44,764 bases of DNA from an uncultured Bacteriovoracaceae bacterium (lineage in GTDB: Bacteria > Bdellovibrionota > Bacteriovoracia > Bacteriovoracales > Bacteriovoracaceae): the NCBI GenBank assembly GCA_964012805.1, contig CAXGUD010000031.1, positions 1 through 44,764 of the forward strand, in the 5' to 3' direction. Within the stretch, counting starts at the first letter, position 1. Each line of letters begins with the position of its first letter. Below, piece by piece: positions 1 through 44,764 of the stretch. The notes below the pieces were generated by a model. It was not told the DNA's origin. It worked only from the letters and a program-made list of their open reading frames with translations, and ran no database searches. The position numbers were made by a program, and so were the translations under genes.

Positions 1-2
1 TA

Positions 3-2606
3 AATGATAAGCCGAATGTTGTTTTGATAGGGGCTTCAGCTGGTGGAGTAAAGCTTATTGAAAAGCTCTTAACCGCTTTTGAAGGGTTTCCACCAAGTCT
101 TAAAGAAAATACAGCAATTGTCATTTGTCAGCATCTATCCGAGGCTACAAAATCATTGATGAAGGAAATCATTGACCGAACCGATTCGGGGTTTGAAGTT
201 AGAGAACTTTTTGAAAGTATGAAGCTTGAAAAAAATGTTTGTTATTTAAACCAACCTGGAAGATATTCGACTTATAATCAAGGCGAGATAGTAGTCAGAG
301 AGTTTAATGAAAATGATCGAAAAGAGCCGACTTTTCTTATTAATAAATGCTTTAGTTCTTTTGCAGACCATATGGGTGATTTTCACCTGGCTTTTGGGAT
401 CGTCTTATCAGGAGCAGGCAGTGATGGTGCTTTAGGTCTTTTGGATTTAAAAGAGGCCGGAGGTTTTTGTATTACTCAGGATCCTGAAGAAGCGGAGGTC
501 AATGGAATGCCTCAGGCGGTGATTAATAAAAATGCCTTCCATGAAATTCTTTTCCTCTCTGAAATTACCCAATCTATAGAAAATATTGTCCTTGATGATG
601 ACCTAGTACCTCTTTTTAAACGAAAAAAAGGGGGTATTGATTATGAGATTATCTCCAATATTTTAAAAGATGCTTTTAAATTTCATGAACTTAATATCAA
701 GTATTACAGGTTTCCCTCTCTTGTAAGGGGGATAATAAGAAGGATGTCAAAACTCGGTCTCTCTGAAAAGGGGAAGAAGAATACGGTTATGGAATACAAA
801 AAGCATTATGAAGAAAATAAAGCCTCTGAGAGCTTTAATTTGGTTCATGGGCTTCTCATTTCCTATACAAAGTTTTTTAGAGATCCTGATGTTTGGGTGG
901 AAGTGGCCCGGTCTGTGGTTCCACGACTTTTAGATGTGCATCTCGAAACAAATCCTCGTGAGAGTGATATGTTTAAGATTTGGAGTGTGGGATGTGCTAC
1001 AGGAGAAGAAGCCTATACTCTTGCTCTCATTGTTGCCGAAGTGTGTCGGATCAGAGAGATAAGCCCAAAAGGAATAAAGATCTTTGCGACTGATATTAGT
1101 GAGAAAAATATTGTTAAGGCCCAGGAAGGAAAGTATAAGCTAGAATCTTTAGAGGATATCCCTGCCGAGTACCATTCTTACATTAAAAAAGATAAGGAAG
1201 CAGGGACTTTTAGTTTTGCTCAAGAAATCAAAGACCTCATTACTTTTTCTGTTCACGATATTTTGGTGATGGCCCCACTTTCTAAAATCTCTTTAATTAG
1301 TTGTAGGAATTTACTTATTTATATTAGGTCTCTTTACCAGCAGTCCGTTTTTGAAAACCTTTCTTTTGGACTTAAAAAGGGTGGCAGGCTCATTCTTGGG
1401 CAAGCTGAAAGAACAACTGACGACAGCCTTTTTAAGGCGGACTATGAGAAAATCCACCTCTATGAAAGCCTTGGAACGAAGAGGCGGTTTGGATTTACGA
1501 CTCAAAGGACTTTGCCCCCTAGTGTAGGGCAAGCGGCTTTTGGGGGTTCTCTTGAGGGAAAACAAATTGGCGGAGGACTAGGAACTTCCCAGCCTCCAAA
1601 TACAGGCCCGGCCATGGCCTCTGCTTTAGAACATGTTATTAAAAGAGGGGTTCTTCTTAGAAGTGATGGGCTTGTGATCCGGTTTCTTGGGGATTGTAGG
1701 GACTACTTTTCTTTCCCTAAAACAGGGCCTTCTTTTCAGATAGAACAGCTGGCGCTGCCAGAATTGATGCCTTACCTGACCGCATCTTTAGCATCTTGCC
1801 TAAAGATGAGAAAAACGGTTTCTATAGGAAAGCACCAGGTAGAGCTTGCTAATGGTGAGTCTTCAGAGGTTTATATGACCATGGAGCCTTTTGATTCCAT
1901 TGATGATGTTGACACAACATATGTTCTTCTTAGGATTTTTGAAGGTGAAGATGAAAGTGAGAGTGTAGGTGGAAATTCCTTGGGTGAGGCAAGCGGAGAT
2001 ATTATAGCCGACCGAGAATTAGTCGAGGGCCTTCAAGAAGAACTTTCAGCGACCAAAAAAAATCTTGCCGAGGCCCTGGAACACCATGTGGTCACTGGTG
2101 AAGAGTTACAGGTCACAAACGAGGAGCTCATGAGTTCTAACGAGGAGCTTATGGCATCTAACGAAGAACTCAAGTCATTAAATGAAGAGCTTCAGGTTAT
2201 CAACCAAAATCATACTTTTAACCAGGAAAATATTCTCAAGCGTTTTGCCCTCTTTAATGAGGTTTTAGATATTAAGGGAAGTTTCTTTTTTATCTTTGAT
2301 AATGATCTAGTTTTAAAAGATGCTTCAGATGGCTTTTTAAAAGCCTCCGGCCTTTCTGAAAGGGATTTTGGAAGGCTTTTACAAGATTTTACTTTCTTTA
2401 CCACTCATTTCGGGAATGAGCTTGTCAGCCTTAAGGGAGAATCTTTGTCAGTGGATTCTTTCAATAAACTAGATGAAGAGCTAAATTTAGACGGCGCTAG
2501 TTATAAAGTAGGAGTTTTTTCCCAGGCTGAATCTTCAAAAAAGGAAGTCTTAAAGACTGATAATGAGAGTCTAATCAGATGGGTGGCCCTTTTTAATAAG
2601 AATTAA
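3..2606 (+). CDS. CheB methylesterase-CheR methyltransferase fusion with C-terminal coiled coil and PAS-like regions (5'-partial)
   Basis: The frame is open back to the window edge (NDKPNVVLIGASAGG), so the true start is probably upstream of the ORF-track start at 24. CheB triad motifs: GASAGG, CQHL, GAGSDGA. CheR motifs: TKFFRD, IWSVGCATGEEAY, FATDIS, ISCRNLLIY. The NEEL heptad coiled coil is typical of these fusions. Confidence 0.92.
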   Translation, partial: NDKPNVVLIGASAGGVKLIEKLLTAFEGFPPSLKENTAIVICQHLSEATKSLMKEIIDRTDSGFEVRELFESMKLEKNVCYLNQPGRYSTYNQGEIVVREFNENDRKEPTFLINKCFSSFADHMGDFHLAFGIVLSGAGSDGALGLLDLKEAGGFCITQDPEEAEVNGMPQAVINKNAFHEILFLSEITQSIENIVLDDDLVPLFKRKKGGIDYEIISNILKDAFKFHELNIKYYRFPSLVRGIIRRMSKLGLSEKGKKNTVMEYKKHYEENKASESFNLVHGLLISYTKFFRDPDVWVEVARSVVPRLLDVHLETNPRESDMFKIWSVGCATGEEAYTLALIVAEVCRIREISPKGIKIFATDISEKNIVKAQEGKYKLESLEDIPAEYHSYIKKDKEAGTFSFAQEIKDLITFSVHDILVMAPLSKISLISCRNLLIYIRSLYQQSVFENLSFGLKKGGRLILGQAERTTDDSLFKADYEKIHLYESLGTKRRFGFTTQRTLPPSVGQAAFGGSLEGKQIGGGLGTSQPPNTGPAMASALEHVIKRGVLLRSDGLVIRFLGDCRDYFSFPKTGPSFQIEQLALPELMPYLTASLASCLKMRKTVSIGKHQVELANGESSEVYMTMEPFDSIDDVDTTYVLLRIFEGEDESESVGGNSLGEASGDIIADRELVEGLQEELSATKKNLAEALEHHVVTGEELQVTNEELMSSNEELMASNEELKSLNEELQVINQNHTFNQENILKRFALFNEVLDIKGSFFFIFDNDLVLKDASDGFLKASGLSERDFGRLLQDFTFFTTHFGNELVSLKGESLSVDSFNKLDEELNLDGASYKVGVFSQAESSKKEVLKTDNESLIRWVALFNKN
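2097..2201 (+). repeat. Imperfect 21-bp coding tandem repeat (NEELxxx heptads)
   Basis: aacgaggagctcatgagttct / aacgaggagcttatggcatct / aacgaagaactcaagtcatta / aatgaagagctt start at 2118, 2139, 2160 and 2181 and encode the coiled coil. Confidence 0.8.
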
Positions 2607-2610
2607 AAGC

Positions 2611-4602
2611 TTATTCATAACGTAGTGACTCTATTGGGCTTAAAAGAGAAGCTTGTCTGGCAGGCCAGAGACCAAAAAGAACTCCCACAGAAAATGATGA
2701 AAAAAAGGCCATAGTAATGGCCTGAATGGAAAGCCCCGTTGGCCAATCAAATATGAGTCCAACTAAAAAGCTTACAAGGCCCGCAATCATAATGCCGATC
2801 GCACCTCCTAAAAGGCAAATAACAACAGCTTCCATTAAAAATTGAAAAAGAACATCTACGTTTCTTGCTCCCAAGGCTTTTCTAAGTCCAATTTCCCTTG
2901 TTCTTTCTTTAACACTAACAAGCATAATATTCATGATTCCAATCCCACCAACCACCAAACTTATGCCAGCGATGGCCCCTAAAAGAAGTGCCAGGGTTTT
3001 GGTTGTTTTCTCAAGAGTGGTTCGAATTTCTGTCATATTCATAATAAAAAAGTCATCCTCTTCATTTTCCTTAATCCTATGTCTTTTTCTAAGAAGTTCT
3101 TTCATGGACTCAATAACGGTATCAATAAGCTCTGGCGATGAGACCTGGACGTTGATACTGCCAAGGTTTTTACGACCCAACACTCTGTCCATGGCCGTCA
3201 CGAGGGGGATTGCTACCATATCATCACGGTCCCTCCAATAATCGGCCCCCTTATTTGGGAGAAGCCCTATGACTTTAAAATTTTTCCTGTTAATCTTTAC
3301 CGTTTGGCCTATAGGGTTTTGTCCTTTGGGGAAGAGCTTCTCATAAACTGTTTTTCCAAGAAGGCAGACTCTTTGTTTAGTTCTATTTTCCTCTTCTGTA
3401 AAAAAGCGACCCACCTGAGGGGGGCTGACCCTAATTGTTGCGTAATTGGGAGTGACGCCCATAAGCCTTGTGTTCCAATTTTTATTGGCAAAGACAATTT
3501 GCGCCTGTCCATAAACTTCTTCTGATAAATCCTCCAAGGGAACACCTATTTTTTTAAGGCCCTTAATGGCCATGGCATCTTCCCTTGTAAGCTTCGCAAA
3601 TTGATTGGCGCTTCGAACATGGCGGAACTTTCTTTTCCCGGGTCTTAAAAAAATAACATTACTGCCAAGACTTTTTAATTGAGATTCAATGGTCTTTTTG
3701 GCCCCTTCTCCAATAGCAACCATCGTGATAACGGCTCCCACACCGATAATCACCCCAAGCATAGTAAGAATGCTTCTTAAAATATTCACCCTCAAGGCCC
3801 TTAAAGAAATCTTGATGTTTTCCCAAAGAAGTCCTGGATTAAATAAGGGGAGCTCAATAAGGGGAGGAGGAGATGAAAGAGTATCAAGCTTTTCTCCCCT
3901 TTGAGTTTGATCTTTTTCTTCGTCGCTTGTTACGAGTCCGTCTCTTAAGTGAATGACTCTTTTTGCTCTAGATGCTACTTCTGGGTCATGGGTTACTACA
4001 ATGATGGTTTTTCCGAGATTATTAAGGCGGTCAAAGTCGTCCATTATCTCCTTTGCCTGCTTGGTATTAACGTTTCCTGTGGGTTCATCCGCCAAAATCA
4101 AAGAGGGGTCATTGACTAACGCCCTGGCAATCGCCACTCTTTGTTGTTGCCCCCCAGAGAGTTGGTGGGGTTGATGCTTAAGCCTATCTTCCAGGTTTAA
4201 TTTTTCAAGCTGAGTCTTCGCCTTATCTTTTCTAAACTTATCTTGAGCATAAACTAAGGGGAGTTCGACATTTTCGATCGCCGAGGTTCTCGCTAAAAGG
4301 TTATAAAATTGGAAGACAAAGCCAATATGTTTGGCCCTAAGAAGGGTAATTTGATCATCACTTAAGTCTTTTAGAGAGTGACCTAAGAAGAAATGATCTC
4401 CTGAAGTCGACCGGTCTAAAAGTCCAATAATTTGCATGAGAGTAGATTTACCAGAACCCGATGGCCCAATAATGGCAACATACTCACCTTCTTTAATAGT
4501 GATATCAACTCCATCGAGGGCCCTAATTTCCTCCGTGGAGTCATTGCCTTGCTCTTTAAAATTATAAATCTTTTTAAGGTTTTTAAGAGAGATGATTCCC
4601 AC
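2611..4602 (-). CDS. macB: MacB-family ABC transporter, fused ATP-binding and permease
   Basis: Walker A GPSGSGKST, signature LSGGQQQRV, Walker B ILADEPTGN. Also RSILTMLGVIIGV TM1, a periplasmic domain and the FtsX motif GGIGIMNIMLVSVKERTREIGLRKALGA. Confidence 0.95.
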   Translation of the reverse strand: MGIISLKNLKKIYNFKEQGNDSTEEIRALDGVDITIKEGEYVAIIGPSGSGKSTLMQIIGLLDRSTSGDHFFLGHSLKDLSDDQITLLRAKHIGFVFQFYNLLARTSAIENVELPLVYAQDKFRKDKAKTQLEKLNLEDRLKHQPHQLSGGQQQRVAIARALVNDPSLILADEPTGNVNTKQAKEIMDDFDRLNNLGKTIIVVTHDPEVASRAKRVIHLRDGLVTSDEEKDQTQRGEKLDTLSSPPPLIELPLFNPGLLWENIKISLRALRVNILRSILTMLGVIIGVGAVITMVAIGEGAKKTIESQLKSLGSNVIFLRPGKRKFRHVRSANQFAKLTREDAMAIKGLKKIGVPLEDLSEEVYGQAQIVFANKNWNTRLMGVTPNYATIRVSPPQVGRFFTEEENRTKQRVCLLGKTVYEKLFPKGQNPIGQTVKINRKNFKVIGLLPNKGADYWRDRDDMVAIPLVTAMDRVLGRKNLGSINVQVSSPELIDTVIESMKELLRKRHRIKENEEDDFFIMNMTEIRTTLEKTTKTLALLLGAIAGISLVVGGIGIMNIMLVSVKERTREIGLRKALGARNVDVLFQFLMEAVVICLLGGAIGIMIAGLVSFLVGLIFDWPTGLSIQAITMAFFSSFSVGVLFGLWPARQASLLSPIESLRYE

Positions 4603-4613
4603 AGTCCATTTCC

Positions 4614-5609
4614 CTAAGGCCTGGCCTTATTTTTGTCTTTGTCATTCTTTTTCTTTCTTGGAAAAAGAGTGAAGCGCTTTTTGGCAGGTTTGAGTTTAAA
4701 AGTAGGGATAAGAAAGAGCTCACCCTCGACGGCTCCTCCAAGGACTTCTACGTGCTCACCATCACTAAGACCCAGTTTAAGAGTCTTTTTCTTTTTTTCT
4801 TCGTCTCTTATTTCAAAGTCCTGATTTTCTTTTCCTTTAACGGCCCAGTTAGGAATCGCTAATGCCCCCGTTTTTTTAAAGAGAAGAAAATCCACATTGG
4901 CCGTCATTCCTGACCTTAAGACCATGGGTAATTTTGGCTTTGTAATCGATACAGGTTCCTTAGAGCTTGGAATAACTTCTACCTGGTAGACGTTCACGCT
5001 ATTAACGAGCTCTGATTGATGACCAATAAGGGAAACTCTTCCTGAAAAGACTTGATCTGGGTAGGCATCAATAGAAAACTCGACGTCCATTCCTGTTTTT
5101 ATTTTTCCAATATCTGTTTCATCGACCTGGGCCCTTACAACCAGTTGATCACTCATTTCAAAAAGGACAGTTTGTTGATTAACGGTTTGCCCAGGAACAA
5201 CTTGTTTACTAATAATAAGCCCGTCAACTGGTGCGACGATGGGAGTCGGTTTATAAACCTCTTTCCATTTTATGAGGTCTTTCTTTTTTAGGTTTCTAGA
5301 AAAGTCCAAAAGAGCTGCCCTATTGGTAGAGCTCATCTGCCCAATAACATCTCCCTGGTTAACCCTCATACCTTCCTGGATTAAAACTTTTTCCATCCTT
5401 CCAGCAACTGGAGGCATGACTCTTACTTTATTCATGGGTTCAACGGAGCCTGTCGCTTGAATAATGACTTTAAGATCCCTCACACTCGTTTCGACTTCTT
5501 TATAGGCTTGCTCAGTGTTTTTGGGTCCTTTCCTCTTTAAAAAAAAGCTGGCCAAAACCAAAGTGACGGCGAGAGAGCTAAAAAGAATGATTTTCGCTTT
5601 ACGGTTCAT
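4614..5609 (-). CDS. macA: MacA-like periplasmic adaptor (membrane fusion protein)
   Basis: N-terminal anchor, ATGSVEP, APVDG, GQTV, VDETDIGKIKTG and LRSGMTANV motifs; lies between tolC and macB. Start refined to ATG 5609, which has GGAGG upstream (ORF track 5636). Confidence 0.88.
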   Translation of the reverse strand: MNRKAKIILFSSLAVTLVLASFFLKRKGPKNTEQAYKEVETSVRDLKVIIQATGSVEPMNKVRVMPPVAGRMEKVLIQEGMRVNQGDVIGQMSSTNRAALLDFSRNLKKKDLIKWKEVYKPTPIVAPVDGLIISKQVVPGQTVNQQTVLFEMSDQLVVRAQVDETDIGKIKTGMDVEFSIDAYPDQVFSGRVSLIGHQSELVNSVNVYQVEVIPSSKEPVSITKPKLPMVLRSGMTANVDFLLFKKTGALAIPNWAVKGKENQDFEIRDEEKKKKTLKLGLSDGEHVEVLGGAVEGELFLIPTFKLKPAKKRFTLFPRKKKNDKDKNKARP

Positions 5610-6897
5610 CGAAAACCTCCTTTCCGCCTTGTCCAAAACTTCCTACCGCCTCTTCAAGTTGAGCAAGGGTTGTCCATGTATCACGAAGGGCCTGCAAATG
5701 GACGATCTCTTTTTGAGTCCAGTTATTCTGAGAAGACTCCCAACTTAAGTAACTTTGAAGGCCTGCTGAGTACTCTTGCTGAACGACCATCGCTCTCTCT
5801 CTTGCAGCTTTAAACTTCAATAAGGTAAAAGTCGTTCTATTCCTTGCTTTAGAGTGAAGTCTGTAGGCCCTTTCAAGATTATCGAGACGGGCCCTTTTGA
5901 TTTTCTTCAAAGTTCTTTTTGTAATAATAAGGTCGGCCCTCGCCTCCTTAACGGCATTGGATGTCTGAAGACCTGAAAAAATGTTCCAGCTAAGATTAAG
6001 AGAACCGCTTAGGGTTTTTGTCTCGTCTCCAGAGTCAGTCTGAGAAATAGAATAACTCGAAGACATCCCTAGGGTGGGAAGGAAGCCTGCTTTTTTAATT
6101 CCAATGGCCTTATTCTTCCAATCTATATCCTGGTTTTGGTATTTTAAATCAAGGTGTTTTTGAGAAACCCTCCCTTTAAGGTCTTTAAGACTTGGCAATT
6201 TAAAAAGTTTAAAACTTCCTTTGAGGCTCAAACGGTTTTTTTCTGGAAATGGAAGACCTATATGTAAATAAAGCGTTTTCAAGGTAAGTTCCTTATCCTT
6301 TTCAGCTTCCTTAAGTTCCCATTTGGCCTCTTTATACTCTGTTTTGGCTTGTTTAAAGGCCCATAAGGGCTCAAGGCCTCCAGGATATCTCAAGCGGAAA
6401 AAGTCGTAGTTATCTCTCTTTCTTTTGAGGATTCTTCTAGAAAGTTTAACATACTTCTGAGCATACAAGGCCCTTGCAAAGCTCTCTCTAAGCTTTCTTA
6501 AAAGGCCAAGCTTTATTTGTTTAAGGGATGTACGTCCTTGCCTTTTTTTAATTATTGCTTGTTTAACAGCTAGGTTTGTTGCATTTCCCGAGTAAATGTC
6601 TGTAGCGAGAGTAACTCCATAAGTTTTAGTTGTTGAGTAAGTCTCTGTAATTGAAGTTTCTGCTCTAGACCTTGTAAGAGAGCTCGAACCTGTTAAGGTT
6701 GGGTAGTGTGCCCCTTGGGCCTTCTTATGAGTATAGTGTGCCTTTTGAATTCTTTCTTTTTGAATGAGAACATCTTCATTATTTTGAAAGGCAAGGTCGA
6801 TGGCCTCTTTAAAAGAAAGGGATGCAAGTGAAGAATTGGATAGAATTAAAAGTCCAATCCAAAGAGTCTTTGAGAACCTAAAACGATGCCATTTCAT
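5599..6897 (-). CDS. TolC-family outer membrane efflux protein
   Basis: Signal peptide ending SSLA, LSFKEAIDLAFQNN, and repeated YPTL/FLPTL and IYSG/WNIFSG motifs; directly upstream of macA. Start refined to ATG 6897 because ORF-track 7041 overlaps the next gene. Confidence 0.88.
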   Translation of the reverse strand: MKWHRFRFSKTLWIGLLILSNSSLASLSFKEAIDLAFQNNEDVLIQKERIQKAHYTHKKAQGAHYPTLTGSSSLTRSRAETSITETYSTTKTYGVTLATDIYSGNATNLAVKQAIIKKRQGRTSLKQIKLGLLRKLRESFARALYAQKYVKLSRRILKRKRDNYDFFRLRYPGGLEPLWAFKQAKTEYKEAKWELKEAEKDKELTLKTLYLHIGLPFPEKNRLSLKGSFKLFKLPSLKDLKGRVSQKHLDLKYQNQDIDWKNKAIGIKKAGFLPTLGMSSSYSISQTDSGDETKTLSGSLNLSWNIFSGLQTSNAVKEARADLIITKRTLKKIKRARLDNLERAYRLHSKARNRTTFTLLKFKAARERAMVVQQEYSAGLQSYLSWESSQNNWTQKEIVHLQALRDTWTTLAQLEEAVGSFGQGGKEVFDEP

Positions 6898-6925
6898 AAT
6901 GGCGTTATCGGTTAATTTTCTTAAA

Positions 6926-7555
6926 TTATTGAACTTTTTGTTCGGGTAAAGAGATTTTCTGAATCCTTTGAATCCTTTCCTTGAAGCTCGGGTGAGAGTC
7001 AAAAATACTGGAACTAAGCTTAGTTTCAAGGTCATCTTCAAAGTAGACCTCTAAGACATCAATAAAGCTTTTTTTCCCTACTTTTCTAACAACGAATTCA
7101 TCGGCTTCAAATTCAAACTTTCTCTTAAAGCGCCTATGTATAAGAAAGGCCACAAAAGAAATAAAGCCAGCAAAGGCCAAAGAGAGTCCAATCATCGGCA
7201 ACACGGTAACATAAGGATAAATACTTGTTAGAAAGAAAAGAAACAAAATAACTTTAAAAGTAAAAAGAATTGGGTTTAGTTTTAAGAGGAATTGGGGGTG
7301 CCCTTTTATGAGGTGGGCGAATTCGTGAAGGAGACAAAGAATGAGGCTTCTTTCATCCATCACTTCAATCATTTTCATTGAGACTGCTAAATGGATATTA
7401 TTTGAATCCTTTTCGGCCCAGCAAAAGGCATTGATTGTTTTGGCCTTAAAAATTTTGGGCTTAAGGAGTAAGCCATTGAGGCTTTTTTTTATTTCATCAT
7501 TTTTCAAAAGAACGTCGAGGGCCAAATTAAGTTTGTTGATCGATGCTTCACCCAT
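6926..7555 (-). CDS. M48 (HtpX/Ste24-like) zinc metallopeptidase
   Basis: INAF, HEFAH zinc motif, two TM segments, EFEAD third-ligand motif, and SHP..ERI. Confidence 0.85.
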   Translation of the reverse strand: MGEASINKLNLALDVLLKNDEIKKSLNGLLLKPKIFKAKTINAFCWAEKDSNNIHLAVSMKMIEVMDERSLILCLLHEFAHLIKGHPQFLLKLNPILFTFKVILFLFFLTSIYPYVTVLPMIGLSLAFAGFISFVAFLIHRRFKRKFEFEADEFVVRKVGKKSFIDVLEVYFEDDLETKLSSSIFDSHPSFKERIQRIQKISLPEQKVQ

Positions 7556-7623
7556 TCGTTTAACTCCAGGAGCCTAAAATAATACCTGGTGCAGGTTTAG
7601 ACGATTGTCATAGACTTGTAAAT

Positions 7624-7641
7624 GGCCCTTAGAAAAGGGCC
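7624..7641 (-). terminator. Probable intrinsic terminator downstream of the OMP gene
   Basis: Perfect 7-bp GC-rich inverted repeat ggccctt-agaa-aagggcc about 10 nt after the stop. The U-tract is weak (attt). Confidence 0.45.
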
Positions 7642-7650
7642 TGAAATATC

Positions 7651-8376
7651 TTAGGTGAAAGGAATATCAAAGGGGAGTCCAATTGAAATAAGGACCGTAT
7701 TTTGTTTTAAGTCTCCAAAGGTAAGAGTGTTGCCTTCAATATTAACGGAGCCTTGATCATTTGAAAGAGTAAAATCTCCGTAGTTTGCCATGATGTACTC
7801 TACGTTAACAGTGAGGGAGGCCATAACTAAAGGGAGAACAGTAAAGCTCCCTCCGAACTTAAGCGCCGTTCCGGTTTTAGAAAACTCATTTGATCCATAT
7901 TTTTGAGTTAGCTTTTCTGAAAACTGATAACCAACCCATACTCTTAAGGGAAGGACTGGTGGAGAAAAAATAGCCGTTACACCCATTGAAGAAAACGTCC
8001 AGGCGCCCATCGTTGCATTTAATGTAACTCCAGGAATAGAACCATCCCAGGAGTAGGTCGAATAATCTCCAGCTACGTATACAGGTCCTAGGCTCCATCC
8101 TGCCCTGGCCCCAATGGTTATGCCGTTAGGAGCTGAGTACGAAGAAACACTTTGTGGGGATGAACCACTTTTGAGACTGTATTCCTGAGCCCCTAGCCCG
8201 TAGCCAAGGTAAGGTTCGAGGAAAAGACCTGCTTTAACTTTAGTTGGCGTAAAGATAAGACTTCCGAAAATTACAAAAGAAGCCACTTTTAGTAATAAGA
8301 ATTTTTTCCGGGGTTTAGATAATTGATTTGTATTTTGAAGTTTGTCCCAGAGAGTTTTAAACATTTCCATGGCCAA
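7651..8376 (-). CDS. Outer membrane beta-barrel protein (small, OmpA/OmpW-like)
   Basis: Signal peptide ending VKA, mature N-terminus GLFLEPYLGYG, alternating amphipathic Gly/aromatic strands, C-terminal ISIGLPF. The start may be 8370 or 8364. Confidence 0.75.
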   Translation of the reverse strand: MAMEMFKTLWDKLQNTNQLSKPRKKFLLLKVASFVIFGSLIFTPTKVKAGLFLEPYLGYGLGAQEYSLKSGSSPQSVSSYSAPNGITIGARAGWSLGPVYVAGDYSTYSWDGSIPGVTLNATMGAWTFSSMGVTAIFSPPVLPLRVWVGYQFSEKLTQKYGSNEFSKTGTALKFGGSFTVLPLVMASLTVNVEYIMANYGDFTLSNDQGSVNIEGNTLTFGDLKQNTVLISIGLPFDIPFT

Positions 8377-8635
8377 TTCCCTTCCACGAGTTAAATTTCA
8401 AATAATAATTATTGATACAATAGATTGGAGTTCAATGGCCAGATAATCTGAGTGATAAAAGTTTAGACATTCAAAGGTTCCGTGTAGGAAGAATTGACAA
8501 TAAGCGTGATAATGTGTTGCAAAAACTGCCTAAATAGTCGACAATAAAAGGATGATTCGCTAATACTTTAGACATTAATTTTAGAAAATGTCCTGATTTT
8601 AGAATGTTAGGTGCATTTTTCTGGAGGCACAATCT

Positions 8636-10789
8636 GTGACATCTAGCAAAGAAAAACAAAGTAAAAAAGAAGAGTTTGTTCAGGGCGTAGGTGGACTGGC
8701 TCAAAAGCCTTCCTTTAAAAAATCGGAAAAGTTCTTCAATAGAGAGGTATCTTGGCTTGAATTCAACCAAAGAGTGTTGGACCAAAGTACTAGTGACAAA
8801 ACCCCTCTCTTAGAAAGGCTCAGGTTTTGTGACATTTTTATTAGCAATTTAGATGAATTTTATATGAAAAGGGTTGGAAGGCTTAGAAACAAGTTTCTTT
8901 CACCTATTTCCTACCAATCAGTTGATGGATTGAGTCCTGGAGAGCAGCTAACTCAAATAAGAAAAAGGGTTACTGAGCAAATGGTTTTAATGAACCAGAC
9001 ACTCAATGAACTAATTTACCCTGCTCTTAAAAATGAGGGTATAAAGCTCGCTAAGTGGGAAGATGTAGGTGTAGAGTCAAAAAAAAGGTTATCTGAAACT
9101 TTTAAAAACTCGATTTTTCCAATATTGACCCCACTAGCAGTCGATTATGGGCATCCGTTCCCGTTTATTTCAAACCTTTCTAAATCTCTTGGTGTTTGTC
9201 TTTTACACCCATCAAGTCAGGAAAAAGTTTTCTCAAGGGTCAAAATCCCAACAGAAATTCCTCAATGGTACTTTGTGGAATCTGACGGAAAGACAGAAAC
9301 TTATATGAATGTTGAAGAGGTTGTCCTTGGAAATTTGGAAATGCTTTTTCCGGGAACTAAAATTCTCGATAAACTTATCTTTCGCGTGACGAGGAACTCT
9401 GATTATGGTGCAGATGAAGATGGTGCCTTAGACCTTAAAGAGCACATCGAAGAGGGGCTAAGAGAGCAGAAGTTTTCTCCTGTTATTAGGCTTGAGCATT
9501 CAGGACAAACAAAAGACTCCTGGATTTTGGATTATATTACAAATGAATTGGAGCTCGATGCAGAAAACGTTTACGAGATGCACTCCTTACCTAATTATAC
9601 AAAATTTGATGAATTAATAAAAATTGATAAACCTCATTTAAAATTCAGACCATGGTCTCCGAAAACGCCTAGAGACTTTGTTGATAATAAGGCCAATATC
9701 TTTCACAAGATTAAGGGGAAAGATATTGTTGTTCACCACCCTTATGAGAGTTTTTCCTCGTCCGTGGAGCGTTTCATTGAAACCGCTGCCAATGATCCTA
9801 AAGTTTTGGCCATTAAAATAACCCTTTATAGAACCACCTTGAATTCTAAAATTGTTGAATCTCTTATTTTTGCTGCTCAAAATGGAAAGCAGGTAGCGTG
9901 CCTTGTTGAGCTAAAGGCCCGCTTTGAAGAAGAGCAGAATATGAGGCTCACCGAAAAGCTTGAAAAAGAAGGTATTCATGTTATCACTGGTATGGTTGGT
10001 CTAAAAACTCATTCAAAAATGTGTTTGGTCGTAAGAAGAGACCACGATAAGGTCACAACTTACGCTCACCTGGGGACTGGAAACTACAATCCGATTACCT
10101 CAAAACTTTACACCGATTTAGGTTTGTTTACTTGTCGAGAGGATATCACGAGAGAAGTTATGGAGGTTTTCAACTTCCTTACAGGTTTTTCTCAGAAAAA
10201 GGATTACGACACCCTTTTAGTAGCTCCTATAAATATAAAGAAAAAGTTTGTTGAACTTATCAATAAAGAAGTTGAAGCAAAGAAGGAAACAGGTCATGGG
10301 CACATTGTTGCCAAGATGAACTCTCTTCAGGACCCGGATATTATTGAGGCCTTATATAAAGCTTCAAAAGCAGGGGTGAAAATTGAGCTTATAGTAAGAG
10401 GGTTTTGTTGCCTTAAACCAGGGATTGAGGGGCTTAGCGAAAATATTGAGGTCACCTCTATCATAGGCCGGTTTTTAGAGCATTCTAGAATATATTATTT
10501 TAGCGGCGGTAAGAAAAACCCTATGGAGGGTACCATTTATATAGGCTCAGCTGATTGGATGTGGCGGAACTTAATGGGAAGAGTGGAAGTTATGACTCCT
10601 CTTCTTTCAGATGAAGTGAAATCAGTTGCCTGGCATACCTTAAAAGTTAACCTTGAAGACGAGTTTTCCTCATGGGTGCTGACTCCAAATGGAAAATATG
10701 AAAAGAAAAAGAAAAGCACGTCTAAAAAAGGGAAGTGTATAGGCACTCACGAAATTCTCATGAGAGAGATTGAAAAGAGTGCTGATTAA
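8636..10789 (+). CDS. ppk1: Polyphosphate kinase 1 (paralog A)
   Basis: NREVSWLEFNQRVL, NLDEFYMKRV, HPFPFISN, HHPYESF, KITLYRT, ELKARF, LKTHSK (phospho-His), AHLGTGNYN, RFLEHSR and GSADWM. GTG start with GGAGG RBS. Confidence 0.97.
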   Translation: MTSSKEKQSKKEEFVQGVGGLAQKPSFKKSEKFFNREVSWLEFNQRVLDQSTSDKTPLLERLRFCDIFISNLDEFYMKRVGRLRNKFLSPISYQSVDGLSPGEQLTQIRKRVTEQMVLMNQTLNELIYPALKNEGIKLAKWEDVGVESKKRLSETFKNSIFPILTPLAVDYGHPFPFISNLSKSLGVCLLHPSSQEKVFSRVKIPTEIPQWYFVESDGKTETYMNVEEVVLGNLEMLFPGTKILDKLIFRVTRNSDYGADEDGALDLKEHIEEGLREQKFSPVIRLEHSGQTKDSWILDYITNELELDAENVYEMHSLPNYTKFDELIKIDKPHLKFRPWSPKTPRDFVDNKANIFHKIKGKDIVVHHPYESFSSSVERFIETAANDPKVLAIKITLYRTTLNSKIVESLIFAAQNGKQVACLVELKARFEEEQNMRLTEKLEKEGIHVITGMVGLKTHSKMCLVVRRDHDKVTTYAHLGTGNYNPITSKLYTDLGLFTCREDITREVMEVFNFLTGFSQKKDYDTLLVAPINIKKKFVELINKEVEAKKETGHGHIVAKMNSLQDPDIIEALYKASKAGVKIELIVRGFCCLKPGIEGLSENIEVTSIIGRFLEHSRIYYFSGGKKNPMEGTIYIGSADWMWRNLMGRVEVMTPLLSDEVKSVAWHTLKVNLEDEFSSWVLTPNGKYEKKKKSTSKKGKCIGTHEILMREIEKSAD

Positions 10790-10858
10790 AAGAAACCTTT
10801 TAGCAGACAGAATGATTCTTAAAGAATTTAAACTTAAAAAAAATGAGAGGGCCATTTA

Positions 10859-11386
10859 ATGGGAACGGAAATATTTACTAAAGCGGCAAGTGCTAACCCT
10901 TCTAATTTGGCCATTCAATATGATCTTCAAAGCTTGGTTATTTTATTAGGCCACACATTTCTTATAGGGGCCTTTCTGTGCATCATAACCTATTTTTCAA
11001 ATAGACACCTTCTTAAAGACCCAAAAGAGCCTTCTGAAGAGAAAATAAACCTTATCTTGGGAACAATGAACATCCTTTACCTTTGTATGGGCCTTTCTTG
11101 CGTGATGATTCTAGTCAATAATAACCTCGCTCGGGCCTTTGCTATCGGAGCTGCTATCGCTCTTGTAAGATTTAGAATTAAACTCGGGAAAAGTTCAGCT
11201 AATTCAAATATTCTTTTTAGTATCGTCTGTGGTATTGCTTGTGGCCTCAATGAGTTAACCTTGGCGTGGTTGTCCGCAGGAGCTTACTTTTTAATAACTC
11301 TTCTTGTTAGGATTGTGACGGGTTCCATTCAGAAAAAAGTTGTAAAAAATAACAATGATAAAGTAAGTGAGATAAGTCCCACTTAA
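10859..11386 (+). CDS. DUF4956-family membrane protein (short form)
   Basis: Family signature VMILVNNNLARAFAIGAAIALVRFR followed by LFSIVCGIACG; about 5 hydrophobic segments. Confidence 0.8.
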   Translation: MGTEIFTKAASANPSNLAIQYDLQSLVILLGHTFLIGAFLCIITYFSNRHLLKDPKEPSEEKINLILGTMNILYLCMGLSCVMILVNNNLARAFAIGAAIALVRFRIKLGKSSANSNILFSIVCGIACGLNELTLAWLSAGAYFLITLLVRIVTGSIQKKVVKNNNDKVSEISPT

Positions 11387-11537
11387 ATGGATTTTTTATT
11401 TTAGGATTCCTTTAACTCAGTTAGTTGAAAAGGGCCATTCCAAAAAAAATAGTTCACATAAAATACTGATTTTTAACCATTATCTAAAGTTTTTAGCTAA
11501 ACCTCTCTTTTTCTTTTTACATTGATGGAAAAAATTG

Positions 11538-11555
11538 GAATTTATACATAAATTC
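11538..11555. promoter_or_regulatory. Candidate operator palindrome upstream of the pyrophosphatase gene
   Basis: Perfect 8-2-8 inverted repeat gaatttat-ac-ataaattc ending 15 nt before ATG 11571. The region is AT-rich, so chance is not excluded. Confidence 0.35.
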
Positions 11556-11570
11556 AAAGGATTCCTAGAG

Positions 11571-12725
11571 ATGTTAAGAATTAAAAAACTCTTTTTTATT
11601 TTGCTCATATTTTCGTTTTTGCCTTCTTCTTTTGCTCTCATAAAAATGAACTTGGAAGAAAACCCTCTTTATTCAGATAGAGAACCATTGAAAGGAGCCG
11701 AAGCGTGGTTTTTGGTTGAAGTACCAGGTGGTACAAATGAAAAATATGAGTATAGAAGAACTTCTGGAAGGATCGTTCTAGATAGGGTCTTATGCCCGAG
11801 ACAAGTTCCTGGATCATCCCAGGTCATTAAAGATTTCCCTGCAAATTATGGAGTCATGCCCGGTATATTTAATCGTGATGGGGACCCTGTTGACTTGATG
11901 GTTTTGGGAAGTGAAAGAGAGTATAAAAAGGCCCTTTTAAATGGGGAGAAAAAAGCAAAAAGAATCCGGGTTATTGGCCTTATTAAATTGCAGGAGTGTG
12001 ACTCTTTACCATGCCTTAAAAGCCAGGACTGGGTAAATGATTGGAAGGTTTTAGGTGTGGACCCTAGAGATCAAAAATATAAAGATATTTTTAATATTAC
12101 TGACCTTGGTGCACATGAAGTGAAAAAACTAAACTTCTTTTGGTCTAATTATAAGGGGCATAGAAAGTTAAAGGACGGAAAATGGCACCCTTTGGCCCGT
12201 GTTACTGAGAATGGAGGGGTTGAAGAGTCCCTCAAGTTTATGAAGGGTTTTAAAAAGATAAATAAGAGTGAGAGAAAGAAAGAAATTTTGGCCTGCCAAA
12301 ATGTTTATAAAGAAGTCATTGAAAGAAAAGAAAACTTTTTAAAAGAGGGAACACCTCCTATTAACAAAGCGTTTCTTTCCTGTTTAGGGCGAGTCATCCC
12401 AAAACATTTCTTTAAGAATCAAAAGAATTTTTCTTTTTATGGCCAATATAGCGCTTACCAATTTTTAAAAGGAAAATTAAAGGATAAAACACCTGGGTTA
12501 AGTTTGGAGAATTCTTTAAAAGTGATGGAGAAGAGGAAGTTTGATTTGAAAACTTATTATCGCTTTGTCTTTAAAAACCCTAAAGGATCTCTTGATAATA
12601 TTCTTTATGATTGGATAAAAACAAAAAATCGAAGGCATGGGTGCCTTGAGGGGACTGGAAGTCAATTTTATGACTTATCTCCTGTCGTAAATAATAAGGC
12701 CTTTAGACCAGTAGATGTTTTATAA
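11571..12725 (+). CDS. Family I inorganic pyrophosphatase with signal peptide and C-terminal extension
   Basis: VEVP..NEKYE, LDR, FPANYG, DGDPVD, D-W-K and FWSNYK match family I PPase active-site motifs. MLRIKKLFFILLIFSFLPSSFA is a Sec-type signal peptide. Start refined to ATG 11571 (ORF track 11535). Confidence 0.85.
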   Translation: MLRIKKLFFILLIFSFLPSSFALIKMNLEENPLYSDREPLKGAEAWFLVEVPGGTNEKYEYRRTSGRIVLDRVLCPRQVPGSSQVIKDFPANYGVMPGIFNRDGDPVDLMVLGSEREYKKALLNGEKKAKRIRVIGLIKLQECDSLPCLKSQDWVNDWKVLGVDPRDQKYKDIFNITDLGAHEVKKLNFFWSNYKGHRKLKDGKWHPLARVTENGGVEESLKFMKGFKKINKSERKKEILACQNVYKEVIERKENFLKEGTPPINKAFLSCLGRVIPKHFFKNQKNFSFYGQYSAYQFLKGKLKDKTPGLSLENSLKVMEKRKFDLKTYYRFVFKNPKGSLDNILYDWIKTKNRRHGCLEGTGSQFYDLSPVVNNKAFRPVDVL

Positions 12726-12745
12726 AAAATGAAAGAAAAGAGAGG

Positions 12746-13843
12746 ATGGAAATGAAAATATTTAAAAAAAGAAAGTTTTTTTTAGCTCTACTTACAGGAA
12801 CTTTTCTAATGGGAAGTTTTCAAAGTGAGGCCTTCTCAAACGAGTTTAATTATATAGCTCAAAACAAAGTTGAGGGAACTCTCTTAAAGTCAGAAATGAA
12901 ATACCACGAGTTAGCAGCTCATATTATACCAAGTAATATTGACGATCTGACATTGGAATTAGAGGCCTTTACGGAGGACACTTTGCCTCACGAAGCTAAA
13001 CTTCTGAGAAAAAGTGTTGGTAAATTAAGGTCCTATTTAGAGCTTTTTATCTTTGCTTACCCTACTTATGGTGGAGAAGATCCATTAAGGAAAGCGAGAA
13101 AAGTACTTGATTCAGGTTATGAGGGTTTAGGAAATTTTAAAGACCTTTTTGATATAAAAGGGGTTTCGGTCTCTAGCCTTGATAAATCACCCTATGATAT
13201 GAAAGAGGTCTCTAAAAGAAGAAACATCGCTTTAAAGTGGAAAGAAAAGTATGCTAAGAAGATTCTTTCTTTAAAAACTCTTCATTACTTAAAAAATCCA
13301 ATCCCGTCTTACATTGAGGATCGTAAAGAAAAGCATTTACCGAAATATTATTGGAGAATCGTAGATTTTGAACCTCAAATAGAGGAAACAGCTTACTCTA
13401 ATTTTCTTCTTTTGGGAGCGGACCTTCTAGAAGAATCTCTAGCAGATTACCCTGAAGTTTTAAAAATTGACGAAATTATTCCCTACGAAAATCAAGAGGC
13501 ATTTCATGACCTTAGGAAAAAAGTCAGATCTGTTTTAAAATTAAAGAGTTATTTTAAAGGTCTATGGCCAAAATCGTGTTCAGAGTCTAACGAAGCTGCT
13601 TTGACCAAAAAAATGGTCAGTAAGTTTGGAGACCTGAATGATAAATTGGTTGCTCTTAAAAATTTAGAGGAGCAATTGGATAAGAGGAGACTTGGGGCAA
13701 CTAAAAAGAAGGAGCTTCAAAAAGCGATTAAAGCAAAGACTACCTTAATCGATAGTGAATGGCTTACGTTAAAGAAATGGATTAAAGCTAATTTAATTGA
13801 TTCTCAAATAGAAGGTCTTAGTGAGTGCCTAAGGGAAAGCTAA
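12746..13843 (+). CDS. CHAD-domain (polyphosphate-binding) protein with signal peptide
   Basis: Two CHAD half-repeats: PHEAKLLRKSVGKLRSYLELF...LGNFKD and FHDLRKKVRSVL...FGDLND. Helical and Lys-rich. The N-terminus KKRKFFLALLTGTFLMGSFQSEAFS resembles a signal peptide. Confidence 0.78.
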   Translation: MEMKIFKKRKFFLALLTGTFLMGSFQSEAFSNEFNYIAQNKVEGTLLKSEMKYHELAAHIIPSNIDDLTLELEAFTEDTLPHEAKLLRKSVGKLRSYLELFIFAYPTYGGEDPLRKARKVLDSGYEGLGNFKDLFDIKGVSVSSLDKSPYDMKEVSKRRNIALKWKEKYAKKILSLKTLHYLKNPIPSYIEDRKEKHLPKYYWRIVDFEPQIEETAYSNFLLLGADLLEESLADYPEVLKIDEIIPYENQEAFHDLRKKVRSVLKLKSYFKGLWPKSCSESNEAALTKKMVSKFGDLNDKLVALKNLEEQLDKRRLGATKKKELQKAIKAKTTLIDSEWLTLKKWIKANLIDSQIEGLSECLRES

Positions 13844-13874
13844 AACTCAGACCTTCACAAATAAGGAGGCTCTT

Positions 13875-14693
13875 TTGGCCACTTATGTTGTGGGAGATGT
13901 CCAGGGCTGCTTTAAAACCCTGGAAAGGCTTCTAGATAAAATAAACTTTGACCCCCAAAAAGACTTTCTCTGGTTTATCGGAGATCTTGTTAATGTTGGA
14001 AAAAATTCTTTAAAGGCCCTTAAATGGGCCTATAAAAATAGGGATTCTTGCAATCTTTTAATCGGAAATCACGAACTAAACCTCCTTTGTATTGCCTATG
14101 GACTGGCAGAACCTCACGATGATGACACCTTAAATGATGTTTTGGAGCACAATAAACGCGATTTGTGGCTTGATTGGATTAGAACGAGACCTCTCATTCA
14201 CGAAGAGAATGATTATTTCCTAGTTCATGCAGGTGTTCACCCCAATTGGAGTTTAGAAGAGACCCGAAACGTGGCCAAACATGTTGAGGTGGCCTTAAGA
14301 GGCCCTGATTATCTTGAGTACCTCACAAAGTGGAAAAAAAAGTTTTTCAAGAAATGGGAAGAGGACCTTGGTGAGAAAAAAAGAATTGCAACAGCACTTA
14401 ATATAATGACCAAGATGAGGTTTTTAGATCAAGATAACCATCTAGTTAAAAATGTTAAAGGTGAACTTCAAAACGCTCCTGAAGACTTGACTCCATGGTT
14501 CCGTCTTCTAGATTCTTCATTTAAAAATAAAAAGCTTCTCTTTGGCCATTGGTCAGCAATTGGAGTTCATCAAGAAAAAAATATAACAGGCCTTGATAGC
14601 GGTGCTGTTTGGGGAAGAGTTTTGACTGCCTATTGTCTTGAAACAGGTCATATCTCCCAAATGGCGGCCCACAAGAAAGATTTGCCTGATTAA
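13875..14693 (+). CDS. apaH: Symmetrical bis(5'-nucleosyl)-tetraphosphatase (diadenosine tetraphosphatase)
   Basis: MATYVVGDVQGC, GDLVNVG, GNHE, VHAG, MRF, PWF, FGHWSA and LDSGAVWG. TTG start with AAGGAGG RBS. Confidence 0.92.
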   Translation: MATYVVGDVQGCFKTLERLLDKINFDPQKDFLWFIGDLVNVGKNSLKALKWAYKNRDSCNLLIGNHELNLLCIAYGLAEPHDDDTLNDVLEHNKRDLWLDWIRTRPLIHEENDYFLVHAGVHPNWSLEETRNVAKHVEVALRGPDYLEYLTKWKKKFFKKWEEDLGEKKRIATALNIMTKMRFLDQDNHLVKNVKGELQNAPEDLTPWFRLLDSSFKNKKLLFGHWSAIGVHQEKNITGLDSGAVWGRVLTAYCLETGHISQMAAHKKDLPD

Positions 14694-15703
14694 TTAAAGA
14701 ACTCCCAAATCTTAAATTGAATGTGCTTAAGAGACGTTCCTTTTTGGCAATTGACTTTAAAAAGTCTTAGGTAGTTACTTTTCTTTAACGTCGATTCACT
14801 AAAGACATAGATTGATTTTCCATCTTGATCATAAGTTATGGCCTCAATTTGAGCTCCATCAAACCTTGGAAAGCGGTATCTAGTGGAGTAATTTCGTGGA
14901 AACGGTTTAAAAGGTTCTTTCCCTTTATTTATTTTGTATTCTATTCCGTGCTTCAGTGTCGCCAAAGTAAATTTATCACCCTCTGGAGAAATCGTGGCAC
15001 CCGTAACAAAGCTTGCTTTTGGTTTTAACCTCGCTTTTTTTTGGTTTTTTTTAAAAAGAAACGTATTGTAATAACCAATCTTTTTTACATTATTTTTTTT
15101 AGGGTCAAGCTCAAAGATAAAGGTCTTTCCTTTATTTTTAGGATACTTTTCCCAAGTCAATCTATGGGCTTTTGTAAAGAGGTAGAACTTTTGAGCAAAT
15201 TTATGGAATATAAGTGCTTCAGAGTTATGAGCTTCTTTTAAGTCGAAGGTGTACTTTTTCCAGTTTTTTAATTTAACATGACCTTTTTTCTGGGCCTCTT
15301 TCGAAAAAGGGTTTGGTTCTGGAACTTCATATATTGTGACGTAAGTTCTCGTTAAATCGTTATTTCCGATGTCTCCAATATAAAGGCAATCTCCCTCACT
15401 TTTTAGGCATGGCCCAAATGACATATCTTCGTAATCTCTATTTAGAGCACCTTTGAGTTTAAACCTTCCAAGCCTTTTTCCGTTTAAGTGAAAAGCGATA
15501 AACCTAGCTCCATCACCTGCATCGTTATGACCCCAAAAGACTTTTGGATAAGACCTAGAAAGGGCAAGCCCGGAGACTTCTTTCATGGATTTACGACCAA
15601 TTTTTGTGACAATTTCTGTATGCTCACAATCATTAGCGAAAAGAGTTGTCCAGTTAAAGAAGATAAAAACTAGGGATAAATTCCATTTTTTTAAAAGCAT
15701 CAT
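14690..15703 (-). CDS. Secreted beta-propeller protein of unknown function (phytase-like/SdiA-regulated-like)
   Basis: Signal peptide ending TLFA. Blade-start motifs EVSGL, DYEDM, NSEAL, VTGAT and QIEAI, plus conserved-looking HNDAGD and LYIGDIGNN. Function not assignable. Confidence 0.6.
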   Translation of the reverse strand: MMLLKKWNLSLVFIFFNWTTLFANDCEHTEIVTKIGRKSMKEVSGLALSRSYPKVFWGHNDAGDGARFIAFHLNGKRLGRFKLKGALNRDYEDMSFGPCLKSEGDCLYIGDIGNNDLTRTYVTIYEVPEPNPFSKEAQKKGHVKLKNWKKYTFDLKEAHNSEALIFHKFAQKFYLFTKAHRLTWEKYPKNKGKTFIFELDPKKNNVKKIGYYNTFLFKKNQKKARLKPKASFVTGATISPEGDKFTLATLKHGIEYKINKGKEPFKPFPRNYSTRYRFPRFDGAQIEAITYDQDGKSIYVFSESTLKKSNYLRLFKVNCQKGTSLKHIQFKIWEFFN

Positions 15704-16558
15704 TTATTCTTTTCCCTTCTTTTTAAAAATAAAGGAGGGCATTTTTTCTATATAGCGGTTTAGGTTTAAATCTTTTTCCCCTAATTCTTTTTCATCCTCG
15801 TCATCTTCTTTTTGTGTCTTTATCCTACTTAAGACTTTACAGAAGGATTCTAAAGACTCTTTCTCTTTTTCTATATCAACGTTTGGTCCTTCAGCTTCAA
15901 TTTCATAAGTTGTTTTTAATTCTTTTTCAGGTCCTTGCTCAATAGTTTTTCCAAGAATAAATTTAAGCCTTTTTCCACTTTTTAAAGGGATTTTTCTTTT
16001 AAGTCTAATCTTTTTATTCGTGTGGGAGGGGATGAAAATAAAATTTCCTTCATTTTCAATACTTGAAAATAGGTCATCTCTTCCTTTAAAGTCAAGAGAT
16101 CTAATTTGGAGGTCAAAGTCTAAGGCAAGATAGAGTGGGATAATTTGGTTTGATTGAAGGTATTTGAACATTTCAAACCCTTTAAAGAGAATAACTCTAA
16201 TAAGCTCTGGGTTTTTCGATTCAAAAACTTGACTTTTTTTCCAAGTGTAATTTTTGTCACCACACTTGAAAAAACGCTTTTCTATATTTTTAGTAACCTG
16301 AACAACAGTTTTCTTTTTGGAGTTTTTAAGCCGAAACTTAAAACCCTTTTTTTCAAATAAAAAATCTTTTCCATTAAAGGCTTCGATATAAAGGTCAAAG
16401 CGTTCACTAAAGGCCGGAGGAAAAAAGGGTTTTAGCTCCTCAAATTGCTTTTTTTCAAGAGAAAACCTTAATTCGCTTCTGCCCTCTAAGATTGAAGTTA
16501 GTGAAAGAAAAAAGAAAATTAATATGGGAAAGACCCACTTTTTACAAAGAGGTAACAT
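15704..16558 (-). CDS. CYTH/triphosphate tunnel metalloenzyme-like protein with signal peptide
   Basis: Motifs occur in CYTH order: RSELRF (ExExKF-like), RFDLYIE, GFKFRLK, VQVTK, KKIR, YEIEAE. Hydrophobic N-terminal signal ending ILEG. The sequence is divergent and the call is by motif pattern only. Confidence 0.6.
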   Translation of the reverse strand: MLPLCKKWVFPILIFFFLSLTSILEGRSELRFSLEKKQFEELKPFFPPAFSERFDLYIEAFNGKDFLFEKKGFKFRLKNSKKKTVVQVTKNIEKRFFKCGDKNYTWKKSQVFESKNPELIRVILFKGFEMFKYLQSNQIIPLYLALDFDLQIRSLDFKGRDDLFSSIENEGNFIFIPSHTNKKIRLKRKIPLKSGKRLKFILGKTIEQGPEKELKTTYEIEAEGPNVDIEKEKESLESFCKVLSRIKTQKEDDEDEKELGEKDLNLNRYIEKMPSFIFKKKGKE

Positions 16559-16600
16559 AGAAAAATTGTCGGAAAAAAGAAGTGATATCTTGATAAAGAT

Positions 16601-16627
16601 GGCCCTAAAAACTTAACTTTTAGGACC
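16601..16627 (-). terminator. Probable terminator hairpin downstream of the Na/Pi symporter gene
   Basis: The minus strand reads GGUCCUAAAA-GUUAAGU-UUUUAGGGCC (10-bp stem with one G-U pair) followed by aucuuuauc, 13 nt after the stop. Confidence 0.5.
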
Positions 16628-16640
16628 AAGCAAATAAAAT

Positions 16641-17801
16641 TTATTGGGTTAAGAAAACACAAGTTAGTGGTAGGACAAAGAAGACAATTCCTACGTAGAG
16701 AAAACCAATATACTTCCTTTCGGCCGCATGATGAGCGAGCGTTTCTGAAAGGTAAATAGGCAATCTTCTCATCTTTTGGCTAGGAAACCAGATGAGCGTT
16801 CCAAGTATATTAAAGATGAAGTGAACAAGTGCGATGGAAAGTCCGGCAACATTACCTGTTAAAGAGGCAAGGAGTGCTGTTGTCGTTGTTCCAATATTGG
16901 CCCCGATAGTAACAGGAAGTATTGAGCCTAAAGAGAGAAGCCCTGCTCCCGCCATAGGAACTAAGAGGCTCGTCGTAATAGAGCTTGATTGAACGCTTAT
17001 CGTAAGAAGTGTTCCAAATAAGACAGCTGTATAAGGGTTTTTAGAAAGAAGTTTTTCAATGATTTGACCCTTATTATTTTCAACGACTTTTTTCATCACT
17101 TTAACAATCATCGTAAGAGCAAAAATTGTTAGAACGGCTCCTAAAAGGATAAGAGCGGATCCAGCAGCATTGCCTGTCAATCCAAGAGTGTCTATAACAA
17201 AAGCTTTTGAGGACTTTGCAAAAGGCTTAATGGCCGCTTTTAATGGAGAAGAAAACTTATATCCAGAAACATTACCATAAAGAGATATGGCCCAACTGCT
17301 TGCCAATTTTCCTATAAAGCCAGTCATAAGCTCTATGGGAAGGATAACAAGAACTGAGAGGATATTGAAAAAGTCGTGGATTGTTGCCGCTGAAAAGGAT
17401 TGTTTAAAAGACTTTGGGTCTTTAAGGTAAGCAAGAGAAACAATTGTATTCGTAACAGAAGTTCCCAAGTTCGCCCCCATAATCATAGGGATGGCACCTT
17501 GTATAGTAAGAGCTCCTCCAGAGACAAGTCCGACAATGATAGATGTTGTTGTCGATGAACTTTGAAGAAGTGATGTCGCCAATATTCCCGAAAGAAGTGA
17601 CATGATAGGGTTGTCTGTAAAATTAAAAAGGGTTTTGGCAAAACCGCCACCCATAAACTTTATCCCTGATGTCAGTATTTTAATACCGACTAGAAAGATG
17701 AATAGAAGTAAAACGACAGATAAGACTCTAAGTATTAAATCAGTGGCCTGATTCACTTCTTGAGTCGTTTGATTTGTTTCTATTGGTTTACTTGCTTTCA
17801 A
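16641..17801 (-). CDS. nptA: Na+/Pi cotransporter (NptA/SLC34 family)
   Basis: Two repeat motifs, LLQSSSTTTS...IMGANLGTSVT and VQSSSITTS...IGANIGTTTT; FSAATIHDFFN; multiple TM helices. TTG start with GGGAG RBS. Confidence 0.92.
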   Translation of the reverse strand: MKASKPIETNQTTQEVNQATDLILRVLSVVLLLFIFLVGIKILTSGIKFMGGGFAKTLFNFTDNPIMSLLSGILATSLLQSSSTTTSIIVGLVSGGALTIQGAIPMIMGANLGTSVTNTIVSLAYLKDPKSFKQSFSAATIHDFFNILSVLVILPIELMTGFIGKLASSWAISLYGNVSGYKFSSPLKAAIKPFAKSSKAFVIDTLGLTGNAAGSALILLGAVLTIFALTMIVKVMKKVVENNKGQIIEKLLSKNPYTAVLFGTLLTISVQSSSITTSLLVPMAGAGLLSLGSILPVTIGANIGTTTTALLASLTGNVAGLSIALVHFIFNILGTLIWFPSQKMRRLPIYLSETLAHHAAERKYIGFLYVGIVFFVLPLTCVFLTQ

Positions 17802-17817
17802 AAGATACTCCCAGAGA

Positions 17818-17856
17818 AAGTCTATAATCTTAAAAAACTTAAGTGTTTATAGACTT
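17818..17856. promoter_or_regulatory. Inverted repeat/hairpin just upstream of the nptA ribosome-binding site
   Basis: aagtctataa (17818-17827) is the exact reverse complement of ttatagactt (17847-17856), with an inner cttaa/ttaag stem. Confidence 0.45.
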
Positions 17857-18067
17857 AAAAAGCACTTCTGAACACCTCTTTTGTTGCACGTTGTAATAAA
17901 AACATTAGAAAATTAGGAAAAAGAAATGATTTTTGTTGTTTAAAATAATCTAAAATATCAAATAAAAAATATTGATAATAATATTTATTTAATCGAATAG
18001 AGATTTATCTAAGATTGATTTTTTGAAAGACGAAAAGGGTTGTGGAAGTCAGTTTTTGGAAGCAATT

Positions 18068-20221
18068 ATGATGAATAAAAAAGCAAAAAGGTCGAGACGT
18101 CCTAGTGTTGGGAAACGCTCTGGCGTAAAAAAGAAGACCAACCGAAAAATAGATACAAACCCGGATCATTACGTAAGCCGTGATATTTCTTGGCTTCATT
18201 TCAATGAAAGAGTCCTTCATGAAGCGGTAGACAAAAGAACACCTTTACTTGAGAGGTTAAGGTTTTGTGACATTTTCACCAGTAATATGGATGAGTTTTT
18301 TATTCAAAGAATAGGGACACTAAAAAATCAAATTGATAGAGGTTTTAAAATAAATACACTTGATGGAGTCCCTCCTGCAGAACAGTATCAAAGAATTCGA
18401 AAGATGATTTTAAAGCAAAATAAACTTCTTAAAGAATGTCTGGAGAATTCTATCATCCCTGACCTTCTAAAAGAGGGGATCACTTTTTTGAAGTGGAAGG
18501 ATTTAAAAGAATCTGAGAAAGAACAGGTATCCCAGCACTTTAGGTTAAGCATTCTTCCAATTCTTACTCCTCTGGCAGTAGATTATGGTCACCCCTTTCC
18601 CTTTATTTCTAATTTATCGAAATCTCTTGGTATTAGTCTTTTGAAACCTAATACTGGGGAAAAGATCTTTTCTAGAGTTAAGATTCCTGATGAAATATCC
18701 CAATGGGAAATTGTAAGGGAAGGAAAAGATGGAATTTCTTTTATTAATTTGGAAGAAATATTAGTCAATAACCTCCACTTTCTTTTTCCAGGGACTGAGA
18801 TAGTCGATAATATGATTTTTAGAGTTACCAGGAACATTGACCTTGAGGAAGAAGATGAATATGCAGAGGACTTGAAAGAGGTTATTGAAGAGGAGTTAAG
18901 GGAGAAAAAGTTTTCACCGGTTATCCGACTCGAAATTGAAGAGAAGAGTGAGAACTGGATAAGTCATTATATTTCAAGTGAGTTGGAACTTTCTGAAGAA
19001 GATATTTATGGAATGGGGTCTTTGGCAAATTATACTTCTTTTGGAGAAATCACAAGAATAAATAGGCCTAAATTGAAATACAAAAATTGGACCCCAAGAA
19101 CTCATTCAGATTTTTTAGATGAAAAGGCCAATATCTTTAATAAAATCAAATCTAAAGATATATTTGTTCACCACCCTTATGAAAGCTTCAACAACTCTGT
19201 TGAGAGGTTTATTGAAACCGCCGCTTATGATCCTAAGGTGTATGCCATAAAGATCACTCTTTACAGGACAACCATTAATTCAAAAATTATTGATTCTCTT
19301 GTATACGCAGCTCAAAATGGTAAGCAGGTCGCTTGTTTGGTTGAGTTGAAGGCCCGTTTTGAAGAGGAGAAAAATATCCGCCTTTCCGAAAAACTAGAAA
19401 ATGAAGGGGTCCATGTTATAGGCGGAATGGTGGGGCTTAAAACACACACCAAAATGTGTATGGTTGTAAGGCAGGACTCAGATAAAGTTACAACTTATGT
19501 CCACCTGGGGACAGGAAATTATAACCCAGTTACTTCCAAGCTCTACAGTGATATCAGCTTTTTTACTTGCCGAGAAAATGTGGCAGACGAAATCGTTCAG
19601 GCCTTTAATTATTTAACAGGTCTTTCTTTAAAAAAGGATTATAAAACTCTGCTCATTGCTCCTCTCACTATGAAAAAGAGGTTTTGTGAGCTCATTTATG
19701 ATGAAATAAAGTTTAAAAAACAAGGAAAGGAAGGCCTCATTATTGCAAAAATGAATGCTTTAGAAGATACCGATATTATTGAGGCCTTGTATATGGCTTC
19801 TATGAATGGTGTAAAGGTGAAGCTCATAGTAAGAGGGTTTTGTTGTTTGAGACCAGGAGTAGAGGGCCTAAGTGATAATATTGAAGTTATTTCTGTTATT
19901 GGACGCTTCTTGGAGCATTCCAGAATCTTTTATTTCAGTGGGGGTCAAAAGGATCGTCTTAAAGGAAAGTTCTTTATAGGCTCGCCAGATTGGATGCATA
20001 GAAATCAAAACCTTAGAGTTGAAGTAGCAACTCCACTTTTCACAGATGAGTCTAAAAAAGAGGCCTGGAATATTCTGACTGTAAACCTAAATGATAAAAG
20101 GTCTACCTGGAAGATGGCCCCTGATGGTACTTATACCCAAAATAAACCTGAGAGTGGGAAAGAAGAAAGGGGAACTCACCTTCAATTAATGAAAGATTCT
20201 GAAGAAAATAACTTTAGTTAA
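18068..20221 (+). CDS. ppk1: Polyphosphate kinase 1 (paralog B)
   Basis: SRDISWLHFNERVL, NMDEFF, HPFPFISN, HHPYESF, ELKARF, LKTHTK, VHLGTGNYN, RFLEHSR and GSPDWM. Start tentatively ATG 18068/18071 (ORF track TTG 18023). Confidence 0.96.
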   Translation: MMNKKAKRSRRPSVGKRSGVKKKTNRKIDTNPDHYVSRDISWLHFNERVLHEAVDKRTPLLERLRFCDIFTSNMDEFFIQRIGTLKNQIDRGFKINTLDGVPPAEQYQRIRKMILKQNKLLKECLENSIIPDLLKEGITFLKWKDLKESEKEQVSQHFRLSILPILTPLAVDYGHPFPFISNLSKSLGISLLKPNTGEKIFSRVKIPDEISQWEIVREGKDGISFINLEEILVNNLHFLFPGTEIVDNMIFRVTRNIDLEEEDEYAEDLKEVIEEELREKKFSPVIRLEIEEKSENWISHYISSELELSEEDIYGMGSLANYTSFGEITRINRPKLKYKNWTPRTHSDFLDEKANIFNKIKSKDIFVHHPYESFNNSVERFIETAAYDPKVYAIKITLYRTTINSKIIDSLVYAAQNGKQVACLVELKARFEEEKNIRLSEKLENEGVHVIGGMVGLKTHTKMCMVVRQDSDKVTTYVHLGTGNYNPVTSKLYSDISFFTCRENVADEIVQAFNYLTGLSLKKDYKTLLIAPLTMKKRFCELIYDEIKFKKQGKEGLIIAKMNALEDTDIIEALYMASMNGVKVKLIVRGFCCLRPGVEGLSDNIEVISVIGRFLEHSRIFYFSGGQKDRLKGKFFIGSPDWMHRNQNLRVEVATPLFTDESKKEAWNILTVNLNDKRSTWKMAPDGTYTQNKPESGKEERGTHLQLMKDSEENNFS

Positions 20222-20329
20222 ATCCATTAACTTAAGATTGAATTATCACAAATAGAAGGCTTTTGAGGCTAAAATAGAGAAGTTAAGCTTTTCATAAACT
20301 TTTCTTATGTTGCGGGGTGGGCCCATTGT

Positions 20330-20989
20330 ATGGGGAATGAATTAGGCGACTTGTTTTACTCTCAAAGAATGAAAATGGTTGAAGATCAAATTCTGAAGAG
20401 GGGGGCGGTTTCTTCGAAAGTTGTTAAAGCTTTTTTAAATGTTCCTCGTCATTATTTCGTACCTAGTGATATAAGAAAAATGGCCTATGAAGATTCACCT
20501 CTTCCGATAGGTTTAGATCAAACAATTTCTCAACCCTATATTGTTGCCCTAATGACAGAATTTCTGGAAGTCAAAAAAAACCACAAAGTTCTTGAGGTTG
20601 GTACAGGGTCTGGTTATCAAACGGCTATTTTAAACGAGCTTAGCAAAAGTATTTATTCAGTAGAAATAAGGGAGGCGTTTTCCATGAAAGTTCAGACCCT
20701 TTTTGATAAGATGGATATAAAAGGAGTTCAATTTAAAGTTGGAGATGGGAGTCATGGTTGGAAAGAGGAGGCCCCTTTTGATCGAATTATCGTGACCGCT
20801 GCCCCCAAAAAAGTCCCAGAGGAACTTCTTAAACAATTGGCGCCTTCTGGAAAAATGATAATACCCTTAGGTGGTGATTTTCAAAACCTTTTCCTCTTTG
20901 AAAAAAATAGCAAAAGCGAGTTAACTCAAAAGCTTCTCCTTCCCGTTGTTTTTGTGCCAATGGTTCAGGGGCAAATTTACACAAGATGA
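20330..20989 (+). CDS. pcm: Protein-L-isoaspartate(D-aspartate) O-methyltransferase
   Basis: VPRHYFVP, AYEDSPLPIG, QTISQP, VLEVGTGSGYQ, APFDRIIVTAA and FVPM. Confidence 0.95.
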   Translation: MGNELGDLFYSQRMKMVEDQILKRGAVSSKVVKAFLNVPRHYFVPSDIRKMAYEDSPLPIGLDQTISQPYIVALMTEFLEVKKNHKVLEVGTGSGYQTAILNELSKSIYSVEIREAFSMKVQTLFDKMDIKGVQFKVGDGSHGWKEEAPFDRIIVTAAPKKVPEELLKQLAPSGKMIIPLGGDFQNLFLFEKNSKSELTQKLLLPVVFVPMVQGQIYTR

Positions 20990-21007
20990 AAAGGATTTTC
21001 TAACTCA

Positions 21008-21913
21008 CTAAGACTCCATCCATTGAATGCATTTTTCCAATTCTTTTTTCATGTTCTCCGGTGTGGACTCAAAGGGGGCACCATGTCCCGGAAGAATGTA
21101 GGAAAAGGAAAAGTTTAGCAGCTTTTTCATGCTTTCTATCTGAACAGTGAAATCATACCAGCAGGCCCTTTTGAAGGCCACGAGCTGTTGGAGTTTCATC
21201 GAATAAGCAAGGTGGTCTCCAGTAAAAAGGTATTTGTTCTTATAAAGAAGAGCGCAAGACCCTCTTGTGTGGCCTGGAACAGGTATAATTAGAGTTTCAG
21301 AGTCAAGTTGGTAGGGTTCATGACCTGTCAAAATAATTTCGTAGGATTTAAGAGAATCTTTCGTTGCATCGTCTTTATGAATAATTCGTTTGGGTTCATT
21401 TTGAGCAGAGAAAGCCTCGAAATATTTGTCGGTATCTGCAATATCATCTCTATGGGTTAGGAATTGGTAGTAGGCTCCACCTCTTTCACAAAGTTTTTTG
21501 GCCATTTTAGAAAAGAAGCGAGGGGAGTCTATAAGAATATTTTTAGGACCTTCTATTCCTTCTCTTTCAATGAAGTAGCTTGTGGCCCCAAATGAGTTTT
21601 CAGCATGAAAACCGGTTAAATAAATGGAGTCTTTAGGATCGCCTATCGGAAATGGAAAAGATGCCTCAACTTCTTTATCCAAAGAACTTTTTTGTGTATG
21701 CCCAATAGAGAAAGTCGGGCAGCTATAGAGGGCCCTTAAGGCCTTTGATTTTTCATTAGAGGAATCAGGTTGATGGAAGACTGCAGATTGACCTTCTTTA
21801 TGAATAAATGTGTCTGGTGCCATCCAATAGCAGGTGCCACAGTCAATGCAACTGGTGTCGACAAAAAAGTCCCCTACTTTGTTTTGGGGCCTTGTCTTTT
21901 TTAACTCCGCCAT
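21008..21913 (-). CDS. MBL-fold metallo-hydrolase with N-terminal single-cluster ferredoxin domain
   Basis: CIDCGTC...CP Fe-S motif; variant MBL motifs THRDD, PGHT, FTGDHL and LPGHG. Confidence 0.85.
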   Translation of the reverse strand: MAELKKTRPQNKVGDFFVDTSCIDCGTCYWMAPDTFIHKEGQSAVFHQPDSSNEKSKALRALYSCPTFSIGHTQKSSLDKEVEASFPFPIGDPKDSIYLTGFHAENSFGATSYFIEREGIEGPKNILIDSPRFFSKMAKKLCERGGAYYQFLTHRDDIADTDKYFEAFSAQNEPKRIIHKDDATKDSLKSYEIILTGHEPYQLDSETLIIPVPGHTRGSCALLYKNKYLFTGDHLAYSMKLQQLVAFKRACWYDFTVQIESMKKLLNFSFSYILPGHGAPFESTPENMKKELEKCIQWMES

Positions 21914-22035
21914 ATCACCTCATTCTTTAACTTTATTTTACCCCATACTAGAAATAAACCTCTTTTTGAAGTTAGAATTGGGTGATAATTTAGTGGTAAG
22001 GAGTTTATTATGGATGAAAGCTTTAGGGAGGGGAT

Positions 22036-23004
22036 ATGCCTATTGTAGAAAAAAGCCTCTACAAACCTCATCCTTTCTTAAAAAACCCTCATGCTCAGAC
22101 TATTTTCCCTGCAATATTCAGGCAGGTCAAAGATGTTCATTATAAGAGAGAGACGTTAAGGACTCCTGACAAGGATATTCTTGAACTCGATTGGTCGAGA
22201 GTTGGGGCCACAAAGCTTGCCATTATTTCTCACGGACTTGAGGGAAGTTCGCAGCAGCCATACGCAAAAGGAATGGTAAAGACTCTCAATCAAGAAGGCT
22301 GGGATGCCTTGGCATGGAACTTTAGGGGCTGTGGGGGGAGACCATCTAAATTTATTAATTCTTATCACTCAGGAAAGACGGATGATTTGGACTTTATCCT
22401 TCAACATACGAAATCAGATAAGTTTTATTACGAACAGATTGTTCTTATTGGGTTTAGCGTTGGGGGGAATATTACTCTAAAATATTTGGGAGAAAAGGGG
22501 CAAAATCTCGATACAAGACTCACCCATTCTGTCAGTTTTTCTGTTCCCCTTCATTTAGAGTCGACTTCTGACCAATTGGCGAAAAGAGAAAACCGCCTTT
22601 ATATGGAGTGGTTTCTGTGGTCTTTAAGGAGGAAAATTAAGGGAAAAGAAAGTGAAATGAGACTTTTTGGCCTAGATACCAATAACCTTCATAAAATATC
22701 GACTTTTTATGAGTTTGATAATCGGTTCACAGCACCTTTAAATGGCTTCAAAGATGCTATTGATTATTGGAAAAAGTCGAGCTCTCTCCATTATCTTTCA
22801 GGAATTAAAATCCCTTCACTTGTGGTAAATGCTTTAGACGACCCCTTTTTGACTGATCGGTGTTTCCCTTTTGAGGAATCAAAAGAGCACCCTTTCTTGT
22901 TTTTAGAAACTCCTGATAGAGGTGGCCATGTGGGTTTCTTTTCATCTCAATCTTCTTTTTGGGCTGAGGAAAGGGCCATGAAGTTCATATTATGGGGAGA
23001 ATGA
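22036..23004 (+). CDS. YheT-family alpha/beta hydrolase
   Basis: NPHAQTI, HGLEGSS, NFRGCG, nucleophile GFSVGG, DDPF and GGHVGF. Confidence 0.9.
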   Translation: MPIVEKSLYKPHPFLKNPHAQTIFPAIFRQVKDVHYKRETLRTPDKDILELDWSRVGATKLAIISHGLEGSSQQPYAKGMVKTLNQEGWDALAWNFRGCGGRPSKFINSYHSGKTDDLDFILQHTKSDKFYYEQIVLIGFSVGGNITLKYLGEKGQNLDTRLTHSVSFSVPLHLESTSDQLAKRENRLYMEWFLWSLRRKIKGKESEMRLFGLDTNNLHKISTFYEFDNRFTAPLNGFKDAIDYWKKSSSLHYLSGIKIPSLVVNALDDPFLTDRCFPFEESKEHPFLFLETPDRGGHVGFFSSQSSFWAEERAMKFILWGE

Positions 23005-24072
23005 GTGGAGGGTCTGAAATGGCTTTTCTCCAAGTCCTCTTCTACGAGGATATTTTAAATTCTTTATGGCCAGTTCTAGCGCGTCGACGACAATGGGAGC
23101 ACCTTTAAAGATGGCCGTAAAATGTCCCCCAGGCAACCATACCTGATCTACTCCTTTCCATAAGAGCTTTAACTTTTTTGCATTGATGGGAGGAATATAA
23201 GCATCCTCCTGTGCATTAATAAGAAGGGATGTTGTCAGCGATGAAGGTGGGGGAAGGACTTCGAGGTTTCCGATAAAGTTTAAAATTTTGTATAACTTCT
23301 TTTGAGCCGAAATCTTTGATTGATTTCCCATGAGGGCATTCCAGTGACAACTTTGTTGGCAATGTCCATAAACGAGAGTGTCTGCAATTGTGTTCCCTGT
23401 GAGAGCTGCTACGAGGGCAACAGGAAAAGGGAGGCTTGCAGCAATACCGCTAGCAAAAAAGCCCCCCATGCTAAAGCCTGAAACCCCTAAATGATAAAAA
23501 CCATTTTTAAAAAATGAGTAGAGTATGCTCCTTCCTTCTTGGTAAGACATATAAAGCATTAAAGCAAAGTCGCTGACCAAACCTATGTTTGTTTCTTCTT
23601 GATAATCAGGTTTTCTTCTTCCATAAAAAGGAATTTCAAGCAAAACTGAGGCAATGCCTTTTTGGGCGAGGGGGATAGCTATCTTCTTTTTTCTGTAACT
23701 AAAAGTGTCATCCCCAGAAGCAGGCATCAAGAGGATGAGAGGAGGTTTACTGCCTTTTTGAAAAAGATCAACTCCCTTGGGAAGGATGAATTCAAGAAAG
23801 CCCTGCTCTGAGTTTTTGGGTAGTGGAAAATCAACATAAGGGCTTTTAAAAACGGCCTCAAGTGAGGTGTACTTTTTTTCTTCTTCTCTTCTCATAAAAT
23901 GAATATTAAGAGGCCTGGGTTTTTCAGTTAGACTCTCTAGGTTAACAATCTTTTTTGTTAGCTTTTCATCCCCCCAACCTTTGGAAAAGAGAGATTCTTT
24001 ACTCTTTAGTCTTAAATATAAGTGATCTAACCAGTGGCCATCGCCATCAAAGTTTCGGTCAAGATCTTCCAT
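22990..24072 (-). CDS. Alpha/beta hydrolase, ABHD18/DUF2048-like
   Basis: FSKGWG, SGD, LEIPFYGRRKP, GVSGFSMGG, DAYIP and WLPGGH. GGAGG RBS. Confidence 0.82.
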   Translation of the reverse strand: MEDLDRNFDGDGHWLDHLYLRLKSKESLFSKGWGDEKLTKKIVNLESLTEKPRPLNIHFMRREEEKKYTSLEAVFKSPYVDFPLPKNSEQGFLEFILPKGVDLFQKGSKPPLILLMPASGDDTFSYRKKKIAIPLAQKGIASVLLEIPFYGRRKPDYQEETNIGLVSDFALMLYMSYQEGRSILYSFFKNGFYHLGVSGFSMGGFFASGIAASLPFPVALVAALTGNTIADTLVYGHCQQSCHWNALMGNQSKISAQKKLYKILNFIGNLEVLPPPSSLTTSLLINAQEDAYIPPINAKKLKLLWKGVDQVWLPGGHFTAIFKGAPIVVDALELAIKNLKYPRRRGLGEKPFQTLHSFSP

Positions 24073-24343
24073 GATCTAGAACCTCCAAGTTGAGGGGTCA
24101 AGTCACTAGCCTATCATTATTTGGGTCATCTTTTTTGAGGTGGAAAAAGGGTTTCATTAAAATAAAAATAGTTGAGAAGGTTAGATTTTTTCAATTTTTA
24201 ACTTTAAGTAGAGTTTTTGCACCTATTATTTCCTAAAGAAGATAAGTATGCACTAGGCTTGCACCTCATATTTTTTCCTTCAAACACAATATAATGAATG
24301 AGGTAAGGATAAAGTCTTTTCATTCAATAGAGGAGAAAAGCTG

Positions 24344-24526
24344 ATGAAGTTAAATGGGCATGAAATGAGGGATGTTGTACTTTTTTATGATCTGGATAAA
24401 AAATGCGATGAAGTGAGGTCGATGGAGTTTAGAATTTCAACTCATGATGAGCTTGATAATATGGTGAAGCATTTGAAGGTTTGGAATAATGACTTTCGTT
24501 ATTTAGGGCACTTATTTTTAAAGTAG
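24344..24526 (+). CDS. Small hypothetical protein (60 aa)
   Basis: ATG with GAGGAG RBS; fills otherwise empty intergenic space; no recognisable motif. Confidence 0.55.
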   Translation: MKLNGHEMRDVVLFYDLDKKCDEVRSMEFRISTHDELDNMVKHLKVWNNDFRYLGHLFLK

Positions 24527-24553
24527 GTTTAAAAACTTAATCCAGGAGCTGAG

Positions 24554-24760
24554 TTGATGTTAAGTAAATTAGAGAGAATATTTCACGGGAAGTGTATTTC
24601 TGACATTAGCCATGGGTATATGCAAATAACCGAAGAAGAAGCATGTGTTAAGTATTGGTATCAAGATGGAAGGGAGTTTGAGCTCTCCTTTAATCCGAAT
24701 ATGATGGAAAAAGGTGTCTTTTTGTTTTTTATCAAAAACGGTTATTTTTCCATAATTTAA
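24554..24760 (+). CDS. Small hypothetical protein (67-68 aa)
   Basis: AGGAG RBS, 27 nt after the previous small ORF on the same strand; no recognisable motif. The start may be ATG 24557. Confidence 0.5.
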   Translation: MMLSKLERIFHGKCISDISHGYMQITEEEACVKYWYQDGREFELSFNPNMMEKGVFLFFIKNGYFSII

Positions 24761-24907
24761 ACACCTCAGGGCTTCTTTTTAATTGATCACATTTCTTTTA
24801 TCCAGTTTCTAGACAGGGCCTTTCTTCTCCTGTAGTCCTAAAAGATGTTTTTATTAAGATGATCCAGTAGAATAGGGTTGAAAAGTAAAGTTGTAAGGAG
24901 GTTCCTT

Positions 24908-26203
24908 GTGGCATCTGACTATGTTTATCAGAGTGGTTTTGGGAATACATTTCAAACAGAGGCCCTTGATGGTGTCCTCCCTAAGGGAAAAAACAACCCA
25001 CAGAGAGTTGCGTTAGGGCTTTATGCTGAACAGCTTAGTGGCTCAGCTTTTACGGCCTCTCGAAAGGAAAACTTTTCAACTTGGTTTTACCGAATTAAGC
25101 CCTCCGTTGCACATGGAACCTTTACTGAGTGGAAAAGTCATCACCCTCTGGCACATGGGCCATTAAACCGAAGACCAACTCCTGAGCAGATGAGATGGAG
25201 TCCTAGACCCTTTCCAGAACAGCCGACAGACTTTATAGATGGTCTTATGAGCGTGGCAGCGCATGGTGATGGAATGGGGCAAACGGGGGCCGCCGTTCAC
25301 CTTTTTCATTGCAACCATCCAATGGCAGGCCGAAGTTTCGTGAATGCTGATGGGGAGATGCTTATTCTTCCTCAAGAAGGTAGCTTATTTGTTAAAACAG
25401 AGTGTGGACTTTTAGAGGGACATCCTGGAGAGGTCTTTCTAATACCCCGGGGGATGAAATTCCAAGTCCATCCAAAAGAGGAGAAGGCAAGAGGTTATAT
25501 TTGTGAAAATTATGGAGCCCCTTTTGAGTTGCCTGACTTAGGGCCGATTGGCTCAAATGGTCTCGCCTCTGCAAGGGACTTTTTAGCTCCTGTCGCCTAT
25601 TTTGAAGACTTAGAGGAAGAGCACGAGTTGATTACTAAATTTTCTGGTGGTCTTTGGAAATGCTCCCTTGATCATTCTCCCTATGATGTGGTGGCATGGC
25701 ATGGCAATTATGCACCTTTTAAATACGACCTCTCTCTTTTTAACACAATAGGAACTGTTAGTTTTGATCACCCAGACCCTTCCATATTTACCGTTTTGAC
25801 ATCAAAATCTGCTGTCCCTGGAGTGGCCAATGTCGACTTTGTTATTTTCCCTCCTAGGTGGATGGTAGGTGAGGACACTTTCAGACCGCCTTATTACCAC
25901 AGAAATATTATGAGTGAGTATATGGGCCTTATTCATGGGGTCTATGATGCCAAAGAAGAGGGGTTCTTACCTGGTGGAGGGAGCCTTCATAATTGTATGA
26001 GTGCTCATGGACCTGATGCGGAGACTTTTAAAAAGGCTAGTGAAGCAGATTTGAGGCCTGAAAAAATAGAGAACACGTTGGCCTTTATGTTTGAGTCAAG
26101 GAGTCCCTGGATTTTAACGGAAGAGGCTGAAAAAGCACCTTTCAGGCAAAGTAATTATTTGGATTGCTGGAAAAACTTACCGAAAGGTTTTAAAGGCCCC
26201 TAA
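24908..26203 (+). CDS. hmgA: Homogentisate 1,2-dioxygenase
   Basis: YQSGFGN, GLYAEQLSGSAFT, ENYG, PDLGPIGSNGLA, VVAWHGNY, FDHPDPSIFTVLT, RPPYYHRNIMSE and HG iron ligands. Start refined to GTG 24908 with AGGAGG (ORF track 24878). Confidence 0.97.
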   Translation: MASDYVYQSGFGNTFQTEALDGVLPKGKNNPQRVALGLYAEQLSGSAFTASRKENFSTWFYRIKPSVAHGTFTEWKSHHPLAHGPLNRRPTPEQMRWSPRPFPEQPTDFIDGLMSVAAHGDGMGQTGAAVHLFHCNHPMAGRSFVNADGEMLILPQEGSLFVKTECGLLEGHPGEVFLIPRGMKFQVHPKEEKARGYICENYGAPFELPDLGPIGSNGLASARDFLAPVAYFEDLEEEHELITKFSGGLWKCSLDHSPYDVVAWHGNYAPFKYDLSLFNTIGTVSFDHPDPSIFTVLTSKSAVPGVANVDFVIFPPRWMVGEDTFRPPYYHRNIMSEYMGLIHGVYDAKEEGFLPGGGSLHNCMSAHGPDAETFKKASEADLRPEKIENTLAFMFESRSPWILTEEAEKAPFRQSNYLDCWKNLPKGFKGP

Positions 26204-26819
26204 TCTTAAACTGAATATGGTCAGAAATAACAAGCGGCTTATTTTTATGGTCATTAAAGACAATTTGCCCCTCTAGAGGATTCCTTAAAAAGAAGTCTTT
26301 AACCGTTTTGTCTAGCAGAGAGTGTCCAGATGACTTTGTCATTTTGTAACGAAAGGTCTGACCTTTTGGGGTGAGGGTGAGTGTGTAGTGAACTTTTCCT
26401 TCCATGTTCTTAACAATAGCAGCATAAGGATACGGGATTTTTCCTTTAATGATGCCCTTTAACTTTGAAATAATGGAAGGTTTAAAGACCTTTTTGCTTT
26501 TTGTTTCTGTTTTCTCTTCTAATTTTTTTTCAACCTGACTTTTTTGTGCATCTTTTTGCCTTTTCTTACCTATCTTCTTCTCTCTTTTATGAGAAGGCTT
26601 TTGAGGTTTATCCAAAAGGGTTTTTTTATTGAATGTTTTTTTCGCTTTCCCCATTTGTAAGGCGTCTTTTAAATACAACTTCATTTTATAGGGTTGATCT
26701 TTTATAGAAGGACTAGGTATTTGGGTATGCTTTTTAGTATTGAAAAAAAAGTTTATTAGGCCAATAAAAGAAATATTAAGAAGAAGGCTTAAAAGAAAGG
26801 GTTTTACTAGTTTCATCAA
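26190..26819 (-). CDS. tonB: TonB-family energy transducer
   Basis: N-terminal TM anchor, Lys-rich linker and TonB C-terminal domain (YPYAA...EGKV...SSGHSLLD). Directly downstream of a TonB-dependent receptor. Confidence 0.82.
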   Translation of the reverse strand: MMKLVKPFLLSLLLNISFIGLINFFFNTKKHTQIPSPSIKDQPYKMKLYLKDALQMGKAKKTFNKKTLLDKPQKPSHKREKKIGKKRQKDAQKSQVEKKLEEKTETKSKKVFKPSIISKLKGIIKGKIPYPYAAIVKNMEGKVHYTLTLTPKGQTFRYKMTKSSGHSLLDKTVKDFFLRNPLEGQIVFNDHKNKPLVISDHIQFKIRGL

Positions 26820-26827
26820 TATCTTCC

Positions 26828-28579
26828 TTAAAAAAGCATTGATGCTTTTAAAAAATAATGCCGACCTTTTGTTTGGTAACCTTCTTTAAGGACGTAACTC
26901 TGGTTAAAAAGGTTGTTCACTTTTAAAAGAAGAGTCGTTTTTTGGTTCAGCCTGTGTCCAATAGAGGTGTCAACAAGAGAAAAATCTTGAGTCTTGGTGG
27001 ACGTTTTGTATTTACCGAATGCTTTTATATTGTTCATCCAAAACCACTTTTGGGTATTCAAGTCTGTCGTGATCCCCAGATGGGATCTTGAAATACCCTG
27101 GATATCATGTGTTTCTCTTTTAGAGTTTATTCCTCTTGTTATATTTAAAAAGCCTTTCAGCCTAAGAAATGGGTTTATTTTTTTTTGAAAAAACCACTCA
27201 GTTCCAAAAAGATCTCTTTGGTCCTTTTCCATTTTATAAAGGCGTGTTTCTTCTTCCCAACCGATTGTTTCCCGGTACCTGGTGTAAAAGAGATCTGCTC
27301 CGTAGAGTGAGTTGGGTGCATTTTTTTCAATGCCAAATGTGAACTGGTCAATTTTTTCTGAACTTAACGGCGTTTTTTGGGCATAAATTTGATTGAGGGA
27401 TGGTGGAGTATAGGTCCTACTTCCCTTCATTGTGATGTACCAGTTATCTTCCAAAGTTTTTGTGAGTTTTAAAAAAGGTGAAAGGTGACCTATAAACTTA
27501 GGAGAACTTTCATACCTTCCTCCTATATCTATAGCCGTGTCTTTTAATGTCCACTTGTGCTGATAAAAGGCGTGATTCATGGAAAGCGAAAGTTGTTTGT
27601 TAGTATAGTTTGATTTCTTTGTTCCGAAACCAAGGAGTCCATTATGGTTTTTGTTTATATAAAGTTTCGCCCTAGCTTTAAAGCTTGCATTTGATCCCTT
27701 GAATAACTTATATCCAGGCCAACCTTCTGGGTAAGACCTCTTGAAATATACTTTATCAGCCCAAAGGGTAAGGTCCATAAGGTCTAAAAAGAGCTCTTTT
27801 TCGGCCCTAATTGACATGATTTGTGTTTGAGAAAAACTCTTATAATCTTTTTCTGGTTGAAATATTTGATCATAACGTTCTTTTACTTCATCGTGCCTTA
27901 CATTTGCTTCTAGTTTCCATCTTTTTATATTTGATGAAAACCTGAGAGCTCCATTTTTCTTGGCCGTATCATCAAGGTCTTCATTGTTACCTTTCATTGA
28001 ACTTATATTGTTGCTTTTTTGAAAACTAGCTTGAAGTCCAAAAGAAGGCTTATTGAGTCCTAGGGATATTTTTGAACTTCCATAGGAGCCAGATCCAATT
28101 TGAAAAATATTCTTGTTCTTAAGAGTTTTTATCTTTATGACGGCTGCAACAGCATTAGGCCCTTCAGAGACCGAGTTGTGTCCTTTTTCAACGACAATGC
28201 TCTCAATATGGTCAATGGGAACTTGAGAAAAAAGGGCCTGGCCTCCAGGGGCTGTTGGATCATTGAGTGAAACGCCATCAATTAAAATTTGGACGTGGCG
28301 GCTTTCCTTAAAACCTCTAAAACGAGTTTCAACAAAACTTCCACTTGCCGTATGGTGAAACCCTGGAATGGTATTCAAAAGGTCTGAGATATTCTCAATA
28401 TTGAGCCTTTCAAGATAGTCTCTTTTATAAGTAACTGTCTCAACACTTGTTTTTGAAAAAGGGCTTTGGATTTTTTTTGCTTGTACAAGGATCTGGGGTT
28501 TTCCAAGTTCTGGGATTAAAAAAAAAGCCAATACCATGGTCATTTTATATATTGAGGTTTTAAAGTTTATTAAATTCAT
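26828..28579 (-). CDS. TonB-dependent outer membrane receptor (compact, BtuB-like size)
   Basis: Signal peptide, TonB-box-like ILVQA, plug motifs LLNTIPG, FRGF, ILIDGV, IESIVVEKG and GPNA, and C-terminal VNNLFN...GR...F. Substrate unknown. Confidence 0.88.
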   Translation of the reverse strand: MNLINFKTSIYKMTMVLAFFLIPELGKPQILVQAKKIQSPFSKTSVETVTYKRDYLERLNIENISDLLNTIPGFHHTASGSFVETRFRGFKESRHVQILIDGVSLNDPTAPGGQALFSQVPIDHIESIVVEKGHNSVSEGPNAVAAVIKIKTLKNKNIFQIGSGSYGSSKISLGLNKPSFGLQASFQKSNNISSMKGNNEDLDDTAKKNGALRFSSNIKRWKLEANVRHDEVKERYDQIFQPEKDYKSFSQTQIMSIRAEKELFLDLMDLTLWADKVYFKRSYPEGWPGYKLFKGSNASFKARAKLYINKNHNGLLGFGTKKSNYTNKQLSLSMNHAFYQHKWTLKDTAIDIGGRYESSPKFIGHLSPFLKLTKTLEDNWYITMKGSRTYTPPSLNQIYAQKTPLSSEKIDQFTFGIEKNAPNSLYGADLFYTRYRETIGWEEETRLYKMEKDQRDLFGTEWFFQKKINPFLRLKGFLNITRGINSKRETHDIQGISRSHLGITTDLNTQKWFWMNNIKAFGKYKTSTKTQDFSLVDTSIGHRLNQKTTLLLKVNNLFNQSYVLKEGYQTKGRHYFLKASMLF

Positions 28580-28806
28580 TAATTGGTTACCTCATTTAAG
28601 TTTTTAGAGTTGTAGCGTGTTCTACTTAGTTGGTTTATGGCCAATTTTTTCTTTAAAAGGAAGAGGAACTTTGAAAGTGTGCAATTTTGTGGGTGTTTTA
28701 TTGCGATGCGTAGTTGATTTTTTGGTGCTTAGAATATTTAGAGAACACAACTTTTAAAGTAAAGTTGTGTCTTTCCATGAAACTTCTTTATAAAAGGATG
28801 ACACTT

Positions 28807-29145
28807 ATGAGAAAAACTTTTTTAGTACTTACTTTTTTGATCTTCAGTTTCCCAGCGTTTTGTCTAAGCTCAAATGATATGGCCTTTCAATGCCATAGTG
28901 AAGACTTTGTTTGGAGAGTGGAAAAAGAAAAAGGGAAAGAAGTTTTTGCTTTTTGGTATAAGGATCGTCTTGTAGCTTTTAGGCACCTTTTATGGGTGGA
29001 GGACCAATTTTTCACAAACAATTATGACTTGGATTTTAGAGTGACCTTTGAACAGGGTTTACAAAAAGGGCATCTAACTGGGAGTCTGATGGGGAAAAGC
29101 TGGGTTTTGAAAAACCTTATTTGTCAGGGCTTATCAAAGCGATAA
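28807..29145 (+). CDS. Small secreted hypothetical protein
   Basis: From ATG 28807, MRKTFLVLTFLIFSFPAFC is a signal peptide, and two Cys lie near the ends of the mature chain (ORF track 28714). Confidence 0.65.
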   Translation: MRKTFLVLTFLIFSFPAFCLSSNDMAFQCHSEDFVWRVEKEKGKEVFAFWYKDRLVAFRHLLWVEDQFFTNNYDLDFRVTFEQGLQKGHLTGSLMGKSWVLKNLICQGLSKR

Positions 29146-29155
29146 AAACAAGTGC

Positions 29156-30814
29156 TCATTCTATTTCGTAAATAACGTCTTTTTCATCTTCAAGCCACTT
29201 TTCGAAAAATTTTTTGAATTTATTTTCAATAGGTGTTCTTTTGAGTTTTAACGTTGGTGTGAGAAGACCATTTTCATCACTCCAATCATTTTGAATGATT
29301 ATCACCTTCTCAATTTTTTCGTGGTTTTGTAGGCTTTGATTAATGGACTCTTTGAGGGCAAAAAGATCTTTTTTTACATTTTCAGTTGGAAATGCCGTAT
29401 CCATTTCTTCCAGGACAACAAGGGCAAGGGGTCCTGGAAGGCCGTTTCCGACTACACAGACCTGTTTAATGAGTGGTGATTCCATGTAAAGGCCTTCAAT
29501 CTTTTTCGGAGAAATGAACTTTCCTTTTGTTGTTTTAAAAATGTCCTTTTTCCTTCCCAGAATTTTTAGTCGTCCTTGATCATCGGTTTCACCAAGGTCC
29601 CCAGTTTTGAAAAAGCTTCCTTGAAGATCATTTAGGGTCCTTTCTGGGTCCTTAAAATAACCCTTGAAATTGCACGGGCTTTTAACAAGAACTTCTCCAT
29701 CAGGAGCAAGCTGGACTTCCACTTCAGGGTAGGGTTTTCCAACAGTTCCAAAATAACTCGGGGACTCAAGGTTACCATGTGAATAAGTCAGGTTTTCAGT
29801 CATTCCATAACACTCTATAATGGAAATATCCAAAGTCTGGTACCACTCAAGAAGTTCTTTATTAATAGGAGCTGCACCTGAAATTGCAAATTGGACTCTT
29901 GAAAAGCCAATTTTATTTTTAAGTCTTTTCTTAATGAAGTTATTGAGGACAGGTATTTTAAGAAGAAAAGAAAGTCTATTTTGGGGCAATCTTTGTAAAA
30001 TCTTTGTTTGAATGCTCTCCCAAATGAAAGGAACCGCTAGAAAAATAGTCGGCCTAACTTTTCTAAGATTTTCTGGAAAAGTGGCCTTATTTTCTAAAAA
30101 GGAAATAGAGGCGTTAATATATAGAGAACCTATTTCTATAAGAGCTCTTTCTGCAACATGTGCGAGGGGAAGGTAAGAAAAAAAGTGTTGATCTCCTTCA
30201 AGGTTAATTATCTCTAACACATTCTTTGCGGCATATGAAAATGATTCGAATGTATGCATAACTCCTTTAGGTTGTCCGGTTGTTCCTGATGTATAGATAA
30301 TAGTCGCTATCTCGTGTCCTTCCCTTTTAATGTTTTGATTAAATGGCCTAAACTCAGAGCAGATTTTATCCCAAGAAAGGTCCATTTTTTCGTTATGTGG
30401 TGGAAGAAACACTTTTTTTAGCTTTTTTGGAAAGACATCTTTTATTTTTTCCCAGTCTTTTCCTTTTTCAATAAAGATCATCTGAACTTCTGAGTGTTCA
30501 AGAAGTAACTTGAGAGAAGCTGGGTCTAAGTTTGGGAAAAGTGGTACTGAAATATGTCCACTAAGCCAGATCGCTAGATCTGTCATCACCCAGTAGGCTG
30601 AATTTTTAGAGCAAATGGCTATATTACTTCTTGATGGGAGGTCTTGAACCATCAGAAAGCTGGCCATAGACCTTACTTGCTTAGAAACTTCAATCCACAT
30701 AAGGTCTTTCCATTTACCTCTTTGCGGCTGCCTTAGGTAAGTTTTGTAAGGTGTTTCTTTTTCCCAGTGATAAAATTGCTCTAAGGGAAGCTTAAATTCC
30801 ATTTTTTGCTCCAC
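29156..30814 (-). CDS. Long-chain fatty acid-CoA ligase (AMP-binding, FadD/FAA1-like)
   Basis: IIYTSGTTGQPKGVM, YLPLAHVAER, YGMTE, KTGDLG, GRKKD and LLTPTLKLKR. Confidence 0.93.
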   Translation of the reverse strand: MEQKMEFKLPLEQFYHWEKETPYKTYLRQPQRGKWKDLMWIEVSKQVRSMASFLMVQDLPSRSNIAICSKNSAYWVMTDLAIWLSGHISVPLFPNLDPASLKLLLEHSEVQMIFIEKGKDWEKIKDVFPKKLKKVFLPPHNEKMDLSWDKICSEFRPFNQNIKREGHEIATIIYTSGTTGQPKGVMHTFESFSYAAKNVLEIINLEGDQHFFSYLPLAHVAERALIEIGSLYINASISFLENKATFPENLRKVRPTIFLAVPFIWESIQTKILQRLPQNRLSFLLKIPVLNNFIKKRLKNKIGFSRVQFAISGAAPINKELLEWYQTLDISIIECYGMTENLTYSHGNLESPSYFGTVGKPYPEVEVQLAPDGEVLVKSPCNFKGYFKDPERTLNDLQGSFFKTGDLGETDDQGRLKILGRKKDIFKTTKGKFISPKKIEGLYMESPLIKQVCVVGNGLPGPLALVVLEEMDTAFPTENVKKDLFALKESINQSLQNHEKIEKVIIIQNDWSDENGLLTPTLKLKRTPIENKFKKFFEKWLEDEKDVIYEIE

Positions 30815-30880
30815 TTTAAATTTAATTTAAAAGTTTTAAATCCTTATGAGACTATGATTATGGTATAAATAAGTAAAGGA

Positions 30881-32794
30881 TTGATTGAAATGAATGATGG
30901 TAGCTTTTCAAGAAAAAAGTTTCTTTTTATCTTTACTATTTTCTTTGGTTTTTTCCTTCTAAATAAGGTCTTTCATTTTCCTAAGTTTAAAAATGAATCG
31001 CTGTATAAACCACCTGAAAAGGTTTCTTTAGGGGCTGGGTGGGAAAGTCAAAATAATTCAGCAAATAGAGCTTTTAAAGCAGCTCATAGTGATTTTCACA
31101 ACTCTGATCAGGTAAGCACTATTTTGGGTCCTGAAGTTAAGCTTGATTGGATAACAGAGAAAGATAAGTTTATTGTAGAAGGACCTACTGTAGACGTTGC
31201 TGGTAATTTGTACTTCAGTCCTCTTTGGTCGCCTGAGGAGGTAATTTTAATTTCGTTAGAACCGAAAAAGGGGAAGCGTAGATGGTCACTTCCCGGTTAT
31301 GGGCATGGAGCAGGAGCTCCCCTGATCTTAAAAGATCCGAAAAGTTTAAAAGAAATTGTATACGTTTCCGTTTACCACAAAGCGTATGCTCTATCGACTG
31401 AAGGAAAAGTTTTGTGGGAGGTCTCAACAGGACTTAAGGAGCCAAAAAGGGGAAGCCGGCATAGAGATTACCACTGTTTTGGTCTTAACTACTTAAAAAA
31501 GTATGATGCTTTAGTTGGGCTTATGGGTGATGGGAATCTTGTGGTGCTTGATAGGTCAACTGGAAAAAACCTCCTGGAGAAACCTTATGTTTTACCTGGT
31601 TCACCATCGGGGCCTTCAGATTTTAATAAAAAAGGACCGCCAAAGTGGATAAAAGATAGAGCGGATCAGGTTCTTTACCCATTGGCCCATGGAAGGAGTA
31701 CAAAGAAGCCTTTTAGTGATCTTGTTGACGTTTTATTAGGAGGTGGAACAAGGGTTGCTAACTACTTCTCTATTGATCAAATTTCGGGTAGGGTATGGGC
31801 CGCGGCTACAGCTCCCGACGGCGTTGATCATAAAATTGATGACCTTTCAGATTTTGGGGCCCTTTATGGCCTGGATTTGGTTAAAGAGGGACAGTTTTTT
31901 AAATTAAACTTGTCATGCGAATTCTTTTTTCCTGGAGGTTCGGGCTCGACTCCGGCTCTAACTGGTGACGGAAAAAGAGTTTATGTCGGGACGGGAAAAA
32001 ACTCTCTAGCAGCAATAGATTCGAAAAAGTGTAAAAAAGTATGGGATTTCAAGGTCCCTTCTCAAATAGTTGCTTCTCCAGCGGTGGACCAATCAACTCA
32101 AGAACTTTATATTCCAACTTCATTCTCTATCATAAAGATTAGAGACTTAGGTCTACGGGCCGAAAAAGTTTGGGTTAGTCAGTTTAATAATTTCAAGCTG
32201 GCGATTTTTCAAAAATCTTTTCAAATGTTAACACCTCTTATAACACCAAATGGTATCGTAACTTTTTTTGGCGCTGGCTATAAGAGAAATGTTGTTCCAA
32301 TCCCTCTCGTTCTGGGAATAGGACTTTTAGATAAAATGTCTGGAAAAATTCGTTACTATTCAAAGGCAAGAGAAGAGTCTGTTGGCATTTTAAGTATGGG
32401 GCAAGAAGGTGCCTTGTATGTGACTCATTCTCCTGTCAGAAGGGCCGTTTCAAGAAGCCTCTTTTCAAATTTAGTTGACCCCTTAGTGGGAGGTGTCGCC
32501 AAGTACAGCGCAAGTCCATCGAAGATTTATCTTAAGGAGATTGTTCTTACTATTTTAGCATATGAAAAAAATATTGGTGTAGGAAAGGTTGGAAAATTTT
32601 GGAGAGATACACTTCTAGATGTTTTAAATCAAGGTCGAGAGGTTTTAGCAGCATTAGAGTTAAACTCTTCTTTCTCTAAAGACCGAGTCGATAAAATGAA
32701 GGCGCATTTTAAAAGTGCTAAACTTTCTCTTGAAAAAAGTGAGACGCTAACTTTCTTTTCTTCTGTTAGGAAGTTAAATAAACAAATAAATTAA
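30881..32794 (+). CDS. Exported PQQ-like beta-propeller repeat protein
   Basis: N-terminal TM/signal. Trp-docking blade repeats GKRRWS, GKVLWE, KKVWDF and EKVWV with STPA/ASPA motifs; helical C-terminal tail. Confidence 0.7.
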   Translation: MIEMNDGSFSRKKFLFIFTIFFGFFLLNKVFHFPKFKNESLYKPPEKVSLGAGWESQNNSANRAFKAAHSDFHNSDQVSTILGPEVKLDWITEKDKFIVEGPTVDVAGNLYFSPLWSPEEVILISLEPKKGKRRWSLPGYGHGAGAPLILKDPKSLKEIVYVSVYHKAYALSTEGKVLWEVSTGLKEPKRGSRHRDYHCFGLNYLKKYDALVGLMGDGNLVVLDRSTGKNLLEKPYVLPGSPSGPSDFNKKGPPKWIKDRADQVLYPLAHGRSTKKPFSDLVDVLLGGGTRVANYFSIDQISGRVWAAATAPDGVDHKIDDLSDFGALYGLDLVKEGQFFKLNLSCEFFFPGGSGSTPALTGDGKRVYVGTGKNSLAAIDSKKCKKVWDFKVPSQIVASPAVDQSTQELYIPTSFSIIKIRDLGLRAEKVWVSQFNNFKLAIFQKSFQMLTPLITPNGIVTFFGAGYKRNVVPIPLVLGIGLLDKMSGKIRYYSKAREESVGILSMGQEGALYVTHSPVRRAVSRSLFSNLVDPLVGGVAKYSASPSKIYLKEIVLTILAYEKNIGVGKVGKFWRDTLLDVLNQGREVLAALELNSSFSKDRVDKMKAHFKSAKLSLEKSETLTFFSSVRKLNKQIN

Positions 32795-32832
32795 AGCGTT
32801 TTAAAAAACTCCGTTCGATAGTCTTGTTTTAG

Positions 32833-34602
32833 ATGGAGACACCTTTTTTGAAAAAATTAGAAAATGGAACTCGTTTATTTTTATCGTTACTTGTTTTGAA
32901 TTTTACTCTCTTTTCAGCCGTTTCTTGTAAAAAGGATGATTCTTTTAAAGACTTTTCAAACAGGAAAATTACCCATACGAATGTTTTAGAAGATCAAAAA
33001 AAACAATTTGTAAAAGGAGTCTATAAGGTTACAGATGGTGTTTATGTCGCTGTTGGGTTTGGCTTGGCCAATTCTATTTTAATTCTGGGGCCAACTGGAA
33101 AAGTTATAATTGATGTTATGGGAGATATGAAGAGAGCAAAGGAAGTCAAAAAAGAATTTGATAAGATTTCATCTCTTCCATTAAAGGGAATCATTTATAC
33201 CCACAATCATAGCGATCATATATTCGGAGGTGAAGCTTTTTCAGAAGGAAAAGAGATTCCTGTTTACGCTCACAAAAAAACAAAACAGGCGATTGATAAA
33301 ATAATAAGTAAGTTAGAACTAGCGATTCGTGTCCGTTCTTATAGGATGTTCGGGAATTTTTTAAATAAAGAACATTTGAGTCACGCAGGGATTGGTCCTT
33401 TTTTAGAAATAAATGATGAAAGCCAATTAGGGCTCCTCTACCCAACCCACACTTTTGAAAAAAAATTAGAAATAAATATTGGAGGCCTTGATATTGAACT
33501 GAACTATGCTCCTGGTGAAACTGATGATCAAATCTTTGTTTATATACCAAGTAAAAAGGCCCTTTTTCCAGGCGATAATTACTACCACTCCTTTCCAAAT
33601 CTTTACACGATTAGGGGAACGGCTTATCGAGATGTTCGTCATTGGTCTAATAGCCTTGACCTTATGATAAAAAAGAAACCTCACTTTCTTATACCTAGTC
33701 ATACCATGCCTCTTAAAGGTGAGGAAACTATTAGGGAAAACCTTTCTAATTATCGAGATGCGATCAGGTTTGTTCATGATCAGACGATTCGAGGAATAAA
33801 TAAGGGAATGACTCCAGATGAACTTGTTGAATTTGTTAAACTTCCTGAGGTTTATACTTCTAAACCTTATTTAGCTGAAGTTTATGGTAAAGTAGAGTGG
33901 GCAGTAAGGTCGATTTTCTCTGGGCACTTAGGCTGGTTTAATGGTCATTCAAAGTCGTTATATTCTATACCTAAAAACAAAAGATCTCACTATTTTAAAG
34001 AACTTTTGGGTGGTAAAGAAAATCTTTTCAAAGCTGCCAAGCAAGCTTTCACAAAAAAAAGGTATCTATTTTCTTTAGAGTTGATAGACCTTTTTTTAAA
34101 TCTCGAGCCGAAAAACAAAAGTGGTAAAAACCTTAAAAAGGAAATTCTTATAAAATTATCTGAAAAGGAAACTAATATAAATGCTCGTCATTACTTTTTA
34201 ACACGGGCCCAAGAATTGGAACAGGATAATCTTCCTTATGGAAGACCTAAGTTAAGTAATAATATGGTGGACTCTTTAGACCTTAAGCTCGTTTTTGATA
34301 TTTTCAGTGTTAATTTTGCGCAAGAAAAGGCTGAGGGCCTAAAGCAAAGAGTCGGTTTTGAGTTCACTAATCCAAACCAATCCTTTACTCTTTTGGTTAG
34401 GAATGGGGTCGCTAAAAGTTATAAAGGACTAATTGGAAAATTGGACGTTCATATGAAGTGTCCGAGTCGGTTATTCAAAAACTTTATAGTAAAAAATACA
34501 TCGGTTTTAAAACTCTTGGCAACATGTTCATATCCCATAGGAAACTCTATAAAAATGGCCAGGTTTTTGTCATTGTTTAAACCTTCACGTTTTAAAAATT
34601 AA
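32833..34602 (+). CDS. Alkyl/aryl-sulfatase (SdsA1/BDS1-like MBL fold), probable lipoprotein
   Basis: YTHNHSDHIFG, APGETDD, GDNYY.SFPNLYTIRG, PSH, YRDAIRFVHDQT, GWFNG and a C-terminal SCP2-like region. Lipobox-like AVSC. Confidence 0.9.
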   Translation: METPFLKKLENGTRLFLSLLVLNFTLFSAVSCKKDDSFKDFSNRKITHTNVLEDQKKQFVKGVYKVTDGVYVAVGFGLANSILILGPTGKVIIDVMGDMKRAKEVKKEFDKISSLPLKGIIYTHNHSDHIFGGEAFSEGKEIPVYAHKKTKQAIDKIISKLELAIRVRSYRMFGNFLNKEHLSHAGIGPFLEINDESQLGLLYPTHTFEKKLEINIGGLDIELNYAPGETDDQIFVYIPSKKALFPGDNYYHSFPNLYTIRGTAYRDVRHWSNSLDLMIKKKPHFLIPSHTMPLKGEETIRENLSNYRDAIRFVHDQTIRGINKGMTPDELVEFVKLPEVYTSKPYLAEVYGKVEWAVRSIFSGHLGWFNGHSKSLYSIPKNKRSHYFKELLGGKENLFKAAKQAFTKKRYLFSLELIDLFLNLEPKNKSGKNLKKEILIKLSEKETNINARHYFLTRAQELEQDNLPYGRPKLSNNMVDSLDLKLVFDIFSVNFAQEKAEGLKQRVGFEFTNPNQSFTLLVRNGVAKSYKGLIGKLDVHMKCPSRLFKNFIVKNTSVLKLLATCSYPIGNSIKMARFLSLFKPSRFKN

Positions 34603-34750
34603 GAACTATGAACACCTTTTTAAAACTCTTTTAAATGTAGCCGACTACAGTGCTTTGGAATCTCTATTAGCCGATAATGATTCAAGTCTCCCTCCTTGAA
34701 ACCGATAAAAACAGCGTATTAAAATTATAAAAAGGTTAGCAGGAACCTAT

Positions 34751-35698
34751 ATGAGTAATGATGATGACTTTTCTGTTGGACTGAAAGAAAGTTATATAAA
34801 AATACATCTTGGTTATTTTATTCCGGATATTAAAATACCTCTTGCCCTTTATCTTCCTTTTAAGGGTAAAGTTATCGAAGTTGTTAAAGCGGGAACTCCT
34901 GGTTCACTCGATTTTTTTAAAAGAATGAAAAGTAATGGAATTTATTATGTTTATATTAAAAAAACGGATGGTACTGTCTGGAAAAATTGGAAAAATGTAA
35001 GGCATCCTGAAATTGGAGGGTTTAGCTCTTTTTCAAGCGGGCCTGGGAATAAGATTAAGTCCAATCTTGCTATTTATAAGGCAAGGGCCTTTGAAAAGGT
35101 TAAGATTGTACCAAGTGCTTTCAAAGAACCCGAAAGCTATTTAGATGAAGTTGATAAAAGGTACCACAAAATTTTATGTGACCAACAACTTATTTGGTTT
35201 TTCAATGAAACATGGTCTGAGTCGCACCTTCTTTTTTCTGCTAAGTTGAGTCTTTTTTTCTTCCTTTTTCTTGAACAGGTAAGAAGTGAGCTTATGATTT
35301 ATGATGAGATGGGTATTCTTACCTTTTCCCTAGTTCACAATCTTGTAAGTCAGGGAATGAGAAATGATTTTAAGGGCAAGCCAGAAGATAGTACCCTTTA
35401 TTATTTAAACAAAAAGGATATCGCTATAGATAGTGGTATAAGCTCCCTTTTTCAATTGAATAAACAATTTTGTGAAATGAAAAGGGAAACGAATTTTAAG
35501 TTTGATCCCTCGATGCCAAAAGGATATCAGGTTTTTTCTTTATTAAGAGATCTCATTGAAATCTTTGATAGAAGTAAAGTAGATATCCAAAAAAGGCAGG
35601 AAACCAGCTTTCTTTTGCTTAAAAGAGAAAATAGGTACGAGCTATCGCTTTTAGGTCATTTAGAAAGGTTCTTGAAAAAGGTTAGGTTGTTTCCATGA
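34751..35698 (+). CDS. Hypothetical protein, possibly a degenerate HD-GYP-like domain
   Basis: The architecture resembles HD-GYP proteins with an N-terminal beta domain. SLVHNL sits at the position of LLHDI, and no HHE or GYP motif is present. ATGA overlap with the next gene. Confidence 0.45.
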   Translation: MSNDDDFSVGLKESYIKIHLGYFIPDIKIPLALYLPFKGKVIEVVKAGTPGSLDFFKRMKSNGIYYVYIKKTDGTVWKNWKNVRHPEIGGFSSFSSGPGNKIKSNLAIYKARAFEKVKIVPSAFKEPESYLDEVDKRYHKILCDQQLIWFFNETWSESHLLFSAKLSLFFFLFLEQVRSELMIYDEMGILTFSLVHNLVSQGMRNDFKGKPEDSTLYYLNKKDIAIDSGISSLFQLNKQFCEMKRETNFKFDPSMPKGYQVFSLLRDLIEIFDRSKVDIQKRQETSFLLLKRENRYELSLLGHLERFLKKVRLFP

Positions 35699-37173
35699 AA
35701 GAACAAACGATTAATTTATATGAAGCCTTAGAAAAATTGCCTTTAGAAAAAATAGCTAAAGGAATCCCCTTAAAAGTATATGATAATTTCAATAATTTAA
35801 TTTGGGGAAATGATTTAGGCGGGGAGGAGGACTTAAAAATCTTTCCAATTACTACAAATAGTGGAATACCCTTAGCTTCTGTCCAAACTCGAGAAAGTCA
35901 TAAAGGCTTATTGAGAAAAATCATCCTAAAGGAAATTTCACGTTTTGTAAAAGAGGAAATTCAGGAATCAAGAAGAGATGAAGTCTCTATTTTCTACTCT
36001 GATCTGGAGAATCTAACATTTAATAAAACATTTCTGGATTCTTCATTTACAGGAAAGGAAGTCGAGAAAGATATCATTGATATACTTTATGCACTTAAAA
36101 AGTATTTTCCTTATGAAGGTTGCAATATTCATATTACCAATGGTGAGAATAGTCTTGAAGAGTTTTTAGAGATATCTAGTGATGGTGAAAAAAAGAAAGG
36201 AGAGTATTGGGACTTTCCCTTAAAAGAAGTCTCCGCAATCGCTTTCAACACTCAAACAGTTTACCATTCTAATGATGCTACCAATGACCCCTATTTTGGG
36301 CAATTAGTTGGATCAATTAAGAAATGCGATATTAAAAATTTCATTGTTGTTCCTTTAACCATTTTTGATAATAAGCAAGGTGCCTTAGCCTTTTATAATG
36401 AATGCTTCTTGAGAAAAGGTGAAAGTTTTAATCCTTCTTGGCACTTTAAGAATCTTATTAATCTTATTGCTTATAAAATTTTTTTAAAGAGGAGAGGGAT
36501 TGAAGTTTTTAAAAAAAGAAATGAAAAAAAAATTACTAACCGTTTTATAGGACCAAAAATAACGAACCACACTGTTCTTCAAAAAAAAATAAAATCCACA
36601 ACGTATCCACAGGAAAGAACTATCATAGCTATGTATGGTGGAATTCATAAATTTTTAGAAGGTGGAAATAAAATTCAAAGAAAAACGATGAGTTCTCTAT
36701 TACAATTTCATAATAGTAATGTTTCAAAGGTGGTAAACTCATTTGGTGGGACTGTCCATCAATTTAATAACGAACATTTTTTGGCATTTTGGAATTTTTA
36801 TGAAGATATGGATAGATTTGATCATTTTGCTTCAAGAGCAGCAATAAATTTAGTCCATTTTGCTCATGATTATTTACACCTTCATTTTAAAAGTTATGGA
36901 TTCCGAGACTTTCATTTCTCAGTTGGTTTAGTTAAAGAGAAAGTACAAATTGATTCTATTAGATCAAGAGAGGAAAACTTTCCCCTTATTCATGGAAATA
37001 TTATTGATACAACTAAGCAAATTTTTGAAGGGGCGCCAAATTGTACGGCTTATTTTCATGAAAAGATAATCAACGAATTAGTAAAAAATGACCTGCCTCC
37101 TATGCGTAAATTGTTTAATGTAAAGTTGAGGGGAGAAGCCCAAGGGGCGAGAATTTTTTCTTATAAGATATAA
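35695..37173 (+). CDS. GAF domain plus degenerate class III adenylate/guanylate cyclase domain
   Basis: GAF: SNDATNDPYF...NFIVVPL...GALAFYN. Cyclase fold: AMYGGIHKF, GGTVHQFNNEHFLAFWN, SVGL, IHGNII, VKLRG. Catalytic residues are missing. Confidence 0.72.
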   Translation: MKEQTINLYEALEKLPLEKIAKGIPLKVYDNFNNLIWGNDLGGEEDLKIFPITTNSGIPLASVQTRESHKGLLRKIILKEISRFVKEEIQESRRDEVSIFYSDLENLTFNKTFLDSSFTGKEVEKDIIDILYALKKYFPYEGCNIHITNGENSLEEFLEISSDGEKKKGEYWDFPLKEVSAIAFNTQTVYHSNDATNDPYFGQLVGSIKKCDIKNFIVVPLTIFDNKQGALAFYNECFLRKGESFNPSWHFKNLINLIAYKIFLKRRGIEVFKKRNEKKITNRFIGPKITNHTVLQKKIKSTTYPQERTIIAMYGGIHKFLEGGNKIQRKTMSSLLQFHNSNVSKVVNSFGGTVHQFNNEHFLAFWNFYEDMDRFDHFASRAAINLVHFAHDYLHLHFKSYGFRDFHFSVGLVKEKVQIDSIRSREENFPLIHGNIIDTTKQIFEGAPNCTAYFHEKIINELVKNDLPPMRKLFNVKLRGEAQGARIFSYKI

Positions 37174-37206
37174 ACTTTTTAAATAGTTTGCTTAAGGAAT
37201 TCACTA

Positions 37207-38673
37207 ATGAGCTTTGAAACTATAAATAAAAAAGAGTTCCTTGAAGAGATTAATATTAAGAACCTTCTTAAAGGAATACCTCATGTTGTTTTAAATGATT
37301 CTGGCATACTCATTTCATCGGAGTCACCTGATTTGGTAAGTTCTATTTCTAAAAAAGAAATCCGGACTTCAAACCCTTCTCAAGGTCTTCTTATTGAAAT
37401 CCAAATCCAAGATGAGTATTTGGATATGCTAGAAAGTTTTCTTGCCCATTTGTGGTCATCTACATTCAAGTATGATGTTAGAAATGCTGAAGCCGAAATT
37501 GTTGAAATTTTAGGTAATGACTTTACAAGATTTTTTAGTGGTGATTTATTTAGAGAGAGGACTTCTTTAAATGTTCAGGTAAAGAAAGCTTTTTTTCTTC
37601 TTAAGTCACATATTCCAATTCAGGAATTCGCTCTCTTTTTTATTGATAGAAAAAAGGGACTAAAAGAATTTGCGAGGATTGGAGGACCAGAGGATGTCCA
37701 TAAAGTTTTACCTTTGGATGGTTCAAATCTAGAAAGCATCGCTGCCCTTAGCAAAAATTTTTACTTTGCACCTAACTGTAAAGAAGAGTATGTCTTTAAA
37801 AATCAACCAAACCTTGATTATAGTAACTACCTTTGTTTACCAATTTTTCAAGATGGTCTTGTTGTTGGTGTTTTGAGTCTCATTGACTACTTGGAAAAAG
37901 ATTGGAGTCAGGAAAACTTTAAAAAGGCGAAATTGTTTGCTCAACTTTTGGCTTGGGTCAAAATGAAGAAAGAAGGAAATGAAATTTTTCATGAAGAAAT
38001 TATTGAAGAAAGAGTCCCTATAAACTATTTATCTAAAAAAATGATTCGTGAAATAAATGAAGAGCCTCCAAAAAATATTGACGTGCATTGTATGTGGGTA
38101 AATATCAGAGGAGCAAAGGATATTTTTAAAGGAATTGATAATGAGGTTATAAAAGATTTTTATAATATGTATTACAGTACAGTCTTTGAGATTTGTGAAA
38201 GATATGAAGGGCAAGTTGATAATAGTTTAGGTGATACTATATCTGTTGTTTGGAATGCATTTGGAAAAGGCCCTCTATCAAAAAATCTTGTTATTGAATG
38301 TGCTCTTGAAATTCAGAAAGAAATATTTGTGACTCTGATTCCTTTTTTAAAAGAAAAGGGAATTAAAAGAATGGGGGTTGGAATAGGAGTTGATGAAGGT
38401 GAAGCATATGTAGGAAACTTCGGATCTTCTGAAGAGGTAAACTATTCTTCATTTGGGTTTTGTAAAAAAAATGCAGAAATATTAAGTAAGATTGCTACTC
38501 CTGGGGAAATTCTTTTTCCTGAAAGTTTTTTTAATGGTGTTGATAAAGAGGATTTGCCAGGAGTGAAAAAAGTCATTTCTGGAGTCGGTTTATGTGGTGG
38601 AAGGCAAAGTGAGAAGATATTTAGTGTTCAACCAGTTGAGACTAAGGATTACACTAAAATAAAATCATATTAA
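37207..38673 (+). CDS. GAF domain plus degenerate class III adenylate/guanylate cyclase domain
   Basis: GAF: NYLCLPI...VVGVLSL. Cyclase fold: MWVNIRG, GQVDNSLGD, GIGVDEGEAYVGNFGS, YSSFG, ATPGEIL. The N-terminus is similar to that of the upstream gene. Confidence 0.8.
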   Translation: MSFETINKKEFLEEINIKNLLKGIPHVVLNDSGILISSESPDLVSSISKKEIRTSNPSQGLLIEIQIQDEYLDMLESFLAHLWSSTFKYDVRNAEAEIVEILGNDFTRFFSGDLFRERTSLNVQVKKAFFLLKSHIPIQEFALFFIDRKKGLKEFARIGGPEDVHKVLPLDGSNLESIAALSKNFYFAPNCKEEYVFKNQPNLDYSNYLCLPIFQDGLVVGVLSLIDYLEKDWSQENFKKAKLFAQLLAWVKMKKEGNEIFHEEIIEERVPINYLSKKMIREINEEPPKNIDVHCMWVNIRGAKDIFKGIDNEVIKDFYNMYYSTVFEICERYEGQVDNSLGDTISVVWNAFGKGPLSKNLVIECALEIQKEIFVTLIPFLKEKGIKRMGVGIGVDEGEAYVGNFGSSEEVNYSSFGFCKKNAEILSKIATPGEILFPESFFNGVDKEDLPGVKKVISGVGLCGGRQSEKIFSVQPVETKDYTKIKSY

Positions 38674-38809
38674 ATGAAGCTTTGTTTTAAATGAGTGTAT
38701 GGTCCTTATTTAAAAAATTACTCAAATTCATTCAATTAATTGGTGATTTATAAAAGATTTAAAGGCATTCTAATAATTTAGGAAGAAAACTTCTTCTGAG
38801 AGGCTTTTT

Positions 38810-40576
38810 TTGAGTTATTATGATTCTGAAAGTGACTGGTCGTGGCTTTTTCACAACGGACTTGACTGGTCGACTCTAATACCTCTTTTTTATCCAAAAT
38901 TCCCTACTGAAGATGGGCTGGAGTCTAATGAAGAGGTTATTCAATTCCAAGAAGAGTTGTTAAAAACAATTTCTAAATGGAGTTCAACATCGATTAAAGA
39001 AAGAGCAGCTAGACTTGATAAATTAGGGGCCGGCTCTGTTTCAAACGGAAAAACAATTCCCGGAACTGACCTTGAAGAAATTTATAAAGAGGCAAAGGAG
39101 TTAGACCTTTTTAGTTTACCTTTGCCAAGAAAGTATGGAGGTATGGACTTACCTCAATCCCCACATTTTATTGGCCTGGCCTTTCTTGCCAGGGCCTGTG
39201 TTTCAACGTCTACTCAATTAGCTTTTTTTTCGGCCATCGGGGATATGTTGGCAAGATTTGGAAGTAATGAAGTAAAGGAAAGGTTGATTCCAAAAATATC
39301 ATCTGGAGAAATTAGTGGGTCAATGTGCTTAACTGAACCGGGATGTGGAAGTGATGTGGGAGCTTTAAAAACCTCAGCAACACCATCTGGGGATGGTTTT
39401 TACCTCCTTAATGGATCAAAGTGCTTTATAACCAATGGAGGCGGTGGCTTAGGGCTAGTGCTTGCTAGGATTAAAGGAGACCCGGAGGGAACTGAAGGAA
39501 TTTCAATGTTCTTGGCAGAGCAAGTACATGAGAAAAAAGCCGGTCTTAATTTCACCGTGACAAAAAATGAAAATAAAATGGGAATGCATGGTTCTTTTAC
39601 CACGGAGGTTGTTTACGAGGATACTGTGGCGACTTTGATTGGGAAGCCACGTATGGGATTTAAGTACATGCTTCATCTAATGAATGGGGCCCGAATTGGC
39701 GTCGCTTTCCAGTCTTTAGGTGTCCTTGAATCAGCAATAAAAGATGCACAAAAGTATGCAAAGGAAAGAGTCCAGTTTGGAAAACCTATTAGTGAACTTC
39801 CTCTTATGCAAAGGAACTTGGAAGATTTCGAAACGGAGTTAAAGGGGATAAGAGCTCTTCTTGTTGATACAGCATCTTTTTTTGATATTTATCAAAGACT
39901 GGAATTAAAAAAACTGGAAACAGGACATCTAACTGAAGTTGAAAAACAACTTTTTGATTCGGCCAATATGTGGACTAGGAAAAGGACTCCTCTTGTTAAA
40001 TACTATGCTTGTGAAGCAGCGACTTATCTTTCAGGAAAGGCCATTCAGGTTTTTGGTGGATATGGCTATATGGAGGAGTATTTGGTTGAAAGATATCACA
40101 GGGATAGCTTTGGTCCCCTCCTTTACGAAGGAACATCACAAATTCAAGCATTGATGGCGCTAAAAGATTTGATGGCCTTTATTATAAAGAAGCCAAGAAC
40201 TTATTTTTCCCATCTCTTTTTCGGAGGCGTGATCTCACCCCTTGAAAAACTACCTCAACACAAGACTATAGAAGATTTCAGTTCTTTGGGGAGAAAGTTA
40301 AAGAGAAAAATTACAAAATTGATTTACAGAACATTAAGGCCTAAAGGAATGGACCTATTTAAGGCCTCGAAATGGACGGAAACAGAAAAGATTGAAAAAC
40401 TCATGCTTCATGCAGAAACAATATGTGAGGGACTCTCTTATTTAGAAACATTAAGAGTTTTGGCCAATCACGCTTCCAAGGATGAAGACCGTACCAAACT
40501 TTATTTTGATTATAAAGTCCTAGTCCTTCCCCGCTTGACTCGGATTTACCATGATTGGGATCTTCGTAATCATTAA
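38810..40576 (+). CDS. Acyl-CoA dehydrogenase family protein
   Basis: YGGM, SMCLTEPGCGSD, LNGSKCFITNGG, KMGMHGS, RVQFGKPI, IQVFGGYGY and LYEGTSQIQ. Confidence 0.95.
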   Translation: MSYYDSESDWSWLFHNGLDWSTLIPLFYPKFPTEDGLESNEEVIQFQEELLKTISKWSSTSIKERAARLDKLGAGSVSNGKTIPGTDLEEIYKEAKELDLFSLPLPRKYGGMDLPQSPHFIGLAFLARACVSTSTQLAFFSAIGDMLARFGSNEVKERLIPKISSGEISGSMCLTEPGCGSDVGALKTSATPSGDGFYLLNGSKCFITNGGGGLGLVLARIKGDPEGTEGISMFLAEQVHEKKAGLNFTVTKNENKMGMHGSFTTEVVYEDTVATLIGKPRMGFKYMLHLMNGARIGVAFQSLGVLESAIKDAQKYAKERVQFGKPISELPLMQRNLEDFETELKGIRALLVDTASFFDIYQRLELKKLETGHLTEVEKQLFDSANMWTRKRTPLVKYYACEAATYLSGKAIQVFGGYGYMEEYLVERYHRDSFGPLLYEGTSQIQALMALKDLMAFIIKKPRTYFSHLFFGGVISPLEKLPQHKTIEDFSSLGRKLKRKITKLIYRTLRPKGMDLFKASKWTETEKIEKLMLHAETICEGLSYLETLRVLANHASKDEDRTKLYFDYKVLVLPRLTRIYHDWDLRNH

Positions 40577-41487
40577 TCGTAATACAAAGGAGGTTTCAGG
40601 GCCTTTTCCCAGTGAGAAAGTTCATGCTGGATCCACAAAAAGGCTTTCTCTTTCTTTTGAATTCTTTCAATTTTTGAGAATGATTTTTGCAGATCTTTTT
40701 TATTGTAAGTTATGAGAAAAGGACTAATCTTTTTTCTTTCATTCTCTTTTAAGTGGTAGAGGTCACCCCCTAAGATGATTGACCCCTTATTGGGAAGCCT
40801 TACAAGAAGAACCTGGTGCCCTGGCGTATGTCCTGTGGCCTTAATGATGGTGACTGTTCCATCACCGAACACGTCATGATCTCCATCAAGTTTTTGAATT
40901 TGGTGTTTAATATTTTTAAAATGATCAAATTCAAAAAAATAAAAAGAAGGAAAGGGACCAAAGCCTGCCTCCACCTCTTCTTTTTGAAGGAGTATCTTAC
41001 TCTTTTTGAAAATGTGAAGATTTCCCGTATGGTCTTGATGGAGGTGTGAAACAGCTACATAAGTGATATTAAGGGGAGAAACTCCAATTTCTTTTAGTTT
41101 TGTCTGCAGTGTTTTTTTTACTATATGGATACTTAATCCTCCATAAAACTTTTTGCCCCCTTCTAGCTTTATGTACCTGTCATCTAATCCTGTTCCCCAA
41201 AGTAATGAACCTTTAGGATGTTGAATATAAAAACAAGTCGTTGGAACCTTTCTCATATTATCTTTATTGTAGAGGTCACTAAATTTTGTAGAAAGAAGGG
41301 CTAAAAAAGGACCCATTTGAATCATACCACATTCAAAAGCATAAAGGCGGAGCGGTTTCCTTTCGCTCTCCTCGGCATGAGACCTCAGAGTAAGTTGAGC
41401 TGAAAGAAAGAGCAAAATAAAAATAAAAGAGTATTGTCTTTTGAAGATCAAAATGAAAATTGAAATCGCAGGCCTCCCAAAATTCAT
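40573..41487 (-). CDS. N-acyl-homoserine lactonase family MBL hydrolase with signal peptide
   Basis: SHLHQDHTG, DVFGDG, GHTPGH, GDLYH and IQHE. Hydrophobic N-terminus ending RSHA. Confidence 0.85.
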   Translation of the reverse strand: MNFGRPAISIFILIFKRQYSFIFILLFLSAQLTLRSHAEESERKPLRLYAFECGMIQMGPFLALLSTKFSDLYNKDNMRKVPTTCFYIQHPKGSLLWGTGLDDRYIKLEGGKKFYGGLSIHIVKKTLQTKLKEIGVSPLNITYVAVSHLHQDHTGNLHIFKKSKILLQKEEVEAGFGPFPSFYFFEFDHFKNIKHQIQKLDGDHDVFGDGTVTIIKATGHTPGHQVLLVRLPNKGSIILGGDLYHLKENERKKISPFLITYNKKDLQKSFSKIERIQKKEKAFLWIQHELSHWEKALKPPLYYD

Positions 41488-41693
41488 AAGACTGAAACCT
41501 CTAAACCTCTATTTAAAAAGGATTTTATCTTCTAGTCAAGAACCGTGATTTATTGCTTGTCCAATCGGTAGAAAAGATAAGACATTCTCATGAACAATTA
41601 TAGTGTTCAAAATGAAAAACTTCATGTAGATTCCCTAGTTCCCCAAAAACGAGAAAAGTGAAAAGTTTCTGGTGAGAGGGAAATGGAGACAAT

Positions 41694-42866
41694 TTGATGA
41701 GAGAAGATTTAAAGGAATACAGAAACAGACTTGATAAAATAGACCGAAACTTATTAGAAGGTCTTTCTGAAAGAATTTCTGTTGCTAATAAAATAGGGAA
41801 GGCCAAACTTCATAATAGCGCCTTGAAGTTTAGGGACTTTGTTCGTGAAGAAGAAATTCTTCAAAGTATCATGAAAAAAGGTGAAATGTATCAGCTGGAT
41901 CCTTCGCATATTCGAAAGCTTTTTAGTGAAATTATCGAGTATTCAGTAAGAGTTCAAGAGCAAAAATTATATAAAACAAAAGACGAAGAAGGTCTACGTG
42001 TTGCTTATCATGGCCTTAAGGGGTCGTATAGTTATCTAGCGGCTAAGACTCACTTCGGCAGCTTTAAAAAATTTATGAAAGTGGGAAGAGAGGCATCTTT
42101 TGAAAGCTATGAAACTTTAGGAAAAATGATCGAGGCCTTAGTCGATGGTGAGCAGGATTTTGCCATTTTGCCTCTTGAAAATACAACGGCAGGCTCGATT
42201 AATGAAAGTTATGACCTTTTAGGAAAATATGACTTAAAGATTGTCGGAGAAGAGATACTTGAAGTAAACCACTGTCTTATGGCCTTGGAAAAGATTCCTC
42301 TCCATAGAATAAAAAGGATCCTCTCTCACCCTCAGGCACTTCTTCAATGTTCCAAGTTTCTTGATACGCTTGATTGCTCAAAAGAAGCTTTTTCAAATAC
42401 TGCAATGGCAGCTGAATATATACACAAGTTACAAGACCTTTCCCTCGGAGCTATTGCAAGTCCTGAAGCAGCGGAAATTTATGGTCTTCATATTCTCAAG
42501 AATAATATTACTAATCAGTTTAAAAATTATACACGCCTGATTGTTGTTTCAAGAGAAGAGCGCTTATATGATCAGCGAGTTCCTTGCAAAACCTCTCTTG
42601 TTTTCACGTTAGGTCATACGAAAGGTGCTTTGATCAAGGCGCTTCAGGTTTTTGAAAAATACGATTTAAACCTTTCAAAAATAGAGTCGAGACCAAAAGT
42701 TAACTCACCTTGGGAGTATGTATTTTATGTAGACTTTGAAGGAAATTGCCAAGATTCTCACGTCCAGGATATGTTAACGGAACTATCTAGTAAAACAACT
42801 CACATGAAAAATCTGGGATCTTATCCTTCTCCGCTTGAAAGAAAAGTAAAGGGTAACCAAAAATGA
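41694..42866 (+). CDS. pheA: Bifunctional chorismate mutase/prephenate dehydratase (P-protein)
   Basis: AroQ-type RNRLDKID...R...K...RE. PDT motifs GSYS, PLENTTAGSI, SHPQAL.QC and NYTR. ACT domain with KIESRP. The start may be ATG 41697. Confidence 0.93.
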   Translation: MMREDLKEYRNRLDKIDRNLLEGLSERISVANKIGKAKLHNSALKFRDFVREEEILQSIMKKGEMYQLDPSHIRKLFSEIIEYSVRVQEQKLYKTKDEEGLRVAYHGLKGSYSYLAAKTHFGSFKKFMKVGREASFESYETLGKMIEALVDGEQDFAILPLENTTAGSINESYDLLGKYDLKIVGEEILEVNHCLMALEKIPLHRIKRILSHPQALLQCSKFLDTLDCSKEAFSNTAMAAEYIHKLQDLSLGAIASPEAAEIYGLHILKNNITNQFKNYTRLIVVSREERLYDQRVPCKTSLVFTLGHTKGALIKALQVFEKYDLNLSKIESRPKVNSPWEYVFYVDFEGNCQDSHVQDMLTELSSKTTHMKNLGSYPSPLERKVKGNQK

Positions 42867-44029
42867 AAATGAAAATAAAAATAGATGATAGAGTAACGGA
42901 TATTTTGAAATCATTTAAATTGCCTGACGAAATTGGGTTTGGAACCACCATCGCTCCCGTTATGATTACCTGTGATTTTAAAGAGGGCATTTGGGAAACG
43001 CCAAAGCTCGGGCCTTATGGTCCTCTTAAACTTCAACCGACAGCGAAAATTTTTCATTATGGGCAAGAGATTTTTGAAGGAATGAAAGCCTATCGCGTTA
43101 ACAAAAAAGGTCCTTATCTTTTCAGGCCTGTAGAGAATTATAAAAGGTTTAACTCATCGGCGGAGAGGATGGCCATGCCATTCATCCCTGAAGATCTTTT
43201 TATGGGCACAATCAAAGCCTTGGTTGATAAAGTGTCTCCTTTTATTCCTAATCAAAGTGGGGATTCTCTTTATATAAGACCGTTCATGATTTCTACAGAA
43301 AATCACCTTGGAATTGCTCCTTCAAAGGAGTTTAAATTTATTGTTGTGGCCAGCCCCTCTGCAAGCTACTTCAAAAAAGAAAAACCAATAGATGTGTTTA
43401 TTGAAAGGTTCTATGTAAGGGCCGTTGAGGGGGGAACAGGACAGGCCAAAACAGGAGGAAATTATGCAAGTGGTCTTGTTTCGGCAATGAAAGCTGAAAA
43501 ATTGGGTTACTCACAGACTTTGTGGTTGGATGCAGAAAGAAGGAAAGATTGTGAGGAAATGAGTGGTATGAATCTTTTTGTCGTTAAAAATGGAAAATTG
43601 GTAACGCCTGCACTTACAGGTACAATTTTAGAAGGAATCACAAGATCATCTTTGATTAGAATAGCAAAAGATCATAATATCGATGTCGAAGAAAGGAGCT
43701 TAGGCTTAAAAGAGTTAATTCAAGGAGTCAAGGAGGGCCAGATAACAGAGGCCTTTGCTTGTGGAACAGCTGTGATTTTGAAGTCGATTTCTTCATTCGG
43801 AGAAGAAGATGGAACAACCTACAAAATAAAATCAAAAGAATCCGAATACACTTACCAAGGAGAGAAGGTCCGAGGACAAATAGGTATATTTTTAAAAGAA
43901 ATGCTCTTATCACTCCAAGAGGGGCGGTCAAAGGACCCTTATGGTTGGAGGGTCAAGGTTCCAACAAGTGTTGATAGTTACCAAAAAGTGACTAAGGGTG
44001 ATAATCAACAGGTCCATTTGGACTGTTGA
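42863..44029 (+). CDS. ilvE: Branched-chain amino acid aminotransferase
   Basis: FHYGQEIFEGMKAY, LYIRP, AKTGGNY (PLP Lys), EMSGMN, ILEGITR and EAFACGTA. Confidence 0.95.
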   Translation: MKMKIKIDDRVTDILKSFKLPDEIGFGTTIAPVMITCDFKEGIWETPKLGPYGPLKLQPTAKIFHYGQEIFEGMKAYRVNKKGPYLFRPVENYKRFNSSAERMAMPFIPEDLFMGTIKALVDKVSPFIPNQSGDSLYIRPFMISTENHLGIAPSKEFKFIVVASPSASYFKKEKPIDVFIERFYVRAVEGGTGQAKTGGNYASGLVSAMKAEKLGYSQTLWLDAERRKDCEEMSGMNLFVVKNGKLVTPALTGTILEGITRSSLIRIAKDHNIDVEERSLGLKELIQGVKEGQITEAFACGTAVILKSISSFGEEDGTTYKIKSKESEYTYQGEKVRGQIGIFLKEMLLSLQEGRSKDPYGWRVKVPTSVDSYQKVTKGDNQQVHLDC

Positions 44030-44186
44030 TATTTCAATCAATATAAAAAAGGGTGTCATCTAGGCACTAAAACTTATGCTGAATAGTTGGCATCTTTCTT
44101 GCTCTTCTAGTGACAGACCTAAAAGAACGAAAAGTTAAGTAGGTTTATTAGGTTAAAAAACAAAATGAGAATTTGAGGAGGAGTTC

Positions 44187-44764
44187 ATGAATTTTAAAAT
44201 GGTTTTACCTTGTTTAGCGGTTTTAGCATCAAGCTATATAGAAGCGAGACCTAGGCCTTTACCTTTAAGAGACTTTGGGATGAAGCCGAAGCAAACTGTC
44301 ATTGATGATCTGAAAGTGAAGGTTTTAAACCGGAATGACTTTAGAGGTGGAAAACGTGCTGCGATTAAGGGGCGAGTCCTTTTAGGTAATAATCCTTGCC
44401 TCGCAAAAGGGGTTAAAGTTCATGTTAAGAAGATTCAAAAACCTCGTAAGACAAAGATTGTTGCTTTTAAAACAAGCCTCAACAAACTCAGGCGCTGTAC
44501 CAGGGAACTAAGGCCTGTTTATCACCATTTTAAAATGAAAGTAGAAGATGCGCGCCACACTTTTGTAAGACATTATAAAAGAAAAGGAAATCATGTGGCA
44601 CTTCTAAAATTAGCTTCAATGTCAGCCCATCCCGGGGTGGTGTCACCTAGGCCAATATTACCGCCAAGCGTGAGGCCAGTGAGACCTTTACCAGCACCTA
44701 TCAGACCTATTCTTCCTCCAATTTCGAGACCAGACCATGATGATTCCCTAGACCATGATGATTC
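44187..44764 (+). CDS. Secreted hypothetical protein with Pro-rich linker and His/Asp repeat (3'-partial, not in the ORF track)
   Basis: GAGGAGGAG RBS, ATG 44187 and no stop to the window end. Translation: MNFKMVLPCLAVLASSYIEA-RPRPLP...GNNPC...CTRELRPV...PRPILPPSVRPVRPLPAPIRPILPPISRPDHDDSLDHDD. Confidence 0.85.
   Translation, partial: MNFKMVLPCLAVLASSYIEARPRPLPLRDFGMKPKQTVIDDLKVKVLNRNDFRGGKRAAIKGRVLLGNNPCLAKGVKVHVKKIQKPRKTKIVAFKTSLNKLRRCTRELRPVYHHFKMKVEDARHTFVRHYKRKGNHVALLKLASMSAHPGVVSPRPILPPSVRPVRPLPAPIRPILPPISRPDHDDSLDHDD
44732..44764 (+). repeat. Start of an 18-bp-period tandem repeat at the window end
   Basis: agaccatgatgattc occurs at 44732-44746 and again at 44750-44764, encoding DHDDS units. 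Confidence 0.75.

Follow-up and report, generated by a model that had tools for sequence, protein, structure and literature searches.

The question raised by this locus is whether at least six phosphate-anhydride families, packed into 11.6 kb that begin and end with a ppk1 gene, work together, and on which substrate. The cluster (8636..20221) lies in a window, i.e., the whole stretch of DNA that was analyzed, of 44,764 nucleotides from the genome of a marine Bdellovibrio-group bacterium (G000). Its nine open reading frames (ORFs) were found at the positions and on the strands proposed in an earlier note made from the sequence alone, and are transcribed in at least three directions. All nine are real genes under purifying selection, with dN/dS ratios of 0.03-0.13 in comparison with the congener G450. 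Contigs from four independent marine metagenomes span the gene junctions and cover 30 of 30 bins of the cluster, which is therefore no assembly artefact. The reported lack of ppx, ppk2, pst, phoU and phoBR families was borne out by Pfam scans of 32 window ORFs. A promoter scan and the overall number of terminator-like sites (14 versus 12.6 in shuffled sequences) were both at chance level, and a single Pho-box-like match with five mismatches was rejected. A 13-pair hairpin on the minus strand (16600..16628), between nptA and the gene of a triphosphate-tunnel metalloenzyme (TTM), is a possible terminator or processing site. Our tentative answer, to which we assign a probability of about 0.45, is that the locus is a genus-specific islet between duplicated ppk1 genes, in which a predicted exported TTM, pyrophosphatase (PPase) and CHAD protein likely act outside the cytoplasm and free Pi from polyphosphate (polyP), PPPi and PPi; NptA would then import this Pi and PPK1 would store it.

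The duplicated kinases and the DUF4956 protein

The cluster is delimited by two polyphosphate kinase 1 genes on the plus strand, namely ppk1A (8636..10789; TIGR03705, 770 bits), which encodes a cytoplasmic enzyme with HHPYES, HLGTGNY and EHSR motifs, and ppk1B (18023..20221; 751 bits). Both products are full four-domain proteins above the TIGR03705 cut-off in which the catalytic His motifs are kept, and dN/dS for ppk1A is 0.049 against G450. The two copies are 59.7% identical and their clades form one group in the tree (support 100/100), ppk1B being the sister of ppk1A through a genus-level duplication. Behind ppk1A lies the gene of a short, membrane-only DUF4956-family protein (10859..11386, plus strand). 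Its match to PF16316 (E 0.0045) is under the Pfam cut-off, yet alignment with long DUF4956 proteins revealed that it shares the invariant N-x-A-R...A...RFR motif of full-length members. The usual partner of DUF4956 is normally the VTC polyP polymerase; three of the five closest homologues lie directly behind a VTC gene, and no VTC was found in G000.

This arrangement raises the alternative that PPK1A took over from VTC and feeds a DUF4956 membrane protein that exports polyP, with exported CHAD coating the store and TTM and PPase remobilising it. In line with it, the DUF4956 gene is the most constrained of the locus (dN/dS 0.028 against G450), G000 alone among 151 genomes has two full-length ppk1 genes, and ppx, found within two genes of ppk1 at 17 of the 20 other loci of the family, is absent here. 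The VTC-DUF4956-CotH set, as described in parts of 10.1101/768473, likewise places the gene of a polyP polymerase directly ahead of one for a DUF4956-family membrane protein, but in our cluster the polymerase is PPK1, the DUF4956 protein is short and membrane-only, and there is no CotH gene. Against this alternative, the ppk1A-DUF4956 pairing is confined to G000 and G450, no DUF4956 gene follows ppk1A in the relative L109, and the copies in G451, G143 and G076, as well as a 65% paralogue on another contig of G000 (C6), stand alone. Moreover, the DUF4956 profile had no match in the PDB below E 0.07, i.e., no solved relative, and to our knowledge transport by DUF4956 has never been demonstrated. 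Thus, of the PPK1A plus DUF4956 option that the note had kept in reserve, the missing usual partner speaks for it and the narrow distribution of the pairing against it, and we consider it improbable. The locus constitutes a natural test of whether DUF4956 cooperates with any polyP polymerase.

Predicted export and folds of CHAD, TTM and PPase

Signal peptides were called by hydropathy heuristics only. All four ORFs for which the note had claimed N-terminal signals (PPase, CHAD, a beta-propeller and TTM) passed, as opposed to none of 16 canonical cytoplasmic CHAD, PPase and VTC controls under the same stricter heuristic. Since 33% of the ORFs of G000 pass, four out of nine in the cluster is not unusual (P=0.35); the unusual point is which families bear signals rather than how many ORFs do. 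Hydrophobic N-termini were present in 107 of 113 full-length TTM relatives and signal-like N-termini at 24 of 27 CHAD loci, suggesting that they are family-wide traits of both and agreeing with the conservation that the note had called for. In two TTM relatives, a di-haem cytochrome c peroxidase domain, normally found in the periplasm, forms part of the same polypeptide.

The predicted exported CHAD protein (12746..13843, plus strand) exceeds the PF05235 cut-off (28.4 versus 25.6 bits). Its AF2 model (pLDDT 91.7) comprises two four-helix bundles with a central pore and aligns collinearly with 3e0s (over 274 residues), 6qv5 and 6rn5, with Z-scores of 18.4, 16.6 and 12.8, respectively; in Foldseek six CHAD chains top the list, but at E>0.001. 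The collinear alignment ruled out a circular permutation, which had been considered because repeat 1 matched repeat 2 of 6qv7 in a profile comparison. The residues H82-K85-K89 and H254-R257-R261 are invariant in 11 sequences, and invariant or at least 90% conserved in 30. Parts of PMC6537752 describe CHAD as a specific polyP binder and report His253/Arg256/Arg260 in CtCHAD, which have the same spacing.

TTMs are known to act on many substrates. The cluster member (15704..16558, minus strand) has no Pfam match, but its AF2 model (pLDDT 85.8) yielded 85 Foldseek matches at E<=0.001 with TTMs on top, and its eight-stranded tunnel fold aligns with 2gfg (Z 15.1, rmsd 2.7 over 175 residues) and YgiF (Z 14.0). 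Both folds named in the note, CHAD and CYTH, were thus recovered. Residues E219 and E221 (the C-terminal ExE), R53, R76 and K183 are conserved in 85-99% of 121 sequences of the family, which comprises 139 clusters, and E29 is also conserved. However, the N-terminal patch reads R27-S-E29-L-R31, an incomplete ExE(xK) of metal site 2; position 27 is Arg here and Glu in 43% of the family. According to parts of PMC4641920, the equivalent Glu-2 of AtTTM3 (residues being mapped to AtTTM3 and YgiF by motif) is needed for PPPi hydrolysis, and the patch is conserved in many TTMs, although not in all.

The incomplete metal site also fits a different substrate. The exported TTM and its partners may act on organic triphosphates (NTPs, dNTPs) of lysed prey, or as nucleotide-processing effectors inside prey, with NptA recovering the Pi and polyP not being the substrate. 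Putative adenylate cyclases and RNA or thiamine triphosphatases are among the best structural matches, and the usual TTM partner is a PF13449 esterase-like propeller rather than CHAD. On the other hand, the locus sits between two ppk1 genes, and CHAD, polyP-specific in the available parts of PMC6537752, is paired with TTM both here and, independently, in the distant lineage L045. On balance, we regard organic triphosphates as a rather unlikely explanation.

The third protein of the proposed salvage islet is a predicted exported family I PPase (11571..12725, plus strand; PF00719, E 6e-21, and alignment with PDB PPases), for which ATG 11571 is the likely start, although the frame is open from 11535. 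Numbered in the 396-aa frame, it keeps E62, K70, E72, R84, Y105, D115/D117/D120, D169, K171, Y206 and K207, including the DxDPxD motif, whereas one Asp of the catalytic set is replaced by Glu154. The catalytic motifs are common to family I soluble PPases (PDB 2PRD, 1QEZ), to which the 384-aa protein adds Cys-bearing insertions, a C-terminal extension and a signal-like N-terminus, whose stretch MLRIKKLFFILLIFSFLPSSFA is retained in P0019-P0021. Its sister family, PPase-fold lipoproteins of Bacteriovoracaceae, has no DxDPxD, in contrast to the intact motifs here. A homologue search retrieved near-identical proteins only, and therefore an exported, motif-intact PPase is known from this species group alone. 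Because G000 encodes an H+-PPase, and neither a small cytoplasmic family I nor a family II PPase was found in it, the signal-bearing enzyme need not be a housekeeping one.

Other genes of the cluster and conservation among relatives

Import is represented by nptA (16641..17801, minus strand; PF02690), which encodes a short NptA-type Na+/Pi symporter without PhoU domains and has a 73% paralogue on contig C15. Since neither PstS nor PitA was found in G000, the two NptA genes look like the main Pi importers. Exported phosphatases of the PhoA and PhoD types are likewise encoded in the genome and could serve the same role as proposed for the cluster. ApaH (13875..14693, plus strand; NF001204, 290 bits), a cytoplasmic Ap4A hydrolase, had no signal peptide by the heuristic and is probably outside the exported relay. 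The start codon of the predicted exported beta-propeller (14690..15703, minus strand) abuts the TTM stop codon. It falls in Atlas clusters (0.90-0.95) of an SdiA-regulated/phytase-like neighbourhood, but scored only 15 bits against the 27.6 cut-off of PF13449 (E 0.024), of which no match was found in G000. No counterpart of a cluster gene was found within ~1.5 kb of its homologues, which occur in 23 of 150 genomes of the order, and a phosphate link of the propeller has no support across 24 loci. Neither protein is assigned a step in the Pi-salvage scheme.

The full nine-gene set is patchy even in the closest relatives and is not a conserved system, and the idea of a nine-gene relay as a fixed unit is not supported. 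Specifically, G450 has lost the PPase gene and the 5' two-thirds of the CHAD gene, of which a 3' remnant is left; L109 has only a Na/Pi symporter, TTM and ppk1A; and CHAD, PPase and TTM were not found in G451 (68% complete). The place of nptA is occupied by a PhoU-type Na/Pi symporter in G451 and in L109, where TTM lies between this symporter and ppk1A. Na/Pi symporter, TTM and ppk1 form a core that is kept across relatives despite the swap in symporter subtype; within the genus the core is the symporter plus duplicated ppk1, and CHAD and PPase are dispensable add-ons. Outside the genus, what recurs is an exported TTM gene in the company of phosphate genes, with a phosphate-type neighbor at eight of 14 resolved TTM loci (a PF13449 phytase-like propeller, counted as phosphate-type by name, at six, ppx with a metallophosphoesterase at one, and an exported CHAD at one) and none at six. 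A TTM paralogue on contig C81 has no phosphate neighbor. Exported CHADs occur in Bdellovibrionota, myxobacteria, Planctomycetota and Verrucomicrobiota; a phosphate gene lies within 10 kb at only four of the 27 loci, and in no case is it ppk1 or nptA. Consequently, the recurring linkage expected by the note holds for exported TTM and fails mostly for CHAD and the propeller.

These patterns bear on a further alternative, namely that there is no joint system and that secreted proteins and paralogues piled up between the duplicated ppk1 genes of one lineage, where they work separately. The exported-looking third of the ORFs, the stand-alone paralogues of DUF4956, TTM and nptA, the deletion in G450 and the mostly unlinked CHAD and propeller genes all agree with this view. 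Nevertheless, such a density of phosphate-anhydride families is hard to reach by drift, the symporter beside TTM was replaced in place by another Na/Pi subtype, and TTM-CHAD adjacency arose again in a distant lineage. We therefore consider independent accumulation unlikely.

Proposed phosphate salvage and known polyP systems

Taken together, the TTM and CHAD folds, the PPase motifs, the family-wide signal-like N-termini and the linkage of TTM to phosphate genes favour the Pi-salvage islet. Points against it are the gene losses in G450, the failure to find CHAD, PPase and TTM in the incomplete G451 genome, the TTM and CHAD loci without a phosphate neighbor, the Arg in metal site 2 of TTM, the other exported phosphatases of G000, and the several transcription directions with the hairpin between nptA and TTM. 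Bacteriovoracaceae are predators, and predation is assumed for this metagenome-assembled genome, so digested prey or marine dissolved polyP would be the likely polyP source. TTM, PPase and CHAD would be exported by Sec to the periplasm or beyond, where CHAD may bind and concentrate polyP, TTM may cut PPPi or chain ends into PPi and Pi, and PPase would complete the hydrolysis of PPi. NptA would then import the released Pi and PPK1 would repolymerise it.

Cytoplasmic TTM-CHAD proteins and CHAD/ppk clusters (E. coli YgiF, 5A60/5A61; Chlorobium CtCHAD, 6QV7/6QVA; Streptomyces PptA, 6RN5), as covered in parts of PMC6537752, share the two folds, the His/Arg motif spacing and the clustering with polyP kinases. 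In our cluster, by contrast, TTM and CHAD are 10-16% identical to solved members; their genes are separate and lie on opposite strands, and both proteins have a signal-like N-terminus. The terms 'signal peptide' and 'periplasm' do not occur in the available text of PMC6537752. Likewise marine is Ruegeria pomeroyi, which, according to parts of PMC9303572, hydrolyses polyP outside the cytoplasm for Pi through PhoX, PhoD and a 5'-nucleotidase. That route consists of broad alkaline phosphatases and Pst, whereas the cluster would use anhydride-specific folds (TTM and family I PPase), a polyP binder and NptA. The newest elements are the two exported families, as no description of an exported CHAD, an exported TTM or such a cluster was found in the main texts of the open-access literature, and the searched parts of 10.1101/2025.01.14.632903, 10.1101/2025.04.09.648040 and PMC13318637 mention neither CYTH nor CHAD.

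A bolder scenario, which we regard as doubtful, is that predatory and particle-degrading bacteria bear a dedicated exported polyP kit, in which a secreted CHAD captures and a secreted tunnel enzyme cuts, stripping prey polyP granules for phosphate and disarming the stress reserve of the prey. In this genus, the kit would be wired to a duplicated PPK1 in the place of VTC beside DUF4956, with polyP maybe cycled across the inner membrane. The exported TTM and CHAD families, both of which extend across lineages, offer small, soluble proteins that can be assayed directly as candidates for dedicated polyP turnover outside the cytoplasm, and bear on marine phosphorus recycling and on how predators handle the polyP of their prey.

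Assembly of the locus within the genus

An ORF check of the window agreed with the earlier note on the positions and strands of the nine genes at 8636..20221. Curated family cut-offs were exceeded by ppk1A, ppk1B, apaH, nptA, PPase and CHAD, the DUF4956 protein and the propeller scored under theirs, and family profile searches with the CYTH-like protein returned no match. The source genome (G000; 4.47 Mb) is 100% complete with 1.8% contamination. It falls in the Bacteriovoracaceae group, and a homologue at 79% carries the label Halobacteriovoraceae. All 30 bins were covered, and the gene junctions bridged, by contigs from four metagenome runs, and the runs containing DNA of the locus were marine wherever labelled. 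Downstream of ppk1B, pcm (protein-L-isoaspartate methyltransferase; 20330-20989) follows in G000 and in the congeners G450 and G451. Three tandem low-GC genes (about 0.32) lie at 34751-38673; one has a weak GAF match, and two resemble, by eye, degenerate nucleotide-cyclase domains.

The two ppk1 genes formed one clade (100/100, tree of 27 rows), which marks them as products of a genus-level duplication. Two full-length copies were found only in G000 among 151 genomes. At 17 of the 20 other ppk1 loci of the family, ppx is at most two genes away, but this is not so at the window locus, and the sole Ppx/GppA match in G000 is on another contig (C42). G450 is syntenic with the locus at about 80% DNA identity and lacks 2.0 kb, a stretch that takes in PPase and two-thirds of CHAD from its 5' end; the junction has no Ns. 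In G451 (68% complete), ppk1B is divergent from a PhoU-type Na/Pi symporter, and on metagenome contig L109 a related symporter is followed by the triphosphate tunnel metalloenzyme (TTM, the CYTH-like protein) and a convergent ppk1A. Joining the G451 and L109 arrangements, we infer a core ordered ppk1A-TTM-Na/Pi symporter-ppk1B, with DUF4956, PPase, CHAD, apaH and the propeller as additions to it.

The earlier note had proposed a nine-gene system; its conservation did not hold up, as the partners are patchy in G450, G451 and L109, and CHAD and the propeller are mostly unlinked elsewhere. The system is a narrow, unstable assembly. All locus genes common to G000 and G450 have dN/dS values of 0.03-0.13. 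An accumulation of unrelated genes is a rather unlikely explanation of the locus.

Predicted export and folds of the TTM and CHAD families

A stricter signal test was passed by all four predicted exported proteins of the window (PPase, CHAD, propeller and TTM), by 33% of G000 ORFs and by none of the cytoplasmic controls (16 canonical CHAD, PPase and VTC proteins). Signal-like N-termini, read from the window in the earlier note, proved to be conserved in homologues. Of 139 TTM relatives, 26 were set aside because they were fragments or fusions or did not begin with Met; a looser hydropathy criterion accepted 107 of the remaining 113, all full-length. It accepted 14% of internal windows, but also 56% of G000 long ORFs. 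By script and eye, 24 of 27 CHAD loci had a signal- or lipoprotein-like start (two none, one ambiguous). These tests, together with two proteins (P0143, P0160) in which a di-haem cytochrome c peroxidase (CCP_MauG) domain carries an exported-type TTM at its C-terminus, indicate that predicted export is a family trait of TTM and CHAD. Exported CHADs P0010 and P0011 and those of loci L026, L031 and L048 have an additional ~120-aa N-terminal domain, for which a Pfam search with P0010 gave no match. Searches of the main texts in an open-access library gave no description of the exported CHAD or TTM families.

The CHAD and CYTH folds assigned in the earlier note were both recovered in AlphaFold models and structural alignments. 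The TTM model (pLDDT 85.8) had 85 Foldseek matches at E<=0.001, with triphosphate tunnel metalloenzymes at the top, and aligned at Z 15.1 with 2gfg and 14.0 with YgiF. Residues E29, R53, D55, R76, K183, E219 and E221 are 85-99% conserved in 121 aligned relatives; the ExE motif has its first Glu in 43% of these, and Arg takes that position in the window copy, which lacks the full ExE used to recognise YgiF-type tripolyphosphatases. Nucleotide-triphosphate processing is an unlikely, though credible, function. The CHAD model (pLDDT 91.7) is collinear with CtCHAD (Z 18.4, 274 residues), RcCHAD and PptA. It keeps two His-x2-basic-x3-basic motifs, spaced like CtCHAD His253/Arg256/Arg260, which are described as binding polyphosphate (polyP) in PMC6537752.

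Linkage outside the genus

The TTM family comprises 139 clusters at 50% identity. A single-protein query recovered it from 4 of 150 genomes of the order, and a profile from 10 of 400 genomes of the phylum. Fourteen loci outside the genus had readable flanks; by the tree they are kin, not independent draws. A PF13449 phytase-like propeller lies directly upstream of TTM in six of them, spread over two families, and the pair is a conserved two-gene unit in these Bdellovibrionota families. At these six loci (L007, L008, L010, L127, L128, L133) the propeller gene overlaps the TTM start, by 4 bp in five. One further TTM follows ppx and a metallophosphoesterase, one (L045) precedes an exported CHAD, and six of the 14, four from one genus, have no phosphate-type neighbour. 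The TTM paralogue on contig C81 of G000 is unlinked.

Exported CHAD was present in 1 of 150 order genomes. A phosphate gene lies within 10 kb in 4 of 27 GTDB loci (ppx three, TTM one); ppk1, nptA, VTC and DUF4956 were found within that distance in none. Homologues of the window propeller (23 of 150 genomes) had no locus gene within about 1.5 kb. In genus g25, G054 (L184) carries ppk1-ppx-metallophosphoesterase and G040 (L009) ppx-metallophosphoesterase-TTM; ppk1 was not found in G040, nor TTM in G054. From these arrangements, the TTM-ppk1 link may predate the window's genus.

Proposed phosphate salvage and the remaining partners

Of the five closest DUF4956 homologues, three are encoded immediately downstream of a VTC polyP-polymerase gene and two stand alone. 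A paper (bioRxiv 10.1101/768473) notes a VTC-DUF4956-CotH set; the window locus is not a member, and no VTC gene was found in G000. The DUF4956 copy behind ppk1A is highly constrained. An exported polyP store built by PPK1A and DUF4956, whose binding is putative, seems improbable. Long DUF4956 genes at L082, L084, L085, L090 and L093 are directly followed, by eye, by HlyD-type adaptor-like genes.

In the window PPase the family I motif set is retained apart from one Asp replaced by Glu, and the only motif-intact relatives found were near-identical proteins. It is homologous along its whole length to a PPase-fold lipoprotein of most of the family that has lost DxDPxD and accounts for most of the 120 of 151 order genomes matched by the PPase query. 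A lipobox-like Cys occurs in all 21 examined, and this lipoprotein looks like a conserved, unannotated pseudo-enzyme. Its members (e.g., G000:C30:4426-5892, L054-L072, L173) are about 450-600 aa, have a GxPQ-type motif in place of DxDPxD, and are often encoded next to nuoB-like genes.

Searches of G000 for PstS, PitA, PPK2, family II PPase, PhoX and PF13449 found none, and the genome encodes two nptA genes, both short-type symporters; given these and the missing PstS and PitA matches, Pi entry probably rests on NptA. G000 also encodes an H+-PPase, PhoD and a PhoA-family lipoprotein, and since general exported phosphatases are thus available, the locus is supplementary rather than essential.

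Extracytoplasmic phosphate salvage is the most likely reading, at a probability of roughly 0.45, with all functional steps drawn from family knowledge. CHAD would bind polyP outside the cytoplasm, TTM and PPase would hydrolyse short chains and PPi, NptA would take in the Pi, and PPK1 would store it. The locus resembles known cytoplasmic TTM-CHAD-ppk clusters, but shifted across the membrane, and its exported TTM and CHAD families are both surprising and easy to assay.
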